Assembly: GCA_963783375.1 (NCBI GenBank)
Contig: CAWANH010000001.1
Coordinates: 1-64,000, forward strand
Reading direction: 5' to 3'
DNA: 64,000 nucleotides
Source of the DNA: Candidatus Eiseniibacteriota bacterium
GTDB taxonomy: Bacteria; Eisenbacteria; RBG-16-71-46; JABDJR01
A program made the translations under genes and the position numbers. Positions 1 to 64,000 of this stretch are shown here, in pieces. Under the pieces are notes generated by a model that saw nothing but the letters and a program-made list of their open reading frames with translations, was not told the origin of the DNA and searched no databases. Numbering within the stretch: the first letter of the stretch is position 1; every line of letters starts with the position of its first letter.

Positions 1-389
1 CTCGGTCTCCCCGGTGGTGGAGAGCCCCTTGGCCAACCGCTGGCCCCGCTGGGCCCGGTCGAGGATACCGGCGATCCGGTCCAGCTCCCGGGTGTCCCGC
101 CGCCTTCGGTCTTCAGGTCCTCCATGAGCCTGGTGAGCAACAGGTCCCAGAGCCGGTAGTGGCGGACATTGAGGGTCACCCGGTCGGTGGCCAGCTTCTC
201 CACGAACAGCTCCGCCGCCCGCCGGTCGATCTTCAAGCGCAACCCGTCCCAGTCCTCCTCCCTCCTCCAGCGGCCCACGGTATGGGGTTTGACGTTCAGC
301 CGGGCGGCGATCTCGGCGTTGGTCTCCAGTTCCCCGGCCAGGTAGAGCCTCCGGCCTTCCTCCCTAGCCTTCGTGCGCGATCGCTTCAT
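1..389 (-). CDS. N-terminal HTH protein, terminase small subunit-like (partial; probable frameshift near 105)
   Basis: Not in the ORF track. ATG at 389 gives MKRSRTKAREEGRRLYLAGELETNAEIAARLNVKPHTVGRWRREEDWD, an HTH of the kind found at phage TerS N-termini. After ~105 a shifted frame (DTRELDRIAGILDRAQRGQRLAKGL) looks more protein-like. Confidence 0.6.
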   Translation of the reverse strand, partial: MKRSRTKAREEGRRLYLAGELETNAEIAARLNVKPHTVGRWRREEDWDGLRLKIDRRAAELFVEKLATDRVTLNVRHYRLWDLLLTRLMEDLKTEGGGTPGSWTGSPVSSTGPSGASGWPRGSPPPGRP

Positions 390-1044
390 CGGCGTCCTCC
401 ATGAAGTGCTTGGCCAGATTGGTCAGTCCCCGGGCTTTGCGGTCCCGACCCGGGGTGCCGTCCGAGGCGGCCTCGACGGCGCGGTCGATGAGCTCTTCCT
501 GCTCGGGTGAGACCACGAACGACATCACCCGCGGGAGCACCCGCTCCGCGGCTTCGGCCTCCGCCTCGAGCTGGGCGGCGATCTCCTCCGCCGGGAACTC
601 GAGCAGCGCATGGAGCTCCTCCAGCTGCTTGTCGGTCTCGGGGAGGAGCCCGGCCAGGTCGTCCAGGCTCATCTCGCCCAGGAGGTCGTGGATGAGCTGC
701 GCCCGCCGGATGGGCAGGTCCTGGCCCTGGAGCCGGTTGAGCGTGGCCAGGAGCAGCTTCGCCTCCCGGTCGTCCACGTCCCACACGTCGCAGCGGACCT
801 CGGTGTGGCCGAGGTCCTTGAGGATCGCCAGCCGGTGGTGGCCGTCCAGGACCTGGTACTTGGCCGGGTCGTCGGGGTGCGGGCGGACGATCACGTGGGG
901 ATACCGGCCGGTCCGCTTGATGTGGGCCCGGAGCTTCTCCTGGAGGTCCTCCGGCATCACGTTGGAGTTCAAGGGATGCGCCACGAGGTCGTCCAGGGGA
1001 ACCATCCTCGGGCCGAGGCGCTTCTGCGGGGTGTTCTGGGTCAT
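364..1044 (-). CDS. ParB/Sulfiredoxin N-terminal domain protein
   Basis: LVAHPLNSN...IKRTGRYPHVIVRP...YQVLDGHHRL is a ParBc signature; ATG at 1044 overlaps the upstream stop. Confidence 0.85.
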   Translation of the reverse strand: MTQNTPQKRLGPRMVPLDDLVAHPLNSNVMPEDLQEKLRAHIKRTGRYPHVIVRPHPDDPAKYQVLDGHHRLAILKDLGHTEVRCDVWDVDDREAKLLLATLNRLQGQDLPIRRAQLIHDLLGEMSLDDLAGLLPETDKQLEELHALLEFPAEEIAAQLEAEAEAAERVLPRVMSFVVSPEQEELIDRAVEAASDGTPGRDRKARGLTNLAKHFMEDADEAIAHEG

Positions 1045-1439
1045 GCCGCGCTCCTCTCCTTGCGCTTCTGAGCCGGGAACACCCTCTTGTTCATGATCCA
1101 GAGAGCGCAGGTGAACGTGTCGCACCGCTTGGCCTCCCCATACTCCCAGCCCATACAGTCCAGGCACTTGAGCTTGATGGCCTTGAGGTAGCTTCCCTCC
1201 GCCGCTCGCTCTGCCGCCCGACGGTGATGGGCCTTCAGCCGGGTCGGGCAGTAGTGCAGAGGGTCATACCCCCCTTCGATGGGGGGTTTTTGGATCGAAC
1301 TCCCCTTGGGATGACTCCCAGCCCCTGGATCGGGAGTTAGCTGCTGGGAGTGCTCCTTATTGGGCATCTGTGAGATTTCAGGGGCATCCTGGCGGGGGTC
1401 CATACCCCCGATTTCGGCTGGAGACGGATTTCGGGTCAT
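1041..1439 (-). CDS. Hypothetical phage-type protein with a Cys4 (Zn-binding-like) motif
   Basis: C-terminal LKAIKLKCLDCMGWEYGEAKRCDTFTCALW (CxxC-x10-C-x4-C); ATG at 1439 overlaps the methylase stop. Confidence 0.55.
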   Translation of the reverse strand: MTRNPSPAEIGGMDPRQDAPEISQMPNKEHSQQLTPDPGAGSHPKGSSIQKPPIEGGYDPLHYCPTRLKAHHRRAAERAAEGSYLKAIKLKCLDCMGWEYGEAKRCDTFTCALWIMNKRVFPAQKRKERSAA

Positions 1440-2570
1440 TCGGCGTCCTTTCTGCGGGGGTTCTGGGTACCGTCCTGGCGTGGGGCGAGACGCCGGAGCA
1501 CGGGGGACTCCGGGTCCCACCCCACGACCAGGAACTCCTTGTTGGTGGCCTTCTTCTCGGCGGTGGCCACGGCCGGCAGGTGCTGGTAGCGGAGTTCGAT
1601 CGCCCGGGTCTTCCGCCCGAGCCGCGCCATCTTCTGCTCCAGCTCGTCGATCCCGACCACGGCGTTCCCCAGGGACAGCACCCAGACCGGGATGTGGACC
1701 GCCCGCTCCAGGAGCCCATCGATCATCGAGGCCCCGGTCTTGGCGGTGAACGGGCTGGTGGGTCTGGCTTGAGCCCTCCAGGATCTCGTCCAGGACCTGG
1801 TATTCCTTCTCGTAGCACATCACGCCCGGGGTACGGCGGGTCGAAGTAGGCGACGGCGGCCTCGATCTCGGGGAGGGCTTCGAGGACCGACCGCTTCAGG
1901 ACCCGGCCCTGGCCGGCGAACACCCCGGCGTTGATGACCCGGGCCAGCTCCCAGAGCTTCTCCGGTCGCGTGAGCCGCATCCCGTCCACGTAGTGGTAGA
2001 GGCAGCTCTCGGTGATCGCCTCGTACTCCCCGGTCTCGAGCCGGTGGATGGTTCCCGCCCGGACCTGGGACATGGGGTGCGCCAGGAGCGCAACCCGGAT
2101 GGCCAGCAGCCGGATGAGCGCCGCCTTGGCAGGGTCTTCGGTCTCCCCCGCCGTCCGGAGCGCCCGGTCCAGGAACCGGGCCTGGTCGTGGGTGAACGTG
2201 GAGGGCGAGTACTCGCTCTCGATGCGGCCCGGGCCGCGGTCGCCGTCGTCCTTGGCCAGCCGGAGCACGTCCTCGCGGGTGAGCCGGACCCGGCTGTTGG
2301 CGACCAGGGCTTCCCCGACCACGATCCCGCGCTCGGCGATGTCGGTGGCCACGACCCGGAACCCCTGGGCCTTGGCGTAGAGGCTGACACGCACCCGCCG
2401 CCCAGGAACCCGTCCAGGAACGTCAGCTCCGGCCAGTGCCGCCTTGGCAGGATCCGGTCCACTTCCCGGAAGATCGTGGGACAAAGTCGCCGTTTTCCGC
2501 CCAGGTACGGCGGCAGGGCCGACCACATCGAGAGCTTGCGGTGTCGGAGAGAACTTCGATGCGTTGCCAT
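1436..2570 (-). pseudogene. DNA N6-adenine methyltransferase (D12/Dam-like class), interrupted by three frameshifts (~2390, ~1826, ~1768)
   Basis: PPYLGGKRRL (motif X), FLDGFLGGG (SAM-binding motif I) and AYFDPPY (catalytic motif IV) are spread over different frames. Single-base corrections join them into one ~375-aa protein ending KEFLVVGWD. Real decay and sequencing error are both possible. Confidence 0.8.
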
Positions 2571-2649
2571 TATTCAGCTGGATTCCTCTCGCGTGCAGCG
2601 GACTCCTTGTGCTGCGCCGGGCATGGGGCCCGGCCGGAAGGAGGTCGCG

Positions 2650-2863
2650 ATGAAGCGACAGCAGGCCATCCGGGAGGCGGAACGCATCGCCGCCGCCATC
2701 GGGCGGAACGTCGAGGCGGTCCACACCCGGACCATCCCCTGGGACACGTTCTCCGAGCGGAACGGGCCTCTGGCGGGAGGCCGAGGTCCACCCCCTGGTG
2801 GTGGCCCTGGTCGCCGCGATCCTCCGCCACGATCCCAACTGGAAGAAGGAGACCGTCCGATGA
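2650..2863 (+). CDS. Small hypothetical protein (frameshift near 2765)
   Basis: GGAGGT RBS and ATG at 2650: MKRQQAIREAERIAAAIG... The shifted frame LWREAEVHPLVVALVAAILRHDPNWKKETVR ends in TGA overlapping the next ATG. Confidence 0.45.
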
Positions 2864-3286
2864 CAGCGACCAAAACGTCCAAGAAGACCGCGAAATCGAA
2901 GGCCAAGTCCGCCGGGACGTCCCGGGTCCAAGGACGGGGCGATCGACGCCCAGAACGCGCCTGGTGCGACCGTGGGCGAACCTGAGGCCACTCCCGCGAC
3001 AGACCCCGGGTCCGACAGGAAGCCGGCCAAGGCCAAGGAGCCCAAGCCCAAGAAGGAGCGGGCCCCGAAGGAGGAGCTGGTGGTCTTCGCCTTCCGGCTC
3101 ACCCCCGCCGAGCGGGACGCCATCCACAAGGCGGCCGGACCGGCCAAGGCCAGCAAGTACGTCCGGGCCCTCACCCGGGCGGCCTCGGTGGGCGACCTCG
3201 ACCTCGTGACCAAGATCGTCGAGGCGGTGAAGCAGGAGCTCGGCCTCGTAGCCCCTCTCCCCCGCCACCGACGGCCCCTCGGGTAA
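2860..3286 (+). CDS. Lys/Ala-rich protein with a C-terminal ribbon-helix-helix-like DNA-binding segment (frameshift near 2925)
   Basis: AAGGAG RBS and ATG at 2860 (MTATKTSKKTAK). Removing one G from CCCGGG joins it to ORF 2972..3286, which has VVFAFRLTPAERDAIHKAAGPAKASKYVRAL. Confidence 0.5.
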
Positions 3287-3331
3287 CCGGGGGGTCGGTC
3301 GGTTGTGGGCTCCGACCCGCCGTCGCCCCGC

Positions 3332-4246
3332 TCACTCGAACCCGATCCTTCTCGACCGAATCCGGATCCCGAACCGCCCGTCGCCGATCACCAACCCGGG
3401 CCCGGGCGGTTGGCTGATGACGGTCAGCACCGGCCGGACCCCTTCGAGGTCGTTGTTGTCGTGGAACCGGACCACCGGGCTCGACCCGGTCCGCCAGGCC
3501 AGCCGGATGCCGTAGACCGGCGTTCCCGCCTTCCAGGCCGCGACGATCGGGGTGATGGGGATGGTGACCGGGGCATCCAGGGCCCCGGCGTAGAGCCCGG
3601 GGATGTCGGCTGCCCGAACCACGACGGCGAGTGACGGGTCCACGTCACCCCCCGGGTCGGCCCAGGGCTTCTTGGTCGCCCGGTTGAGCCAGGTCGCCCC
3701 GGACTCGTTCCAGGACACCACCAGGGGGGCGACCTCGAGGCTGTCGTTGGCCCCCGGGTGGTCGGAGTTCAGCCGGTAGAGCGTCACCGCCGCCGAGTCC
3801 AGCGTTCCGACGATGGAGTCCGCGATGCTCGCCGCCCAGGTCACGAGCCCCACGCACTGGTCGCCGCTCCCGGGGGTGTGGAGCACCGTGATGCCGTTCG
3901 GGCTCCCGTTCCCGCCATGGAGGGGATCGGCTTCATCCAGGTAGGTGGCCGGGACGTCGGCGGAGTCGGCCCGGGGCGACGTCCACGTCACCGGCGGCGA
4001 CGGCGGCGGTGGGATGCGGATGCCGAACCCGCCGGGGCCGATGCGGGGTTCAGCCGGGCGGGGAACCAGCATCTGCCCGACCATGAACCCCAGGACCAGG
4101 ATCAGGACTTCCCACCACCGGATGACCGAAGTTTCCGGATTACGGACGCCTTCTATAAAGGCGTCGTCCGTAAACAAACTTCGGAAACCTCGGCCCCATC
4201 CTCGCAACGTACGGAAACCTTTCGCTCCGTAACCCACCCAACTCAT
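3332..4246 (-). CDS. Membrane-anchored/secreted DNRLRE-like domain protein (start uncertain)
   Basis: Hydrophobic segment WWEVLILVLGFMVG, Pro-rich linker, then DSAAVTLY...SWNESGATWLNRATKKPWADPGGD...RPVLTV, typical of DNRLRE/CBM96-like domains. Confidence 0.6.
   Translation of the reverse strand: MSWVGYGAKGFRTLRGWGRGFRSLFTDDAFIEGVRNPETSVIRWWEVLILVLGFMVGQMLVPRPAEPRIGPGGFGIRIPPPPSPPVTWTSPRADSADVPATYLDEADPLHGGNGSPNGITVLHTPGSGDQCVGLVTWAASIADSIVGTLDSAAVTLYRLNSDHPGANDSLEVAPLVVSWNESGATWLNRATKKPWADPGGDVDPSLAVVVRAADIPGLYAGALDAPVTIPITPIVAAWKAGTPVYGIRLAWRTGSSPVVRFHDNNDLEGVRPVLTVISQPPGPGLVIGDGRFGIRIRSRRIGFE
4126..4184. repeat. Long imperfect inverted repeat (cruciform) with nearby GTTTCCG/CGGAAAC repeats
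   Basis: CCGAAGTTT-ccgga-TTACGGAC-GCCTT-ctata-AAGGC-gtc-GTCCGTAA-ac-AAACTTCGG. GTTTCCG or its complement occurs at 4131, 4182, 4212, 4271 and 4282. Confidence 0.7.
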
Positions 4247-4377
4247 TGCCTGCCAACGACTAGAGACTTTGTTTCCGGAGAGTTTCCGGAAGATACGGGT
4301 TCGCAATCTAGATCTCCTCCTCAAAGGGACCGTCGCGCCGTGGGCACCTCGGCTCTCGTTGGGTTCGATGAGGCCCC

Positions 4378-5181
4378 TCATCGTCTCCAGCTCCTTCCCG
4401 TCACCGTCACGATGAGCGCGCGGTGGGCATCGAAGAGACGGTCCACCACCCGCTCCGAGAGCCGCGACTCCAGCTCCCGGCGGTTGGCGTTCGTGGTCAC
4501 GATCCAGGGCCGGTTGTTCACGTAGCGGCCGTCCACGATCTCGTAGACCCGCTCCAGCTGCCCGTGCTCCAGGGTCGTCACCCCCACGTCGTCCAGGACC
4601 AGGAGGTCCACGGCTTGCGCCCGGTGCAACAGGTCCTCGGCCTCGGTGTGGCGGTTCTCGGATCGGTACTTCCGGATCTCCCCCCACCGCTGCGCCCAGT
4701 TCCAGAACAGCCCGGTCCGCCCGTGCCGCTCGATGGCTTCGCGGAGTACGGCGACGGCCAGGTGTGTCTTCGCCGCCCCTACCGCGCCCATCAGGATCAA
4801 AGACCGCGACCCCGGCCGGGCTGCGAACTGCCGGCAGGTGGTGATGGCCTCCTTGAGCCGCTCCCGTTGGTCGGGTGCGAGATCGTCCAGCTTCAAGCCG
4901 TCGAAGTCGGCGGCGGCGAACGCCGGGGGGATCTGGGCGGCGGCCAGGTTCCGCCGCTTGGCCTCGGCGGCTTCCCGCTCCCGGGCCTGCCGGTCGCGCC
5001 GCTCGGTCTCCTCCCGAGCGCATCGGCACGCCCGCGGCAGGCTCTCGGCGTCCAGGAACCCGCGGGCTTCGGCCGGAAGCAGAGCCCGAGTCGCCTCCCC
5101 GCATGTCGGGCAGGTCGGGAGGTCAGGGGTCAGGGTTCCCGGGGCTTCGGTTGTGTCGCTCGTCTGGGTTTCGTCGGTCAT
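4378..5181 (-). CDS. DnaC/IstB-like AAA+ helicase loader
   Basis: N-terminal CPTC...CRC Zn motif, Walker A variant GAVGAAKT, Walker B LLVLDDVG, IVTTN, ERVVDRL; directly downstream of the initiator gene. Confidence 0.9.
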   Translation of the reverse strand: MTDETQTSDTTEAPGTLTPDLPTCPTCGEATRALLPAEARGFLDAESLPRACRCAREETERRDRQAREREAAEAKRRNLAAAQIPPAFAAADFDGLKLDDLAPDQRERLKEAITTCRQFAARPGSRSLILMGAVGAAKTHLAVAVLREAIERHGRTGLFWNWAQRWGEIRKYRSENRHTEAEDLLHRAQAVDLLVLDDVGVTTLEHGQLERVYEIVDGRYVNNRPWIVTTNANRRELESRLSERVVDRLFDAHRALIVTVTGRSWRR

Positions 5182-6245
5182 GGGGTGGTCTCCTGTGTAG
5201 CCTCCGCCGCATCGGCGAGGAGGCGTTGGTTGCGTTCGCGCTGGCTATCCGGATCGCCGTAGCGGGTGGGATCGGGTCCGGCGGCGGGGTCGGTGGTGGT
5301 TTGCTCCCGCCAGTAGTCGAAGTCGTGCTCCAGCTTCCCGAAGGTCGGGGTCGTGGATCTGGACTCCCGGATGTAGGTCCCCGCGACCTTCCGGAACAGC
5401 GCCATCCCCTCGACCCAGCCATGGAGCTGGGAGAGCACCCGGAGGAGCCGCGTCGCCGCTTCGTCGTCGGCGGTGGACCCGACGTAGTGGCCGAGCTTCG
5501 GGCGGATCTGGAGTCGAAGCTCCCTGAACAGAGCGATCAAGGCCTGAGGAGGGGGAGGATCGTCCGGAGGAGGGTCCGGGTCGGGCACGGCACCCGGGGG
5601 TTCGACCTCGGTGTCGGGGGTGCCGCCTGCGCCCGGGTCTTTTCCTTCTCCTTCTCCTTCTCCTTCTCTATTCTCCTTCTCCTTCTCCTTCTCCTTCTCC
5701 TTGTGGTTCACCCTTCCAAGGGGTTCCCGCGCATCGTTCATACCCTTCGAAGGTCCTTCGAAGCCGTCCGATGGACCATCGAAGGGGCTTGCAAGGTCCT
5801 TCTCAGAAGACGGGGTGGGAGGCGCCTCCAGCCGCAGCGCGTCTCGGTACTTGTCGCAGAACCGCGCCGTGAACGGGTTCCGGGATAGCTGCTGAAGCTC
5901 TCGACTTACCCCGGCCACGCGCTTGTCGCTGGGTTTGAGCGCCACGCTCCGGCCCAAAACCTGCCACCTGGCCATCTCAATCACCCAGACGAACTCCGAC
6001 TCGGGGTCGTATTCGGCAAACCCGAGCCCGGCGAGCGTGGCCAGCCCGCGCTCGGTCACCTCGATGGACTGGCCGCACTCGTGGGCGATGACGGGCAGCG
6101 GCAGGTAGTAGAGGCCCAGCATGTTCGAGCCGGGGGCGCTGAGGAGATAGAGCGCCAGCACCTTGACCTCCGGGTCCAGCCCCCGAAGCTCCTTCCCCGT
6201 CCCCCCGGTCCAGAACGTCGGCGACAGCCGAGCGTACTCACGCAT
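5178..6245 (-). CDS. Phage replication initiator / replisome organiser
   Basis: N-terminal wHTH-like domain (FWTGGTGKELR...LALYLLSAPGSNMLGLYYLP), KEKEKE/EGEGEG linker, coupled to the DnaC-like gene (O/P-type pair). Confidence 0.8.
   Translation of the reverse strand: MREYARLSPTFWTGGTGKELRGLDPEVKVLALYLLSAPGSNMLGLYYLPLPVIAHECGQSIEVTERGLATLAGLGFAEYDPESEFVWVIEMARWQVLGRSVALKPSDKRVAGVSRELQQLSRNPFTARFCDKYRDALRLEAPPTPSSEKDLASPFDGPSDGFEGPSKGMNDAREPLGRVNHKEKEKEKEKENREGEGEGEGKDPGAGGTPDTEVEPPGAVPDPDPPPDDPPPPQALIALFRELRLQIRPKLGHYVGSTADDEAATRLLRVLSQLHGWVEGMALFRKVAGTYIRESRSTTPTFGKLEHDFDYWREQTTTDPAAGPDPTRYGDPDSQRERNQRLLADAAEATQETTP
5642..5799. repeat. (TTCTCC)n tract plus iteron-like CCTTCGAAGG palindromes inside the initiator gene (candidate origin)
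   Basis: TTCTCC hexamer run at 5642-5700; CCCTTCCAAGGG 5711, CCCTTCGAAGG 5743, CCTTCGAAGCC 5755, CCATCGAAGGGG 5776, GCTTGCAAGG 5787. Confidence 0.6.
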
Positions 6246-6510
6246 GGTCGGGCTCCTCCCGCAGGCGGCGGAGGAACTGCTCGATGGCCGGGTGGGGCCG
6301 GGTGTCGGCCTCCCGGTCCGGGCCCAGGCTCCTCGTGCCCTCCTCCCCGATCCGGCGGAGGGTTCTCCCCCGGACCACCTCCAGGTTCCGTATGAACTTC
6401 CAGATCACCTCATCCGGTACCGGCTCGGTCGCCACCAGCCCACCGGCTGCCAGCGCCAACTCCTCGAACGCGTCATCGATCAACTCACGCACTTCGGTCG
6501 TGCTCATCAT
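6238..6510 (-). CDS. Hypothetical protein (first gene of the replication operon)
   Basis: GGAGG RBS, MMSTTEVRELIDDAFEELALAAGG...; stop overlaps the initiator start. Confidence 0.6.
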   Translation of the reverse strand: MMSTTEVRELIDDAFEELALAAGGLVATEPVPDEVIWKFIRNLEVVRGRTLRRIGEEGTRSLGPDREADTRPHPAIEQFLRRLREEPDHA

Positions 6511-6549
6511 TCCGCGATCCCTCCGATCGTCTTGGGGTTCCCAATGGTG

Positions 6550-6579
6550 AAAGGGCAACCTGTCCGCCGCGCGGGGACA
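6550..6579 (-). promoter_or_regulatory. Putative element-sigma promoter, copy 1 (TGTCCCC-N17-CCCTTT)
   Basis: Minus strand reads TGTCCCC gcgcggcggacaggttg CCCTTT caccattgg, ending 40 nt upstream of ATG 6510. Confidence 0.6.
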
Positions 6580-6638
6580 ACTTTGTGGGTGGATCTCAAA
6601 TCCGCCGCCCGCTTGGCGACCTAACCCCTTCCACTAGG

Positions 6639-6669
6639 TAAGGGGCCCCGGACGGGCCGGAAGGGGACA
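6639..6669 (-). promoter_or_regulatory. Putative element-sigma promoter, copy 2 (TGTCCCC-N18-CCCTTA)
   Basis: Minus strand reads TGTCCCC ttccggcccgtccggggc CCCTTA cctagtgg, just downstream of the sigma-like gene. Confidence 0.5.
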
Positions 6670-6715
6670 ACCTTGGGTTGCCGACCGCTTCCGACCCGCC
6701 CTGCGGGGCTTGGGG

Positions 6716-7693
6716 CTACCGGATGCGGCGGGGCCGTCGGGGACCGGCTAGGTCCATCCGGCGGTCATGACGGCGGAGGTGGGCCTCCAGCCGCTGGCGC
6801 TTCTTCTTCAGCGCCTCGTACCGGAACCCCCGCTCCTCGGCGTAGGCGCGGATGGGGAGGCGGTACACCCGCGTGGCCACCAGGAGCCGGAAGTCCTCCT
6901 CGGTGATCACGCCCTCAAGCAGATACGCCTTGAAGTTCCGGATCTGCTGCTGGAGCTCCCGATCGAGGTCCACCGCGGCCATGCCCATACCGTTGCGGTC
7001 GGGAACCCCGCGTTCGAGCAGGACGCGGCCCATCAGGATCTCCCGGCTCGATCGCTTCCAGATGCGCTGGTACTCCCGGTAGAAGTAGCTGAACGTGTCG
7101 TTGTAGAGCTTCTGGACCAGGCCGTGTTGGCGCTTCCGGACATCGAACCGGTGGACCACTTCGAGGAAGGTCAGGATCAGCACCTGCCACCGCTCCTGGG
7201 GATCGCGGTCGTACCAGAACTTGTTTCGGTGGATGGATCGGAGCCCCGGCCACATGATGGCCAGGAGCACCGTCTGCCATCCCGGATCGCGGTCGTCCTG
7301 GTGCGCCCCGAGGATGGCCAGGAGAATCTCGTTCTTCCGCGGGTCCGAGGAGATCCCCTCCCGCATGAACGCGATCACCGCTTCCCAGTCCGAGTAGTCC
7401 CGCAAGAACGGGCACCCCCGCTGGGCGGTCTTGAGTAGACCGGCGATCTCGGGCCGCGCGTGCTCCCGCAACAGGGCCTGGTACTGCTGGTCGAGCGTCG
7501 GCCGGGGTATGTCGCCGTACCGGGGAATCTCCTGCTGACTGCCGGGACCCTGAGTCGGCGTGCTAGAGCCGGCCTTGGGATTCGGCATCTTCGTTGCGGG
7601 TGCGTCCACGGTGGAATCGCACTGGAGGGACTGGGAGGAATCATCTTGCACGGAGGTCTCATTCAGAATGACTTCGGTCAACGTTTGCTTCAC
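6716..7693 (-). CDS. Sigma-70 family (ECF-like) RNA polymerase sigma factor, element-encoded
   Basis: Region-2-like segment LLAIMWPGLRSI...DPQERWQVLILTFLEVVHRFD and region-4-like HTH EEDFRLLVATRVYRLPIRAYAEERGFRYEALKKKRQRLEAHLRR; AAGGAG RBS before GTG 7693. Confidence 0.6.
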   Translation of the reverse strand: MKQTLTEVILNETSVQDDSSQSLQCDSTVDAPATKMPNPKAGSSTPTQGPGSQQEIPRYGDIPRPTLDQQYQALLREHARPEIAGLLKTAQRGCPFLRDYSDWEAVIAFMREGISSDPRKNEILLAILGAHQDDRDPGWQTVLLAIMWPGLRSIHRNKFWYDRDPQERWQVLILTFLEVVHRFDVRKRQHGLVQKLYNDTFSYFYREYQRIWKRSSREILMGRVLLERGVPDRNGMGMAAVDLDRELQQQIRNFKAYLLEGVITEEDFRLLVATRVYRLPIRAYAEERGFRYEALKKKRQRLEAHLRRHDRRMDLAGPRRPRRIR

Positions 7694-7960
7694 TCCTTTG
7701 CAGTGCCCATCAACGGTGGACCCCGGCAGGCACCGTGAGGGGCGCCATGACTCGCCGCGTCGGCCGTGGCGAGCTCGGTTGGGTCATCCAAGAGCCCAGA
7801 GGGTCTTGGCCTGCCAACCTGAATGGCGACTTGTCGATGAGAGCGGCGATTTGGCGGGAAAAAAAAATGTCGGAACGCGGCTAAGTCGTTGCTATTCTAG
7901 GTAGATAAACTTCCAGAAAAATTGCCCCGAACACCCCAAAACCCGACCGAGTTGTCGATG

Positions 7961-9005
7961 CTACATTCGCGGAGACAGTCGGAAGGCCGTCCTCCAGCAT
8001 TTCTCGTCGTCATCCCAGGGGATCGGCTCCCCGGCCAAGCCGAAGAACGCCTTCAGCACCGTGGACAGACGTTCCTTCCGCTTCTGTGCTTTCGGGGTGG
8101 CTCCGGAGTCACCCCAACCCAAGTGACCGTAGGTCTCCGCAAGGTCGCGCAATAATTCCCACTTCACATTCGGAACCGCGTTCCGTCGATCGACCATCCC
8201 CATCTGGGTGAAATTGTAAGTCTTGCGAACATCCTTCGATTCAATGCGGACTCGATCTGGGTCGACGAACGTGATGTCGATCTTGCTCCACCCGACATCC
8301 GCGGGCGTGGGGAACCGCTCCATCGACGGTCGGACTTCCGAACGGGTCTCCACCTCAGGTGAGAGACGGAGTTTCCACAACGCGGGGAGCAGCTCCCGGT
8401 AGGTCTCCTCATCGATGGTGTCCGAGTATCCCAACCGATCCAACGCATCCCCGATCTCCTCGAATTCTTGGACTCCCGGGTCCAGGATCTGAATCGACCA
8501 ACTCTCTGGGATCTTGAGGAGGCCCGGCTCGATGAGTTCATCAATGAGCGGATGCAAGACAGCAGTGCCTCCCGGGAAATCCTTCTGCACGGTCTCCAGG
8601 CTGACCCATCGACTGGCCTCCCCCTCGGCGAGGTTGTAGGTCCGTCGCAAGAGCTCGAACCGCAACCACTCCCGCCCGTAGGCGATGGCCCGCGCCTCGC
8701 GGAGGAGACCTGCAGCGGCCGACTTTCCCTTCTGGGTATCTGGACTGGTCCGAAGCAGGGATTCCCGCTGCCGTTACGCCAGTAGGTGTGAGGGTCACGC
8801 CCATACCCGCACACCAGAGCATCCAATCCCGATGGTCGATGAAGTAGGTCAGGGTGTCTTCCAGCTCCGCGTAGTCGAGATTCAGCTTCTTCCCAAGCTG
8901 GTCTTGAACCTCGACGCGTTGCTCCGCCCGTCCACCGGCGAGCACGTAGGTTGCCAGGAGCACCGTGTTCCGCTTCGCCTCGCGTTGCTCTGCAATCGAC
9001 GCCAT
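7961..9005 (-). CDS. Multi-winged-helix putative regulator (one frameshift near 8765)
   Basis: ORFs 8541..9020 and 7961..8665 join into one ~347-aa protein if one G is removed at GCGGGAAT (LTPTGVTAAESLLRTSP...EWLRFELLRRTY). Two wHTH-like units plus a C-terminal FPTP...W...KRKERLSTVLKAFFGLAGEPI domain; divergent from the integrase. Confidence 0.55.
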
Positions 9006-9070
9006 CTCCCACCCCCGCATGCTGACGCCCGCCAGTTCAGGTCTCCTCGGGCTTGCTGGGCTAGCAAGTC

Positions 9071-9100
9071 TGTCCCCGCCTTGCTGTCTACATGCCCTTT
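9071..9100 (+). promoter_or_regulatory. Putative element-sigma promoter, copy 3 (TGTCCCC-N17-CCCTTT)
   Basis: TGTCCCC gccttgctgtctacatg CCCTTT cccctttgg, ~80 nt upstream of the integrase start; similarity to copy 1 extends past both boxes. Confidence 0.6.
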
Positions 9101-9181
9101 CCCCTTTGGAGCAAGCACAACAGTGCCCTGCCCCGGTTCTCCTTGATGTTCCTGGGGACCCGAGGTAGGAATCGAGAGGGG

Positions 9182-10826
9182 ATGAACACGCGTAACATGC
9201 GTACCGACAGAGTGTTACCCAGATCGCAGTCCGCGACCCGCGCGGTGGGAGCCGAGAGCCTCAATCTGGCCGGCTCCCCTGCACCCGCGCTTCCCGCCGC
9301 CGCCCCCGTCCGCGCCGCCCTCTACGTCCGGGTCAGCACCCAGGCCCAGGCCGAACGGTGGTCCCTCCCCGCTCAGCGCCAGATTCTCCAGAATCTTGCC
9401 GAGACGCCGGGGATGGGACGGCATCCTCTACGACGAGGGTGGGGTGAGCGCAGAGACCATCTCGGCCCGGCCCGTCATGCAGCGGCTCCTCGCCGACGTC
9501 GCCGCCGGCCGGATCGACATGGTCGCCGTCGTGGAGATGGAACGGCTTTGCCGGGCTTCCGATCTCCGCGACTGGGCCACGATCACCACGACGTTCCGGG
9601 AAGCCGGGGCCCTGGTCTCCACCCCCGAGCGCACCTTCAACCTCGAGACCGCCGAGGACGACTTCGAGGCCGACCTCCGGGGCATCCTCTCCAAGCGCGA
9701 GAAACGGAAGCTCCTGGAGCGCACCAAGCGAGGCATCGACCAGGCCAAGGACGCGGGGCGCTACGCCGGGGGCACGCCCCCGACCGGGTACCGCTACGAT
9801 CCGGTCGCCCGGAAGATCGTCGTCGATCCCGAGAAGGCGGAACTCGTCCATAGGGTCTTCAAATCCCGGCTCTCGGCGTGGCAGATGCACCGGGAGCTGG
9901 CCCGGGAAGGCGTGAGTCTCAGCTACGAGACGATCCGGCGCATGCGGGCGAACCCGGCCTACCTGGGACTGCGGGCAAACTGCGAGGGCGAGCTGGTTGA
10001 AGCCGACTGGCCGGCCTTGATCGACGAGGCGCTCTGGGAGGCCCAGGGACGGCGATCGCCGAGGCCATCCCGCCGAAGCCCGGGTCGAAGCGGCCCTGCC
10101 TACCTCCTGACCGGGATGATCCGGTGCAAGAACTGCGGAGGGCCCGTGGTCGGCACCCCGGTCCGTCCGGCCAAGGACGGCACCCGGCTCTACGCCTACA
10201 AGTGCCTCCACCCGAGGAAGTGCCCCGGAAACGGGGGCCAGATGAGCGGCCGCCTCGTGGACCGCATCGTCACCGACGCCCTGGTCGAGTACGTGAAGGA
10301 CCCGGAGGTTCTGAAGGAGCGGTACGCCAAGGCGCTGGCGGCTTCCGCCGACCCCAACCGAGCCGGGCACCGGAAAGGACTCCAGGACCAACTGGCAGAA
10401 CTTGACGCCCGGCAGGGCCGGCTTCTCGAAGCGGTCGAACAAGGGGTGCTACCCGCCAAGGCGGTCCGGACCCGGCAGCGGGAGATCGAGGACACCCGCA
10501 GGGCCACCCTCGCCGACCTGGAAGCCCTCGACGCCGCCACCGTCATCCCGTCGGTGCCGGAGTTGCAGACACTGCTCGACCTGGCCCAGGACCTGGACCC
10601 GGAGGATACGGCCCAGCGGCGGGAGCTGCTTCAGAGGCTTTCCACCGGGGTCCTCTTCGCCCCCCAGGGACGGACGCTGGCGCTGGCGTGGCGGTTCGGG
10701 GGGGAAACCCAGTGCCGGGTGCCAAGGCTCACGGCTGGGCCGGGGGACAAACTTCCGCATACACTGTCCATGCCTTCTACCGCAGATCTATCCTGCCCTG
10801 ATCCTTCCAAGAAGCGATGCCTCTAG
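9182..10826 (+). CDS. Large serine recombinase / integrase (frameshift near 9404)
   Basis: RAALYVRVST (catalytic Ser) in one frame. After one extra base: YDEGGVSA, RPVMQRLL, VEMERLCR, GGTPPTGY, recombinase domain, LLTGMIRCKNCG...YKC Zn ribbon and a coiled coil. Confidence 0.92.
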
Positions 10827-10840
10827 ACGTTCTGAGCAAT

Positions 10841-11425
10841 TCAATCATTCAAGTCAAGGAGATAGGACAAGCCGCCGACCACACCCCCAGGGTCCGTCTG
10901 CGCTCCAATTTGTACTGCCCATGTGCGACCGCCGCGAATCCAAATCCCCCCAAGAGCATATACAATTGTCTTTCCTTCAGCATCGAGTTTGACCCAGTAG
11001 TGACCGTTGCCCGCCAGAATTTGCATGGGGTCATTCAACTCAACGTACGGCTGTGAGTACCCGCCGCCCAAACCGCCAAACACAGCAAAGCCAGAACCGA
11101 GCTTCTTCGTCACCCCACCGTTAACTGAATACACCTCGTCCCTCTCCCCGATCCTCGGATCGCTGAACAGATCTGGTGCAAAATCATACTTGTTCTCCTT
11201 AGGGATCTGAATGCTCATCTCAAGACCAAAAAACATTCCAACCGATGATCGATTGATCGTCATTGCTGTAAGCCCAATCGGTTGTTTTGGGATTGCACCA
11301 AGGTATCCAACGGAAATCGTCCTCCATACTCCTGGCTCACCCTGCGCAGCGCAGATTCCGCTTCTCACCAGGCACGACACGAGCATCAGCGTTCCAACTG
11401 CAATTGACATTGCTCTACGAGCCAT
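10841..11425 (-). CDS. Secreted small outer-membrane beta-barrel-like protein
   Basis: Signal peptide MARRAMSIAVGTLMLVSCL; alternating Gly/aromatic beta-strands (YSVNGGVTKKLGSGFAVFGGLGGGY...VVGGLSYLL); lower GC than the core genes. Confidence 0.55.
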   Translation of the reverse strand: MARRAMSIAVGTLMLVSCLVRSGICAAQGEPGVWRTISVGYLGAIPKQPIGLTAMTINRSSVGMFFGLEMSIQIPKENKYDFAPDLFSDPRIGERDEVYSVNGGVTKKLGSGFAVFGGLGGGYSQPYVELNDPMQILAGNGHYWVKLDAEGKTIVYALGGIWIRGGRTWAVQIGAQTDPGGVVGGLSYLLDLND

Positions 11426-11573
11426 TCCAACACTCCTCCGCGACGGGCCTTCTTCGGCACAGTGAAAGGAACTTCCCTCCCGCCCCAAGAAGCCTCCTGG
11501 GAGACCAAGCACTTGTCCCCAGGAACAACAGTCTCGCGGCAACCGCCGCTTCTCCGGATTCGCCTTTGGAGCT

Positions 11574-11918
11574 CTACCTGTCATATTCCTTGCCACCGGT
11601 CGACAGTAAGTACATTGGCCGTGAATATCTGAAACGGACAATTTCTCTGCTCCGTATCGGTTCGGCCAGTGTACTGAGCATCATGCCCCTCGTGAGCAGG
11701 GATAGCTGTGCCCCCGATTCAACGACGAGCCCGTCTGCAGATGCAACAAATGGCACGTTAAGCCCGTTTCGCCAATATACAATGGTCGCGCCGTCAGGGA
11801 TTGCCCCGATAGGCTGGATTACAAATATACCCAGGAACAGGCGGACAAATAGAGCCGCGCAACCAATGCCAATCAGCATTGCAATCAACGCACCCCGCTT
11901 CTTAGTCAAATCGCACAC
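11574..11918 (-). CDS. Hypothetical membrane-anchored protein
   Basis: GGAGG RBS; N-terminal TM helix, then GIFVIQPIGAIPDGATIVYWR...YLLSTGGKEY. Confidence 0.6.
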   Translation of the reverse strand: MCDLTKKRGALIAMLIGIGCAALFVRLFLGIFVIQPIGAIPDGATIVYWRNGLNVPFVASADGLVVESGAQLSLLTRGMMLSTLAEPIRSREIVRFRYSRPMYLLSTGGKEYDR

Positions 11919-11980
11919 CCTCCGGCTGACACTGCTATACCGCCTTCCCAGCCAATTGCGACCTAAGATCCGCCTTCGCG

Positions 11981-12550
11981 CTAATCCTCACCAAGGTCTC
12001 CGATGTCCATTCTAACCCCCGGACCGGATATCACCGGCCGATTAAGTAATCCGCCTGCCGTAAGCTTCTTCAGATCGTCTGAGACAACTCCTAAGAAGCG
12101 CCTTGCGTCATGGATTGTACGGATGGGCCACTCTTGCGGTAGCCCAAGCTCCCGATGCCACATTGGTCGGCTCACGAAGAAGGTGTAATGCAACAGTGAG
12201 TTGATTCGGGCATGATGTCGCACTATGCCTTTAGTGAATGGCACATACTCCATTTGGAAGATGGCTCGCTTACGATCGCCGAACCGCATCAACAGGGGCT
12301 GATCAGCAAGCCGTTGCACCTTCATCAAGTGACTAAAGAGCTGCGACGCCTTATATGTCTTGACACCAGTCGGAAGTGTCTTGCCTCGTTGTTGGTAGGC
12401 CGCCCGCAAATACTCATAAGCACGCGCTTCGACCGCCAGTCGAAATTCGAGTGCGGCATGGAAGAGGGCGGGCTCTTCACCATCGTCATAACGTGTCAGG
12501 TAGTCTGATCCCCGGGAAACAAACTCTGCCGAATACAGAACTAGCTCTTC
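11981..12550 (-). CDS. Hypothetical all-helical protein, HEPN-like (start uncertain; possible frameshift near 12512)
   Basis: The frame stays open upstream of the TTG used in the ORF track: DYLTRYDDGEEPALFHAALEFRLAVEARAYEYL; later RINSLLH (Rx5H). Confidence 0.45.
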   Translation of the reverse strand, partial: EELVLYSAEFVSRGSDYLTRYDDGEEPALFHAALEFRLAVEARAYEYLRAAYQQRGKTLPTGVKTYKASQLFSHLMKVQRLADQPLLMRFGDRKRAIFQMEYVPFTKGIVRHHARINSLLHYTFFVSRPMWHRELGLPQEWPIRTIHDARRFLGVVSDDLKKLTAGGLLNRPVISGPGVRMDIGDLGED

Positions 12551-12658
12551 CGCTACGTGTGTGACCTCCCGACCTGCAGGTTAAGCGGGGGATTCCGGAG
12601 TCTACCCGGTGCAGGGTACCATAGCTACCCCGTAGCGCCCAACCGCTGACATCGTGCT

Positions 12659-13417
12659 ATGCTACCGGACATGGTGAGGGAGCACGCTCCCTACCGCAGA
12701 CCACCGAGGTTTGGATTGGAGTCCATGTTGTCGGGCCGGACGAGGCTACTCTCTCTGATAGCGGTCGCATCGTTCTTTGGAGCGGGGTGCGCGGGATCGA
12801 GCAGAGGGAGGCCTTCGTTTCCTCTTTTCTCTGGGACCCCACCCAGAGTTCACGCCGTAATTGCCGTCGTTGATTCGCTTGACGGAAGGGCATTTGGGTC
12901 CGCCCGGGTGTTGAGTACCTTCTACGGCAAGCCGGTGACCCGGATTAGTTTCTGCTTGAACGAGGGGCTTGGTGGCTGCGGTTTGCTTTGGGATGTCGTG
13001 AGCCTGCGCGTCGGTTTCGAGCACTATACTCGACAGGGCAAGCGATGGTTCGCCTTCGGCGATACGATCATCGCCATAGTAGCTGACCCGGAATCGGGGC
13101 GGCCGTGTTCGGAGCTTGGATTTGTGCGGTGGTTCCGATGGACAAATGACCGCGTTGCCCGGTCGCTCTTCTACGTCAGAGCCTTCGATCCGCGACCCCT
13201 CGGCACCCTTTGCGATGAGAACCCCCTAGCGTCTTGGGAGGCGCGCTACGCTGCGATCTTGCGTGTGTGGGCGCCAGATGGCCGGACGTATCCCGAGCTT
13301 CGGGCACAGATCGTGGACTTCTACCTGCACCGCTGGCGGGAGTCATGGCTGCAGCGCGGGTACCCCAATCCCTGGGCTCCGAAGCGGCCGATCCCCACGG
13401 GGGAAACAGAACAATGA
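12659..13417 (+). CDS. Hypothetical exported protein / lipoprotein
   Basis: 252-aa ORF with a signal/lipobox-like segment RTRLLSLIAVASFFGAGC; no family recognised. Confidence 0.45.
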   Translation: MLPDMVREHAPYRRPPRFGLESMLSGRTRLLSLIAVASFFGAGCAGSSRGRPSFPLFSGTPPRVHAVIAVVDSLDGRAFGSARVLSTFYGKPVTRISFCLNEGLGGCGLLWDVVSLRVGFEHYTRQGKRWFAFGDTIIAIVADPESGRPCSELGFVRWFRWTNDRVARSLFYVRAFDPRPLGTLCDENPLASWEARYAAILRVWAPDGRTYPELRAQIVDFYLHRWRESWLQRGYPNPWAPKRPIPTGETEQ

Positions 13418-13573
13418 GCAGGGGCATCGAGTGATCGTCTGGGAACGACTTCCGGCCGGCAACCGGGGCTGCTGGCCAGCATGTCTCCAATACTTAAGGC
13501 TGAAAACACCTCGTAGCTTTTGTCAGAACATCTTTCTCTCGGACGGAATCCCAAGCCTTCCCTTCATACCTAG

Positions 13574-13754
13574 TCAAGTGCACCCGATCTTCGTCGCGAT
13601 CGACCGGATCGCCGCCCACTCGGAGTCGTACTCCCCGAGGTGGTCAAAAACCATCCGGACCGCCCGCTCCCGGACCTCTGGCGAGAACTTGTTTGGTCTT
13701 CCCATGACCCCATCCTCTCAAATAATGGAGCCTCCGGGAGTCCCGGGCGGTTCA
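13574..13754 (-). mobile_element. IS3-family (IS51/IS629-like) left-end remnant with truncated OrfA
   Basis: Terminal TGAACCGCCC at 13754; ATG 13705 gives [43 protein letters not shown], then a stop. Confidence 0.85.
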
Positions 13755-13765
13755 AGCCCCTTGCA

Positions 13766-14440
13766 TCATGGGTCCTGACCGAGTCGGAGTATCCCCTCAA
13801 CAATCTCTAGACGCTCCGAACGCGTCCTTGCAGCCAAGTAAGAGGCCAGCTTGTACCACAGCTCCGTGTTCTCCCCGGCGCTCAGGCTCTCACCCACAGC
13901 CTTACCCTGAGCAGCGATCTGACTCTGGCTTCTCGGAAAGAGACCCCGGGTGTCTTGAAGATTTGCCACGGCGGACCCCAGGGATTCCACATCAAGAAGC
14001 CACTTGAAAGCCTCTACCGTGTGGTAGCTTTCAATCCAGTTTTCGATGTCGTATTTGTTTCTTCCTCGCTCTTGGCCCGGCAGCGACCTTAGCCACGAGC
14101 AAACATTCTGCACTCCGAAGTCTAAGGAATCGGGGGAGGTAGTGGCTGTGAGCTGATCCGGATCCATGGTACGCCAGCCCTGTCCCAGAATCCGATTCGC
14201 CAGAGGGCTCATCTCGTCGAACAATACCCCGGCCGCCACAAGAACAAGGACCTGATCACCTTCAACCTGTCTCGGCCTCAGCAAGCCGTGACAGTCCTCG
14301 CTCACTTGCCGGCCAGGTGCAGCCGACCCCAGGAGACAAACCGCACAACTTATGAGTAACACTGATCGTATGGATCTACCCAGAGTAGTTGCACATACAA
14401 GCGACGTGAAGATCATCACCTGTCCCTCCCGGAAGTCCAT
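13766..14440 (-). CDS. Hypothetical exported protein
   Basis: 224-aa ORF with a hydrophobic signal-like N-terminus; ends 12 nt from the IS3 end. Confidence 0.45.
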   Translation of the reverse strand: MDFREGQVMIFTSLVCATTLGRSIRSVLLISCAVCLLGSAAPGRQVSEDCHGLLRPRQVEGDQVLVLVAAGVLFDEMSPLANRILGQGWRTMDPDQLTATTSPDSLDFGVQNVCSWLRSLPGQERGRNKYDIENWIESYHTVEAFKWLLDVESLGSAVANLQDTRGLFPRSQSQIAAQGKAVGESLSAGENTELWYKLASYLAARTRSERLEIVEGILRLGQDP

Positions 14441-14685
14441 CCGACAGTCCCCCGCGAATACCGCTAGACATCACCCATCTGACCTTCAGACTCCTGCACG
14501 AACCGGTTAGTCCAAAGGCCCCATCCAGCACCCCGCAGCACGATTTTCTATTGTGCAGTTGTTGCTCGCAACCCCCCTGGGTTGTGGGAGGGGTGCGGAC
14601 GGGCGGGGCGTTCATTCCCGCTCCCGCCTCCCAACCTGCCCCCACGAACTCCCCTTACTTTTTATGTTTCAGGTTGTTACAGGAT

Positions 14686-14975
14686 TGTAAACGGCGGTCG
14701 GAAAGTGCGGCGGGCGGCAGGGCGGTTGAAACGTGCGGCACCCCTTGCCGGCCCAGGGAAGAGGACCAAACTCCTCGGCATTCACGATGCGTCGGGTGGG
14801 AGCCGTCTTCCCGGGAGGCCGGAAGGCGTACCCAGACACGGAGCAATGGGCTGAGATCCGTCGCCGGGTGCTGCAGGAGGGGGTGAGCAAGCGCCAGATC
14901 CTACCGGAGATCGGGATGCACTTGAGGACGCTGGAGAAGATCCTGAGCCACAGCGCCCCGCTGGGGTACCGGGCG
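14686..14975 (+). mobile_element. IS21-family left-end remnant with IstA N-terminal fragment
   Basis: TGTAAACGGCGGTCGGAAAGTGCGGC...GGCGGTTGAAACGTGCGGCAC (terminal TG plus tandem internal repeats), then YPDTEQWAEIRRRVLQEGVSKRQILPEIGMHLRTLEKILSHSAPLGYR (IstA-type HTH). Confidence 0.8.
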
Positions 14976-15018
14976 CCGGGGCGGGGGGCGCCGTCGGGAG
15001 TGCTGAGGTCAGGAGCGG

Positions 15019-15435
15019 CCATTTCACCTTCGGGAGCCCCTCGCGGTACCACTCCTTGATCCCGTGCCCGGAGTTGACGAAGCGGTCGAACCCGGCATCG
15101 ACGAGCAGCTTGCCGGCGACGGTGCTGCGATTGCCGCTGGCGCAATAGACGAACACGGGGTCCTGCTTGTGGGCAGCCAGCTCGTCGAGGCGCCGCTGCA
15201 TCTGCTGCACCGGGATCGGGACCGCGCCCTCGATATGCCCGGAGGCGTACTCCGGAGGGGTGCGCACGTCCAGGATGAACGAGTGGACGTTGGCGATCAT
15301 CTCCGCCGCCTCGCAGGCTCCGATCTCGCGGTACTGGGCCGCGGTGTAGTTGATTGCGTCGATGGTGCCGCTAGCCGGACCGATCCGGAACGCGAACGAT
15401 CCGGTGTCCGGAACCTTGAAGTGCGCCCGGGCCAC
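15019..15435 (-). pseudogene. Rhodanese-domain gene remnant (5' truncated, stop codon lost)
   Basis: ILDVRTPPEYASGHIEGAVPIP...VFVYCASGNRS...GIKEWYREGLP; no clear RBS; reads on into the IS21 relic. Confidence 0.7.
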
Positions 15436-15660
15436 CGTTCACTCTCCGCACAATTATGCGGGAGATGGGGACGACGTGCTCTCCCAGGCGGGCGATGATC
15501 GCACGGGGGGATGTAACGCCGTGCCGTCAGGGATGAGGTTGTCCGACGGACTCGGGGGTCCGGCTTCCGGCCTCTGTCCAAAGAAGCGGTGGGGGGAATG
15601 CTCCCCCCACCGCGCGTATCGATCTCGGGACCGTTGTCCCGACGGTCTGGCCGGATTCCC

Positions 15661-16683
15661 CTACGGAGTCGAGCCGCTGGTCGTCGGGAAGTCGTGGGAA
15701 TCAGTCGCGTCGTTGAACGCGGCTGCCACGCGGACCGTGGCGTCCCGCGTCCAGGACATGATCCCGAACTTCATGTTCACGGCTTGGTAGCCCATCATGC
15801 GCAGGGCCGTGGTCGCGACCGCACCGGTGTGGCCCGTGTAGCAGTAGACGACGATCGTCTTGTCCGTGGGCAGCTTCTCCAGGTTGTCGATCTTGGCGAT
15901 CTCCTTCCAGGGGATGTTGTAGGCCCCGGGGACATGTCCCAGATCGTAGTGGGCAGCCGAGCGCACACTGAGAACGAAGTAGTCGTTGGCATCGTTGCCG
16001 TCGTTGAGGTTGTCGAAGACGGCCTGAGCGGTGATGGTGGCCCCGACGCTCGTATCCGAGACGTACGCATCAGCCGCAGCCCGCAGGATCTCTTCCGCGT
16101 CCCTGGACGTGGTCACGTTGAGGTCCGACAGATCGTAGGTGGTGGTCAGAGCGTTGACCGTGGTCTCCGTGGGGAAGTCGTGGGCGTCGGTAGCGTCGTC
16201 GAAGGCGGCCGCCACGCGGACCGTCGCGTCCCGAGTCCAGGCCCCGATCCCGAACTTCAGGTTGACCGCATCGTAGCCCATCGCGTTGAGACACGTGGTG
16301 GCCACGCCACCGGTGTGACCCGTGTAGCAGTAGACCACGATCTGCCGGTCGGTCGGCAACGAGCTCAACAGGGTCGCATCAGCGACCGAGCGCCAGGGGA
16401 TGTCGTGCGCACCGGGAATGTGCCCGATCGCGTAGTGTTCAGCGGAGCGAACGCTCAACACATACGGGTCGTTGGCGGTGTTTCCGTCGTTGAGGTTGTC
16501 GAACAGCGCTTGGGCGGTCGTCGTCGGGGCCATGGTGGCATCGGACAAGTACGTATCGAGCGCGGTACGCACGATATTGAACTGGTCCACGGGCGTCGGC
16601 TTGGTCGAGTCGTCGCCACCACAGGCCGACAGCATGCCGGCGAGCACCAGGCCCATCAGGACCCAGAAAGCAAGCTTCTTCAT
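15661..16683 (-). CDS. Tandem-rhodanese (sulfurtransferase) lipoprotein
   Basis: Lipobox MLSAC; two near-duplicate rhodanese domains, each with LSVRS..HY..GH.PGA and active-site loop VVYCYTGHTG; AAGGAG RBS. Confidence 0.9.
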   Translation of the reverse strand: MKKLAFWVLMGLVLAGMLSACGGDDSTKPTPVDQFNIVRTALDTYLSDATMAPTTTAQALFDNLNDGNTANDPYVLSVRSAEHYAIGHIPGAHDIPWRSVADATLLSSLPTDRQIVVYCYTGHTGGVATTCLNAMGYDAVNLKFGIGAWTRDATVRVAAAFDDATDAHDFPTETTVNALTTTYDLSDLNVTTSRDAEEILRAAADAYVSDTSVGATITAQAVFDNLNDGNDANDYFVLSVRSAAHYDLGHVPGAYNIPWKEIAKIDNLEKLPTDKTIVVYCYTGHTGAVATTALRMMGYQAVNMKFGIMSWTRDATVRVAAAFNDATDSHDFPTTSGSTP

Positions 16684-16687
16684 CACC

Positions 16688-18073
16688 CTAGTCTCCTTCC
16701 CGGCGGCCCGTGAATAGGCCCGCGTTCTCGGGTAACTGGCGGACAAAAACGCCGTCGTTCGCCTGGATCTCCTCTTCGAACATCAGCCCTTCCTGAATGA
16801 GCGAATCAGCGTATTCCGGAGTCAGGAACAACTCGCGGTGGCCGTGACACGCGTCGCAGGAAGCGTTTTGGGGCGTGTGCTTTTGTATGTTGTGCGGCGT
16901 GGCGTACTGCCAGGTGGGGGACGCCGCATACTGGGGCAAGCTGATTCCCCAGTCGGCAAACGTGTTGGGAGCGACGGGGACGTGCCGCACGACCACATAG
17001 CTCCACGGCCGGTCCGCATTCGGTTCCGGATTGAGTCCGATCCGGAAATCCATCCGCGACGGGAACTGGATGCCCTGCGAATCCAGACCTACATGACAGC
17101 TATAGCAGGTCTTGTACTTCACCGAGTGACAGACCTGGCAGGCCACCGTCGACGCGTGCAGCTCGTGCTGGGTGTTGGCCATGTCGGTCATGACGCCCGG
17201 ATGGCAATCCGTGCACTGCGGAGCCCCCGGCGCGTCGTACCGCGTCGCGGGAGTGGTGCCGTCACCGTGCAACTCGTTGCCGGAGTGGCAGGCTAAGCAT
17301 GTCTTGCCCTTGAGATAGTGAGCGTCCGGAGGAATCCCCGCGTTGTGCCCGCGGTATTCGTCGCCCACCCGGCTCCCATGACATGCCGTGCAATTGTCGA
17401 CCATCGAAGGCGCACGCAGGATGGCGTGGTTGTTGACGAGCCCTCCCTCCACGGCGACGGGCCGGCTGATGTGGCACTGGCCGCAGGAGGTGTGGCAGCT
17501 CGCACAACGGCTGTCGAACATCGCCTGCAGCTGGGCCGAAGGCTGGGCCATTCCCGTTCGCGCCGCGAAATCGGTGAAGTACCCGTTCTGCGTACCGTGG
17601 AGACTGGCCGCATGGTTGGTGACGATGCCCTGGTGACAGGTGCGACACGCAGGAGAGTCTCCTGCCGAGGGGTCAACGATCATCCCGGTGTGAGCTTCTT
17701 CCTTGGTGTGCTCTCCGCTCTGGCCTTCGTGGCAGCTCGTGCAGGAGAAGGCGCCGTGCGTGCTGGCGAGGAATACGCTCGAGACCTGGTACTTTTGCCA
17801 TACCTCCAACTGAGGTACTTCCCCGCCTCACCCCTCTCCCGAACTCTCGGGGACCGTAGCCGTGTCTGGCTCGGCGGTGGCGATGAGCATATCCTTGTCG
17901 CTGTGGCACCCTTCACAGTTGGCCACCAGCCCGTCGCCGTGCGGACGCAGACCACCGTCGTTGTCCTTCGCGCACCCGGCGAAGAGGGCAAGGACCGCGA
18001 CCAGGACCACCAGCAAAGGGAAAATCACCCCCACCGTGCGCCGGCGTTTATCACTGCTCGGTTGCAGCCGCAT
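16688..18073 (-). CDS. 11-heme c-type cytochrome lipoprotein, probable selenoprotein (UGA = Sec at codon 82)
   Basis: AAAGGAGG RBS, ATG 18073, lipobox LFAGC, one CxxCH, then PESSGEG-TGA(17830-17828)-GGEVPQLEVWQKY, in frame with ORF 16688..17809 carrying 10 more CxxCH. SECIS-like hairpin directly 3' of the UGA. Joined product 461 aa. Confidence 0.85.
17800..17818 (-). promoter_or_regulatory. Putative bacterial SECIS element
   Basis: GUACCUC-AGUUG-GAGGUAU, a 7-bp stem starting 9 nt after the UGA; the apical loop is 16 nt from the UGA with G as its second base, as in the bacterial SECIS consensus. Confidence 0.75.
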
Positions 18074-18234
18074 GGCTCCCCTCCTTTGAAGGAGTAGACC
18101 CCGCCATGGATGGAGGCGGACAATCCGGCGGCTCCACCCGACCGGGAGCCGTACCTTCCACGCCTCCCGGTGCGGGAACGGAAATCGAAAGAGACCGTTC
18201 CGTTCATCGAACCGGTCGATCTCCACCTTTCGCT

Positions 18235-18264
18235 ACTATCCTTTGATGCTTCAAGACCGGTCAA
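18235..18264 (-). promoter_or_regulatory. Putative sigma-70 promoter for the selenocytochrome-rhodanese genes
   Basis: TTGACC-N18-GATAGT in an AT-richer intergenic stretch; palindrome TTGA-AGCA-TCAA in the spacer. Confidence 0.5.
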
Positions 18265-18316
18265 TACGCGATAACGCATATCCAAAATGGCTTTCCCGAG
18301 TCTCTTCATGGCCGCC

Positions 18317-19348
18317 CTAGTCCCGGGAACCATGGCAGTACTGACAGAATCGATCGGGTGCCTCCTGCCTCGTGTGGCAGTCGAAGCAGTAGTACCCGTC
18401 ATCGTCGTGCCACGGGCCATGGACGTCGTAGTTATCGAACCCGTTGGGGTGGATGCTCCGGTCGTTGCCCCGACCCGGGTTGGAATCGCGGTGACAGCCG
18501 ATGCACACCGGCTCGTCCTGCGAGTGGCAACTCGCGCAATATGCAATGTCCCGTCGCGCCTCCACGGAATGGCGATTGAGCCCGGTAATCCAGTCATCCG
18601 CGTGATTCTCGGGAGCGATCCCCTCCCTCGCGTGGCAGTCATTGCAGAAGGACTCAACTTCGTGACATGAAGTGCAGTCGTTCTCGTGCTTGCGCGCGTC
18701 CAGCGGATGAGTGAAGACATAGTTCCGGTCGTGGGTCATGAAGAGAACGTTCTCCCCTTCGTGACACTGGCTGCACAGATCACTCTCCCGGTGGCACGAC
18801 TCGCAATCCTCGGCCGCTCCGCGGGCGGAGAACTGGTGGGTATGCCGGTAGTCCGGCCCGTGGTCCAGCGGAAGGAGGGTGGAGGCGTCGGCGTGGCAAC
18901 TCTCGCATTCGTTGTCCGCCTTTTCGCCGTCGTGACAGGTGAAACATACCGGGTGGCCGGGTGCTCCCTCATCAGTGGCGGCGAGTTCGGAATCAGTAAG
19001 GGCCCCGTGGCAGAGGGCACATTCGCCCTCGGTCAGGACGAGATGTCCCTCGTGCGAGAACTCCGGGAAACCCTGGAGCGCGGACGAGGCGGTCGGAACG
19101 CCCCCCCAAGCGGTCAACTCCTCCTGCGAGTGACACGCAAGGCAGGTCTCGGCGGTGGGAAGCAGGGCGTCCTCTCCGGACCGGCTGCCGGCTGCGTCGG
19201 GATGGCAGGTGGCGCACTCGACGCCCGCCTCCTTGTGCGTGACGTGTGAGAACGGAACGTCTGCGGCGCCGACGGCGAAGTAGACTGCAGTCAGGGCGAG
19301 GACACCGAGGGTGATCCGGCCCATCCGGCGGGAGTTGCTGCTGGTCAT
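18317..19348 (-). CDS. Periplasmic multiheme cytochrome c (13 CxxCH; cytochrome c3/c7-like N-terminal part)
   Basis: Signal peptide, FSHxxH motifs, 13 CxxCH counted, repeated H...W/Y...H spacers. Confidence 0.92.
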   Translation of the reverse strand: MTSSNSRRMGRITLGVLALTAVYFAVGAADVPFSHVTHKEAGVECATCHPDAAGSRSGEDALLPTAETCLACHSQEELTAWGGVPTASSALQGFPEFSHEGHLVLTEGECALCHGALTDSELAATDEGAPGHPVCFTCHDGEKADNECESCHADASTLLPLDHGPDYRHTHQFSARGAAEDCESCHRESDLCSQCHEGENVLFMTHDRNYVFTHPLDARKHENDCTSCHEVESFCNDCHAREGIAPENHADDWITGLNRHSVEARRDIAYCASCHSQDEPVCIGCHRDSNPGRGNDRSIHPNGFDNYDVHGPWHDDDGYYCFDCHTRQEAPDRFCQYCHGSRD

Positions 19349-19361
19349 GGTCGATCCCCCC

Positions 19362-20675
19362 TCAAGACTGTCCCAGGCGGAAACGTCGGTCGATCCGGAG
19401 CAGGAAACGCGTGTCGCTCTTCAAGTCCCAGTTGTTCATCATTTCCAGCTGCCCCGAGATCCGGGTCAGAGCGTTCGCCTTGTAGGTGGCGGAAAAGATC
19501 CCCGACGCGACGTGGTTGTCGGTGAGATCGGTGTTGCCCCAGTCGTAGGTCTGCCATCCGAGGTCGACCAGGAAATCCCAGCGTTTTCCCACGCTCCGGG
19601 TGGCGGAGGCCACGAGACCCACGCGATCACCGGCAAAGCCGGATTCGAACCGGGCGCCGAGCTGGATCGCGTTGCGCTGGAGGACGATCCGATAGGTGTC
19701 GGCGTGTTCGTTCGAGCTCTCCCCGGTGTCCGTCTCGCTGTCGAGGGCGGTGTGCTCGAACTCCAAGTTCGCGCGGTACGGCCCCGTGATCCCGAACCCG
19801 GCCCCTCCCCGGACCTGGGTGTACGGCTCCACGTCCCAGAAGGCGAAGAACGAGGTGGCGGGCAGGGCGACCTCCCGCCGGTTGTACTCGCCCCAGACGC
19901 GGAGATAGCGAGCCCGGCGGAGATACTCGAACCCGGCCGCGGTACCGTAGGTTCGATCGAGTACGAAGTCGTGCCTGATTTCCGTCCACGCCCGCAGCTG
20001 GCGACGGTAACGGAGAGTGCCGCGAAGACCGAGGCGTTGGGATTCCGCCATGCCGTCGCGCCGGGTGTCGGCGATGCTCGCCGCGATCTCCGGGACGATC
20101 GTCTCGCCGACCCGGGGACGGATGCGGAGTTCCGCTCCCAAGCGCCGCGAGTCATCCGGGGAGTCGATCCGCAGTTGCTCTCGGGCATCGATGCCGAGCG
20201 TTCCCCCGAAGACGGTCACTCCCCCCCAACCCGGGCGGTCCAGCCGCACAATGATGCCGTCCATGGTACCCGTGCCGACACCGGCGGTGACCCACTGGCG
20301 TCCCAGGCGCGACTGGAGTGTCAGACGCTGGCTGCCGAACGGGCGGGGGCGGTACTCCAGGTACCCGTCGTAGAGGCGCGTTCGGGTGTCGCCGATGCTT
20401 TGGTTCGAGAGATCGTTGCGCGCGGTCAGCGACGCGTGGAAGGAGAGGTTCGAGATCCCGAAGTCGAACACCCCGAACCGAAGCCTCTCGAAGGCCCGGG
20501 TCCGATTCTCGAAGTTGTCGCCAACTCCGCCTTTGGCGACCGCCTGCGAGTAGAAGGCGGTGCTACTCGAGCCCCTGAGGCTTGTCGCCTCCACCGGAAG
20601 CGGCGTGCTCAATGCAAGGCCGAGACCCAGGATCACGAGCACGGTCAGCGCTTGCCCAGGAATCCGTCTTCCCAT
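19362..20675 (-). CDS. Outer-membrane beta-barrel (putative cytochrome-associated porin)
   Basis: Signal peptide, many amphipathic beta-strands (RLYDGYLEY, SRLGRQWV, MDGIIVRL), C-terminal RFLLRIDRRF; directly upstream of the multiheme cytochrome. Confidence 0.8.
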   Translation of the reverse strand: MGRRIPGQALTVLVILGLGLALSTPLPVEATSLRGSSSTAFYSQAVAKGGVGDNFENRTRAFERLRFGVFDFGISNLSFHASLTARNDLSNQSIGDTRTRLYDGYLEYRPRPFGSQRLTLQSRLGRQWVTAGVGTGTMDGIIVRLDRPGWGGVTVFGGTLGIDAREQLRIDSPDDSRRLGAELRIRPRVGETIVPEIAASIADTRRDGMAESQRLGLRGTLRYRRQLRAWTEIRHDFVLDRTYGTAAGFEYLRRARYLRVWGEYNRREVALPATSFFAFWDVEPYTQVRGGAGFGITGPYRANLEFEHTALDSETDTGESSNEHADTYRIVLQRNAIQLGARFESGFAGDRVGLVASATRSVGKRWDFLVDLGWQTYDWGNTDLTDNHVASGIFSATYKANALTRISGQLEMMNNWDLKSDTRFLLRIDRRFRLGQS

Positions 20676-20857
20676 CGTCCTGCCTCCCTCTCATCCCCCG
20701 CGACTCCGGAGCATCCCCGCTTGCCTCGGGGGATCTTCAACGGACATGTTCCGTCCTCACGCGCGGTCACGGCACCGTGACCACGATCAGGCGGCAGCAT
20801 AACTCGATCGGCGAGAGGGCGCACCCGCAAATCGGTATATCGCAATCATGTCTTTTG

Positions 20858-21010
20858 TGTAGACGCCGGTCCACGAGTGCGGCGGGTGGTGGGACGGTTG
20901 CAAAGTGCGGCACCCCTCGCCGGCGCCGGGAAAAGGATCAGGCTGGTCGGCTTTGGTCAGCCGTTTGGTCGAACCCCCTATCCCTGGGGGCCTGGATGTG
21001 TACGGAGACC
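20858..21010 (+). mobile_element. Second degenerate IS21-type left end
   Basis: TGTAGACGCCGGTCCACGAGTGCGGCGGGTGGTGGGACGGTTGCAAAGTGCGGCACCCCTCGCCGGC aligns without gaps to the sequence from 14686; ends near GTGTACGGAGAC, which resembles the istA start. Confidence 0.7.
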
Positions 21011-21443
21011 GGCTTCTATATGACACTCTCACCTCGGGCAGGATAATCAGGCAACGGATCGTCGCACTATCCGACGGCTGTATGTCGTCAACTCCAGTGG
21101 GCGATTGACGGATCTCCACCGGACATAACTGATTGGTTTTATAGGCTTGTGTTTCTTTATATAGCAATAAAATGACGATTCAATACACATTGTCATGGTT
21201 CTCGACGCTTTCCTGGTGTAGCCTACCCGCAAGATGAACCCCGGCGCCGGCGCGCGGCGGGACCGCTCCGGATCGCGATCAACGCGGACACCCCCAATCC
21301 TCTGCGCGATTCGGGATGCTGTTTGATACTCGGCACTCCCTTCCCCAAGAGCTGAGTCAGTGCCGGTATCCGGTCGGGCGAAGCCCGGCTCTCCCGTCGG
21401 CCCGGGCTGGGCGGTAGCGATCCAATCGAAGGGAGTACGCGCC

Positions 21444-22862
21444 ATGCGTAGATGCATCGTGTTCCTGCTGCTGGGCCTCGTCTTCCTGTCCTTCGGATGC
21501 TCCACGGATACCCGGAGTCCCCTGGCCCCCGCGATGGACAGTCGAATCGGCTCCTCTCCCGACGCCCAGGCGCAGGCCTGGGGCCTTGTGGAGCGCGCGG
21601 GCTGGCCGGTTGAGACCTCGACCGAAGGCCTAGGCCAAGCCGGTGTAGCGCCCGATGGAGCGGGCCGGACCCCGCTCCTCAACTTCCAGCGTACCGTAAT
21701 CGCTGGGGATATCGTCCATTACAGCGCCGTCGTTACCACTGGACCTGGGATGTACGACCGGATCGGGGTGCACCGCGTCGTTCGCGAAAAACAGCCTAAC
21801 GTCCCGATCAGGACCAAGACGGCCCTCTTCATGCTCCACGGGGACCTCAAGCGTTTCGAGACCATGTTCATTCCCGGGATGTTCTCCCCCGAGCTGGGCA
21901 ACGACTTCGGGATCGCCGTCTACCTTGCCCAAAACGGAGTGGACGTGTGGGGAATGGATCAGGCCTGGAATTTCGTCCCGAGGGAGGAAACGGACTACTC
22001 CTTCTTCGCCAACTGGGGCCTCCAGCGGGAAGTCGATCATCTGGCCCAGGGCCTGGAGATCGCCCGCACCGCGCGTCTCATGACCGGCAACGGCACCGAC
22101 CAAATGCTGCTGCTCGGGTACAGCAGCGGCGCGGCCACCGGTTATGCCCTCCTGAACGAGGAGACACAACTGCCTCCCGGTCACCGTCAGGTCAAGGGCT
22201 ATATTGCGGCGGATTTCGGAGTTCGGTCCAGCGATCCGGATTGGCTCGCCATGGGGCAGGGTCTGGTCGAATTGAACGAGCAGTTGTACGACTCCGGTCA
22301 GTACGAGGATCCCATCTACGTCTTCCAGGACATCGCGATGCTGGCCCGCACCGATCCCGCCGGGGACTCCCCCTTCTTTCCCGGGTTCACCAATATGCAG
22401 CTCGCTCTATTCTACGGGGGAGGGGAGATTTTCGCCCCCACCAAGGCTCACTACCACGCTCCGGTCGTGGAAGACGGCCTGCCCGTGAGCTTCCAGTTCG
22501 TCACCGTCGGTCAGTGGCTGGACTTCATCACCGCATCGGCCTCCTATGAGCCGATCCTCTTCGAGCTCGATTACTCCCGGTTGATGGCCGGGGAGTCCAG
22601 CCCCTTTGTCGATCATCTGGGGGAGGTCAGGGTTCCGGTCCTGCACATCGGTGGAGCGGGAGGACTCGCCCCCTATACCACCGCTACACTCTCGTACCTC
22701 GGTAGCAGGGACGTCACCCAGCACATCGTCTCGGTGGGCTCTGCGGACGCCTCGCTCGACTACGGCCACATCGACATCTTCACCGCGTCGAACGCGCCCA
22801 CGCTGGTGTGGCAACCGGTTCTGGATTGGGTCCAGGACCACTCCCGCGGCGGCCGCCGGTAG
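21444..22862 (+). CDS. Alpha/beta-hydrolase fold lipoprotein
   Basis: Lipobox LSFGC; FMLHG, YLAQNGVDVWGMD, nucleophile elbow GYSSG, C-terminal YGHID. Confidence 0.85.
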   Translation: MRRCIVFLLLGLVFLSFGCSTDTRSPLAPAMDSRIGSSPDAQAQAWGLVERAGWPVETSTEGLGQAGVAPDGAGRTPLLNFQRTVIAGDIVHYSAVVTTGPGMYDRIGVHRVVREKQPNVPIRTKTALFMLHGDLKRFETMFIPGMFSPELGNDFGIAVYLAQNGVDVWGMDQAWNFVPREETDYSFFANWGLQREVDHLAQGLEIARTARLMTGNGTDQMLLLGYSSGAATGYALLNEETQLPPGHRQVKGYIAADFGVRSSDPDWLAMGQGLVELNEQLYDSGQYEDPIYVFQDIAMLARTDPAGDSPFFPGFTNMQLALFYGGGEIFAPTKAHYHAPVVEDGLPVSFQFVTVGQWLDFITASASYEPILFELDYSRLMAGESSPFVDHLGEVRVPVLHIGGAGGLAPYTTATLSYLGSRDVTQHIVSVGSADASLDYGHIDIFTASNAPTLVWQPVLDWVQDHSRGGRR

Positions 22863-23229
22863 AGACCGCATAGCGGAGCGCCGCCTGCTCCACCCGGTCG
22901 CGCTCTCCCGGTCCCGGCACCGATTCGGTCCGCGGGATCCAAACGGAACGGAATCGCCGCCCGACGACAGGCGACAGTAGGCCCCCCGCCCTAAGTGGGG
23001 GGCCTCGCTGTGCCGAGGCTTGCCGTGACTTGTGCAAACACAGGTCCAAAGAGTGCGACCCTCTGGGCGGGATGGCTGGGCAAGGTGCTGATTCGTCGAG
23101 TGCGGGTTCGCTGCGTGCTTTCCCCTCACTGTCCGACCAGGCGGGCCACCCAATTACGCTGGGCTGAAGCTGACCCCATCGGTTGTACCACTTCAACTGA
23201 TCGAGCAACTGGTCGACGACGTACAGCGA

Positions 23230-23943
23230 TCAGCCACCCAAACCCCGCGCCAGTCGCTCCAGAAGACCCTGCTTCGCACTCGGATCGTCGGGAAGCGATG
23301 CATGGAGTCGCGCCCGACCCCGGTCTACCGCCACCGCTCCCACGGCCAGATCCACGAAGGGCTCGAGCTCATGGGTGACCACCAGGACCATCCCCCCGCC
23401 TTGACAGACCTTCTCGATCCACTCCCGGACCCCCGCCCGGGCGGCGCGGTCCAGCGCGGCCAGGGGCTCGTCCAGGAGGAGGGTCTGCGGGGCGCCGATC
23501 CGGGCCGCGGCCAGTAGCACCCGGCGGCGCTGGCCGTTCGAGAGCTGGCGAATGGACCGGCGGCCGATGCCTTCCACTCCCACGGCGGCCAGTGACTCGC
23601 CGGCCCGGCTCGCGGGCTCGTTCCTCAGACGGCAGACCAGCCGCAACACCGTTTCCACCGAGGCGAAGGGGGTCACGTCCGGCTGCTCGGGGACGTAGGC
23701 AATGTCGCGCCGGGCGTCCACCTCCCGCGTCCAGAGGTCGAAGCCGTTGACCGTGATCGAGCCCGCGTCGGGTTTCTCGACCCCGGCGGCGAGCTTGAGC
23801 AACGTGCTCTTGCCGTTCCCGTTGGGGCCGAGCACCAGGGTCAGGCCGGGACCGACGGTCAGGTCGAGCCCGTCGAAGACCGCGATTCCCCGGATGTAGC
23901 TGTATCCGACCTCCCGAAAAACGATGCTCCGCTCGCTCAACAC
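23230..23943 (-). CDS. ABC transporter ATP-binding protein
   Basis: GPNGNGKST, LSNGQRRR, LLLDEP, VVTH. Confidence 0.9.
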   Translation of the reverse strand: MLSERSIVFREVGYSYIRGIAVFDGLDLTVGPGLTLVLGPNGNGKSTLLKLAAGVEKPDAGSITVNGFDLWTREVDARRDIAYVPEQPDVTPFASVETVLRLVCRLRNEPASRAGESLAAVGVEGIGRRSIRQLSNGQRRRVLLAAARIGAPQTLLLDEPLAALDRAARAGVREWIEKVCQGGGMVLVVTHELEPFVDLAVGAVAVDRGRARLHASLPDDPSAKQGLLERLARGLGG

Positions 23944-25223
23944 GTGGGATCCCCCACCGCGGAATACTGCCGTTCCCGAAGCAGGCTCACCTTGAGGCCC
24001 TTCTCGTCCCGTTCCGCCGCCAGGAGCGCGAGCGGCGTGAGCGCGGCCAGGACCGCTCCGGTCCACGGCCACGCGGCCACCGCGAGCACCAAGAGGGTGC
24101 TCTCCACGGCCAGCCGCCAACCAAGTCCGGTCACGCTGTCCGCGCTCCTCCGGAGGGCCCCGGCGGCCCGCACCGCCAGGTAGACCGACGCCCCGATCAA
24201 CGGTCCCGCCGCGCCCGCGTCCAGGAAGAGCGTCCCCGCCAGAACGGGCACCGCATGGAGGGCGAGGAAGGCGGCATCGTAAATGACCCGGGTCCGCGCC
24301 GACCAGGGCAGGGAGCGGTTCCACGCCCACGGGGGACGGCGAAGCACCAGCCTCCCCCCCAATCCCATGATCGCCCAGACCCCGCCCAGAGCGCCTCCCC
24401 CGCGCACCACCACCGCGATACCGCCGGGGCCCAGGTCGCTGTTATTGCGGAGAACCAGGGCCGCCAACCCCAGCGGGAGGAGCGACGCGAGCACCAGGGG
24501 GAGCACCCTCCACCCGAGCGCGCTCCAGGCCAGGACCGGCGCCGTGAGACCGGAGGTCCACTCGCGGCTGAACCGCTTTCGGTCCTTTCTCCCGACCCGG
24601 AGGCCGCCCCCCCACCGCTCGATCACCGCCAGAGCGGCGGTGGCCCCGAGAAGCGACGGCCAGGTCCCGATCGCGCTCGAGCCCAGCGCGGCCCAGGCCA
24701 GCAATCGCGGCCACCGGCCGGCAAAGGGGCTTGCCGCGGTTCCCGAGGCCGCCATCACCCAGACCACCGCCACCAGCGACGAGACCCTTGCCGAGGCCCC
24801 CAAGACCAGCCCGCCGACCCAGAGAGCCACCCACGGCACGAAGACCAGGATCTGGGCACAGACCAGGGCGAGCACGAACGCGCGACGCTGGTCGACCGGG
24901 CTGATCGGGAGGTGTAGTTCCCATCCCCGGGTTCCCAGGGCCGCCCGCCGCGCCGCTCCCAGCGCGGTGGCGGCTCCGGCCAGGGCGAGCAGGAACGGGG
25001 CGGGGGAGCGCCCGCCGCCGCCGGCCACGCCCCGGGCCGCGTCCCGGAGGAACACCATCGGCTCCGGATGCAGGTTCAGGACGAGGATGAACCCGACGAT
25101 CCCGAGCGAACCGAGGCCGAGGGCCACGCGGATGCCGGTCCGGAGATGAAACTCGAGCACGGCGAGCAGGACGGAGGGCGAAGCACTGTCGGGGCGTCGG
25201 TCGATGGCGGACGCTGATGACAC
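23937..25223 (-). CDS. Polytopic membrane protein (probable ABC exporter permease)
   Basis: Numerous TM helices in two repeats (LHLPIS..., RSLPWS...); overlaps the ATPase start. Confidence 0.7.
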   Translation of the reverse strand: MSSASAIDRRPDSASPSVLLAVLEFHLRTGIRVALGLGSLGIVGFILVLNLHPEPMVFLRDAARGVAGGGGRSPAPFLLALAGAATALGAARRAALGTRGWELHLPISPVDQRRAFVLALVCAQILVFVPWVALWVGGLVLGASARVSSLVAVVWVMAASGTAASPFAGRWPRLLAWAALGSSAIGTWPSLLGATAALAVIERWGGGLRVGRKDRKRFSREWTSGLTAPVLAWSALGWRVLPLVLASLLPLGLAALVLRNNSDLGPGGIAVVVRGGGALGGVWAIMGLGGRLVLRRPPWAWNRSLPWSARTRVIYDAAFLALHAVPVLAGTLFLDAGAAGPLIGASVYLAVRAAGALRRSADSVTGLGWRLAVESTLLVLAVAAWPWTGAVLAALTPLALLAAERDEKGLKVSLLRERQYSAVGDPTC

Positions 25224-25333
25224 TCGGCAGTCTCCGGGCAGGAGCGGACCCTGTTCGGGCCCAGGACCCTGATCCCGGCCGGACCCAGGCCGGGCAGAGC
25301 GTCGAGAATAGCAGATGCCCCGGCCCGGACCGC

Positions 25334-26590
25334 TCAGTGAACCCCGTTCAGCGCGGTGATGCCGCTCCGGCTCCCCCGGGCGGCATAGATGAGCAGCCAG
25401 TGCTTGAGGCTGGTGGGAAGGAGGTAGTTCACGCGGACGTGCTCCCGGGCCTTCTCTCCCATGTATTCCGAGAGTTCGGGGTCGCCCAGGAGCTGGCGGA
25501 TACGGAAGGCCATGCCCTCGGTGGAGTGGACCAGGAAACCGGTGGTGCCGTGGATGATCTGCTGGCGGATCCCTCCCACCGCGTTCCCGATCACCGGCTT
25601 CCGCTTCCACATGGCCTCGGTCACCACGAGTCCGAAGCCCTCCTTGACCGACTTCTGCACCACCACCCGCGCCGCGCGTTGAAGCGCGTTGATCGCTCGG
25701 TGGCTGTCCGGGGGAAGGTTCAGCACGTGGACGTCCGGGACGTCGGCCGCGAGCGCAAGCACCTCTTCCAGGACCGCGCTCCCCTCGGGATCGTCGTCGG
25801 CCGCCCCTCCGGCCAGGACGAGCTGGGCCGGCTCCCAGCCCCGGGCCATGCGGAAGGCTTCCACCACCCCCAGGGGGTCCTTCAGGCGGTCGAACCGGGA
25901 GACCTGGAGCACGATGGGCAGCTCGGGGTCGATGCCCAGGGCGGCAACCGCTTCCCGGCTCTCCCCCACCGTCATCTCCTCGTTCTTGGGGCTCAGGGGA
26001 TCGATGGCCGGAGGAAGGATGTACTGGGGAACCATGAGATCCTTGGTGTACTGGGGAAGGTGGAATACGGCGGCGTCGAAGGACTCCACCAGGGAACGAA
26101 CGAACCCCCAGGCGGTGACGTCGGCCTCGGATAGGTCGATGTGACAGCGCCAGATCCAGCTCGCCTGGTTCCGGCCGCGCTCCCGCACCAGCCCCGCCGG
26201 CTGGGGGTCGTGGATCACCACCACGTCCGCATCCTCGCGAATCAGGTCCATGTTCTCTTCGAGGGTGCGATTGTAGACGTCCAGGAACTCGGGGGTGATC
26301 CGAACCGAGGCCCCGTGGAGGGCGTTGTGAAACGCCTTGGTCACCTCGTAGAACCCGCCGTTTCCCGAGACCACATCCCAGCGGACGTCCAGCCCCAGCT
26401 CTTCCTCCAGGGGAACCCGCCGCTCCAGGATCTCGGCCACGCCGCCCCCCACCCGGGTGCTGTTCACATGCTGGATGCGCCCGCCGCCCAGGTGCGAGGC
26501 GATGGTGCGGATCTCCTCGATCTCCGCCTTCCCCACCACCGCGGCGTAGTCGTCCAGCCGGGGCGCGGAGGTCGCGCGCTCGGCGCTCAT
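25334..26590 (-). CDS. treT: Trehalose glycosyltransferring synthase (GT4)
   Basis: HVNSTRVGGGVAEIL, VIHDPQP, IWRCHID, VSRFDRLKD, QKSVKEGFGLVVTEAMWK. Confidence 0.88.
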   Translation of the reverse strand: MSAERATSAPRLDDYAAVVGKAEIEEIRTIASHLGGGRIQHVNSTRVGGGVAEILERRVPLEEELGLDVRWDVVSGNGGFYEVTKAFHNALHGASVRITPEFLDVYNRTLEENMDLIREDADVVVIHDPQPAGLVRERGRNQASWIWRCHIDLSEADVTAWGFVRSLVESFDAAVFHLPQYTKDLMVPQYILPPAIDPLSPKNEEMTVGESREAVAALGIDPELPIVLQVSRFDRLKDPLGVVEAFRMARGWEPAQLVLAGGAADDDPEGSAVLEEVLALAADVPDVHVLNLPPDSHRAINALQRAARVVVQKSVKEGFGLVVTEAMWKRKPVIGNAVGGIRQQIIHGTTGFLVHSTEGMAFRIRQLLGDPELSEYMGEKAREHVRVNYLLPTSLKHWLLIYAARGSRSGITALNGVH

Positions 26591-27252
26591 ACCGCTTCCC
26601 CGCGTTCCCGGAGCCGCCGGTTCACCGTCTCCACCGCCTTCACCCGGGTGACCCCCAGGGGATGTCGGTGGACGTTGATGGCCCGGATCGCGTCGGCCAG
26701 ATCCTTCTCACCCAGCGCGGATTCCAACCAGACCGAGAAATCGTTGTCGTCCCGGCCCAGGCGAAGCCTCGCCTCGACCAGGTGATACCAGATCGAGGAC
26801 CGGCCGACCCCGCTCAGGCCGTCGCGGAACCCGCGGAGGTCATGGGCCAGATGTCCGGTGCGGTAGACGTAGGACTCCTGCTCCAGGAAGTAGAATGGGG
26901 CCGCGGCCCGCACGTTGAACCACGATCCGGCTTCGCCGAGAAATGACCGGACGTAGCCGGCCATCTTCTCCCGCGCCTCGCGGAGCGAGAGGTAGTCAGT
27001 GGGATCCACGTGGGCCAGCCGTTCGGCCAGGGGCGGCGCGTTCAGGCTGACCAGGGCCCACCGGGCGAAATCGTGGGTATAGTCCACGGTGGTGAAGTGG
27101 CGGCGGAAGAGGCTCTGGTAGAAGTGATAGTAGATCGAGGATCCGCTCACCTTTTCCAGGCCGGTCAGGAACGATTTGAGGTCGTCCGCCTTCCGGCCGG
27201 TCCAGCGCACCAGACCCGCCTCGGAGGCGAACGAAAAGGGCTCCGCGTTCAT
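26587..27252 (-). CDS. DUF5752 family protein
   Basis: Duplicated SIYYHF/SIWYHL...DFARW/NDFSVW unit; a usual neighbour of treT. Confidence 0.8.
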   Translation of the reverse strand: MNAEPFSFASEAGLVRWTGRKADDLKSFLTGLEKVSGSSIYYHFYQSLFRRHFTTVDYTHDFARWALVSLNAPPLAERLAHVDPTDYLSLREAREKMAGYVRSFLGEAGSWFNVRAAAPFYFLEQESYVYRTGHLAHDLRGFRDGLSGVGRSSIWYHLVEARLRLGRDDNDFSVWLESALGEKDLADAIRAINVHRHPLGVTRVKAVETVNRRLRERGEAV

Positions 27253-27260
27253 GTTTCCGG

Positions 27261-27286
27261 TTATCGGCGGCGGGAGGGGATCTTGA
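27261..27286 (-). promoter_or_regulatory. Sigma-28 (FliA/WhiG)-type promoter
   Basis: TCAAG-N13-GCCGATAA on the minus strand, ending 8 nt before ATG 27252. Confidence 0.55.
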
Positions 27287-27393
27287 ACCTTCGAGTCCCG
27301 GCCGGGCCGCGCCGTTCGCCCGCCGAGGCCTCCACGGACCCCGCAAATGGGTTACCGGCGCGAATCAACCGGGATTCCGGGGCGGCCTCCGCC

Positions 27394-28878
27394 TCAGGAC
27401 CCAGCGTTCACCGATCCCGCGTCGGACCTACTCAGGGCGGCCTCGCCGGAGAGCGAGGCCGGGGCTTCCCCCCGGAGCTGATCCAGGTTGGCGCTTGCCC
27501 AGGCGTGGACGTCGTGGTTTCGCACCTGCTCGGCAAGGGCCCGGGTGCGGCGTAGCCGCTCGTCCCCGTTCATCTCCAGGGCGGACCGGATCCCCTCGGC
27601 CATGCCGTCCAGGTCGTAGGGGTTCACCAGGAGCGCTCCATTCAGAACCTCGCTGGCCCCGGCCAACTCGCTCAGGATGAGCACCACCGGCCGGTCGGCG
27701 TTGGTCATGAGGTACTCCATGGCCACCAGGTTCATGCCGTCCCGAAGCGGGGTGACCAGGCCGATGTCCGCGGCCCGGTAGTGGGCGGCCAGGCTCCGGG
27801 GCGGGAATGCCCGGTAGTAGTAGCGTACCGGAACGTAGCTGCCGCGGGCGAACCGGGCGTTGACCCGGCCCACCGTCTCGTCGATCTCCCGGCGCATTTC
27901 GCGGTACTCGGGAACCCGGGTCCGGCTGGGAACCGCGATCTGCAGCAGGCAGAACTCGCCCCGGAGCCAGGACTCGCGATCCAGGAGCCGCTCCACGGCC
28001 AGGATCCGTTCCAGGATCCCCTTGGAGTAGTCGAGCCGGTCCACGCCCAGGATGATGTGCCGGGTGCCGCAGAGCTCGCGGATCGCCTCCGCTTCCCTCT
28101 GGACCCGTGGGTCGGCGCCCGTCTGCTCCCAGGCCTCGGCGTCGACCCCGATCGGAATCGCTCCGATCTCCACTTCCCGGCCGCTCCAGGTCACCGCCCG
28201 ATTACCGGCCATGGTGGCCCCGAGGAGGCTCTGCACCGTGCCCCGGAAGGCGGAGGCGTAGCTCTCCAGGTGGAAGTTCACGAAGTCGGCGCCCAGCATC
28301 CCCGCGATCAGGTCCTCGTGATACGGGAGCGCCCGGAATACCTCGTAGCCGGGAAACGGAATGTGCCAGAAGAAGGAGATCCGGGCATCGGGTCGCTTGG
28401 CCCGGACCAGGGCGGGAACCGCGGAGAGCTGGTAGTCGTGCACCCAGATCTGGTCCTGGGGACGGGTATGCCGGATCACCGCGTCGGCGAAGATCTCGTT
28501 CACCTCCAGGTAGCCCAGGAGGTCCCGCCGCTGAAAATGCACCATGTTCGGGAAACCGTGGGCCAGGGGCCAGAGCACCCGGTTCGAGAAGCCGAGGTAA
28601 TGACGCTCGTGGAGGCGCGGGGGGATCTCCAGATGGACCACCTGGGTGCCGGGTTGCCCGGGGACGGCGAAAGGCGCGCCGGCCTCTTGCCCGGGAGGAG
28701 TCTCGCCGGCGGCGATCCACAGCCCCCCCTCCGCCTTGAGCGTCGGGTCCAGCGCGGCCACCAAACCGCCGGTTCCGAGCCGGAAGCGGGTCTCCCCCCG
28801 GCGTGTTTCCAGGGTCACCGGCCCCCGGTGGGAAACCACCACCAGACGCGGGTGACCTCTCTTCGACTTCGATTCCAT
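27394..28878 (-). CDS. otsA: Trehalose-6-phosphate synthase (GT20)
   Basis: GGLVAAL, GFSNRVLWP, WVHDYQL, FFWHIPFP, GVDRLDYSKGI, TPLRDGMNLVAMEY. Confidence 0.93.
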   Translation of the reverse strand: MESKSKRGHPRLVVVSHRGPVTLETRRGETRFRLGTGGLVAALDPTLKAEGGLWIAAGETPPGQEAGAPFAVPGQPGTQVVHLEIPPRLHERHYLGFSNRVLWPLAHGFPNMVHFQRRDLLGYLEVNEIFADAVIRHTRPQDQIWVHDYQLSAVPALVRAKRPDARISFFWHIPFPGYEVFRALPYHEDLIAGMLGADFVNFHLESYASAFRGTVQSLLGATMAGNRAVTWSGREVEIGAIPIGVDAEAWEQTGADPRVQREAEAIRELCGTRHIILGVDRLDYSKGILERILAVERLLDRESWLRGEFCLLQIAVPSRTRVPEYREMRREIDETVGRVNARFARGSYVPVRYYYRAFPPRSLAAHYRAADIGLVTPLRDGMNLVAMEYLMTNADRPVVLILSELAGASEVLNGALLVNPYDLDGMAEGIRSALEMNGDERLRRTRALAEQVRNHDVHAWASANLDQLRGEAPASLSGEAALSRSDAGSVNAGS

Positions 28879-29097
28879 GAACCGCCCTCCGGCCGATCAA
28901 TCGATTGGAAATCCCCGACCGCGATTGGTACCAATTGGCCATACCCGATGCAAAGCGTCAACATCCGTATGATGCTTTTCCTACCCTACAGGATGGTGGC
29001 GAAACGCGCAAACCGCGCGCCCTTCGCTCCGAACGCGGTATGCTAGAATCTCGCCGCGCGAGGGGATATCCGGGCCGTTTCACCCAGCGAGGACAGG

Positions 29098-29661
29098 TTG
29101 AAAGTCGCTTTCATCGGAACCCACGGAGTGGGAAAGACCACCCTCTGCTTCGATCTCGCCGCGAGGATCAAGCGGATGGACTACTCCGTGGACCTGGTGA
29201 AGGAGGTCGCGCGGGACTGCCCCCTCCCCATCAACCGCGACACCACCCTGGCCGCCCAGTCCTGGATCCTGTTCACCCAGCTCGCCCGGGAGCTGGCCTC
29301 GGCCGAGCGGCACGATGTGGTGGTCTGCGACCGCTCCCTCCTCGACAACTATGCCTACCTGGTCCACCGGATGGGCCGCCGGAAGGAGCTGGAGCCCCTG
29401 ATCGCGGCCTGGCTCCCCGGGTACAGCGCCCTGGTCAAGGTCCCCATCTGGCAGTTGCCGAGCTTCGACGGGGTCCGCGACGTGAATACCGGATTCCAGC
29501 ACGAGATCGACGCGGCCATCGACACGTTGATCGCCGACTTCGGGGTGCCGGTGCTCCGGCTCTCCCCGGAGCGCCAGTCCACCTGGACCGAGACGGTGGT
29601 GGCGCACCTCGATCTATCCCGGCGTTCCGAGCAGGTGCCCCTGTTCCCGGAGGAATCATGA
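29098..29661 (+). CDS. AAA_28 / NadR-type P-loop kinase-like protein
   Basis: [35 protein letters not shown]. Confidence 0.8.
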
Positions 29662-30806
29662 CCGACCACGACAAGAAGCGCGGGTTCCTGGGGGGCGCGC
29701 GCATCCAGCCCCGGCCGGTGACCGGCGACATGACCGCCGCCGACCTCATCGACGCCTCGTTCCTGGCCTACAACGCGGGCCGTCTCCAGCAGGCGGCGCG
29801 ACTGTTCGTGGACAAGTGCCTGGACCCCGACGTCACCGTGGGCATGAGCGTGGCCGGGGCCCTGAGCCCGGCCGGGGTCTCGCTCTCGAGCCTCATACCC
29901 CTGGTCAAGGCGGGGTTCGTGGACTGGATCGTCTCCACCGGAGCGAACCTCTACCACGACGCCCACTTCGGCCTGGGGCTGGCGCTCCACCGCGGGAGCC
30001 ACACCCTGGACGACCGCGAGCTGTTCGAGGCCGGGGTCATCCGCATCTACGACGTGCTCTTCGACTACGAGGTGCTGCTCAAGACCGACAGCTTCATCCG
30101 CGAGGTCATGAAAAGCCCCGAGTTCCACCGCGCCATGGGGACGGCGGAGTTCCACCACCTCCTGGGAAAGCACCTGGCCGAACGCGAGAACCGGCTCGGG
30201 GTCATCGACACCTGCCTCCTCACCGTGGCCTACCGGGCCGGCGTCCCCTGCTACGTCTCCTCCCCCGGCGACTCCTCGATCGGGATGAACGTGGCCGAGA
30301 TGGCGCTCCGGAGCGAGGGGCCGACCATCGACGTGAGCCGCGACGTGAACGAGACCGCGGCCATCGTATACGCGGCCAAGCAGAGCGGGCGGAGCGCGGT
30401 GCTGCTGCTGGGCGGAGGCTCCCCCAAGAACTTCGTGCTCCAGACCGAGCCCCAGATCCAGGAGGTGCTCGGCCTTCCCAACAACGGCCACGACTATTTC
30501 ATCCAGATCACCGACGCCCGTCCCGACACCGGGGGCCTCTCCGGGGCCACCCCGGCCGAGGCCGTCTCCTGGGGCAAGGTCGATCCGGAGAAGCTCCCGG
30601 ACACCGTCGTGGTCTACACCGACTCCACCATCGGGGCCCCGCTCCTCACCGCCTACGCCCTGGCCCGCCACGAGCCGCGGCCCCTGAAGCGGCTCTACGA
30701 CCGCCGGGACGCCCTCTACGCCTCGCTTCGCGACGACTTCATGGCCGTCCGGCGGAACCCCGAGGACATCCGGGGCACCCGGGAGGAAGTGCGGCCGAAG
30801 CCGTAG
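29658..30806 (+). CDS. Deoxyhypusine synthase-like protein (SpeY-type homospermidine synthase)
   Basis: [42 protein letters not shown]. Confidence 0.88.
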
Positions 30807-30861
30807 GCCGGCTCGCGCGCGCCGGGGCCGGTCCCGCCGTGTTTGCTCCCGAGGCTCCTCG

Positions 30862-32004
30862 CTACGGCAGGAACTTCTCCGGATGGGCCAGCTTCTCCGG
30901 CAGGTAGGTGTCGATCACGTAGTTCAGGCCGTGCTTGGCCAGGGCCTGCTGCTCCGCGCGGACCCCCATGGAGATGAGCTTCAACAGGGCCCGCTGCCAG
31001 TCCCGGTGGTGCTGGACGAAGGGATCGTTCTTGATGGCGTCCCGGGCGCGCTTGACGTCGATCTCGGTCAGGGGATGGGTGGGGAGCTCGTAGTCGGTGA
31101 TGTCCGCGGGGGTCACCCCCAGGAACCGGGCCTGGGGAACGCAGAAGTACTCGTTCAGGTGCGCGGCGTTCCCCGAGCCGACCTTCAAGGTCCGGTAGAT
31201 GTTCATGAATCCATAGGGGTCGCCGTCCACGAAGACGTAGACCGGGATCTTCTTCTCGTCGGCCAGCCGGCGGATGAAGCGGCGGCAGGCCCGGGTGGGC
31301 ACGCCCCCCATGGACACCAGGATGCAGTTGGCGGTCTTCCAGTAGTTGTGTTTCACCAGGCGCTGGAACATGGCCGAAGTCTCGATCACCAGGATGAAGG
31401 ACGCCTTGGTCTCGAACCCCAGGTGCTCCACGGAAATGGGGATCGAGTAGGCCCCGCTCCCGAACCGGGTGCAGTCGATCTTGAGGGTGGCCCCGGTGTC
31501 CCGGTCCCGGTCCACCACCACCAGCTGGCCGGCCACGTCGCCGCCCTTCTCCTCCGGAATGAAGCCGAGCTGCTCCCGGTTCACCGAGAACAAAGCCTCG
31601 AGGTCGTCCATCACCGTGTCCGACTCCGGCTGCTCCACGAACCGGGCATCCCCCCAGTTCTTGCTCACGTAGTAGGCCTCCCGCTTGGAGGCGATGTCGT
31701 CCTGCTCCACCAGCTCCTTGGAGAGGGACATCATTCGCAAGGTCTGCGCGAAGGTCTTGACCGTGTTCACGGTCAGGGTCCGTTCCTTGGACTTCCCCTT
31801 CATCTCGAAGTGGCCCTTCTTGACCGAGTACTTCACGTTGGCCAGGGCTCGCAGCGGGAGGTGGAGCGCGGGTTTTCCCCGCTTCAGGATCTTGGTCTCG
31901 ATGTCCCGGGCTTCCCGGGTGATGAGCCCCACCGTGTCCTTGATCGCGCCATTGGCCGGCGCTCTCCGCGCCGCCTTCTTCTTGGTCGTCTTCTTCTTGG
32001 CCAC
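30862..32004 (-). CDS. top6A: DNA topoisomerase VI subunit A
   Basis: SKREAYY (catalytic Tyr), FVEQPESD, TOPRIM ILVIE...GGVP...VFVDGDPYG, AEQQAL. Confidence 0.93.
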   Translation of the reverse strand: MAKKKTTKKKAARRAPANGAIKDTVGLITREARDIETKILKRGKPALHLPLRALANVKYSVKKGHFEMKGKSKERTLTVNTVKTFAQTLRMMSLSKELVEQDDIASKREAYYVSKNWGDARFVEQPESDTVMDDLEALFSVNREQLGFIPEEKGGDVAGQLVVVDRDRDTGATLKIDCTRFGSGAYSIPISVEHLGFETKASFILVIETSAMFQRLVKHNYWKTANCILVSMGGVPTRACRRFIRRLADEKKIPVYVFVDGDPYGFMNIYRTLKVGSGNAAHLNEYFCVPQARFLGVTPADITDYELPTHPLTEIDVKRARDAIKNDPFVQHHRDWQRALLKLISMGVRAEQQALAKHGLNYVIDTYLPEKLAHPEKFLP

Positions 32005-32017
32005 CTAATCCTCCAGG

Positions 32018-32650
32018 TCAGTCCAGGGTCCGGAGCACCGCCCGGACCGGCGAGCTGTCCACCTCGGTCATGCGGAGCGGGAGCGCGATCAGCTCGTAGT
32101 CCCCCGCCTCCGCCAGCGACAGATCCAGTCCCTCCAGGTTCCGCATGCCGAGGCTCAAGAGCGCGTTATGGGCCGGAAGCTCCTTGGATTCGAAGGGGTC
32201 CACCGAAGGGGTGTCGATCCCCACCAGCACCACCCCCGTCTTTCCCAGCCGCCGGAGAAGGGCCGGATCGAAGTACGCGAAGCCGTCGTTCCAGCTCCGG
32301 TAATCCGGGAAGGTCCCGGTCTTGAACAGGAGCCGCTCCCGGCCACCGAGATCCACCCCGAAGAGCGCCTCCTCGTCGATCACCGCCGACCCGGTCACGT
32401 CCACCACGCGGCAGATTCCCAGGTAGGGTTCCAGGTCCACCTCCCCGATCCCGTCCCCGTCGTGCAGGAAGTGGAGGGGGCCGTCGGCGTGCGCTCCCAC
32501 GTGCGGCGTGGTGGTGATCGAGGCCACGTTGGCGGAGGCGCCCTCCTCCATCCGCGACACCCACTCCACCTGGAAGTCCGTGTCCCCGGGCCAGACCGAG
32601 ATCGCGGTCGAGACCGGCGGGCTGATGTCGATGATCCGCCCCATGGTCAC
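32018..32650 (-). CDS. kynB: Kynurenine formamidase (cyclase family)
   Basis: IIDISPP, VWPGD, HVGAHADGPLHF, VGIDTPSVDP, LEGLDL, YELIALPL, SPVRAVL. Confidence 0.88.
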   Translation of the reverse strand: MTMGRIIDISPPVSTAISVWPGDTDFQVEWVSRMEEGASANVASITTTPHVGAHADGPLHFLHDGDGIGEVDLEPYLGICRVVDVTGSAVIDEEALFGVDLGGRERLLFKTGTFPDYRSWNDGFAYFDPALLRRLGKTGVVLVGIDTPSVDPFESKELPAHNALLSLGMRNLEGLDLSLAEAGDYELIALPLRMTEVDSSPVRAVLRTLD

Positions 32651-33840
32651 TTTCCCTTCACGATCGCCGCCGCCGCGTCCACGAACCGGCGCACTTCCTC
32701 CCGGGTGTTGTAGAAGTGCGGCCCCACCCGGACCCCGGCCCGGGGCCGGGCGTCCACCAGGATCTCGCGCTCAGCCAGGCGACGCACCAGCGAGTCGGCC
32801 TCGGGGAGGTCCAGGGTCACCGAACCTCCGCGCCGCTCGGGCTCCGACGGAGTCACCACCCGCCAGCCGAGGCTCCGCGCCGACTCGATCAGGTACCCGG
32901 TGAGTTCCAGGGACCGCGCTCGGATGGCGGGAAGGCCCACCTTGGCGATCACGTCGTAGCCGGCCCGGGCGGCGTGGAGGGCGGGAACGTGAGGGGTCCC
33001 GCCCAGGAACCGCCACGATCCTTCTCCCCGGAAGTCCTGGTCGCCGGCCTCGAAGGCGAACGGGCGCCGGTGGGCCATCCAGCCGGTCAGCCGGGGGCGA
33101 AGCTCGGTGGCCAGCCCCGGCCGGACGAAGAGGTAGCCCACCCCGGGGCCGCCGAGGAGGAACTTGACCGAGCCCCCCACCGCGAGGTCCACCCCGGATC
33201 CGACCAGGTTCAACGGCACCGTCCCCCCGGCCTGGTAGGCGTCGACCACCAGGAGCGCGCCCACCTCCCGGCATCGCTCGGCCAGCGGTACCAGGTCCAC
33301 CAGCTCCGCCGAGTGGTAGACCACCGCCGAGACCACCGCAAGCTTCGTACGCTCGTCGATGGCCGCGATCATCGCCTCGTAGGGATACGCGCGATCCGGG
33401 GATTCCACCCGGACCGGCTCCCCCCCGATCCGCGCCAGCTCGCGGAGCTGGTACTGGACGGAGGGGAACTCCACGTCGGCGTAGACCACCTTCCTGCGCT
33501 CGCCCTCGAACTCGAAGCAGGAGAGCGCCACCGCCAGGGCCACGGCCACGTTCTGGTGAAGGCTCACCGTCCCCACCGGAGCGCCGACCAGGGGCGCGAG
33601 TTCGTCCCCCACCTCGGAGGCCAGGTCCCACCAGCCCTCCTCCCACGCCCGCACCCCGCGCGAGGCCCAGGCCTCGGTGTACCGGTTCAAGGCCTCCCGC
33701 GCCCCCCAGGGCATCGCCCCCAGGGAATGGGTCACCAGGTAGGTGGTGGTGGAGAGGATGGGAAACTGCCCGCGCCAGTAGGTGAGGTCCGCGTCGCTCA
33801 GACGGGCGGTCGGGATGGGGTTTGATTTGACCGCTCCCAT
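32647..33840 (-). CDS. kynU: Kynureninase (PLP-dependent, class V fold)
   Basis: YLVTHSLGAMP, GVRAWEEGWW, VDAYQAGG, GGSVKFLLGGPG, TGWMAH; overlaps kynB. Confidence 0.85.
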   Translation of the reverse strand: MGAVKSNPIPTARLSDADLTYWRGQFPILSTTTYLVTHSLGAMPWGAREALNRYTEAWASRGVRAWEEGWWDLASEVGDELAPLVGAPVGTVSLHQNVAVALAVALSCFEFEGERRKVVYADVEFPSVQYQLRELARIGGEPVRVESPDRAYPYEAMIAAIDERTKLAVVSAVVYHSAELVDLVPLAERCREVGALLVVDAYQAGGTVPLNLVGSGVDLAVGGSVKFLLGGPGVGYLFVRPGLATELRPRLTGWMAHRRPFAFEAGDQDFRGEGSWRFLGGTPHVPALHAARAGYDVIAKVGLPAIRARSLELTGYLIESARSLGWRVVTPSEPERRGGSVTLDLPEADSLVRRLAEREILVDARPRAGVRVGPHFYNTREEVRRFVDAAAAIVKGK

Positions 33841-33939
33841 GACGTCACTCTCGCTTTCCGCGCATCGGTGCGCCGCTTCCGAGGCCGCGACCGACGCGCA
33901 CCGGAGTCCGGCCCGGGCAGGCGGCACGCCGCGCGCCCC

Positions 33940-35964
33940 CTACTCCATCTTCCGCGACTTCTCCAGGGTGTCCTTCAGGGTCTCCACCACCCGGGCCTCC
34001 TCCTGGTCGGAGAGATCCAGGATCTCCTTCAGGGCGATCCCGATGTGGGGGATGTACTTCTCGATGTAGGAGCGCTTCCGCTCCGCCTCCCGCTCCCGCT
34101 GCCCGCGGCGGATGAAGGTGCCCAGCCGCCGCCCGCACTCCTGGATGGCCAGCTTGATCTCCTTCAGGATCTCGGGGTAGTGGGCGATGGCCTCCTTGGA
34201 TTCGCTGGTGAAGGGAACCCACGCCGAGGCGATGTGCACCATGAGCACGATCGGGCCGATGGGGATCGAGCCCTTCGACTGCTGCACCCCGTAGCTCCGC
34301 CACGAGGTGCCGATCACCGCCTTGGTCACCGCGCAGGCTCCCTGCTGGTAGAGGAGCGGCACGCGGTTGGCGTAGCGGTAGAGGGTGATCGGCTCGTCGG
34401 CGGCGAGCTTCCCGCCGTAAGCCAGGGCCACCTCGACCTGGAACGGGTTCCCCCGGTAGACCGCGGGGCTCCGGGTGCTGGCGGTGTAGAAGGCGGCCTG
34501 GACCTCGGTCTTGAGTCCGGCGATCAGGAGATCCTCCCCGATCGGGGAGAGGCAGTTGGTGGGCGGGGCCATGATCCTGGTCTGGTTCACCGCCTTGAAC
34601 AGCGCCTCCACGTCGTTCCGGTGAACCTTCCGGGGCGAGGCGGTCTCGCGGATCTTCGCCTTGGCCAGGATGTCCGACGCCACCCGGGCGCTCACCCGCG
34701 AGAACTCGGAGGTGAGGAAGCCCTTCACGTTCCTGGATTTGGTCTCGGCCAGCATCTTCATGAGCATCCCCAGCTCGATCCCGTGGGGATGGGGCTTGAT
34801 CTCCATCGGCTCCTTGGGGAGCTCTTCGGCGGCGCGCGCGTAGACCACCGGCTCGTCCTTGGGGGGCCGGTACTCCAGGCGCAGGTGCGGGTTGGCCAGG
34901 CCGGTCTGCTGGAGGTAGGCGTCCACCGAGCGGGGCCCCTTCCGGTAGGTGGCCTCGAGCTCGATCTCCACCCGGGTCCCGTGCGGCACGCCGTTCCAGT
35001 CCACTTCCCGGTCCACCGCCACCACCGGCGCGTTCTTCCGGGTGTCGATCTGGATCTCGAAGTGGTGGGCGGGCTTGTTGGCGGCGATCCGGCTGGTGAT
35101 CACGACCGGATGTCCGGTGGTGATCTGACCGTACATCCCCGCGGCGGAGATCCCGATCCCCTGCTGGCCCCGGGACTGGCGAAGCCGGTGGAACTTCGAG
35201 CCGTAGAGGAGCTGGCCGAAGATGCGCGGCACCTGGGCCTTGACGATGCCGGGGCCGTTGTCCTCGATCGCCACCCGGAATCGGTCCTCGGCCAACTGGT
35301 GGATCTCCACCCGGATGTCGGGAAGGATTCCCGCCTCCTCGCAGGCGTCGAGGGAGTTGTCCACCGCCTCCTTTATCGTGGTGAGGAGCGCCTTGGCCGG
35401 ATTGTCGAATCCCAGGAGATGACGGTTCTTGGAGAAGAACTCGCTCACCGAGATCTCGCGCTGCTTCTTGGCCATCGACGCCGCGGTGGCCGGGGCGCTT
35501 CGTCGCGCCCGTCCCCGCCGGGACGGCGCGCCCCCGTTCTCCGGCCCCGCCGGTTCCGGGATCCCGGCCGGACCCTGGTCGATCGAAACCGCGTCCGGCG
35601 TCCCCGTCGCCGCGTCGGCGGCGGCGGGATCGAAGAGAAGCTCTTCCTGATCCGCGGTCTTGCCGCGCTTCCGACGGCGGACGCCCTTCACCTGGGTGTC
35701 GGTGGTGCTCACGCTCTGCCTGCCCTCCTTCGCTGATCCCCGCCCGGCCGCGCGGTTCCCTCCCGCGGCCCGCCTCTTCCCGCCGCCCCCCGTTTTCGCG
35801 GGGCGCGCCCCCCCCGCCTTCTTCTTGGCCGCCTTCGCCGGCTTCGTCGCCTTCCCCCGTTTCGTCGTCTTCGCCCCCGCCCCCGACGCGCGCCGGCCCG
35901 AGTCACGCTGCTTCGGTCCCCGGCCCGAGGCGGGGCTCTTCCGGGTCGTCTTCTTCTTGGCCAT
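33940..35964 (-). CDS. top6B: DNA topoisomerase VI subunit B with a long basic N-terminal extension
   Basis: [61 protein letters not shown]. The conserved core starts at ~35475; ATG 35964 is supported by an upstream promoter. Confidence 0.93.
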
Positions 35965-36080
35965 GGTCCTGTCGTGGTGAAGGTGAAACCGTGTCGCGGG
36001 ATCGGACGCCGACCGATCCCCTCCGGATCGTCCGGCCTCCGGGGGTCGGGCGGGCTGGCGGCGCCCCCGGCGCCGGCACC

Positions 36081-36110
36081 AATGTATCGACGCGCTCGAA
36101 GCGTTGTCAA
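36081..36110 (-). promoter_or_regulatory. Sigma-70 promoter for the top6B operon
   Basis: TTGACA-N18-TACATT. Confidence 0.6.
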
Positions 36111-36160
36111 CGACGCTCGCCTTCGTTCGACCTTCGCCGGCGGCCCGCGCCCGCGGTTCG

Positions 36161-36189
36161 TTGACGCTCCCCTCCCGATTTGACATAGT
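36161..36189 (+). promoter_or_regulatory. Sigma-70 promoter for the M16 peptidase pair
   Basis: TTGACG-N17-CATAGT with an extended -10 TG. Confidence 0.5.
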
Positions 36190-36223
36190 CCCCTGACCCC
36201 CGCACGACGAGTTGGAGTCCGAC

Positions 36224-37771
36224 ATGAGACAAATCGCCTTCTCCCGCGCCGTGGCCGCTTCGCTCCTCACCGCGCTTGCCGCGGTCAGTCTCGCGCCGCC
36301 GGTATCCGGGGCCCCGAACCCGGACACTCCGCTCCGGGTCCACGTGGAGCGACACCGGCTGGCCAACGGCATGACCTTCCTCCTGGTGCCCGAGACCGCC
36401 ACCCCCATCGTCTACTCCTTCCTCTACGTGGACGTGGGCTCGGTGGACGAGGAGCCGGGGATCACCGGGACCTCCCACGTGCTCGAGCACATGATGTTCA
36501 AGGGGACGACCGAGATCGGGACCACCGACCTGGCCGCCGAGACCCGCATCATGGCCCGGGTGGACTCGACCATGGCGGACTCCTTCCGGCTCCGCGATCG
36601 CGACCTCCGCGGCCTCGGGGGGGCGGACACCGGGGCGCTGGCGGAGCTCCGCGCCCGGGCCGACTCGCTGGAGCTGGCCGCCCGCGGGGTCACCGTCCAG
36701 AACGACCTGGACGTGGTGACCAGCAAGCTCGGGTTCTCCGGCCTCAACGCCTTCACCTCCGAGGATCAGACCGTCTATTTCGAGAGCTTTCCCCCCAACC
36801 TCTTCGAGGTCTGGGCCTGGTTCGAGTCGGCCCGGATCGCCCATCCGGTGTTCCGCGAGTTCTACTCCGAGCGGGACGTGGTCATGGAGGAGCGGCGGCG
36901 CTCCTACGACACCGACCCCGACGGCGCCCTCTACACCGCGCTCATCGCCACCGCCTACGCCGCCCATCCCTACCGCTGGTCGGCCATCGGCTGGCAGAGC
37001 GATCTGGAGCGTCTGGAGCGCAAGGAGGTCCGGCGCTACTTCGAGGAGCACTACGCGCCCAACCACCTCACCATGGTGGTGGTGGGGAACCTCGACCCGG
37101 CCCGCGTCATGGAGCTGGCCGAACGCTACTTCGGACCGATTCCCCCGTCCGGGCCGGCCCACGTGGTGACCACCGTCGAGCCGCCCCAGACCGGCCCCAA
37201 GCGGGTGGAGGTGGAGTTCGACGCCACCCCGCGACTTTCGATGGGATTCCACACCGGCGCCCTCACCGACTCCGACCGGGTGGTGGTCGAGGTGATCGAC
37301 GGGCTGTTGACCGGAGGCCGCACCTCGCGTCTCTACCGCTCCCTGGTTCTCGATCGGAAGCTCGCCGCCGGCGTGAGCTCCGGGATCCGCGGGGACAAGT
37401 ACCCGGGACTCTTCATGGTGGACACCGCGCCGCTCGAACCGGGAAAGCTCGACAGCCTCCGGACCGCGCTCGAGGCCGAGCTCGCGCGGATGGCCACCGC
37501 CCCCCCCACCGACCGGGAACTCGACAAGGTCAAGATCCAGCTCGAGGCCGATCTCATGCGCTCCCTCCAGAACCCCACCCGCTTGGCCCTGAACCTGGCC
37601 AGCTACGAGGTCCTGACCGGGTCCTGGGAAAACCTGGAGAAGGCCTACCGGGCCCGGATGGCGGTCACCCCGGAGGACGTCCGGCGGGTGGCCCGCGCGC
37701 TCTTCGATCCCCGGAACCGGACCGTCGCCGAGCTCCAGCCCGCCGGCGCTCCCGCGGAGGTGGCCCGATGA
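36224..37771 (+). CDS. M16 family zinc peptidase, catalytic subunit
   Basis: Signal peptide, [18 protein letters not shown] (HxxEH), [19 protein letters not shown]. Confidence 0.92.
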
Positions 37772-39255
37772 ATCCGCTCGACCGTCCCCTGATGCTCGCG
37801 GCCGTGGCCGGTCTCCTGGGGGCGTTCGCGACTCCCGGAGCCCTCGCACTCGCCCAGCCCGAGGGCCCCCGGGTCTCGATCGGCGAGAAGGCGCTGGAAG
37901 CTATCCCCGTTCCGCCCTTGACCTGGTCGGTGCCCGAGGTCGGCCGCGAGGTGACCCGGGAGACCCTGTCCGGGGGGAGCATCATCTACGTCTATCCCGA
38001 TCACCGGGTCCCGCTGGTGAACGTGCTCTTCCAGTTCCGGGCGGGCTCTTTCGAGGAGCCGGTGGAGCAGGCGGGCCTGGCCAACATGGTCCTGAACCTG
38101 ATCCGCACCGGGGGTACGGCGAAGCACGGTTACCAGGAGATCGACCAGAGCCTCGATGAGCTGGCCGCCCAGGTGGGGGTTTCCCCGGGCGACGAGGCCG
38201 CGGGCATCACCCTGAACGTCCTCCGGAAGAACCTGGCGCCCGGGCTCGCCATGGTGGCGGAGATGATCCGGGAGCCCGCTTTCCCGGAGGACCGGATCGC
38301 CTTCCGGAAGGAGGAAGTGCGGTCCTCGATCCGCCGCCAGAACGACAACCCGCGGGAGGCGGTGGCCCGCGAGTTCGCCCGGGCGGTGTTCGGCGACCAC
38401 CCTTACGGGCGCTCCCCGGAATGGGACCGGGTGCGCGGGATCACCGCCGGGGATCTGCGACGGTTCCACGATCGGTTCTACGTCCCCGGAAACCTGTTCA
38501 TCGCGGTGACCGGGGACATCTCCCCGAGGGAGGCCCGGGACGCCCTGGAGAAGGTGCTCGCCGGCTGGAAGGGCGCCGCCCCGGATCTACCCGCCGCGCC
38601 CCCGGAAGCGGGGCAGGTCACCCCGCCCGCCGTTCTCCTCTACCCGAAGGATCTCTCCCAGACCGCGATTGCCTTCGGCCGCCCCGGACTCGACCGCGCG
38701 AGCCCGGACATCTACACCGGCCAGGTCATGAACTACATCCTGGGCGGGGGGAGCTTCACCAGCCGCCTGGGGCAGGAGGTGCGCGATCGCGCCGGCCTGG
38801 CCTACTCGGTCCGAAGCTCGCTCCCCACCGACCGCTGCGATCCCGGTCCCTTCGTCATCCAATGCCAGACCAAGACCGAAAGCACCCTGGAAGCGCTCCG
38901 CCTCATGCGAAGCATCGTGTCCGGCATGGCCGAGGCCCCGGTCCCCGACGCGGTGTTCCAGGGGGCTCAGGACGCCCTGGTGAACGGGTTCGTGCGGGGG
39001 TTCGCCGACCCGGAGAGCGTGGTGGAGGCGCTCATGAACCTGGAGTTCGACGGACGGCCCCAGGACTTCTACCGCCACTACCTGGACCGTATCCGCGCGG
39101 TGACCCCGGCCCAGGTTCAGGCACTGGCCGGACGTCTCTGCGACCCGGACGGGATGGTGACGGTGATGGTGGGGAACGTGGGGGCGCTCGGGGACTCCTT
39201 GGGCGGCCTGGGTACGGTCGAGGTGCGCGAGCTGGCCGAACCGGATCTGGACTGA
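37768..39255 (+). CDS. M16 family peptidase, non-catalytic partner subunit
   Basis: M16 fold without HxxEH; ILGGGSFTSRL...VRDRAGLAYSV. Confidence 0.88.
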   Translation: MNPLDRPLMLAAVAGLLGAFATPGALALAQPEGPRVSIGEKALEAIPVPPLTWSVPEVGREVTRETLSGGSIIYVYPDHRVPLVNVLFQFRAGSFEEPVEQAGLANMVLNLIRTGGTAKHGYQEIDQSLDELAAQVGVSPGDEAAGITLNVLRKNLAPGLAMVAEMIREPAFPEDRIAFRKEEVRSSIRRQNDNPREAVAREFARAVFGDHPYGRSPEWDRVRGITAGDLRRFHDRFYVPGNLFIAVTGDISPREARDALEKVLAGWKGAAPDLPAAPPEAGQVTPPAVLLYPKDLSQTAIAFGRPGLDRASPDIYTGQVMNYILGGGSFTSRLGQEVRDRAGLAYSVRSSLPTDRCDPGPFVIQCQTKTESTLEALRLMRSIVSGMAEAPVPDAVFQGAQDALVNGFVRGFADPESVVEALMNLEFDGRPQDFYRHYLDRIRAVTPAQVQALAGRLCDPDGMVTVMVGNVGALGDSLGGLGTVEVRELAEPDLD

Positions 39256-39282
39256 ACGGCGCGGCCGGCCCGGTGGACCGCG

Positions 39283-40254
39283 CTAGAGCCAGCGCTTGTG
39301 CCGGAAATAGGCCAGCATGCCCAGGGCCAGGAGGAGCATCCCCCCGGTCAGCCAGTACACCGCGTAGCGGTTCCCCAGCCAGGGCATCTGCTGGAAATTC
39401 ATCCCGAAGTACCCGGTGATGAGAGAGAGCGGAAGCATGATGGTGGCGATGATCGAGAGCACCTTCATGATGTCGTTGGCGCGGTTGGAGAGCTGGGTCA
39501 TGTAGGTCTCCATGGCGCTTCCCGCGGTGTCCCGGTAGCTGTCCAGGGCGTCCCCGATCCGGAGCAGGTGGTCGTAGACGTCCCGGAAGTAGTAGCGGGT
39601 GGCTCCCTGGGTGACCGCGAAGTCCCCCCGGGTCAGCTGGTTCATGACCTCCCGCTGGGGCCCGGCCACCCGCCGGAGCGCCATGATCCTCCGCTTGAGG
39701 TTCAGGATCTGCTGGAGAAGGTCCCGGCCGAGCTCGGTGAACAGCCGTTCCTCGAGGGTGTCCAGCTCGTCGTCGATCCGCTCCATCAGCTCGAAGTAGT
39801 AGTCGACCATCCGGTCCACCACCAGGTAGAAGACATAATCCGGCCCCTTCTTCAGGAGATCCGGGTTCTTCTTGACCCGGTCCCACACGTCGCGGATGGA
39901 GAAGAGCCGGCCGTAGCGCACGGTGACCAGGTAGTTGGGTCCCAGGAAGGTGTCCATCTCCAGCATGTCCAGGGGATCCGCCCCCTCGTTCAGGTTCAAC
40001 CCGTGGAAGACGGTGAAGATGTGGGTCCCGTAGTCGTCCACCTTGGGTCGCTGGATGTTGTTGTGGCAGTCCTCGATGGCCAGGGGATGAAAGGTGAACA
40101 CCCCCTGGAGGGCCTCATAATCCGCCATTTCCGGATCGAGAAGGTCCACCCAGATCCGGCTCTCCGCCTGGGCCAGGTGGGGCCCCAGTTCCTCCAGGGG
40201 CGGGTCGACCTCCAGGGAACCGTCGGGTTTCAGAACCAGGATCTGCACCGGCAT
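39283..40254 (-). CDS. corA: Magnesium/cobalt transporter
   Basis: FHPLAIED, RPKVDDY, YFRDVYDH, ITGYFGMNF (GMN motif). Confidence 0.93.
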   Translation of the reverse strand: MPVQILVLKPDGSLEVDPPLEELGPHLAQAESRIWVDLLDPEMADYEALQGVFTFHPLAIEDCHNNIQRPKVDDYGTHIFTVFHGLNLNEGADPLDMLEMDTFLGPNYLVTVRYGRLFSIRDVWDRVKKNPDLLKKGPDYVFYLVVDRMVDYYFELMERIDDELDTLEERLFTELGRDLLQQILNLKRRIMALRRVAGPQREVMNQLTRGDFAVTQGATRYYFRDVYDHLLRIGDALDSYRDTAGSAMETYMTQLSNRANDIMKVLSIIATIMLPLSLITGYFGMNFQQMPWLGNRYAVYWLTGGMLLLALGMLAYFRHKRWL

Positions 40255-40595
40255 CGTCGCCCCCCTTCAGAGTCTTCGCCCGTCCGGAGGTCCGCCGCCC
40301 TCCGGGACTCCGGCACACCTTAGGGACGCGAACCCCTCCGGGCAAGGGCGGAAAGCCGCGCCCCCCCCGGGCCCACTTCCCTACCCGGAACTCCGGGTCG
40401 GATTTACGACCGGACCGCCGTCTTGATACACTGCTCGTTTCCCATGGTGCAACAACCCGTTTCGAGGAGGCTCCGGTCGGACGGGGCCTCCCGTCGCATG
40501 AGGGCCGGCTCGGGACTCCCCTTCGGGGGTGGCGTCACGCCGTGCCCGCCCCCCGGGCTCCCGCATTCCCCCTCCGAGGCCTCGGAGGAGACGCC

Positions 40596-42362
40596 GTGAA
40601 CGCGCTCGCCGCCCTGGGCCCCTACCTCCGCCGGCACAAACGGACCATGTACTGGGGGATGCTGGCCCTGATCCTCTCCGATGCCTTCCAGCTCGCCAGC
40701 CCCTGGGTGTTCAAGTACGCGATCGACGGCCTCACCGCGGAGATCAGCCGGGGAAAGCTCATGGCCTTCGCCGGGGCCCTGGTGGTCATGGCGCTCCTGG
40801 GAGGGCTGGCCCGGTTCTACATGCGCCGGCTCATGATCGGCGTGTCCCGGGAGATCGAGTACGAGCTCCGGAACGATTTCTACCACAAGCTCACCACGCT
40901 CTCCTTTTCCTATTACAACCGGATCCCCACCGGGGACCTCATGGCCCGCGCCACCAACGATCTGAACGCGGTCCGGGGGGTGCTCGGCCCCGGGATCATG
41001 TACTCGATCAACACCGTGGTCACGCTGGCCGCCGCCCTGACCTTCATGATGATCCTGAGCTGGCGGCTCACCCTGGTGTCCCTGATCCCCCTCCCCCTGA
41101 TCTCGCTCTTCATGTACCGCTACGGGAGGATCATCCACAAGCGATTCGAGGAGGTGCAGGCCCAGTTCTCGGCCATCACCGAGCGGGCCCATGAGTACCT
41201 CTCGGGAATCCGGGTGGTGAAGGCCTACGTCCAGGAGGACGCGGCCACCCGGGACTTCCACCGGAAGAACATGGATTACCTGCGGGGCAACATGACCCTG
41301 GTGAAGGTGAACGGGATCTTCTCCCCGGCCATCGGCTTCCTGGCCGGGACCGGCAGCGTCCTGGTCCTGGCGGTCGGGGGCTCCCTGGTCATCGACGGGA
41401 AGATCACCCTGGGCGACTTCGTGGCCTTCAACTCCTACCTGGTCATGCTCATCTGGCCGATGATCGCCCTGGGCTGGGTGGTCTCCATGTTCCAGCGCGG
41501 GGCGGCTTCGATGAAGCGGATGAACCAGGTTCTCGATGCCGAGCCGGATATCGTGAACCCGGTCCCGGACTCGGAGGCCGACGGGAGAGACGGCGTCCCG
41601 CCCCTGGCCGGGGAGATCGAGTTCATGGACGTCCACTTCGCCCACTCCACCCGGCCGGATGCCCAGGTTCTGGCCGGAATCAACCTCAAGATCCGTCCCG
41701 GGGAGACGGTGGCGGTGGTGGGACGGACCGGCTCCGGGAAGACCACGCTGGTGAACCTGATTCCGCGGATCTACGATCCGGTCCGCGGACGGGTCCTGGT
41801 GGACGGGATGGATGTTCGGGAAATGGATCTGAACCGGTTGCGCTCGTCGATAGGGTACGTTCCCCAGGAGACCTTCCTGTTCAGCCGCACCGTGGCCCAG
41901 AACATCTCGCTCGGCACTTCCGAGGCCGGAGAGGACGAGATCCACCGCATGGCCGAGCTGGCCCGGCTGGCCGATGACGTCGAGGACTTTCCCGACCGCT
42001 ACGCCACCATGGTGGGCGAGCGCGGGGTGACCCTGTCCGGGGGGCAGAAACAGCGCACGGCCATCGCCCGGGCGCTTCTGCGCAACCCCCGGATCCTGAT
42101 CCTCGACGACGCCCTGGCCAGCGTGGACACCCGCACCGAGGAAGACATCCTTTCCGGGCTCCGGGTGTTCATGAAGGACCGCACCACCATCCTGGTGGCC
42201 CATCGGGTGAGCACGGTCAAGCTGGCCGACCGGATCGTGGTTCTCGACGAGGGGAGGATCACGGAGGAGGGCACCCACGAGGAGCTTCTCGCCCGGAGCG
42301 GGCAGTACGCGGAGCTGGTCAGCCTCCAGCAGCTCGAGCAGGAGCTGGAGGCGACGCTGTGA
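40596..42362 (+). CDS. ABC exporter TMD-NBD, MdlA/YheI-like
   Basis: TGDLMARATND, GRTGSGKT, LSGGQKQR, ILDDALASVD; GGAGG RBS before GTG 40596. Confidence 0.92.
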   Translation: MNALAALGPYLRRHKRTMYWGMLALILSDAFQLASPWVFKYAIDGLTAEISRGKLMAFAGALVVMALLGGLARFYMRRLMIGVSREIEYELRNDFYHKLTTLSFSYYNRIPTGDLMARATNDLNAVRGVLGPGIMYSINTVVTLAAALTFMMILSWRLTLVSLIPLPLISLFMYRYGRIIHKRFEEVQAQFSAITERAHEYLSGIRVVKAYVQEDAATRDFHRKNMDYLRGNMTLVKVNGIFSPAIGFLAGTGSVLVLAVGGSLVIDGKITLGDFVAFNSYLVMLIWPMIALGWVVSMFQRGAASMKRMNQVLDAEPDIVNPVPDSEADGRDGVPPLAGEIEFMDVHFAHSTRPDAQVLAGINLKIRPGETVAVVGRTGSGKTTLVNLIPRIYDPVRGRVLVDGMDVREMDLNRLRSSIGYVPQETFLFSRTVAQNISLGTSEAGEDEIHRMAELARLADDVEDFPDRYATMVGERGVTLSGGQKQRTAIARALLRNPRILILDDALASVDTRTEEDILSGLRVFMKDRTTILVAHRVSTVKLADRIVVLDEGRITEEGTHEELLARSGQYAELVSLQQLEQELEATL

Positions 42363-44182
42363 TCGGCCACGAATTCCAGGAAGACGAGGTCCTGGGCAAG
42401 GCCTACGACGGCCGGCTCATGAAGCGGCTCCTCACCTATCTCAAGCCGCACCATACCGCGGTGGTCGTCTCGATCCTTCTCCTGATAGGGACTTCCCTTC
42501 TCGACCTGGCCGGGCCGTTCCTGACCAAGATCGCCATCGACCGCTACATCGGGGGGAAGGATCTTCCCGGCCTCATTCGCATCGCCGCCCTGTTCCTGGG
42601 CACCCTCGTCTTCGCCATGGTGCTGGGCTACGCCCAGACCTACATCATGCAGAAGGTGGGGCAGGAGATCATGGTGAAGCTGCGCGGGCAGATCTTCCGC
42701 CACCTCCAGAATCTCCAGGTCGCCTTCTTCGACCGGAACCCGGTGGGCCGGCTGATCACCCGGCTCACCAGCGACGTGGACGCGCTGAACGAGATGTTCA
42801 CCAGCGGGGTGGTGGCCATCTTCGGTGACGTGGTGACGCTGTTCGGCATCATGATCGTCCTCCTGGTCATGGACTGGCAGCTGGCCCTGATCTCCTTCGC
42901 CGTTCTCCCCCTCCTCTTCTGGCTCAGCAGCTGGTTCCGGAACAACGTCCGGGACAGCTACCGTCAGGTCCGCGTGCGGCTCGCCCGCATCAACTCCTTC
43001 CTCCAGGAGTCCATCACCGGGATGTCGGTTCTCCAGGTGATGAACCACGAGAAGCAGAGCCGCCGGGAGTTTCACGCCCTGAACCGGGACCACACCGAGG
43101 CCCACCTGCGCTCGGTGTTCTACTACGCCACCTTCTACCCCGCGGTGGAGCTCATCTCCTCCCTCGCCCTGGCCCTGGTGATCTGGATGGGCGGCGAGCA
43201 GATCCTCCGCAACGCCTTCACCCTGGGCGGGCTGGTGGCCTTCATCCAGTACGTCCGGCGGTTCTATCGCCCCATCCAGGACCTCTCGGAGAAGTACAAC
43301 ATCCTCCAGGCCGCGATGGCGGCCAGCGAGCGCATCTTCAACCTCCTGGACACTCCCCCCACCATCGTGGATCCCGGGAAGCCGGGGGTCGCCACCGCGG
43401 GGAACGGCGCGCTTCCGGTGATCGAGTTCCGCAACGTGTGGTTCGCCTACAACCCGGAGGACTGGGTCCTGAGGGATGTTTCCTTCAAGGTCGGTCTCGG
43501 GGAGTCGATCGCTTTCGTGGGAGCCACCGGAGCGGGCAAGACCAGCCTCATGAGCCTCCTCATGCGCTTCTACGACGTGCAGAAGGGGGCGATCCTGCTC
43601 GACGGGATCGACATCCGGCACTGGCCCCAGGCCGACCTTCGCCGGCGGATGAGCCTGGTGCTCCAGGACGTGTTCCTGTTCAGCGGATCGGTGAACGAGA
43701 ACATCCGCATGGGCGACGAGGAGATCCCCGACGAGGAAGTGCGAACCGCCGCCCGCACCGTCAACGCCGAGTCCTTCGTGAACCGGCTCCCCGAGGGGTT
43801 CAGCACCCTGCTGGGGGAGCGGGGGGCGTCCCTCAGCACCGGCCAGAAGCAGCTGCTCTCCTTCGCCCGGGCCCTGGCCCATCATCCGGAGATCCTCATC
43901 CTGGACGAGGCGACGAGCAACGTGGACACCGAGACCGAGATCCTGATCCAGGACGCCCTCACCCGGCTCATGAAGGGCCGCACCTCGCTGATCGTGGCCC
44001 ACCGGCTCTCCACCGTGCGGCACGTGGACCGGATCATCGTCATGCACAAGGGCCAGATCCGGGAGGAGGGCACCCACCAGGAGCTGCTCCGGGCGCGGGG
44101 GCTCTACTACAAGCTGTATCTATTGCAGTACAAGGATCAGGAGGCCCGGGTGGCGGGTGCGTCACCCTCCCCCACCTCCTGA
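42359..44182 (+). CDS. ABC exporter TMD-NBD, MdlB/YheH-like
   Basis: PVGRLITRLTSD, GATGAGKT, LSTGQKQL, ILDEATS; heterodimer partner of the upstream gene. Confidence 0.92.
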   Translation: MIGHEFQEDEVLGKAYDGRLMKRLLTYLKPHHTAVVVSILLLIGTSLLDLAGPFLTKIAIDRYIGGKDLPGLIRIAALFLGTLVFAMVLGYAQTYIMQKVGQEIMVKLRGQIFRHLQNLQVAFFDRNPVGRLITRLTSDVDALNEMFTSGVVAIFGDVVTLFGIMIVLLVMDWQLALISFAVLPLLFWLSSWFRNNVRDSYRQVRVRLARINSFLQESITGMSVLQVMNHEKQSRREFHALNRDHTEAHLRSVFYYATFYPAVELISSLALALVIWMGGEQILRNAFTLGGLVAFIQYVRRFYRPIQDLSEKYNILQAAMAASERIFNLLDTPPTIVDPGKPGVATAGNGALPVIEFRNVWFAYNPEDWVLRDVSFKVGLGESIAFVGATGAGKTSLMSLLMRFYDVQKGAILLDGIDIRHWPQADLRRRMSLVLQDVFLFSGSVNENIRMGDEEIPDEEVRTAARTVNAESFVNRLPEGFSTLLGERGASLSTGQKQLLSFARALAHHPEILILDEATSNVDTETEILIQDALTRLMKGRTSLIVAHRLSTVRHVDRIIVMHKGQIREEGTHQELLRARGLYYKLYLLQYKDQEARVAGASPSPTS

Positions 44183-44595
44183 CCGATCCGGTCGATTTAC
44201 CGCTTCGGCGGAAGGACGAAAAAATCACCCGGGGGGGAAGCTGGTCCGCCGCGCCCCGGTATGGTGACCGGAAATCGGATCGAGGACGGAGAGGTCCCCA
44301 AGGGACCGAGAACATGCGGCGGAGGCGGCGGAGACGCCGCGGCTGCGGTTTACGTTCTTGCCGAGCCCGGGGTGTCCTGATACGCTCCGCCTCCCTGTTG
44401 ATGACGGTTTCCGGATGCTGGCGCTTTGAACTCCGGCCCTTCGATCGGGCCCGACGCCCATCCCGGCTCCCTTGGACACGCAACGGTCGCCCCGCGGCGG
44501 CTCCGAGCAAGCCGCCGCTCGCCGACGGCCGAAGCAAGCCGCCCGGGTGGGCGGCCGAACGCACGCCGCCGTTCCGCGGCTGAAAGGATGCGGGA

Positions 44596-45612
44596 ATGAA
44601 ACGACGTTTCTTGTGGATCGCGACCGGACTTGCCGTCCTTGCCGTCGGTTGCGGCTCCAAATCGGGTTCGGGCGAGGGTGACGCCGGAAACGCGGCCGCC
44701 GTGGTCAACGGGGTACCCATCCAGGTCTCGGAGGTTCAGAAGGTCGCCAAGAACTTCTCGCGACAGGGCATTCAGCCCGACTCCACCGCCCAGGGGAACA
44801 CGCCGGCCGAGCGTCTCTACTACACCGCGGTGGACCGGCTGATCGAGCAGGAGCTCCTCCGGGAAGCCGCGGTGAAGGACTCGATCACCGTCACCGACGA
44901 GGAAGTGCAGGGAAACGTCTCCCAGCTCAAGACCATGGCCGGCGGGGACGAGGCCTTCCAGAAACTCCTCGCCGACAACGGAGCCAACGAGGAGGACGTG
45001 GTCAAGGACATGAAGACCAACCTCCTCCTGAAGCACTACTTCGACAAGAAGGTGAAGCGGGATCAGGCGGTGACCGACCAGGAAATTCAGGACTATTACG
45101 ACGGCCACCCGGAGAACTTCGCCGCGAAGCCCCAGGTCGAGGCCAGCCATATTCTCATCCGCACCAAGCCCGAGATGACCGACGCGGACAAGGCCGCGGC
45201 CCGGCAGAAGGCCGAGGAGGTCCTGGCCAAGGCCAAGAAGGGCGATGACTTCGGCGAGCTGGCCAAGGAGTACTCCGAGGATCCCGGCTCCGCCACCAAG
45301 GGCGGTGATCTGGGCTGGTTCAACGAGGGGCAGATGGTGGCGCCCTTCGACTCCGCCGCGTTCGCCCTGGAGCCCGGACAGTTGAGCGACGTGGTCACCA
45401 CCAATTACGGCTATCACGTCATCAAACTCCAGAACAAGCGCATGGGAGAGCCCCAGAAGCTGGAGGCGGTCAAGCCGCAGATCCAGCAGTTCCTGTCCCA
45501 GCAGAAGTCCCAGGAGCAGTTCCGGGCGTTGGTGGACTCGCTCAAGGCCGAAGCCAAGATCAAGATCACCGACCCACCCCCCGCGGGCGCCCTGGACGGG
45601 ATCGGGTCCTGA
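44596..45612 (+). CDS. Parvulin-type peptidyl-prolyl isomerase lipoprotein (PrsA/SurA-like)
   Basis: Lipobox LAVGC, ASHILI, FGELAKEYSEDPGS, GGDLGWF, YGYHVIK. Confidence 0.92.
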   Translation: MKRRFLWIATGLAVLAVGCGSKSGSGEGDAGNAAAVVNGVPIQVSEVQKVAKNFSRQGIQPDSTAQGNTPAERLYYTAVDRLIEQELLREAAVKDSITVTDEEVQGNVSQLKTMAGGDEAFQKLLADNGANEEDVVKDMKTNLLLKHYFDKKVKRDQAVTDQEIQDYYDGHPENFAAKPQVEASHILIRTKPEMTDADKAAARQKAEEVLAKAKKGDDFGELAKEYSEDPGSATKGGDLGWFNEGQMVAPFDSAAFALEPGQLSDVVTTNYGYHVIKLQNKRMGEPQKLEAVKPQIQQFLSQQKSQEQFRALVDSLKAEAKIKITDPPPAGALDGIGS

Positions 45613-45801
45613 CCGATCCCCGGCCCGTTCCGACCCGCGACCGGCGCCGGCGCCGGTCGCGGGCACATACGCCCGCCCGGGATCCCCGGAAACTCAGACC
45701 TTGCCCCCGGCTCCGGGAGCGGTTAGACTCCTTCGCACTTTGTCTCTGAGCGAACCCCGCTTGGGGTTCCCCCTCCACAGACCTCGACCAATGGAATAAG
45801 C

Positions 45802-45897
45802 ATGGGAAGCCTGATCAAGAAGCGGCGGAAGAAGATCCGCAAGCACAAGCTGAAGAAGCGTCGCCGCCGCAACCGGCACAAGAAGCGCAACCGCTAG
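45802..45897 (+). CDS. Small basic ribosomal protein, bS22 / AURKAIP1-COX24 (DUF1713) family
   Basis: Not in the ORF track: MGSLIKKRRKKIRKHKLKKRRRRNRHKKRNR (31 aa), matching the MGS.IKKRRK... pattern. Confidence 0.88.
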   Translation: MGSLIKKRRKKIRKHKLKKRRRRNRHKKRNR

Positions 45898-46029
45898 GCC
45901 GCCGGGAGCGCCCGCCGGGCGCTCCCGGCCGCATTGCGCCCCGATCGTCCCCTCCGGCTCCTCGAAGCTCCGGCGGGAGGACGCCTCCCGGGACGACCGA
46001 GCCGGCCATCGCCGCCTCGGGGCCGAACT

Positions 46030-46626
46030 CTACCCCTTCGTGCCGCTCAGCCTGGCGAGCGCGCGTCGGATGAGAACTTCGACCTCCGGGGAGCGTCCAA
46101 GGTCCTTGGCCGCCTTCTCCACCGCCAGGGCCGCGGCCGGCCGCGAGTAGCCGAGGGAAACCAGGGCGGCCACGGCGTCGGATCCGGCGCCCCGTTCACC
46201 CCCCTCCCGAGCCTCTGCGGCGAACCCCGCCAACCCGTCCCTGAGTTCCATGGACATCCGCTCCGCCGTCTTCTTGCCTATCCCGGGGAGGCGGGTGAGA
46301 AACGCCAGGTCCCCCTCCCGCAAGGCGGCCACCAGTTCGCCCAGGGAGGGCACCGAGAGGGCGTTGAGCGCGATCTTCGGGCCGATCCCCGAGACGCCGA
46401 CGAGCTTCAGGAACAGGGAACGCTCGGTGTCGGAGCGGAACCCGTAGAGAGTGAGGGCGTCCTCGCGGACCACGAGGACGGTGTGCAGGGAGGCCTCCTC
46501 CCCCACCTCGCCCAGGACCGGGGAGGTGGTGAGCGGAACCAGGATCTCGAGTCCGAGCCCCCCCATCTCAACCACCACCCGGGTCGGCTGCTTGGCCAGA
46601 ATGCGACCGCGGACGTGGACGATCAT
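46030..46626 (-). CDS. ruvA: Holliday junction branch migration protein
   Basis: VVREDALTLYGF, VSGIGPKIAL, LPGIGKKTAER, ALVSLGY. Confidence 0.95.
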   Translation of the reverse strand: MIVHVRGRILAKQPTRVVVEMGGLGLEILVPLTTSPVLGEVGEEASLHTVLVVREDALTLYGFRSDTERSLFLKLVGVSGIGPKIALNALSVPSLGELVAALREGDLAFLTRLPGIGKKTAERMSMELRDGLAGFAAEAREGGERGAGSDAVAALVSLGYSRPAAALAVEKAAKDLGRSPEVEVLIRRALARLSGTKG

Positions 46627-46645
46627 GGCGCGGACACCAACCCGG

Positions 46646-47131
46646 TCACGAGATCGCCCGCAACCGGGCCCGGTGCCAGTGGCAGAGAGCGGCGGCCAGG
46701 GCGTCGGCGGCGTCCAGGGGCGGGGTTTCCCGAAGGCCCAGCATTCCCTTGACCATGAAGGCCACCTGCTCCTTCGCCGCCCCGCCGTTTCCGGTCACCG
46801 AGAGCTTGATTTCGCGCGGCGCGTACTCCTCGACCGGAAGATCCGCCTCGCGAACGGCCAACAGCACCACCCCCCGGACGTGGCCCAGCACCAGGGTGGA
46901 GCGAGCGCTCTTGTGGTAGAAGGCGGTCTCCACCGCCACGATTTCCGGCTCGTGCTCGGCGATGAGGGCGGCCAGGCCCCGGTGGATGGCGAGGAGGCGG
47001 TCGGGGAGTCCGAGTCCCTTCCCCGGGCGCAAGGTGCCGTAGAGGAGAGCCCGGGTCTTCCCCGGCCCCGCCTCGATGAACCCGTACCCGGTGACCTGGC
47101 TCCCGGGGTCAACGCCCAAAATACGTGTCAT
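46646..47131 (-). CDS. ruvC: Holliday junction resolvase
   Basis: ILGVDPG, VAVE, LGHVRG, TGNGGAAKEQV, DAADALA. Confidence 0.95.
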   Translation of the reverse strand: MTRILGVDPGSQVTGYGFIEAGPGKTRALLYGTLRPGKGLGLPDRLLAIHRGLAALIAEHEPEIVAVETAFYHKSARSTLVLGHVRGVVLLAVREADLPVEEYAPREIKLSVTGNGGAAKEQVAFMVKGMLGLRETPPLDAADALAAALCHWHRARLRAIS

Positions 47132-47338
47132 AGTGTGACTTAGCCCAGCGGAGGCTACCACGGAGGACGGCCGCCGGACAAGGGGGAGTGGATGACGCAG
47201 GGGGGTGGCTGGAGTATACTGCGTGAGCTTTTGGAGCGGTCCAATGACCGCATGTCCCGAGCACCCTGTACGGCGAGCGGCGGCCCCGTCCCCGTCCCCC
47301 CCACCCCAGGCCGCCCGATCGCAGCGGAGGTTCGTTCC

Positions 47339-50300
47339 GTGGATTCATCGGCTTCGCTCAATCGCCTGACCCTGATCCTCACCCGCGTCCGGGAGATCCT
47401 GTTCTCGCGGCGCCGCCCCGGCTCCAAGCGAGACGATTCCGGGCGTCCCTCCGGGCCCTTCGGGGCCGCGCTGGGCGCCGTCGCCCTTGCGATCCTCGCC
47501 GCGGGTCCCGCGAGCGCCGTGCCGGTCACCTTCCACTTCCATCCCTCGGGCACGGCCCAGTCGGTGGCGGTGGCCGGCAGCTTCAACAGCTGGAGCGTCG
47601 ACGCCAATCCCATGACCGAACACGACGGGACCTGGACGGCCACGGTCGAGCTGGCTTCCGGCGAGTACCAGTACAAGTACGTGGTGAACGGCACCCAGTG
47701 GATCGCCGACGAGAGCGCCAAGAAACTGGTGGACGACGGCTTCGGCGGCAAGAACTCGGTGGTGGATGTCGGCGACCAGGCCATGGACGTGGGCCCGGGC
47801 GTCGGGGCCGCCCCGGCCGCGGGCGCCTCCCCCGCCGCCTCCACCCCTGCCGCGGACGGCAAGACCCCGGTCACCTTCCGCTACCGGCCCAAGGGGGGCG
47901 CCCAGAGCGTCTCGGTGGCCGGGAGCTTCAACAACTGGGATGCGGGCGCCAATCCCATGACCGAGAAGAACGGGGTGTGGGAAGCCACGGTGAACCTCGC
48001 TCCCGGCGAGATCCAGTACAAGTTCGTGGTCGACGGCACCCAGTGGATCACCGACGAGACCGCGGCGGGATTCGCCGACGACGGGTACGGCGGCAAGAAC
48101 TCGGTGCTCAAGGTGGGGTCCACGCCCCTCACCGTGGGAATCAAGGGGGGGGAGCCGGTGGGCGGCGTGACCCCGCCCCCTGCACCCGCGACCGGGGGCA
48201 AGACCCCGGTCACCTTCCGCTATCAGCCGGTGATCGGCGGGGTGAACACGGTGACGGTGGCGGGAACCATGAACGGATGGGACGCCGGAGCGACCCCGAT
48301 GGCCGACAAGGACGGGGACGGCGTGTGGGAAACCACCCTGAACCTCGATCCCGGCCGCTACGAATACAAATTCGTGGTGAACGGGGACCAGTGGTTCACC
48401 GACGACTTCGCCATGGATTCCTCCCCGGACGGGCTGGGCGGCGAAAACGCGGTGGTGATCGTGAAGGACCAGCCCCTGATCCTGGGCCCGGGCGGCAACG
48501 TTCCGGCCAAGGGCCAGGTTCCCTCCGAGGGCCTCCACCAGGTCACGTTTCGTTACCAACCCGCGGGGAAGGTGAACAAGGTCACCCTGGCCGGCTCATT
48601 CAACGACTGGAACGCGGACAAGACCCCCATGGCCGGCCCCGACAAGAACGGGGAGTACTCGTTCACCCTCCTCCTCCCCGCCGGCGACTACCAGTACAAG
48701 TTCGTGGCCGACGGGAACTGGATCACCGACCGCGCCCATGCCGACAGCTTCGTGGACGACGGCTTCGGCGGGCAGAACAGCGTGATCAAGGTGGACGCCC
48801 GGTTCCCGGTGCTCAAGGTGGAGAAGGGTGACGGGAAGATTTCCGACGTGGGCCTGGACTACGCCCAGACCGGGAGCACGGTGAACAACATGGGGGAAGG
48901 CCGGGTGGAGCTGACCTTCAAGTCACAGCGGAACGACATCGAGACCATGGACGTGCTCGTCTCCGACGCTGCCGGGGAGCGCACCCTCCCCGCGTCGGTG
49001 ACCGGGCGCGACCAGGCGTTCAGCTACTGGCGCGCGGTGGTGACCGATGCCCCCGCCTCGTTCCGGTACCTCCCGGCCTACCGGGACGGGGAAACGACCG
49101 ACTACCTGACCGCGGAGGGGATGGCTTCGGCCAAGCCCCCGACGGACGCCTGGTGGAGCTTCACCGTCTCCGCGTTTCCTCCCTTCGAGACCCCGGACTG
49201 GGTGAAGGACGCGGTCATCTACCAGATCTTCCCCGACCGGTACCGGAACGGCGATCCCACCAATGATCCCGACTTCAGCGAGTGGTACTACGCCGGGAAG
49301 ACCACCCTCCCCGCCTCGGGGAAGACCAACGAGGAGTACTACCATCTGGTCAAGGACTGGTACGACGTGGCCGGGCTCACCAGGAGCCCCTATCGCACCG
49401 ACGGGAAACCCGACTACTTCTCCTTCTACGGCGGGGACATCGCCGGCGTGGAGCAGTCGCTGGACTATCTGAAGGACCTGGGGGTGACCGCGATCTACTT
49501 CAACCCCATCTTCCAGGCCAAGTCGAATCACAAGTACGACTGCGCCGACTACATGAAGCTGGATCCCCATTTCGGCACCAACGAGGAGTTCAAGCAGTTC
49601 GTGGCCGCGGCCCACGCCAAGGGGATCCATGTCATCCTGGACATCGTCTTCAATCACACCGGAAACGCCCACTGGGCCTTCCAGGATGCGGTCAAGAACG
49701 GTCCCAAATCGAAGACCTACGACTGGTACGAGTTCAAGAAGTGGCCGCTCCCCGCCTCCTTCGGCCCCGGGGGCCCCAAGCCCGAGGATTACTACTACTG
49801 CTGGTGGGGCTTCGGCGACCTTCCCGATCTGAACTACGACCTCTCCCGGGCCAATCCCCAGGAGAACGCGATCCGGAACATCTCCGAAGCCAAGGTGAAC
49901 CAGCCCCTCCTGGACCACCTCATGGACGTGACCCAGTACTGGATCGGGGACATGGACGCGGACGGCGTGCGACTGGACGTGCCCAACGAGGTCCCGTTCT
50001 GGTTCTGGAAGGAGTTCAACCGGAAGGTCAAGGGGATCAAGCAGGACGCCTACATCGTGGGTGAGATCTGGGGAAACGCCTCGGATTGGATCAGCCCCAC
50101 CATCTTCGACGCCACCATGAACTACGCCTACTTCCGGGATCCGGTGATCAAGTTCCTGGGCCAGGGCCGCGGGAGCGCCCAGGAATTCGACCGGACCCTG
50201 GCCACCGGGCGGAACGCCTACCCCACCCAGGCGGTGCAGGTCATGATGAACCTGATCGACAGCCACGACACCGTGCGCTTCCGCCAGCAGGTGAACGGGG

Positions 50301-50758
50301 ACCTGGCCCGGGTGCGGCTGGCCTATCTCTTCGGCATGACCTACGTGGGCGCGCCGGACATCTATTACGGGGACGAGGTCGGCATGACCGGGGGGGCCGA
50401 TCCCGACTGCCGGCGGCCGTTCCTGTGGAACTGGAAGGACGATCCGGAGCGGGTGGCCATGCACGATTACACCGCCACCCTGGCCAAGGCCCGGGCCGCC
50501 CACGAGGCGCTCCGCCGCGGGGACTTCCGGACCCTCATGGTCTCCGGCCCGGTGTACGCCTACCTCCGCACCGCGGGAACCGACCGCGTGGTGGTGGCGC
50601 TGAACGCGGGCGGGACCGCGGCCACGGCCTCGCTGGACCTGGGCGCGCTCGGGAACCCCACCCAGGCGGTGAACCTGGTCACCGGGGAAACGGTTCAGCT
50701 CGGGGACGGGACCCTGGAGCTGGCTCCGGCGTCCGGGGTGGCGCTGGCGCTGCAGTAG
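47339..50758 (+). CDS. Secreted GH13 alpha-amylase/neopullulanase-type enzyme with four N-terminal CBM48/AMPK-CBM domains
   Basis: GGAGG RBS + GTG 47339 (start uncertain); signal-like segment; 4x VTF...VAGSFNxW...YKFVV.G.W; GH13 motifs LDIVFNH, GVRLDVP, VGEIW, IDSHD. Confidence 0.92.
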   Translation: MDSSASLNRLTLILTRVREILFSRRRPGSKRDDSGRPSGPFGAALGAVALAILAAGPASAVPVTFHFHPSGTAQSVAVAGSFNSWSVDANPMTEHDGTWTATVELASGEYQYKYVVNGTQWIADESAKKLVDDGFGGKNSVVDVGDQAMDVGPGVGAAPAAGASPAASTPAADGKTPVTFRYRPKGGAQSVSVAGSFNNWDAGANPMTEKNGVWEATVNLAPGEIQYKFVVDGTQWITDETAAGFADDGYGGKNSVLKVGSTPLTVGIKGGEPVGGVTPPPAPATGGKTPVTFRYQPVIGGVNTVTVAGTMNGWDAGATPMADKDGDGVWETTLNLDPGRYEYKFVVNGDQWFTDDFAMDSSPDGLGGENAVVIVKDQPLILGPGGNVPAKGQVPSEGLHQVTFRYQPAGKVNKVTLAGSFNDWNADKTPMAGPDKNGEYSFTLLLPAGDYQYKFVADGNWITDRAHADSFVDDGFGGQNSVIKVDARFPVLKVEKGDGKISDVGLDYAQTGSTVNNMGEGRVELTFKSQRNDIETMDVLVSDAAGERTLPASVTGRDQAFSYWRAVVTDAPASFRYLPAYRDGETTDYLTAEGMASAKPPTDAWWSFTVSAFPPFETPDWVKDAVIYQIFPDRYRNGDPTNDPDFSEWYYAGKTTLPASGKTNEEYYHLVKDWYDVAGLTRSPYRTDGKPDYFSFYGGDIAGVEQSLDYLKDLGVTAIYFNPIFQAKSNHKYDCADYMKLDPHFGTNEEFKQFVAAAHAKGIHVILDIVFNHTGNAHWAFQDAVKNGPKSKTYDWYEFKKWPLPASFGPGGPKPEDYYYCWWGFGDLPDLNYDLSRANPQENAIRNISEAKVNQPLLDHLMDVTQYWIGDMDADGVRLDVPNEVPFWFWKEFNRKVKGIKQDAYIVGEIWGNASDWISPTIFDATMNYAYFRDPVIKFLGQGRGSAQEFDRTLATGRNAYPTQAVQVMMNLIDSHDTVRFRQQVNGDLARVRLAYLFGMTYVGAPDIYYGDEVGMTGGADPDCRRPFLWNWKDDPERVAMHDYTATLAKARAAHEALRRGDFRTLMVSGPVYAYLRTAGTDRVVVALNAGGTAATASLDLGALGNPTQAVNLVTGETVQLGDGTLELAPASGVALALQ

Positions 50759-50838
50759 GCCGACGACTTCACGAGCCACGGGAACCGGGGCCCCGGGCGG
50801 GCTCCGGTTCCTTCGTTCCCACGCTGGCCGGTCCGCGG

Positions 50839-51906
50839 CTACACCCTGCCCCGGAGGTACTGGTCCGGCCAGGGGACGTCCACCCCCAGGCTCCGGGCGG
50901 CATGGAGGGGCCAGTAGGGGTCGCGGAGGAACTCCCGGGCCATGAGGATCGCGTCGGCCTGACCGGTGGCGAGGATGGTCTCGGCCTGGGCGGGCCCGAT
51001 GATCATGCCGACCGCCCCGGTCAGCACACCCGCCTTCTCGCGGATGGTCGCAGCCAGTGCGGTCTGATAGCCCGGCCCCACCGGAATCTTCGCCCCCGGA
51101 ACCGCTCCCCCGCTCGAGCAGTCCACCAGGTCCACCCCCAGCGCCTTCAGTTCCCGGGACAGGCGCACCGACTGCTCCACGTCCCAGCCGCCCTCGATCC
51201 AGTCCGTGGCCGAAATGCGCACCAGGAGGGGAAGCTCTTCGGGCCAGGCTCCCCGCACCGCGCTCGCCACCCGGAGGGGAAAGCGGGTCCGATTCTCGAA
51301 GCTTCCACCGTAGCGATCGGTGCGGCGGTTCACCAGCGGGGAGAGGAACTCGTGCATCAGATAGCCGTGGGCCATGTGGATCTCGAGGGTTTGGAACCCG
51401 GCCTGGACGGCCAGGGCCGCCGCCGCCTCGAACTGCCCGGCGACCTCGTCCATATCCGCCTCGGTCATCGCCCGCGGCGCCGGGTAGCCCTCGGCGAAGG
51501 GCTCGGGGCCGGGACCGATGGTCTGCCATCCCCCCTCCGTTTCCGGTACCGCCCCCCGCTCCTGGTCCCAGGGCCGCCACGTGGAGGCCTTCCGCCCGGC
51601 GTGGCCGATCTGGATCCCCGGCACCGCCCCCTGGGCGCTCATGAAGGCGGTGATCCGGCGGAACGCCTCCGCGTGGACCGCCGACCAGATGCCCGAGTCC
51701 CAGGGGGAAATCCTCCCCACCGGCGACACCCCGCTCGCCTCCACCAACACCAACCCCGCCCCGCCCACCGCGCGGCTCCCCAGGTGGACGAGATGCCACT
51801 CGTTGGGCATTCCCGCATCGCTCGAGTACTGGCACATCGGGGAAACGAAGACACGGTTTCGGTAGGTGACGCTCTTGATGGTGAGCGGCGTGAAGAGTCG
51901 GGTCAT
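50839..51906 (-). CDS. NADH:flavin oxidoreductase (Old Yellow Enzyme, YqjM/XenA class)
   Basis: VSPMCQYS, QIGHAGRKAS, EIHMAHGYL, RTDRYGGSFENR, QYLRG. Confidence 0.93.
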   Translation of the reverse strand: MTRLFTPLTIKSVTYRNRVFVSPMCQYSSDAGMPNEWHLVHLGSRAVGGAGLVLVEASGVSPVGRISPWDSGIWSAVHAEAFRRITAFMSAQGAVPGIQIGHAGRKASTWRPWDQERGAVPETEGGWQTIGPGPEPFAEGYPAPRAMTEADMDEVAGQFEAAAALAVQAGFQTLEIHMAHGYLMHEFLSPLVNRRTDRYGGSFENRTRFPLRVASAVRGAWPEELPLLVRISATDWIEGGWDVEQSVRLSRELKALGVDLVDCSSGGAVPGAKIPVGPGYQTALAATIREKAGVLTGAVGMIIGPAQAETILATGQADAILMAREFLRDPYWPLHAARSLGVDVPWPDQYLRGRV

Positions 51907-52016
51907 GTCCACCTCGTCCGGGAAAACGTCCGCGAGGGCCGGCGCCGGATCGCGCCGCCCCCGGGACATCGTCCCCCCTCCGGCGTCCCTTGACCACCCC
52001 CTCGGCGATTCGTGGG

Positions 52017-53213
52017 TCAGCGCGCCTCGGTCCGGCCCCGGGCGGGATCCTCGCCCAGGAGGCGCCGGACCCGCCGAAGCAGGTGCCGGCCCGGGGTCTC
52101 CCGGCGGAGGTCGATCCGGGTCACCGCATCCCCGTGGCGTACCAGCCAGCTCAGGGTCAGCTCGGCCATCTCCGAGGCCTCGGCGGCGGTCAGGGGAAGA
52201 TCGGAGGCGCCGGGGAGACGACCGTCACCGCCACCCCCCAGAAATTCGGCGAGACGACGGGCCAGGGTCCGCGGCACCCGCGCCCGGCGCGGCGCGCGTT
52301 CCCAGTGGAATCGGCCGTCGCCGGCCACCAGGCACACCTCCACCCAACCCGCCTCCGCCGAGGGAAGCACCAGGAGGGCCGCGGCGCGGCGCCACGTCCC
52401 CCGGGGCCGGACGTGAACCCGTTCCTGGGTGTTCAAGGGGGGCGACTCCCGCCGGAGCCTGAGCTGCTCGCGAAGGAGCGCCTCCAGCTCGCTTCCCAGC
52501 ACCGTCCAGGTGAGCTTCACCGCCCGCTCCGCCAGATGCCGGCTCTTCTCCGGCTCGGCCGGCCGCGGACCGAAGTGCCGGGGCACCCGGGACCTGAGCG
52601 ACCGGGCCTTCCCCACGTAGAGCACGCGCCCTTCCGCGTCGGCGAAGGCATAAACCCCGGGGGCGTCGGGGAGGGCGTAGAGGGCATCCGCCAGCTCCGG
52701 CCGGGGGCGGGTCCCCGAGGGCGCCGCCGGGGGCAACCCAGGCGCCGTCCGCTCGCCGGATCCCACCGCCGTCTTCCCGTCCCGAACCATGCCGGGATTC
52801 GCGGCCTCCGCCCCGGCCGGGCCGGCCCCGGCTTCCGCCAGGCGGGCGGCCAGACCCTCCACCAGGCGCTCCCCCAGAGCCTCCGGATCCTCGATGTCCC
52901 CCAACCCTTCGGCCAAGAGCGCGGTCAGAGCCGGAAGCCCCCGCGGAGCGGCCAGACCCAACCGCCCCAGCACCGTGGCCAGGGGGAAGTCGGCGCCGGC
53001 GGTTCGTCGCACCTCGCCCCGACAGCGGAACGAGGCCTCGGTCCAGACGAAGCGGGCCGGCCAGTGGAGGAAGAGCGCCCCGGGGGGAGGCGGCAACGGC
53101 CACCTCTCGAAACCGGCCCGGACCGGGGCGGACCCGTCCCGCACCGCGACCAGAGTGCGGGGGGAGCCGGGGACGGGCTGCAGAGCGAGCACCAGCGGAG
53201 GGAGGTCGGACAT
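52017..53213 (-). CDS. GIY-YIG nuclease domain protein (UvrC/Cho N-terminal-like)
   Basis: LPDAPGVYAF...LYVGKARSLRSRV...SELEALLRE...PPLN. Confidence 0.8.
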   Translation of the reverse strand: MSDLPPLVLALQPVPGSPRTLVAVRDGSAPVRAGFERWPLPPPPGALFLHWPARFVWTEASFRCRGEVRRTAGADFPLATVLGRLGLAAPRGLPALTALLAEGLGDIEDPEALGERLVEGLAARLAEAGAGPAGAEAANPGMVRDGKTAVGSGERTAPGLPPAAPSGTRPRPELADALYALPDAPGVYAFADAEGRVLYVGKARSLRSRVPRHFGPRPAEPEKSRHLAERAVKLTWTVLGSELEALLREQLRLRRESPPLNTQERVHVRPRGTWRRAAALLVLPSAEAGWVEVCLVAGDGRFHWERAPRRARVPRTLARRLAEFLGGGGDGRLPGASDLPLTAAEASEMAELTLSWLVRHGDAVTRIDLRRETPGRHLLRRVRRLLGEDPARGRTEAR

Positions 53214-53264
53214 GGGGTCACTCTACGCGAAGCCCGAAAGCCCCGCGCCTGCCGGCCCCCGCGC

Positions 53265-54194
53265 TCAAGAGTCGGTCGCCGGCCAATCCGGCCAGCAGAG
53301 CCGGCGAAAATTGCAGCGCGTGCACACCGCGCGGTCGGCGGTCCGGGCAAAGCGCTCCTTCTCGGCCGTGTTCTCCGCCGGATCGGTGAGAAGCGCCCGC
53401 ATGGCCCCGATCGATTCCCGCATGTGCGCGGTACCCTCGGCCAGAGCCGCCTCGTCCAGGGTCACGATGTCCACGTCGCCGGTCAGGAGGTAGTGGAGTT
53501 CCCCGATCGAGCGCCGGGGATCCACCCCCCACTTGTTCCGGGCGAAGAGACCGTAGCAGACCAGCTGCATGCGGTCGTGATCCACCCCCGGGCGACCGGT
53601 CTTCCAGTCGATGAGGAGCGCGTTTCCCTGGTCGTTGGTGAGGGCGAAGTCCGGGGCCACGTAGACCTTGGTGCCCTCGAACTCGAAGGAATCCAGGGAG
53701 TCGATGGGGAGCCAGTTCTCGATCCGGGTCTCCAGGATCACCTCGCGGACCTTGGAGGAGAAGAAGTTGTCGAGGCAGGTGAAGACGCGGTTCCGCATTC
53801 GCTGCCATTCTTCGTCGGGGAGGTCCTCGCCGTATTCGTGCTCGAACAACCCGACCGTCCGCTTGGGACGGAGGCGGTACTGCCCCGAGCGCGATTCCTG
53901 GAACCCCTTCCGCAACATACCGAGAGCGGACCGCTTCGCCTCTTCCGGACCCACTTCGCGGCCGTACCGGTGCCGATTCAAGACGTCGGCCACCGTTTCG
54001 TGCACGACCTGGCCGGCGAAGGTGTACCGGTTCCCGAGGTTCTTGAGGATGTAGGCTTCGCGGGCGGCGGGATCGCCCTTGGGGTCCCATCCTCCCCAGG
54101 AACCGTAGTGCCGGTAGTAGTAGGCCCGGTGGCAATCGCTGAAGATGCGGTTTCGGGAGACCGACCAGGAGAATTCGTTCTTGAGGTCGCCCAT
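53265..54194 (-). CDS. PD-(D/E)XK nuclease (AddB/Cas4-like, Fe-S staple)
   Basis: FSWSVSR...DCHR, GQVVHE, APDF...IDWKTG, QLVCY, CTRCNFRRLC (1+3 Cys). Confidence 0.88.
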   Translation of the reverse strand: MGDLKNEFSWSVSRNRIFSDCHRAYYYRHYGSWGGWDPKGDPAAREAYILKNLGNRYTFAGQVVHETVADVLNRHRYGREVGPEEAKRSALGMLRKGFQESRSGQYRLRPKRTVGLFEHEYGEDLPDEEWQRMRNRVFTCLDNFFSSKVREVILETRIENWLPIDSLDSFEFEGTKVYVAPDFALTNDQGNALLIDWKTGRPGVDHDRMQLVCYGLFARNKWGVDPRRSIGELHYLLTGDVDIVTLDEAALAEGTAHMRESIGAMRALLTDPAENTAEKERFARTADRAVCTRCNFRRLCWPDWPATDS

Positions 54195-54228
54195 CAAGCG
54201 GTCCCGCCGCGGCGACCGGGGGAGGATC

Positions 54229-54699
54229 TCAGGCCTCTTCCTCCTTGGTACGGCGGGGGGCGGCGCCGGTAAAGAGCGTGATGGGCATGCGTCCCGCGTA
54301 GCCGCCTTCCAGGGTATGCCAGGCCTTGATCCGGCTGTCCCCCTGCTTCCAGCACAGGAACACCAGCCGGTCGTTCTTGAGGGCGAAGAAATCGACGAGT
54401 CCTTCCTGGTAGGACTTCGGCACGCAACCGGATTGGAGCACCTCGAGCTGGATCGTCCGCATATCCTCGAGGAGGCTCTTCTCCAGGCCCTCCTTGGCCA
54501 CGAGCGCCTGGACGTCGGGGTTGGCCCCGTCACCCCCCGAGGAGGAGGCGAGCCGGAGCACGGCGAGGTCGCGCTGGCAGGCCTCGTAGCGGGCAAAGAG
54601 TTCCTGGAACCGGGCGAGGCGTCGGCGAATCAGCGGAAGCAGGGCCTCCGCCTCCTCCAGCGTGAAGAGCTTGGGGCCGAGAAGTCTCGGTTGAGCCAT
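54229..54699 (-). CDS. DUF2203 family protein
   Basis: FTLEEAEALLP, GLVDFFA, VFLCWKQG, WHTLEGGYAGRMPI. Confidence 0.88.
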   Translation of the reverse strand: MAQPRLLGPKLFTLEEAEALLPLIRRRLARFQELFARYEACQRDLAVLRLASSSGGDGANPDVQALVAKEGLEKSLLEDMRTIQLEVLQSGCVPKSYQEGLVDFFALKNDRLVFLCWKQGDSRIKAWHTLEGGYAGRMPITLFTGAAPRRTKEEEA

Positions 54700-54768
54700 G
54701 GGGTGCCTCGCCTCCTACGGGTGGAAACCGCGTGCCTGATTTCAGGATATCAGAGGCCCCCGCCGGTC

Positions 54769-55671
54769 TCAACCGGGAGGGGCGGCCCCGCCCCCCGCGG
54801 CCAGCTCGAGATCGGCCTGAACCCGTTTCACCGCCGCGTTCACCTCGCCCCCGAACAGGGCCAGGTTGGCCGAGAGGTGCACCCAGACCAGCATGACCAC
54901 CACGGTGGCCATCGGCCCGTAGATCTTGTCGTACACCGCCAGGTTCCGGAGATAGGCGTTGAAACCGAGGGTGGCCAGGATCCAGGTCACGGTGAACACC
55001 AGGGCCCCCGGGGAGGAGACCCGCCGGCGCCGCTGCCGGAAGTTCGGGACCAGCCAGTAGATGAGATGGACCCCGGCGAAGACGATGAGCACGGAGATCG
55101 GCGTCTTGAGCGCGAGCACGATCTCGACGACATGGACCCGGAACCGCTCGAACCCGCTCAACCCGCTGGAGATGTCCTCGCCGAAGACCAGGAGCACGAA
55201 CCCCAGGAGCAACAACAGCGCGCTGGTCGCCACCACCGCCAGGGCGATGAGCCGGGTCCTCCACGCGGCGCGGGACTCCTCGAGGTGGTAGATGCGGGAC
55301 AGGGCGTGGATGAGAGCCTGGACCACGTTGCTGGCGGTCCACAGGGTGGTGGCGATGGCCACCGGGATCAGGCTCCGGGGCACCGGGCGACGGGCCAGCT
55401 CCAGCGCCTGGTTCATGAAGTCCTGGGTCCGGGCCGGAACCAGGCCCCCGGCGAACCGGGTGAGGCCCCGGAGGGTTTCCGGATCTCCGCCGATCAGGCC
55501 GAGGAGAATCGAGATCAGGAAGAGAAGGGCGAAGATGCTGAACAGGCTGTGAAAGGCGATTCCGGCGGCGTAGAAGGGAGCGTCGTCCCGCCACATCCCC
55601 AGCCAGCTACGCTTCAGGATGGTCGGGAAATGGGTGAACAGGGTGCCCATCTCGCCCAGGGAAGAGGACAT
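54769..55671 (-). CDS. YihY/BrkB family membrane protein
   Basis: YAAGIAFHSLFSIF, ALSRIY, LIYWLVP, YDKIYG, LFGGEVNA. Confidence 0.9.
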   Translation of the reverse strand: MSSSLGEMGTLFTHFPTILKRSWLGMWRDDAPFYAAGIAFHSLFSIFALLFLISILLGLIGGDPETLRGLTRFAGGLVPARTQDFMNQALELARRPVPRSLIPVAIATTLWTASNVVQALIHALSRIYHLEESRAAWRTRLIALAVVATSALLLLLGFVLLVFGEDISSGLSGFERFRVHVVEIVLALKTPISVLIVFAGVHLIYWLVPNFRQRRRRVSSPGALVFTVTWILATLGFNAYLRNLAVYDKIYGPMATVVVMLVWVHLSANLALFGGEVNAAVKRVQADLELAAGGGAAPPG

Positions 55672-55675
55672 TCCG

Positions 55676-56428
55676 TCAGCCGCCCATCTTCTCCATCACC
55701 TCGTCGGGAATTTCGAAGTTCCCGAACAGCTTCTGCACGTCGTCGTGCTCCTCCAGCGTCTCGTAGAACTTGAGGAACTTCTCCGCCTCGTCCTCGTTCA
55801 GGGTCTTGGAGGTCTTGGCCACGCGGTCCAGGCTCGCCTCCTCGATGGGAATCCCCTTGTCCTCGAGCTGTTGCACCACGTCGTTCAGATCGGTGGCGGC
55901 GGTCAGCACCTGGAAGGTGTCCTCCTGGTCGGTGACCACGTCCTCGGCACCGGCATCCATGGCCGCCTCCAGGAGCGCGTCCTCGGTCACGCGGGAACGA
56001 TCCACGGTGATCGAGCCCTTCTGGTCGAACATCCAGGCCACCGAGCCCACCGCCCCGAGGTTTCCCCCGTACTTGGTGAACAGGTGCCGGATCTCGCTGG
56101 CCGTCCGGTTCCGGTTGTCGGTGACCGTCTCGGCCAGGACCGCCACTCCGTAAGGCCCGTATCCCTCGTAGACGATCTCATCGTAGGTGGTCCCCTCCAG
56201 CTCTCCGGTACCCTTCTTGATCGCCCGTTCGATGTTGTCCTTGGGCATGTTCGCCGCCTTGGCCGCGGCGACCGCCGTGCGGAGGCGGGGGTTCCCCCCG
56301 GGGTCCCCGCCCCCCTGGCGGGCGGCGATGGAGATCTCACGGATGAGCCGGGTGAACATGCGGCCCCGGGCGGCGTCCGCCGCGCCCTTCTTGCGTTTGA
56401 TGGTTGCCCATTTTGAATGTCCGGACAT
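55676..56428 (-). CDS. yebC: YebC/PmpR family protein
   Basis: MSGHSKWATIKRKK, YEGYGP, TDNRNRT, LEEHDDVQ. Confidence 0.95.
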   Translation of the reverse strand: MSGHSKWATIKRKKGAADAARGRMFTRLIREISIAARQGGGDPGGNPRLRTAVAAAKAANMPKDNIERAIKKGTGELEGTTYDEIVYEGYGPYGVAVLAETVTDNRNRTASEIRHLFTKYGGNLGAVGSVAWMFDQKGSITVDRSRVTEDALLEAAMDAGAEDVVTDQEDTFQVLTAATDLNDVVQQLEDKGIPIEEASLDRVAKTSKTLNEDEAEKFLKFYETLEEHDDVQKLFGNFEIPDEVMEKMGG

Positions 56429-56434
56429 GGTCGG

Positions 56435-58519
56435 TCAGCTTCCTTCGGTTACTTCCCGTGCCGCCTTGGCGGCCTCGATGATTCGATCCGCCTGGTCGCG
56501 CGGGATCTCCTCGTAGTTGTTGAACTTCATGCTGAACCGCCCCCGCCCCTGGGTCATGGAGCGGAGCTGGGCATGATAGTGGTACATCTCGGCCGCGGGC
56601 ACCAGCGCCCGCACCGACTGGCCCGAGCCCTCCGGAGTCATGCCGAGGATGCGGCCCCGACGGGAGCTCAGATCCCCCATCACGTCCCCGGTGAAGTCGT
56701 CGGGCACCTGGACCTCGACCTCCATGATCGGCTCCAACAGCACCGCCCCGGCCTCGGGCATCAGCTTCTTGAACGCCATGGACCCGGCCACCTTGAACGC
56801 CATCTCGCTGGAGTCCACGGTGTGGTAGGACCCGTCGAAGAGGGTGACCCGGATGTCGACCACAGGATAGCCGGCCACCATCCCCTCGACCATGGCCTCC
56901 TTGACCCCCTTCTCCACCGCGGGGATGAACTTGTTGGGCACCGCCCCGCCCACGATCTGGTCCACGAATTCGAACCCCTCGCCGCGGGCGCGGGGCTCGA
57001 GTTTCAGCCACACGTCCCCGTACTGGCCCCGGCCGCCGGTCTGTTTCTTGTAGCGGCCCTGGCCCTCGGCGGGCCGGTTGATGGTTTCCCGGAAGTGGAT
57101 ACGGGGCTTCTTGAGTTCCACCTCCACGTGCTTCTCGCGCAGCTTGTCCAGGACCACCTCGAGATGGAGCTCACCCATGCCGTAGAGGAGTTGCTGGTGG
57201 AGCTCGGCGTCCACTTCCAGCTTCACGGTGGGATCCTCCTCCATGATCTTGTGGAGGGCCATCCCCACCTTGTCCTCGTCCCCCTTGTTCTTGGGGACGA
57301 TGGCTTCGGTGGTCACCGGGGCCGGGAAATCGACCGGCGGAAGGAGGTACGGTTTGGCCTTCATCGAAAGGGTATGCCCGGTATGGGTCGCCCTGAGCTT
57401 GACCGCGGCCGCAACGTCTCCGGCCGGGACCTTGGCCACCTCGGCCCGCTGGTTTCCCATCAGCGCGTAGAGCTGGCCCAGCTTCTCTGCGCTCTCGTGA
57501 TTGACGTTGTGGAGCTCCGAGCCGGAGGTCAGGGTGCCGGAGAAGACCCTGACCAGGGAGAGCTCGCCCAGGTGGGGTTCGACCACCGTCTTGAACACCA
57601 GGGCGACGGGCGGGCCGTCGGGATCGGGGGGAAGCTCCACCGCATCGTCCCCCAGGGTGGCGGACGCGGCGGGCAGGTCGGCGGGAGACGGGAAGCACAC
57701 CACCAGGGTGTCGAGGAGCCGGCGGGTGCCGAAATTGTGGGTGGAGCTGGCCACCATGACCGGGTAGGCCCCGCCCTTGGCCACCGCCATCCGAAGCGCG
57801 CCGAAGATCTCTTCCCGGGTCAGCTCCTGGCCCTCCAGGTACTTCTCGATCACGGTGTCGTCGAACTCCGCCACCGCCTCGATCAGGGCCTCGCGCGCCG
57901 TGGCCGCCCGGTCGGCGTAGTCAGCCGGGATATCCGCCTCGGTGGGTTCGTGCCCGGCATCGGAGTAGATGTAGGCCTTCATCTTGAAGAGGTCGATCAG
58001 GCCCTTGAAGTCGGGCCCGGCCCCGATCGGCAGCTGGAGGGGCACCATCTTCTCGGACAGGAGCGATTGGGCCTGGGCCACCACCCGGTCGAAATCGGCG
58101 TGCTCCTTGTCCATCATGTTCACGCAGACCATGGTGGGCATGTTCCGGGCTCGCGCGGCCTGAAAGGTGCGCTCCGCCCCCGCCTCGACCCCGGCCACCC
58201 CGTTCACCACCAGGAGGGCGCAATCCGCGACCCGGAGCGCCGAGGCCACCTCGCCGCCGAAATCGTCGTAACCGGGGGTGTCGAACAGGTTGATCTTGCA
58301 ATCCCTCCACTCTCCGTAGGCGGTTCCGAGATGAATCGAGATCTTCCGCTTGTGCTCCCCCCCGGCATAGTCCGTGGTCGTGTTCCCGGCATCCACCGAT
58401 CCGAGCCGGGTGATGGACTTCATGCTGTAAAGCATGGCCTCGGCCAGCGACGTCTTTCCGCTGGTGCCGTGACCGATCAAGGCGATATTCCTCAGTTTGT
58501 CCGTGGGGTAATCCTTCAC
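56435..58519 (-). CDS. Elongation factor G paralogue (EF-G2 type)
   Basis: GHGTSGKT, RKISI in place of RGITI, DTPG, NMMD (G4 variant), GMGELHLE, KKQTGGRGQYG; not in a str operon. Confidence 0.92.
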   Translation of the reverse strand: MKDYPTDKLRNIALIGHGTSGKTSLAEAMLYSMKSITRLGSVDAGNTTTDYAGGEHKRKISIHLGTAYGEWRDCKINLFDTPGYDDFGGEVASALRVADCALLVVNGVAGVEAGAERTFQAARARNMPTMVCVNMMDKEHADFDRVVAQAQSLLSEKMVPLQLPIGAGPDFKGLIDLFKMKAYIYSDAGHEPTEADIPADYADRAATAREALIEAVAEFDDTVIEKYLEGQELTREEIFGALRMAVAKGGAYPVMVASSTHNFGTRRLLDTLVVCFPSPADLPAASATLGDDAVELPPDPDGPPVALVFKTVVEPHLGELSLVRVFSGTLTSGSELHNVNHESAEKLGQLYALMGNQRAEVAKVPAGDVAAAVKLRATHTGHTLSMKAKPYLLPPVDFPAPVTTEAIVPKNKGDEDKVGMALHKIMEEDPTVKLEVDAELHQQLLYGMGELHLEVVLDKLREKHVEVELKKPRIHFRETINRPAEGQGRYKKQTGGRGQYGDVWLKLEPRARGEGFEFVDQIVGGAVPNKFIPAVEKGVKEAMVEGMVAGYPVVDIRVTLFDGSYHTVDSSEMAFKVAGSMAFKKLMPEAGAVLLEPIMEVEVQVPDDFTGDVMGDLSSRRGRILGMTPEGSGQSVRALVPAAEMYHYHAQLRSMTQGRGRFSMKFNNYEEIPRDQADRIIEAAKAAREVTEGS

Positions 58520-58543
58520 GACGATCTCCTCTATCCCACCCGT

Positions 58544-58818
58544 TCGTGAACGTCAGGGGCCCGCGGCCTCCGTCGGAGAGGGGCCCGTTGCTTCTGCTCG
58601 GAGTGCGCTCGCCCGGATCGGCGAGCCGACCCGCGCGCGCCGTCGAACCGCGGGTGCAAGGCGGGTTTCCGGACAAGAAGGGATCGGGAGAACGGCTTCC
58701 CGACGCGGGTCGCCGACCCCCTGCCGGAACCAGACCTCGTGAGCCCGCCGGGGTCGTTTCAGGAAGGACCGCCGCGGTCGCTTCGGGACTGGCTTCGCCG
58801 CCCCCGTCACGTTCACGA
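58544..58818 (-). ncRNA. Candidate structured RNA / leader upstream of the EF-G paralogue
   Basis: Ends pair (TCGTGAACGT 58544-58553 with ACGTTCACGA 58809-58818, extended by GGGGC/GCCCC) around at least five internal hairpins; family not recognised. Confidence 0.4.
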
Positions 58819-58890
58819 GCCGCCACCCCCGGAACCGCCCCAAAACAACCAAAAGGCCCCCGGGCGGGGCCTGGTCAATCGAGCCAAACG

Positions 58891-58919
58891 AGGGTATCAC
58901 CCCGGTTTCCGGGGGTCAA
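58891..58919 (-). promoter_or_regulatory. Sigma-70-like promoter facing the EF-G paralogue
   Basis: TTGACC-N17-TACCCT with an extended -10 TG. Confidence 0.45.
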
Positions 58920-59017
58920 GGAGCGGCGTTTCCCTTGATTTTGGAGGGAGAGGCCCTCTATTCTAGTCGTCTGCCGATTCTCCGGGTTGAAACCACGTTG
59001 CAAGGGGAGCCAAGCCG

Positions 59018-59362
59018 ATGAAATTCAGCTCGCGAAAGGCGGGGGACGTGGTCGTCTTTGACCTCAAGGGAAGTCTGGAAGGCGGCCCCGACACCTACAA
59101 GCTCAAGGAAGCGGTGAAGGAGAAGCTGGATGCGGGCGACCGGAAGTTCCTGCTGAACATGAACGGCGTGGACTACGTGAACTCCACCGGCGTCGGCATC
59201 GTGGTCTCGGTGTACTCGAGCATCGTGAACGCGAGCGGAGTGATGAAGATCTGCAACACGCAGGAGCGCGTTTCACGCATCATGATGGTTACGAAACTGC
59301 TGGAGGTCTTCGAGTCATACTACTCGGAAGACGAGGCGCTGAAGTCCTTCCAGTCGGCCTGA
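59018..59362 (+). CDS. STAS-domain anti-sigma factor antagonist
   Basis: VVVFDLKGSL, LLNMNGVDYVNSTGVG. Confidence 0.9.
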   Translation: MKFSSRKAGDVVVFDLKGSLEGGPDTYKLKEAVKEKLDAGDRKFLLNMNGVDYVNSTGVGIVVSVYSSIVNASGVMKICNTQERVSRIMMVTKLLEVFESYYSEDEALKSFQSA

Positions 59363-59387
59363 CCCACGGAATGAGGGAGCATCGGTA

Positions 59388-59729
59388 ATGAAGTTCGCGA
59401 TGGAGAAGAAGAACGATGTCGTGGTGATCGAGCTCCAGGCCGCCCTCGAGGGCGGGCCGGACACCTTCGAACTCAAGGACGAGATCAAGGCGAGGCTGGG
59501 GGAAGGAAGCCGGAAGTTCCTCCTCGACATGCAGAGCGCCGGCTTCGTGAATTCCACGGGAATCGGCGTGGTCGTGGGCGTCTACTCCAGCATCAAGCAG
59601 GCGGACGGACAGCTCAAGATCTCCGGGGTGAGCGATCGCGCCCGCCGGGCCTTCGTGGTCACCGGCGTCTGGTCGCTGTTCGAGGTACACGACACCAAAA
59701 AGGAGGCCCTCGAGGCCTTCGCTTCCTGA
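59388..59729 (+). CDS. STAS-domain anti-sigma factor antagonist (tandem paralogue)
   Basis: LLDMQSAGFVNSTGIG; clearly similar to the upstream gene (LEGGPDT). Confidence 0.9.
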   Translation: MKFAMEKKNDVVVIELQAALEGGPDTFELKDEIKARLGEGSRKFLLDMQSAGFVNSTGIGVVVGVYSSIKQADGQLKISGVSDRARRAFVVTGVWSLFEVHDTKKEALEAFAS

Positions 59730-59813
59730 TCCCCCGGACGACCCGGTTCGTTCGGATCCAGCGGGGTACCGGACCGGGGCCCAACCGGCCCCGGTCCGTT
59801 TCCCCCGATTCCC

Positions 59814-60800
59814 CTATCGCCGTTTCGATCCCGGGGCCGCCACCGGAGGCGCCGCGGGGGCCGGAGATTCGGTCTTGATCAGGTCCGCCCCCGGTTTGGC
59901 GAAGTTGTCGATCCGCCACTGCCCCACCTCGTAGACCGCGTCCCGGTCGGGGCGGGTCACGTAGCGCTGGTTCTTATCGTTCTTGTTCCCCACCGAGAGG
60001 GTGGTGGTTGTCCCGTTCATCATGCGGACGGCGATCGTCATCCCGGGGTCGGCGAGGCCGGTGTCCACGGTGTCGGGACGATCCAGGAACCCGTCGGCGG
60101 TGAAGTTCCCCAGGCTCCTCAGGGTCTGATCCACCTTGGTCTGTTCGGCGGGCACCGGGGGCTTTCCGGGAAGGGCGACCGTCCAGGTGCTGTCCGTCCG
60201 GGTCAGGTCCCAGCTCACCTCCGGAGAGGAGATGGCCGCCCCGGCCACCGCGTCCGGGTCGAACCGGAGAAGGGTGGCGTCGCGGAAGCCTCGCGGCCGG
60301 GCGAACAGGTTCCGGTTCATTCCCCGGACCACCACCACGTTCTCCGACCCGGCGGGGAGGACGTAGCTGGTGGTGAAATCCCGCCCCATCTTGCCCAGGA
60401 CGAACTTCGCCGCCGTCTCGTCCCCCGCGGACACGGTCACCGCCACTCCGCTGGAGTCCACCTGAAAGAGCCCCCGGTTCCCGGGGTTGGTGGAGGCGAT
60501 GCCCTGGGAGCGGGCGTCGGCCACCGCGCGAATGATGCTTCCCACCGCCGAGGTGTCGGCGGGAAAGTCGTTCCGGGAGTTCACCACCCAGCCGCCGGCC
60601 TTCTTCTCCAGCACCGTGTTGTCGGCTCCCCCGGTCTCGATGGTCACCCGGTCGGCCCGGGCGACCAGCCCGGGGTCGAAGAGCTGGGTCTCCTCGGGGT
60701 TGTCCTTCCGAATCGAGTCCTGGAACGGGTTCGCGAAGAGGAACACCAGCCCCACCAGGACCACCGCGGCCACCGCCAGGATCAGGAACGAGCGGTTCAT
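59814..60800 (-). CDS. DUF4340 domain protein
   Basis: N-terminal TM anchor and a duplicated W..PAD...V...L / GL..P unit; last gene of the Gld-like ABC operon. Confidence 0.85.
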   Translation of the reverse strand: MNRSFLILAVAAVVLVGLVFLFANPFQDSIRKDNPEETQLFDPGLVARADRVTIETGGADNTVLEKKAGGWVVNSRNDFPADTSAVGSIIRAVADARSQGIASTNPGNRGLFQVDSSGVAVTVSAGDETAAKFVLGKMGRDFTTSYVLPAGSENVVVVRGMNRNLFARPRGFRDATLLRFDPDAVAGAAISSPEVSWDLTRTDSTWTVALPGKPPVPAEQTKVDQTLRSLGNFTADGFLDRPDTVDTGLADPGMTIAVRMMNGTTTTLSVGNKNDKNQRYVTRPDRDAVYEVGQWRIDNFAKPGADLIKTESPAPAAPPVAAPGSKRR

Positions 60801-62395
60801 GCGCGACCTCCTCCGAATTCCACCGCGTAGCGCTTCCGGCGCTCCCGGCGATATCTCATGCGCCCGAGCCCGAAGAGAATAACCAGGATCGGGACCGGCA
60901 CCATGGCCATGGTCTTCAGCGCCCCCCGCTTGTCGTCCGGCACGTCCTTGAGCGGACGCCCGGTCGCCTCACGGGAACGGATGGCGATGAGGTCGTTCCC
61001 CAGGGTCATCCAGTCCACCGCGTTGGCCAGGAACACGCTGTTGGCGGGGAACTGGCGGAGGAACCGCTGATCGAGGAAGTTGGAGCTTCCCACCACCACC
61101 ATCTGGTTCATCGGGCTCACCGCGGGACCCCGGACGGCGGTGCCCAGGCTGTCCCCGGGAACCGGCGTCCCCGCCGGCCAGTGGGTGGGGAACCGCCCGG
61201 TCAGGGCCACGGCCAGGAGCTGCGAATGGACCTCGCCCGCTCCCGGTGGAACGAGCTTGCTCTGGGGGTTCAGATCGTAGGGCGCGGCCCGGGTGAAGGA
61301 ACGCGCCGAGGACACGGCGAGGGTGTCCGCGGTGACCGAGCCTCCCCCCGCGCTGTCCACCGGGGCCAGGGTCAGGGGACTGGTCCAGGGCAGGACCAGG
61401 CTCTGCATGTCGCTGGTGATGGGGTTCTCACGGGAGAGCCCGTCGGCCGTCACCTGGGGAAACCAGGGATAGCGGACGGTGAGGGGCAGGAAGTAGCCCA
61501 CGTCGAACCCCACCATGGGAGCCTGCGCGTCCACCACCAACCGGTTCCGGACCTGGACCCCGTAGCTCCCCAGGAGCGGCCCCAGCTTCACCTGGCGGTC
61601 GCGGGCGTTCAGGGTACCGAGGTTGACGTCCACTCCGGGAGCCAGGGCCAGGAGGCGCCCTCCCCGCATCACGAACTGGTCGAGCCGGTAGAGATCCTGG
61701 TCGGTGAGCTGGGGATCGTCCTTCACGATGAGAGTGGCGACCTCGTCGGGCACCGGGCCCGAGGCCAGGTTCACCACCTTCACGTCGTACTGCTTGGCCA
61801 GGAGATCCCGCACCGGCTGCATGGACTCGTCCAGGGTCGGACTGCCGGCGGTGGCGATTCCCACCGATTTCTTCCCCGCGCTCACCTTGACCACCGCCGC
61901 GGTCAGGTCGTACTCGAGACGATCCACGGTCTGGACCACCGGGATGACCTCGGTCTTGTCCTCGTACTGGACCGCGATCCCCAGGTAGGCGCTCACCGCC
62001 TCGGCCTTCTCCTTCTGGTAGCGGCTGAGCTGGAGCTTGGGAATCCCCAGCATCCGCACCGATTGCTCGAGCGCGGGATCCGAGGCAGGGTCCTTGAACA
62101 CCACCTGGACCTCGCTCCCCCCGGCCGCCTTGTACTCGTCGAGGAAGTCCTTCACCTCGCGCTGGAGGCTGGCGATGTAGGAGGGAAGATCCTTGGAGAA
62201 GTAGACCGTGACGGTGACGACGTCGTTCAGGTTCCCGAGCACGTGTCTGGTCGACGGGCTCAGGGTGTACTCGTGGTTTTCGGTCAGGTCCCACCGGTGG
62301 AAGAACCGGGTCCCCAGAAGATTCACCGAGGCCAGGATGACCAGCACGATGAGGGCCTTGGCCACGGGAAAGCCGGTTCGGGTCTTCTTGCTCAT
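60797..62395 (-). CDS. GldG-like ABC transporter auxiliary component
   Basis: WDLTENHEYTLS, LEYDLT, LDQFVMRGG, FLANAVDW, IRSR, C-terminal TM helix. Confidence 0.9.
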   Translation of the reverse strand: MSKKTRTGFPVAKALIVLVILASVNLLGTRFFHRWDLTENHEYTLSPSTRHVLGNLNDVVTVTVYFSKDLPSYIASLQREVKDFLDEYKAAGGSEVQVVFKDPASDPALEQSVRMLGIPKLQLSRYQKEKAEAVSAYLGIAVQYEDKTEVIPVVQTVDRLEYDLTAAVVKVSAGKKSVGIATAGSPTLDESMQPVRDLLAKQYDVKVVNLASGPVPDEVATLIVKDDPQLTDQDLYRLDQFVMRGGRLLALAPGVDVNLGTLNARDRQVKLGPLLGSYGVQVRNRLVVDAQAPMVGFDVGYFLPLTVRYPWFPQVTADGLSRENPITSDMQSLVLPWTSPLTLAPVDSAGGGSVTADTLAVSSARSFTRAAPYDLNPQSKLVPPGAGEVHSQLLAVALTGRFPTHWPAGTPVPGDSLGTAVRGPAVSPMNQMVVVGSSNFLDQRFLRQFPANSVFLANAVDWMTLGNDLIAIRSREATGRPLKDVPDDKRGALKTMAMVPVPILVILFGLGRMRYRRERRKRYAVEFGGGRA

Positions 62396-63112
62396 CTAGG
62401 CCCACCTCCTTCCGGCCAGGGTCAGCCGGTTGAGGTACAGAAAGAACCCGGCCACGCTCAGGTAGTAGATGAGATCGCGGCTGTCGATCACCCCCCGCCC
62501 GATGCTCTGGAAGTGGGCTCCCAGGCCGAGATAGTGCAGGAGCGGCGCCAGGGAGGAGGGCGCGGTCACCAGCACCAGGCTCTCCCCCACGATGAACAGC
62601 GCGAAACAGGCCACCACCCCCAGGATGAAGGCGATGATCTGGTTTTCGGTGAGGGAGGAGATGAAGAGCCCCACCGCCAGATAGGCCGCCCCCAGGAGCA
62701 CCGTACCCACCAAGCCTCCGATCACCGGCCCGGGATCCAGGTCTCCCAGGTGGGCGGTGAGGATAACCAGCGGAAACTCCAGGAGCACGGTGATGGTGAT
62801 CAGGGAGAGCCCGGCGAAGAACTTGCCCAGGATCACGTCCTCATCGCGGACCGGCAGGGTCATGAGAAGCTCCACCGTCCCCAGCTTCCGCTCCTCCGCC
62901 CAGAGCCGCATGGAGACCGCGGGGACGAAGAAGAGGAACATCCAGGGAAGGAGGGAGAAGAAGGGCCGGAGGTCGGCCTGGGAGTACAGGAAGTAACCCC
63001 GGAAGAAGAGCCAGGACGAGGTGACGAGGAACACCAGGATGAAGATGTAGGCGATGGGCGAGTTGAAGTAGCTCCTGAGTTCCCGCTTGTAGATGCCGAA
63101 GAAGGACGGCAT
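62396..63112 (-). CDS. ABC-2 permease, GldF-like
   Basis: RELRSYFNSPIAY, PAVSMRLWAEERKLGTVELLMTLP, SSLTENQIIA, GVIDSRDLIYY. Confidence 0.92.
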   Translation of the reverse strand: MPSFFGIYKRELRSYFNSPIAYIFILVFLVTSSWLFFRGYFLYSQADLRPFFSLLPWMFLFFVPAVSMRLWAEERKLGTVELLMTLPVRDEDVILGKFFAGLSLITITVLLEFPLVILTAHLGDLDPGPVIGGLVGTVLLGAAYLAVGLFISSLTENQIIAFILGVVACFALFIVGESLVLVTAPSSLAPLLHYLGLGAHFQSIGRGVIDSRDLIYYLSVAGFFLYLNRLTLAGRRWA

Positions 63113-63115
63113 GGA

Positions 63116-64000
63116 TCAGACCTCCTCTCCGGTGGTGAGTTCACGGAAGACGTCCTCCAGGGACGCGGCCTCGGGTCTGAGTTCCCGGAGGGCCCACCCC
63201 CGGAGCGCAGCCATCCCCGACACCGCCTCGGCCAGCCTTCCCAGATCGGCCCCGTCCCGGGCCCGGACCCGATAGGCGAGGGCGTCGCCCTGGGGGCCCA
63301 GGAAATCCACCCCCCCGGCCAGCTCCAGGGTGCGGAACCCCCCTTCCACGTCGGCGCCGTCCCCGCGGAGGTGCGCGACCACGCCCCGTCCCCCGCCCGC
63401 CCGGCGGGAGAGTTCCTCCGGGGTCCCCGACCCCACCAGCCGGCCCCGGGAGATGATGATCACCCGGTCGCAGGTGGCCGAGACCTCGGGCAGGATGTGG
63501 GTGGAGAGGATGATCGTCTTCTCCCGCCCGATCTCCTTGATGAGGCTACGGATCTCGATGATCTGATTGGGGTCGAGCCCGGTGGTGGGCTCGTCCAGCA
63601 CCAGGATGTCCGGCTCGTGGATCAAGGCCTGGGCCAGGCCCACCCGCTGCCGGAAACCCTTGGACAGCTGCCCGATGTTCTTGGTGAGCGCCGGCCCGAG
63701 GCCGCAAAGCTCCACCATCCGGGCCATCCGGCTCCGCGCCTCCGCCCGGGCGAATCCCCGCATTTCGGCGACGTAGAGCAGGTAGTCCACCGTTCCCATG
63801 TCCTCGTAGAGCGGGGCGCTCTCCGGGAGGTAGCCGATCCGCCGCCGCACCTCCAGAGGTTGGCGGTTGACGTCGAAGCCGGCCAGCACCGCCGTCCCCT
63901 CGTCGGGGGGTATGAATCCGGTGAGGATGCGCATGGTGGTGGTCTTGCCGGCGCCGTTGGGCCCTAGAAAACCCAACACCTCCCCGGCCTCCACGGTGAA
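63116..64000 (-). CDS. ABC transporter ATP-binding protein, GldA-like (5' end outside the window)
   Basis: GFLGPNGAGKTT, LSKGFRQRVG, LDEPTTGLDP, ILSTHIL. Confidence 0.92.
   Translation of the reverse strand, partial: FTVEAGEVLGFLGPNGAGKTTTMRILTGFIPPDEGTAVLAGFDVNRQPLEVRRRIGYLPESAPLYEDMGTVDYLLYVAEMRGFARAEARSRMARMVELCGLGPALTKNIGQLSKGFRQRVGLAQALIHEPDILVLDEPTTGLDPNQIIEIRSLIKEIGREKTIILSTHILPEVSATCDRVIIISRGRLVGSGTPEELSRRAGGGRGVVAHLRGDGADVEGGFRTLELAGGVDFLGPQGDALAYRVRARDGADLGRLAEAVSGMAALRGWALRELRPEAASLEDVFRELTTGEEV

Follow-up and report, generated by a model that had tools for sequence, protein, structure and literature searches.

The TGA codon at bp 17830–17828 (minus strand) of the window, the whole 64,000 bp stretch of DNA analyzed here from a Candidatus Eiseniibacteriota bacterium (JABDJR01), is almost certainly translated as selenocysteine (Sec), which makes the two reading frames that it separates one gene for a membrane-anchored, exported 11-heme protein. 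As judged from its open frame and its homologs, this gene (bp 16688–18073, minus strand) encodes a 461-amino acid c-type cytochrome lipoprotein with Sec at residue 82. It represents a real, mis-annotated selenoprotein family that is analogous to the MccSep cytochrome of Geobacter sulfurreducens and is not a member of that group.

Gene structure and the TGA codon

The gene, like all features of this locus described below unless otherwise stated, lies on the minus strand. Its ATG (bp 18073) is preceded by the ribosome-binding site AAAGGAGG (bp 18080–18087) and opens 81 codons that end at the TGA, beyond which the frame remains open to a TAG at bp 16690–16688. The 5′ part encodes a lipoprotein signal peptide (bp 17972–18073) with the lipobox LFAG-C34, recognized in the sequence and in homologous loci, and the heme 1 motif CEGCH (residues 53–57; bp 17903–17917), which corresponds to an in-frame CxxCH in the homologous loci. 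The Sec codon is placed by the homolog column and the structural model in an acidic, Gly-rich loop (S-G-E-G-U-G-G-E-V-P), and the core that follows (bp 16844–17743) carries hemes 2–11, so that 10 of the 11 CxxCH motifs of the read-through product lie 3′ of the TGA. Taken by itself the downstream ORF has a TTG start (bp 17809), which falls inside the loop of the hairpin discussed below, and no signal peptide; attachment of c-type hemes occurs after export.

The preliminary description of this DNA had proposed a lipoprotein ORF (81 codons, ribosome-binding site, lipobox, one CxxCH) ending in TGA and running on in the same frame into a 10-CxxCH ORF, and this layout is borne out by the sequence. 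Its further proposal, a single 11-heme selenoprotein with Sec82, is supported by the Sec machinery, the TGA/Cys column, the covarying hairpin and the unsplit homologs described below, and its expectation that standard gene callers split the gene agrees with the database, where 115 of the 120 best listed protein matches span at most 81% of the query. A miscall of the TGA was looked for and a sequencing error is rejected: a second contig from another public run, possibly of the same study as the source, spans the codon (bp 17671–17919) with identical letters. Recoding to Trp (code 4 or 25) is likewise rejected, as selD and tRNA-Sec are present and ordinary genes here terminate with TGA.

Selenocysteine insertion

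A check of the genome for selA, selB, selC and selD found SelA (551 bits), SelB, SelD and a tRNA-Sec with anticodon TCA, and selD itself has an in-frame TGA. Among the 21 other carrier genomes, SelA was detected in 20 (the exception is 75% complete), and it is likewise present in all four noncarrier genomes examined.

A bacterial SECIS hairpin with a 7 bp stem and a 5 nt loop (bp 17800–17818; GUACCUC-AGUUG-GAGGUAU) begins 9 nt past the UGA, with its loop 16 nt from the UGA and G at loop position 2. The preliminary description had given this geometry and its fit to the SECIS consensus, and the RNA does fold as described, with an energy of −10.5 kcal/mol and a z score of −2.75 over 37 nt; over 60 nt z is −1.6, so the single-sequence fold alone is modest. 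The rules for such elements in a recent survey (PMC13188914) are a loop of 3–9 nt, a stem of 4–16 bp, G in the first two loop positions, a spacing of 16–37 nt and a minimum free energy of at most −7.5, and the hairpin lies within every one of them (5 nt, 7 bp, G2, 16 nt and −10.5). The 7 bp plus G geometry occurs at 37 of the 96,464 TGA triplets in the genome, just two of which have at least 100 open codons on both sides, a count that is not a blind test since the pattern was derived from this hairpin itself. The same geometry is present at a TGA elsewhere in the genome (G000:C28, bp 1627264–1627266, plus strand; context FLTPES*QGPGE), between open frames of 317 and 330 codons, which is possibly another selenoprotein or two adjacent genes.

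Comparison among homologs gives the hairpin more weight. Its stem pairs are intact in 71 to 95 of 99 distinct TGA windows, and for pair 16-28, C-G occurs in 55 of them and G-C in 37, a swap that accompanies an amino acid change (Pro/Val to Ala/Pro) and may reflect one or a few events. In 20 loci of the class, 84% of cells pair, versus 31–60% in slid controls. Synonymous codons in the hairpin region are fixed (CCG for 87 of 87 Pro, TTG for 80 of 88 Leu at position +7 and CCT for 51 of 55 Pro), whereas in the rest of the same genes these codons make up 42, 14 and 14%, respectively. The one locus with a Cys codon (TGT) has different codons over this region and a different fold, and the hairpin is lost. 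It is thus very probable that SelB reads this hairpin and inserts Sec82.

Homologs and the selenocysteine column

The gene is present in 22 of 206 genomes of the phylum and in 22 of 201 genomes of the class; of the 23 loci in the class, 22 have TGA and one has TGT at the Sec column. At least 557 relatives occur among the 600 metagenome pattern matches listed, and among the best 80 of these relatives 77 have TGA, two stop short of the column and one (L057) lacks 3 nt. (A single-protein query of the genome collection gave three weak, unrelated loci and was discarded.) With L008–L010 (unrelated), L051 and L072 (ending before the column) and P0164 (misaligned) left out and L057 counted apart, the column reads TGA in 99 of 101 informative loci, Cys in one and a 3 nt loss in one; none of the 101 shows TAA, TAG or a shifted frame. 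In L057 (protein P0117) the loss deletes the TGA, giving GEG-W-GSV, and a SECIS-like stem stays; either Sec was recently lost here or the assembly is at fault. Conservation continues on both sides of the codon in the form G-x-G before and GG after, with Gly at −3, −1 and +2 in 97, 98 and 100 of 100 loci, respectively. An in-frame CxxCH lies 5′ of the column in all 100, preceded by a hydrophobic stretch in 95 and by a strict lipobox pattern in 68.

Among the top database matches 49 proteins have heme 1 on the same chain as the core, and these natural unsplit proteins show that the heme 1 part and the 10-heme core are one protein. Their residue at the Sec column is Cys in 17, Trp in 6, Tyr in 4 and Ala in 4, with 4 gaps and 14 others; the non-Cys residues are chiefly W, Y, A, P, S, R and L, and His occurs in just 2 and Met in 1 of the 49. 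The 32 with neither Cys nor Sec are mostly more distant relatives and retain the hemes, so the residue is dispensable for the superfamily as a whole; Sec or Cys is typical of close relatives and not of every distant one. At E ≤1e-30 the relatives form 212 clusters at 50% identity, and named database matches come from Ca. Eisenbacteria, Chloroflexota, Phycisphaerae and Gemmatimonadetes. Variants include 13-heme forms with TKDDG-[TGA]-GG (L032 and L033), a genome (G079) with one 11-heme-type and one 13-heme copy, and two proteins lacking the Sec loop, of which P0125 repeats the second half of the core three times and P0271 is joined to cell-wall-binding domains.

These comparisons make it very improbable that translation really ends at the TGA or that the codon is an error, with two genes or a pseudogene in place of one gene. 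An in-frame GTG or TTG does lie within 14 codons downstream in nearly all loci, and gene callers begin there, but the absence of TAA and TAG, the conservation of the frame, of G-x-G-[TGA]-GG and of the hairpin, the lack of a signal peptide on the core and the existence of unsplit proteins all argue against it.

Neighboring genes

Along the minus strand lie, in order, a probable β-barrel gene, a 13-heme cytochrome gene, the Sec gene, a tandem-rhodanese lipoprotein gene and a terminator. The first (bp 19362–20675) encodes a 437-amino acid exported protein whose sequence pattern makes an outer-membrane β-barrel likely; it has no Pfam or NCBIfam match, and none of its 32 relatives bears a functional name. 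The cytochrome (bp 18317–19348), identified by its 13 CxxCH motifs and neighbor clustering, lies alongside in just 5 of 100 loci, many of which have short flanks, and so appears to be accessory. Downstream, the rhodanese gene (bp 15661–16683; two PF00581 domains, two CYTGH loops) starts at an ATG 4 nt past the cytochrome stop and has its own ribosome-binding site, and the unit ends in a terminator-like hairpin (bp 15586–15613) that was found by consensus scan only. Beyond it lies a further single-rhodanese ORF (bp 14782–15435) with an odd start and a fragment-like appearance. On the plus strand, a large ORF (bp 9396–10826) resembles serine recombinases by eye and overlaps another frame at its start, which hints that an integrated element occupies the region from roughly 7.9 to 14.4 kb.

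The cytochrome has a rhodanese gene or in-frame rhodanese domain beside it in 62 of 65 well-flanked loci (80 of 100 overall), on its upstream side at some loci and on its downstream side at others; the Cys locus is among the three well-flanked loci without one. The two are in frame in L085, L106 and L107 and fused in P0175, P0186 and P0124, and fusions are known in both orders, although the P0124 junction may be an artefact. A 4Fe-4S gene is next in 18 of 100 loci and a cytochrome b561 gene in 10 of 100, and there are fusions to the electron modules cytochrome b561 (P0123) and NapC (P0193). Judged by eye, ccm-like cytochrome c maturation genes and LysR, CsoR-like or sigma-54 regulators recur alongside among the loci L040, L043, L046, L054, L073, L087, L108 and L111. 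Above cut-off, SoxB is found in none of the 22 carrier genomes and DsrA in one. A complex prediction for the rhodanese with core residues 83–449, and hence without heme 1 and Sec, scored 0.01 against a mark of 0.32 and counts neither way.

Heme ligands and predicted structure

The 11 heme motifs are invariant, and ten other histidines are conserved in the alignment, with H364 varying in distant relatives, so one or two hemes probably have no distal His. The only conserved Cys or Sec residues outside the heme motifs are the lipobox Cys and U82; with nine or ten distal His available to 11 hemes, there would be space for Sec to ligate iron. All 99 Sec rows have both R235 and R363. R235 is kept in 13 of 16 Cys versus 11 of 25 non-Cys rows and R363 in 15 of 15 versus 20 of 27. 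These correlations are nominal, with uncorrected p values of 0.025 and 0.038, and one search pattern included R235.

An AlphaFold model built from 150 rows, with Cys for Sec and no hemes, has a pLDDT of 92.3 and a pTM of 0.89, with residues 69–88 as coil at pLDDT 75–76; an earlier one built from 24 rows was of low quality (pLDDT 58) and was left out of the fold search. In a Foldseek search with the 150-row model nothing passed E 0.001; the top match, a weak one (E 0.15, TM 0.32), was to the octaheme tetrathionate reductase OTR of Shewanella (PDB 1SP3). Each heme corresponds to 4.2 kDa of protein.

Comparison with known multiheme proteins

OTR (TIGR04315) is the nearest solved relative by sequence (E 7e-6) as well as by fold. 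Hemes 3–9 and several distal His are in register with OTR hemes I–VII (P 98.1, 171 columns), although a single-sequence query gives a second register and an unrelated 13-heme control protein reaches P 96.0 over 44 columns, so kinship is likely and not proven. Membership is rejected at 15.2 bits against a cut-off of 375. Compared with OTR the protein has three more hemes and a Sec beyond the aligned region, and it lacks the GKKN and NNFC motifs; we take the GKKN Lys and the NNFC motif at heme II of OTR to be ligand and active site. The genome has a separate true OTR (L152; G000:C28:499914-501158) that scores over the cut-off and has no internal stop, and OTR-family octaheme genes occur in 16 of the 206 phylum genomes.

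MccSep/ExtKL (GSU2937-2936; NF040886; PDB 9WT8 and 9WT9) is likewise an exported multiheme c-type cytochrome with one Sec, an in-frame UGA and a SECIS, annotated as two genes. It is described as a proven Sec-dependent polysulfide reductase that also reduces selenite, with polysulfide preferred about sevenfold (PMC13510729), encoded in a cluster with a rhodanese, a porin, further cytochromes and a cytochrome b (PMC5877670). It has 5 hemes rather than 11, and its Sec325, which is not the heme ligand, is supplied by a C-terminal Ig-like domain and acts together with the heme ligand Cys239 (PMC13510729), whereas Sec82 is N-terminal and no partner Cys is conserved. Membership is rejected here too: NF040886 gives no match at E 0.01, a profile comparison with MccSep gives E 0.063, and MccSep is absent from the listed fold matches. 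A scan of the 206 phylum genomes with NF040886 gave no match, but no control scored either, so this says nothing on absence.

Likeness to other chalcogen chemistry is local. The TsdA and SoxA His-Cys cytochromes may share a chalcogen-ligated heme, with no sequence match found; TsdA reacts via the Cys ligand of its active heme (PMC4423706). The carrier arm of SoxY has the motif GGCGG (PMC6067878), which resembles the Gly-flanked loop here and the GGGCGG of relatives P0130 and P0200. The SoxY arm is C-terminal and the present loop is internal, and Sox membership is rejected on this ground and on the absence of SoxB over cut-off from the 22 hosts. The GSU2204-family CXXCH (seleno)protein (NF041027), described in PMC13188914 as a β-barrel-type protein, shares the selenoprotein listing and CXXCH motifs, and membership is rejected (no match at E 0.01). 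The 2026 table of 119 families (PMC13188914) lists three CxxCH families, ExtKL, GSU2204 and a GenBank-annotated Sec form of OTR, from each of which the protein is set apart by HMM score; the table has no recognizable row for the 11-heme family. NCBIfam 20.0 and Pfam give generic heme-motif matches only, with no NCBIfam selenoprotein model that fits, and no description of the family was found in the open-access literature. The BSepDB family list may bear on novelty.

Possible function

On balance we lean toward an exported sulfane-sulfur reductase in which the G-U-GG loop takes sulfur from the rhodanese; the likely substrate (polysulfide- or thiosulfate-derived sulfane sulfur) and the direction of the reaction are taken from the gene neighbors only. 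After SelB has inserted Sec82 at the hairpin, as is very probable, the chain would be exported, lipidated at C34 and loaded with 11 hemes, as follows from established cytochrome c maturation. The CYTGH cysteine of the rhodanese, judging by its family, would load sulfur as a persulfide, which the selenolate on the SoxY-like, internal G-U-GG loop would accept as Se-S, and this bond would be reduced at a heme without distal His with release of sulfide. Electrons may come from the quinone pool via a 4Fe-4S protein and a cytochrome b or NapC-like module in some loci, given the Fe-S and cytochrome b neighbors and the b561 and NapC fusions, and at the JABDJR01 locus perhaps via the upstream 13-heme cytochrome. 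The sulfur role is proposed because the rhodanese adjoins nearly all well-flanked loci and occurs fused; the reductase reading draws further on the MccSep analogy, on tetrathionate reductase as nearest solved relative and on the absence of SoxB from the carriers. Counting against it are the Cys- and Sec-less relatives, the lack of a conserved partner such as MccSep C239, the missing GKKN and NNFC motifs, the weak OTR fold match, the three well-flanked loci without rhodanese, and the mass of 4.2 kDa per heme, which lies in a range that, according to PMC7096707, holds only electron-transfer proteins.

That last figure, together with the relatives that have neither Cys nor Sec and the occurrence of cell-wall-anchored and repeat forms (P0271 and P0125), would fit a plain electron-transfer cytochrome in which Sec tunes the potential, protects against oxidation or ties synthesis to selenium; we consider this unlikely, because 99 of 101 close loci retain TGA although a single step would be enough to escape it, and because the rhodanese link recurs both by position and by fusion. 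A somewhat better, though still rather doubtful, case can be made for Sec82 as a lasting axial ligand of a His/Sec heme, with TsdA- or SoxA-like chemistry on it that possibly oxidizes sulfide or thiosulfate. The hemes without a conserved distal His, U82 as the only other conserved S or Se residue, the precedent of TsdA (PMC4423706) and the closer tracking of R235 and R363 with Cys are consistent with it, but the model has its lowest confidence in the Sec loop, natural substitutions are seldom His or Met, the Arg correlation is nominal, uncorrected and affected by the search pattern, and the hosts have no Sox system. Very unlikely is a role on selenite, tellurite or another oxyanion, with the rhodanese handling selenium or detoxification products: MccSep does reduce selenite (PMC13510729) and cells without the ExtI porin are impaired in reducing selenite and tellurite (PMC5877670), but the former enzyme's preference for polysulfide speaks against it.

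A more far-reaching and tentative reading, to which we would give modest credence at best, is that this is a second, independent multiheme selenoenzyme family, spread over several phyla and concealed by gene calling, whose Sec binds heme iron and swings off as an internal, SoxY-like arm to the rhodanese sulfur. We know of no described natural His/Sec heme c. What Sec does at a heme could be tested directly on the natural variants with and without Cys.

The gene adds a widespread selenoprotein family that was not found in the catalogs examined (NCBIfam, Pfam and the 119-family table). Current annotation yields an 81-amino acid stub and a signal-less "hypothetical protein," so sulfur respiration may be overlooked in uncultured sediment bacteria that mostly lack Dsr and Sox.
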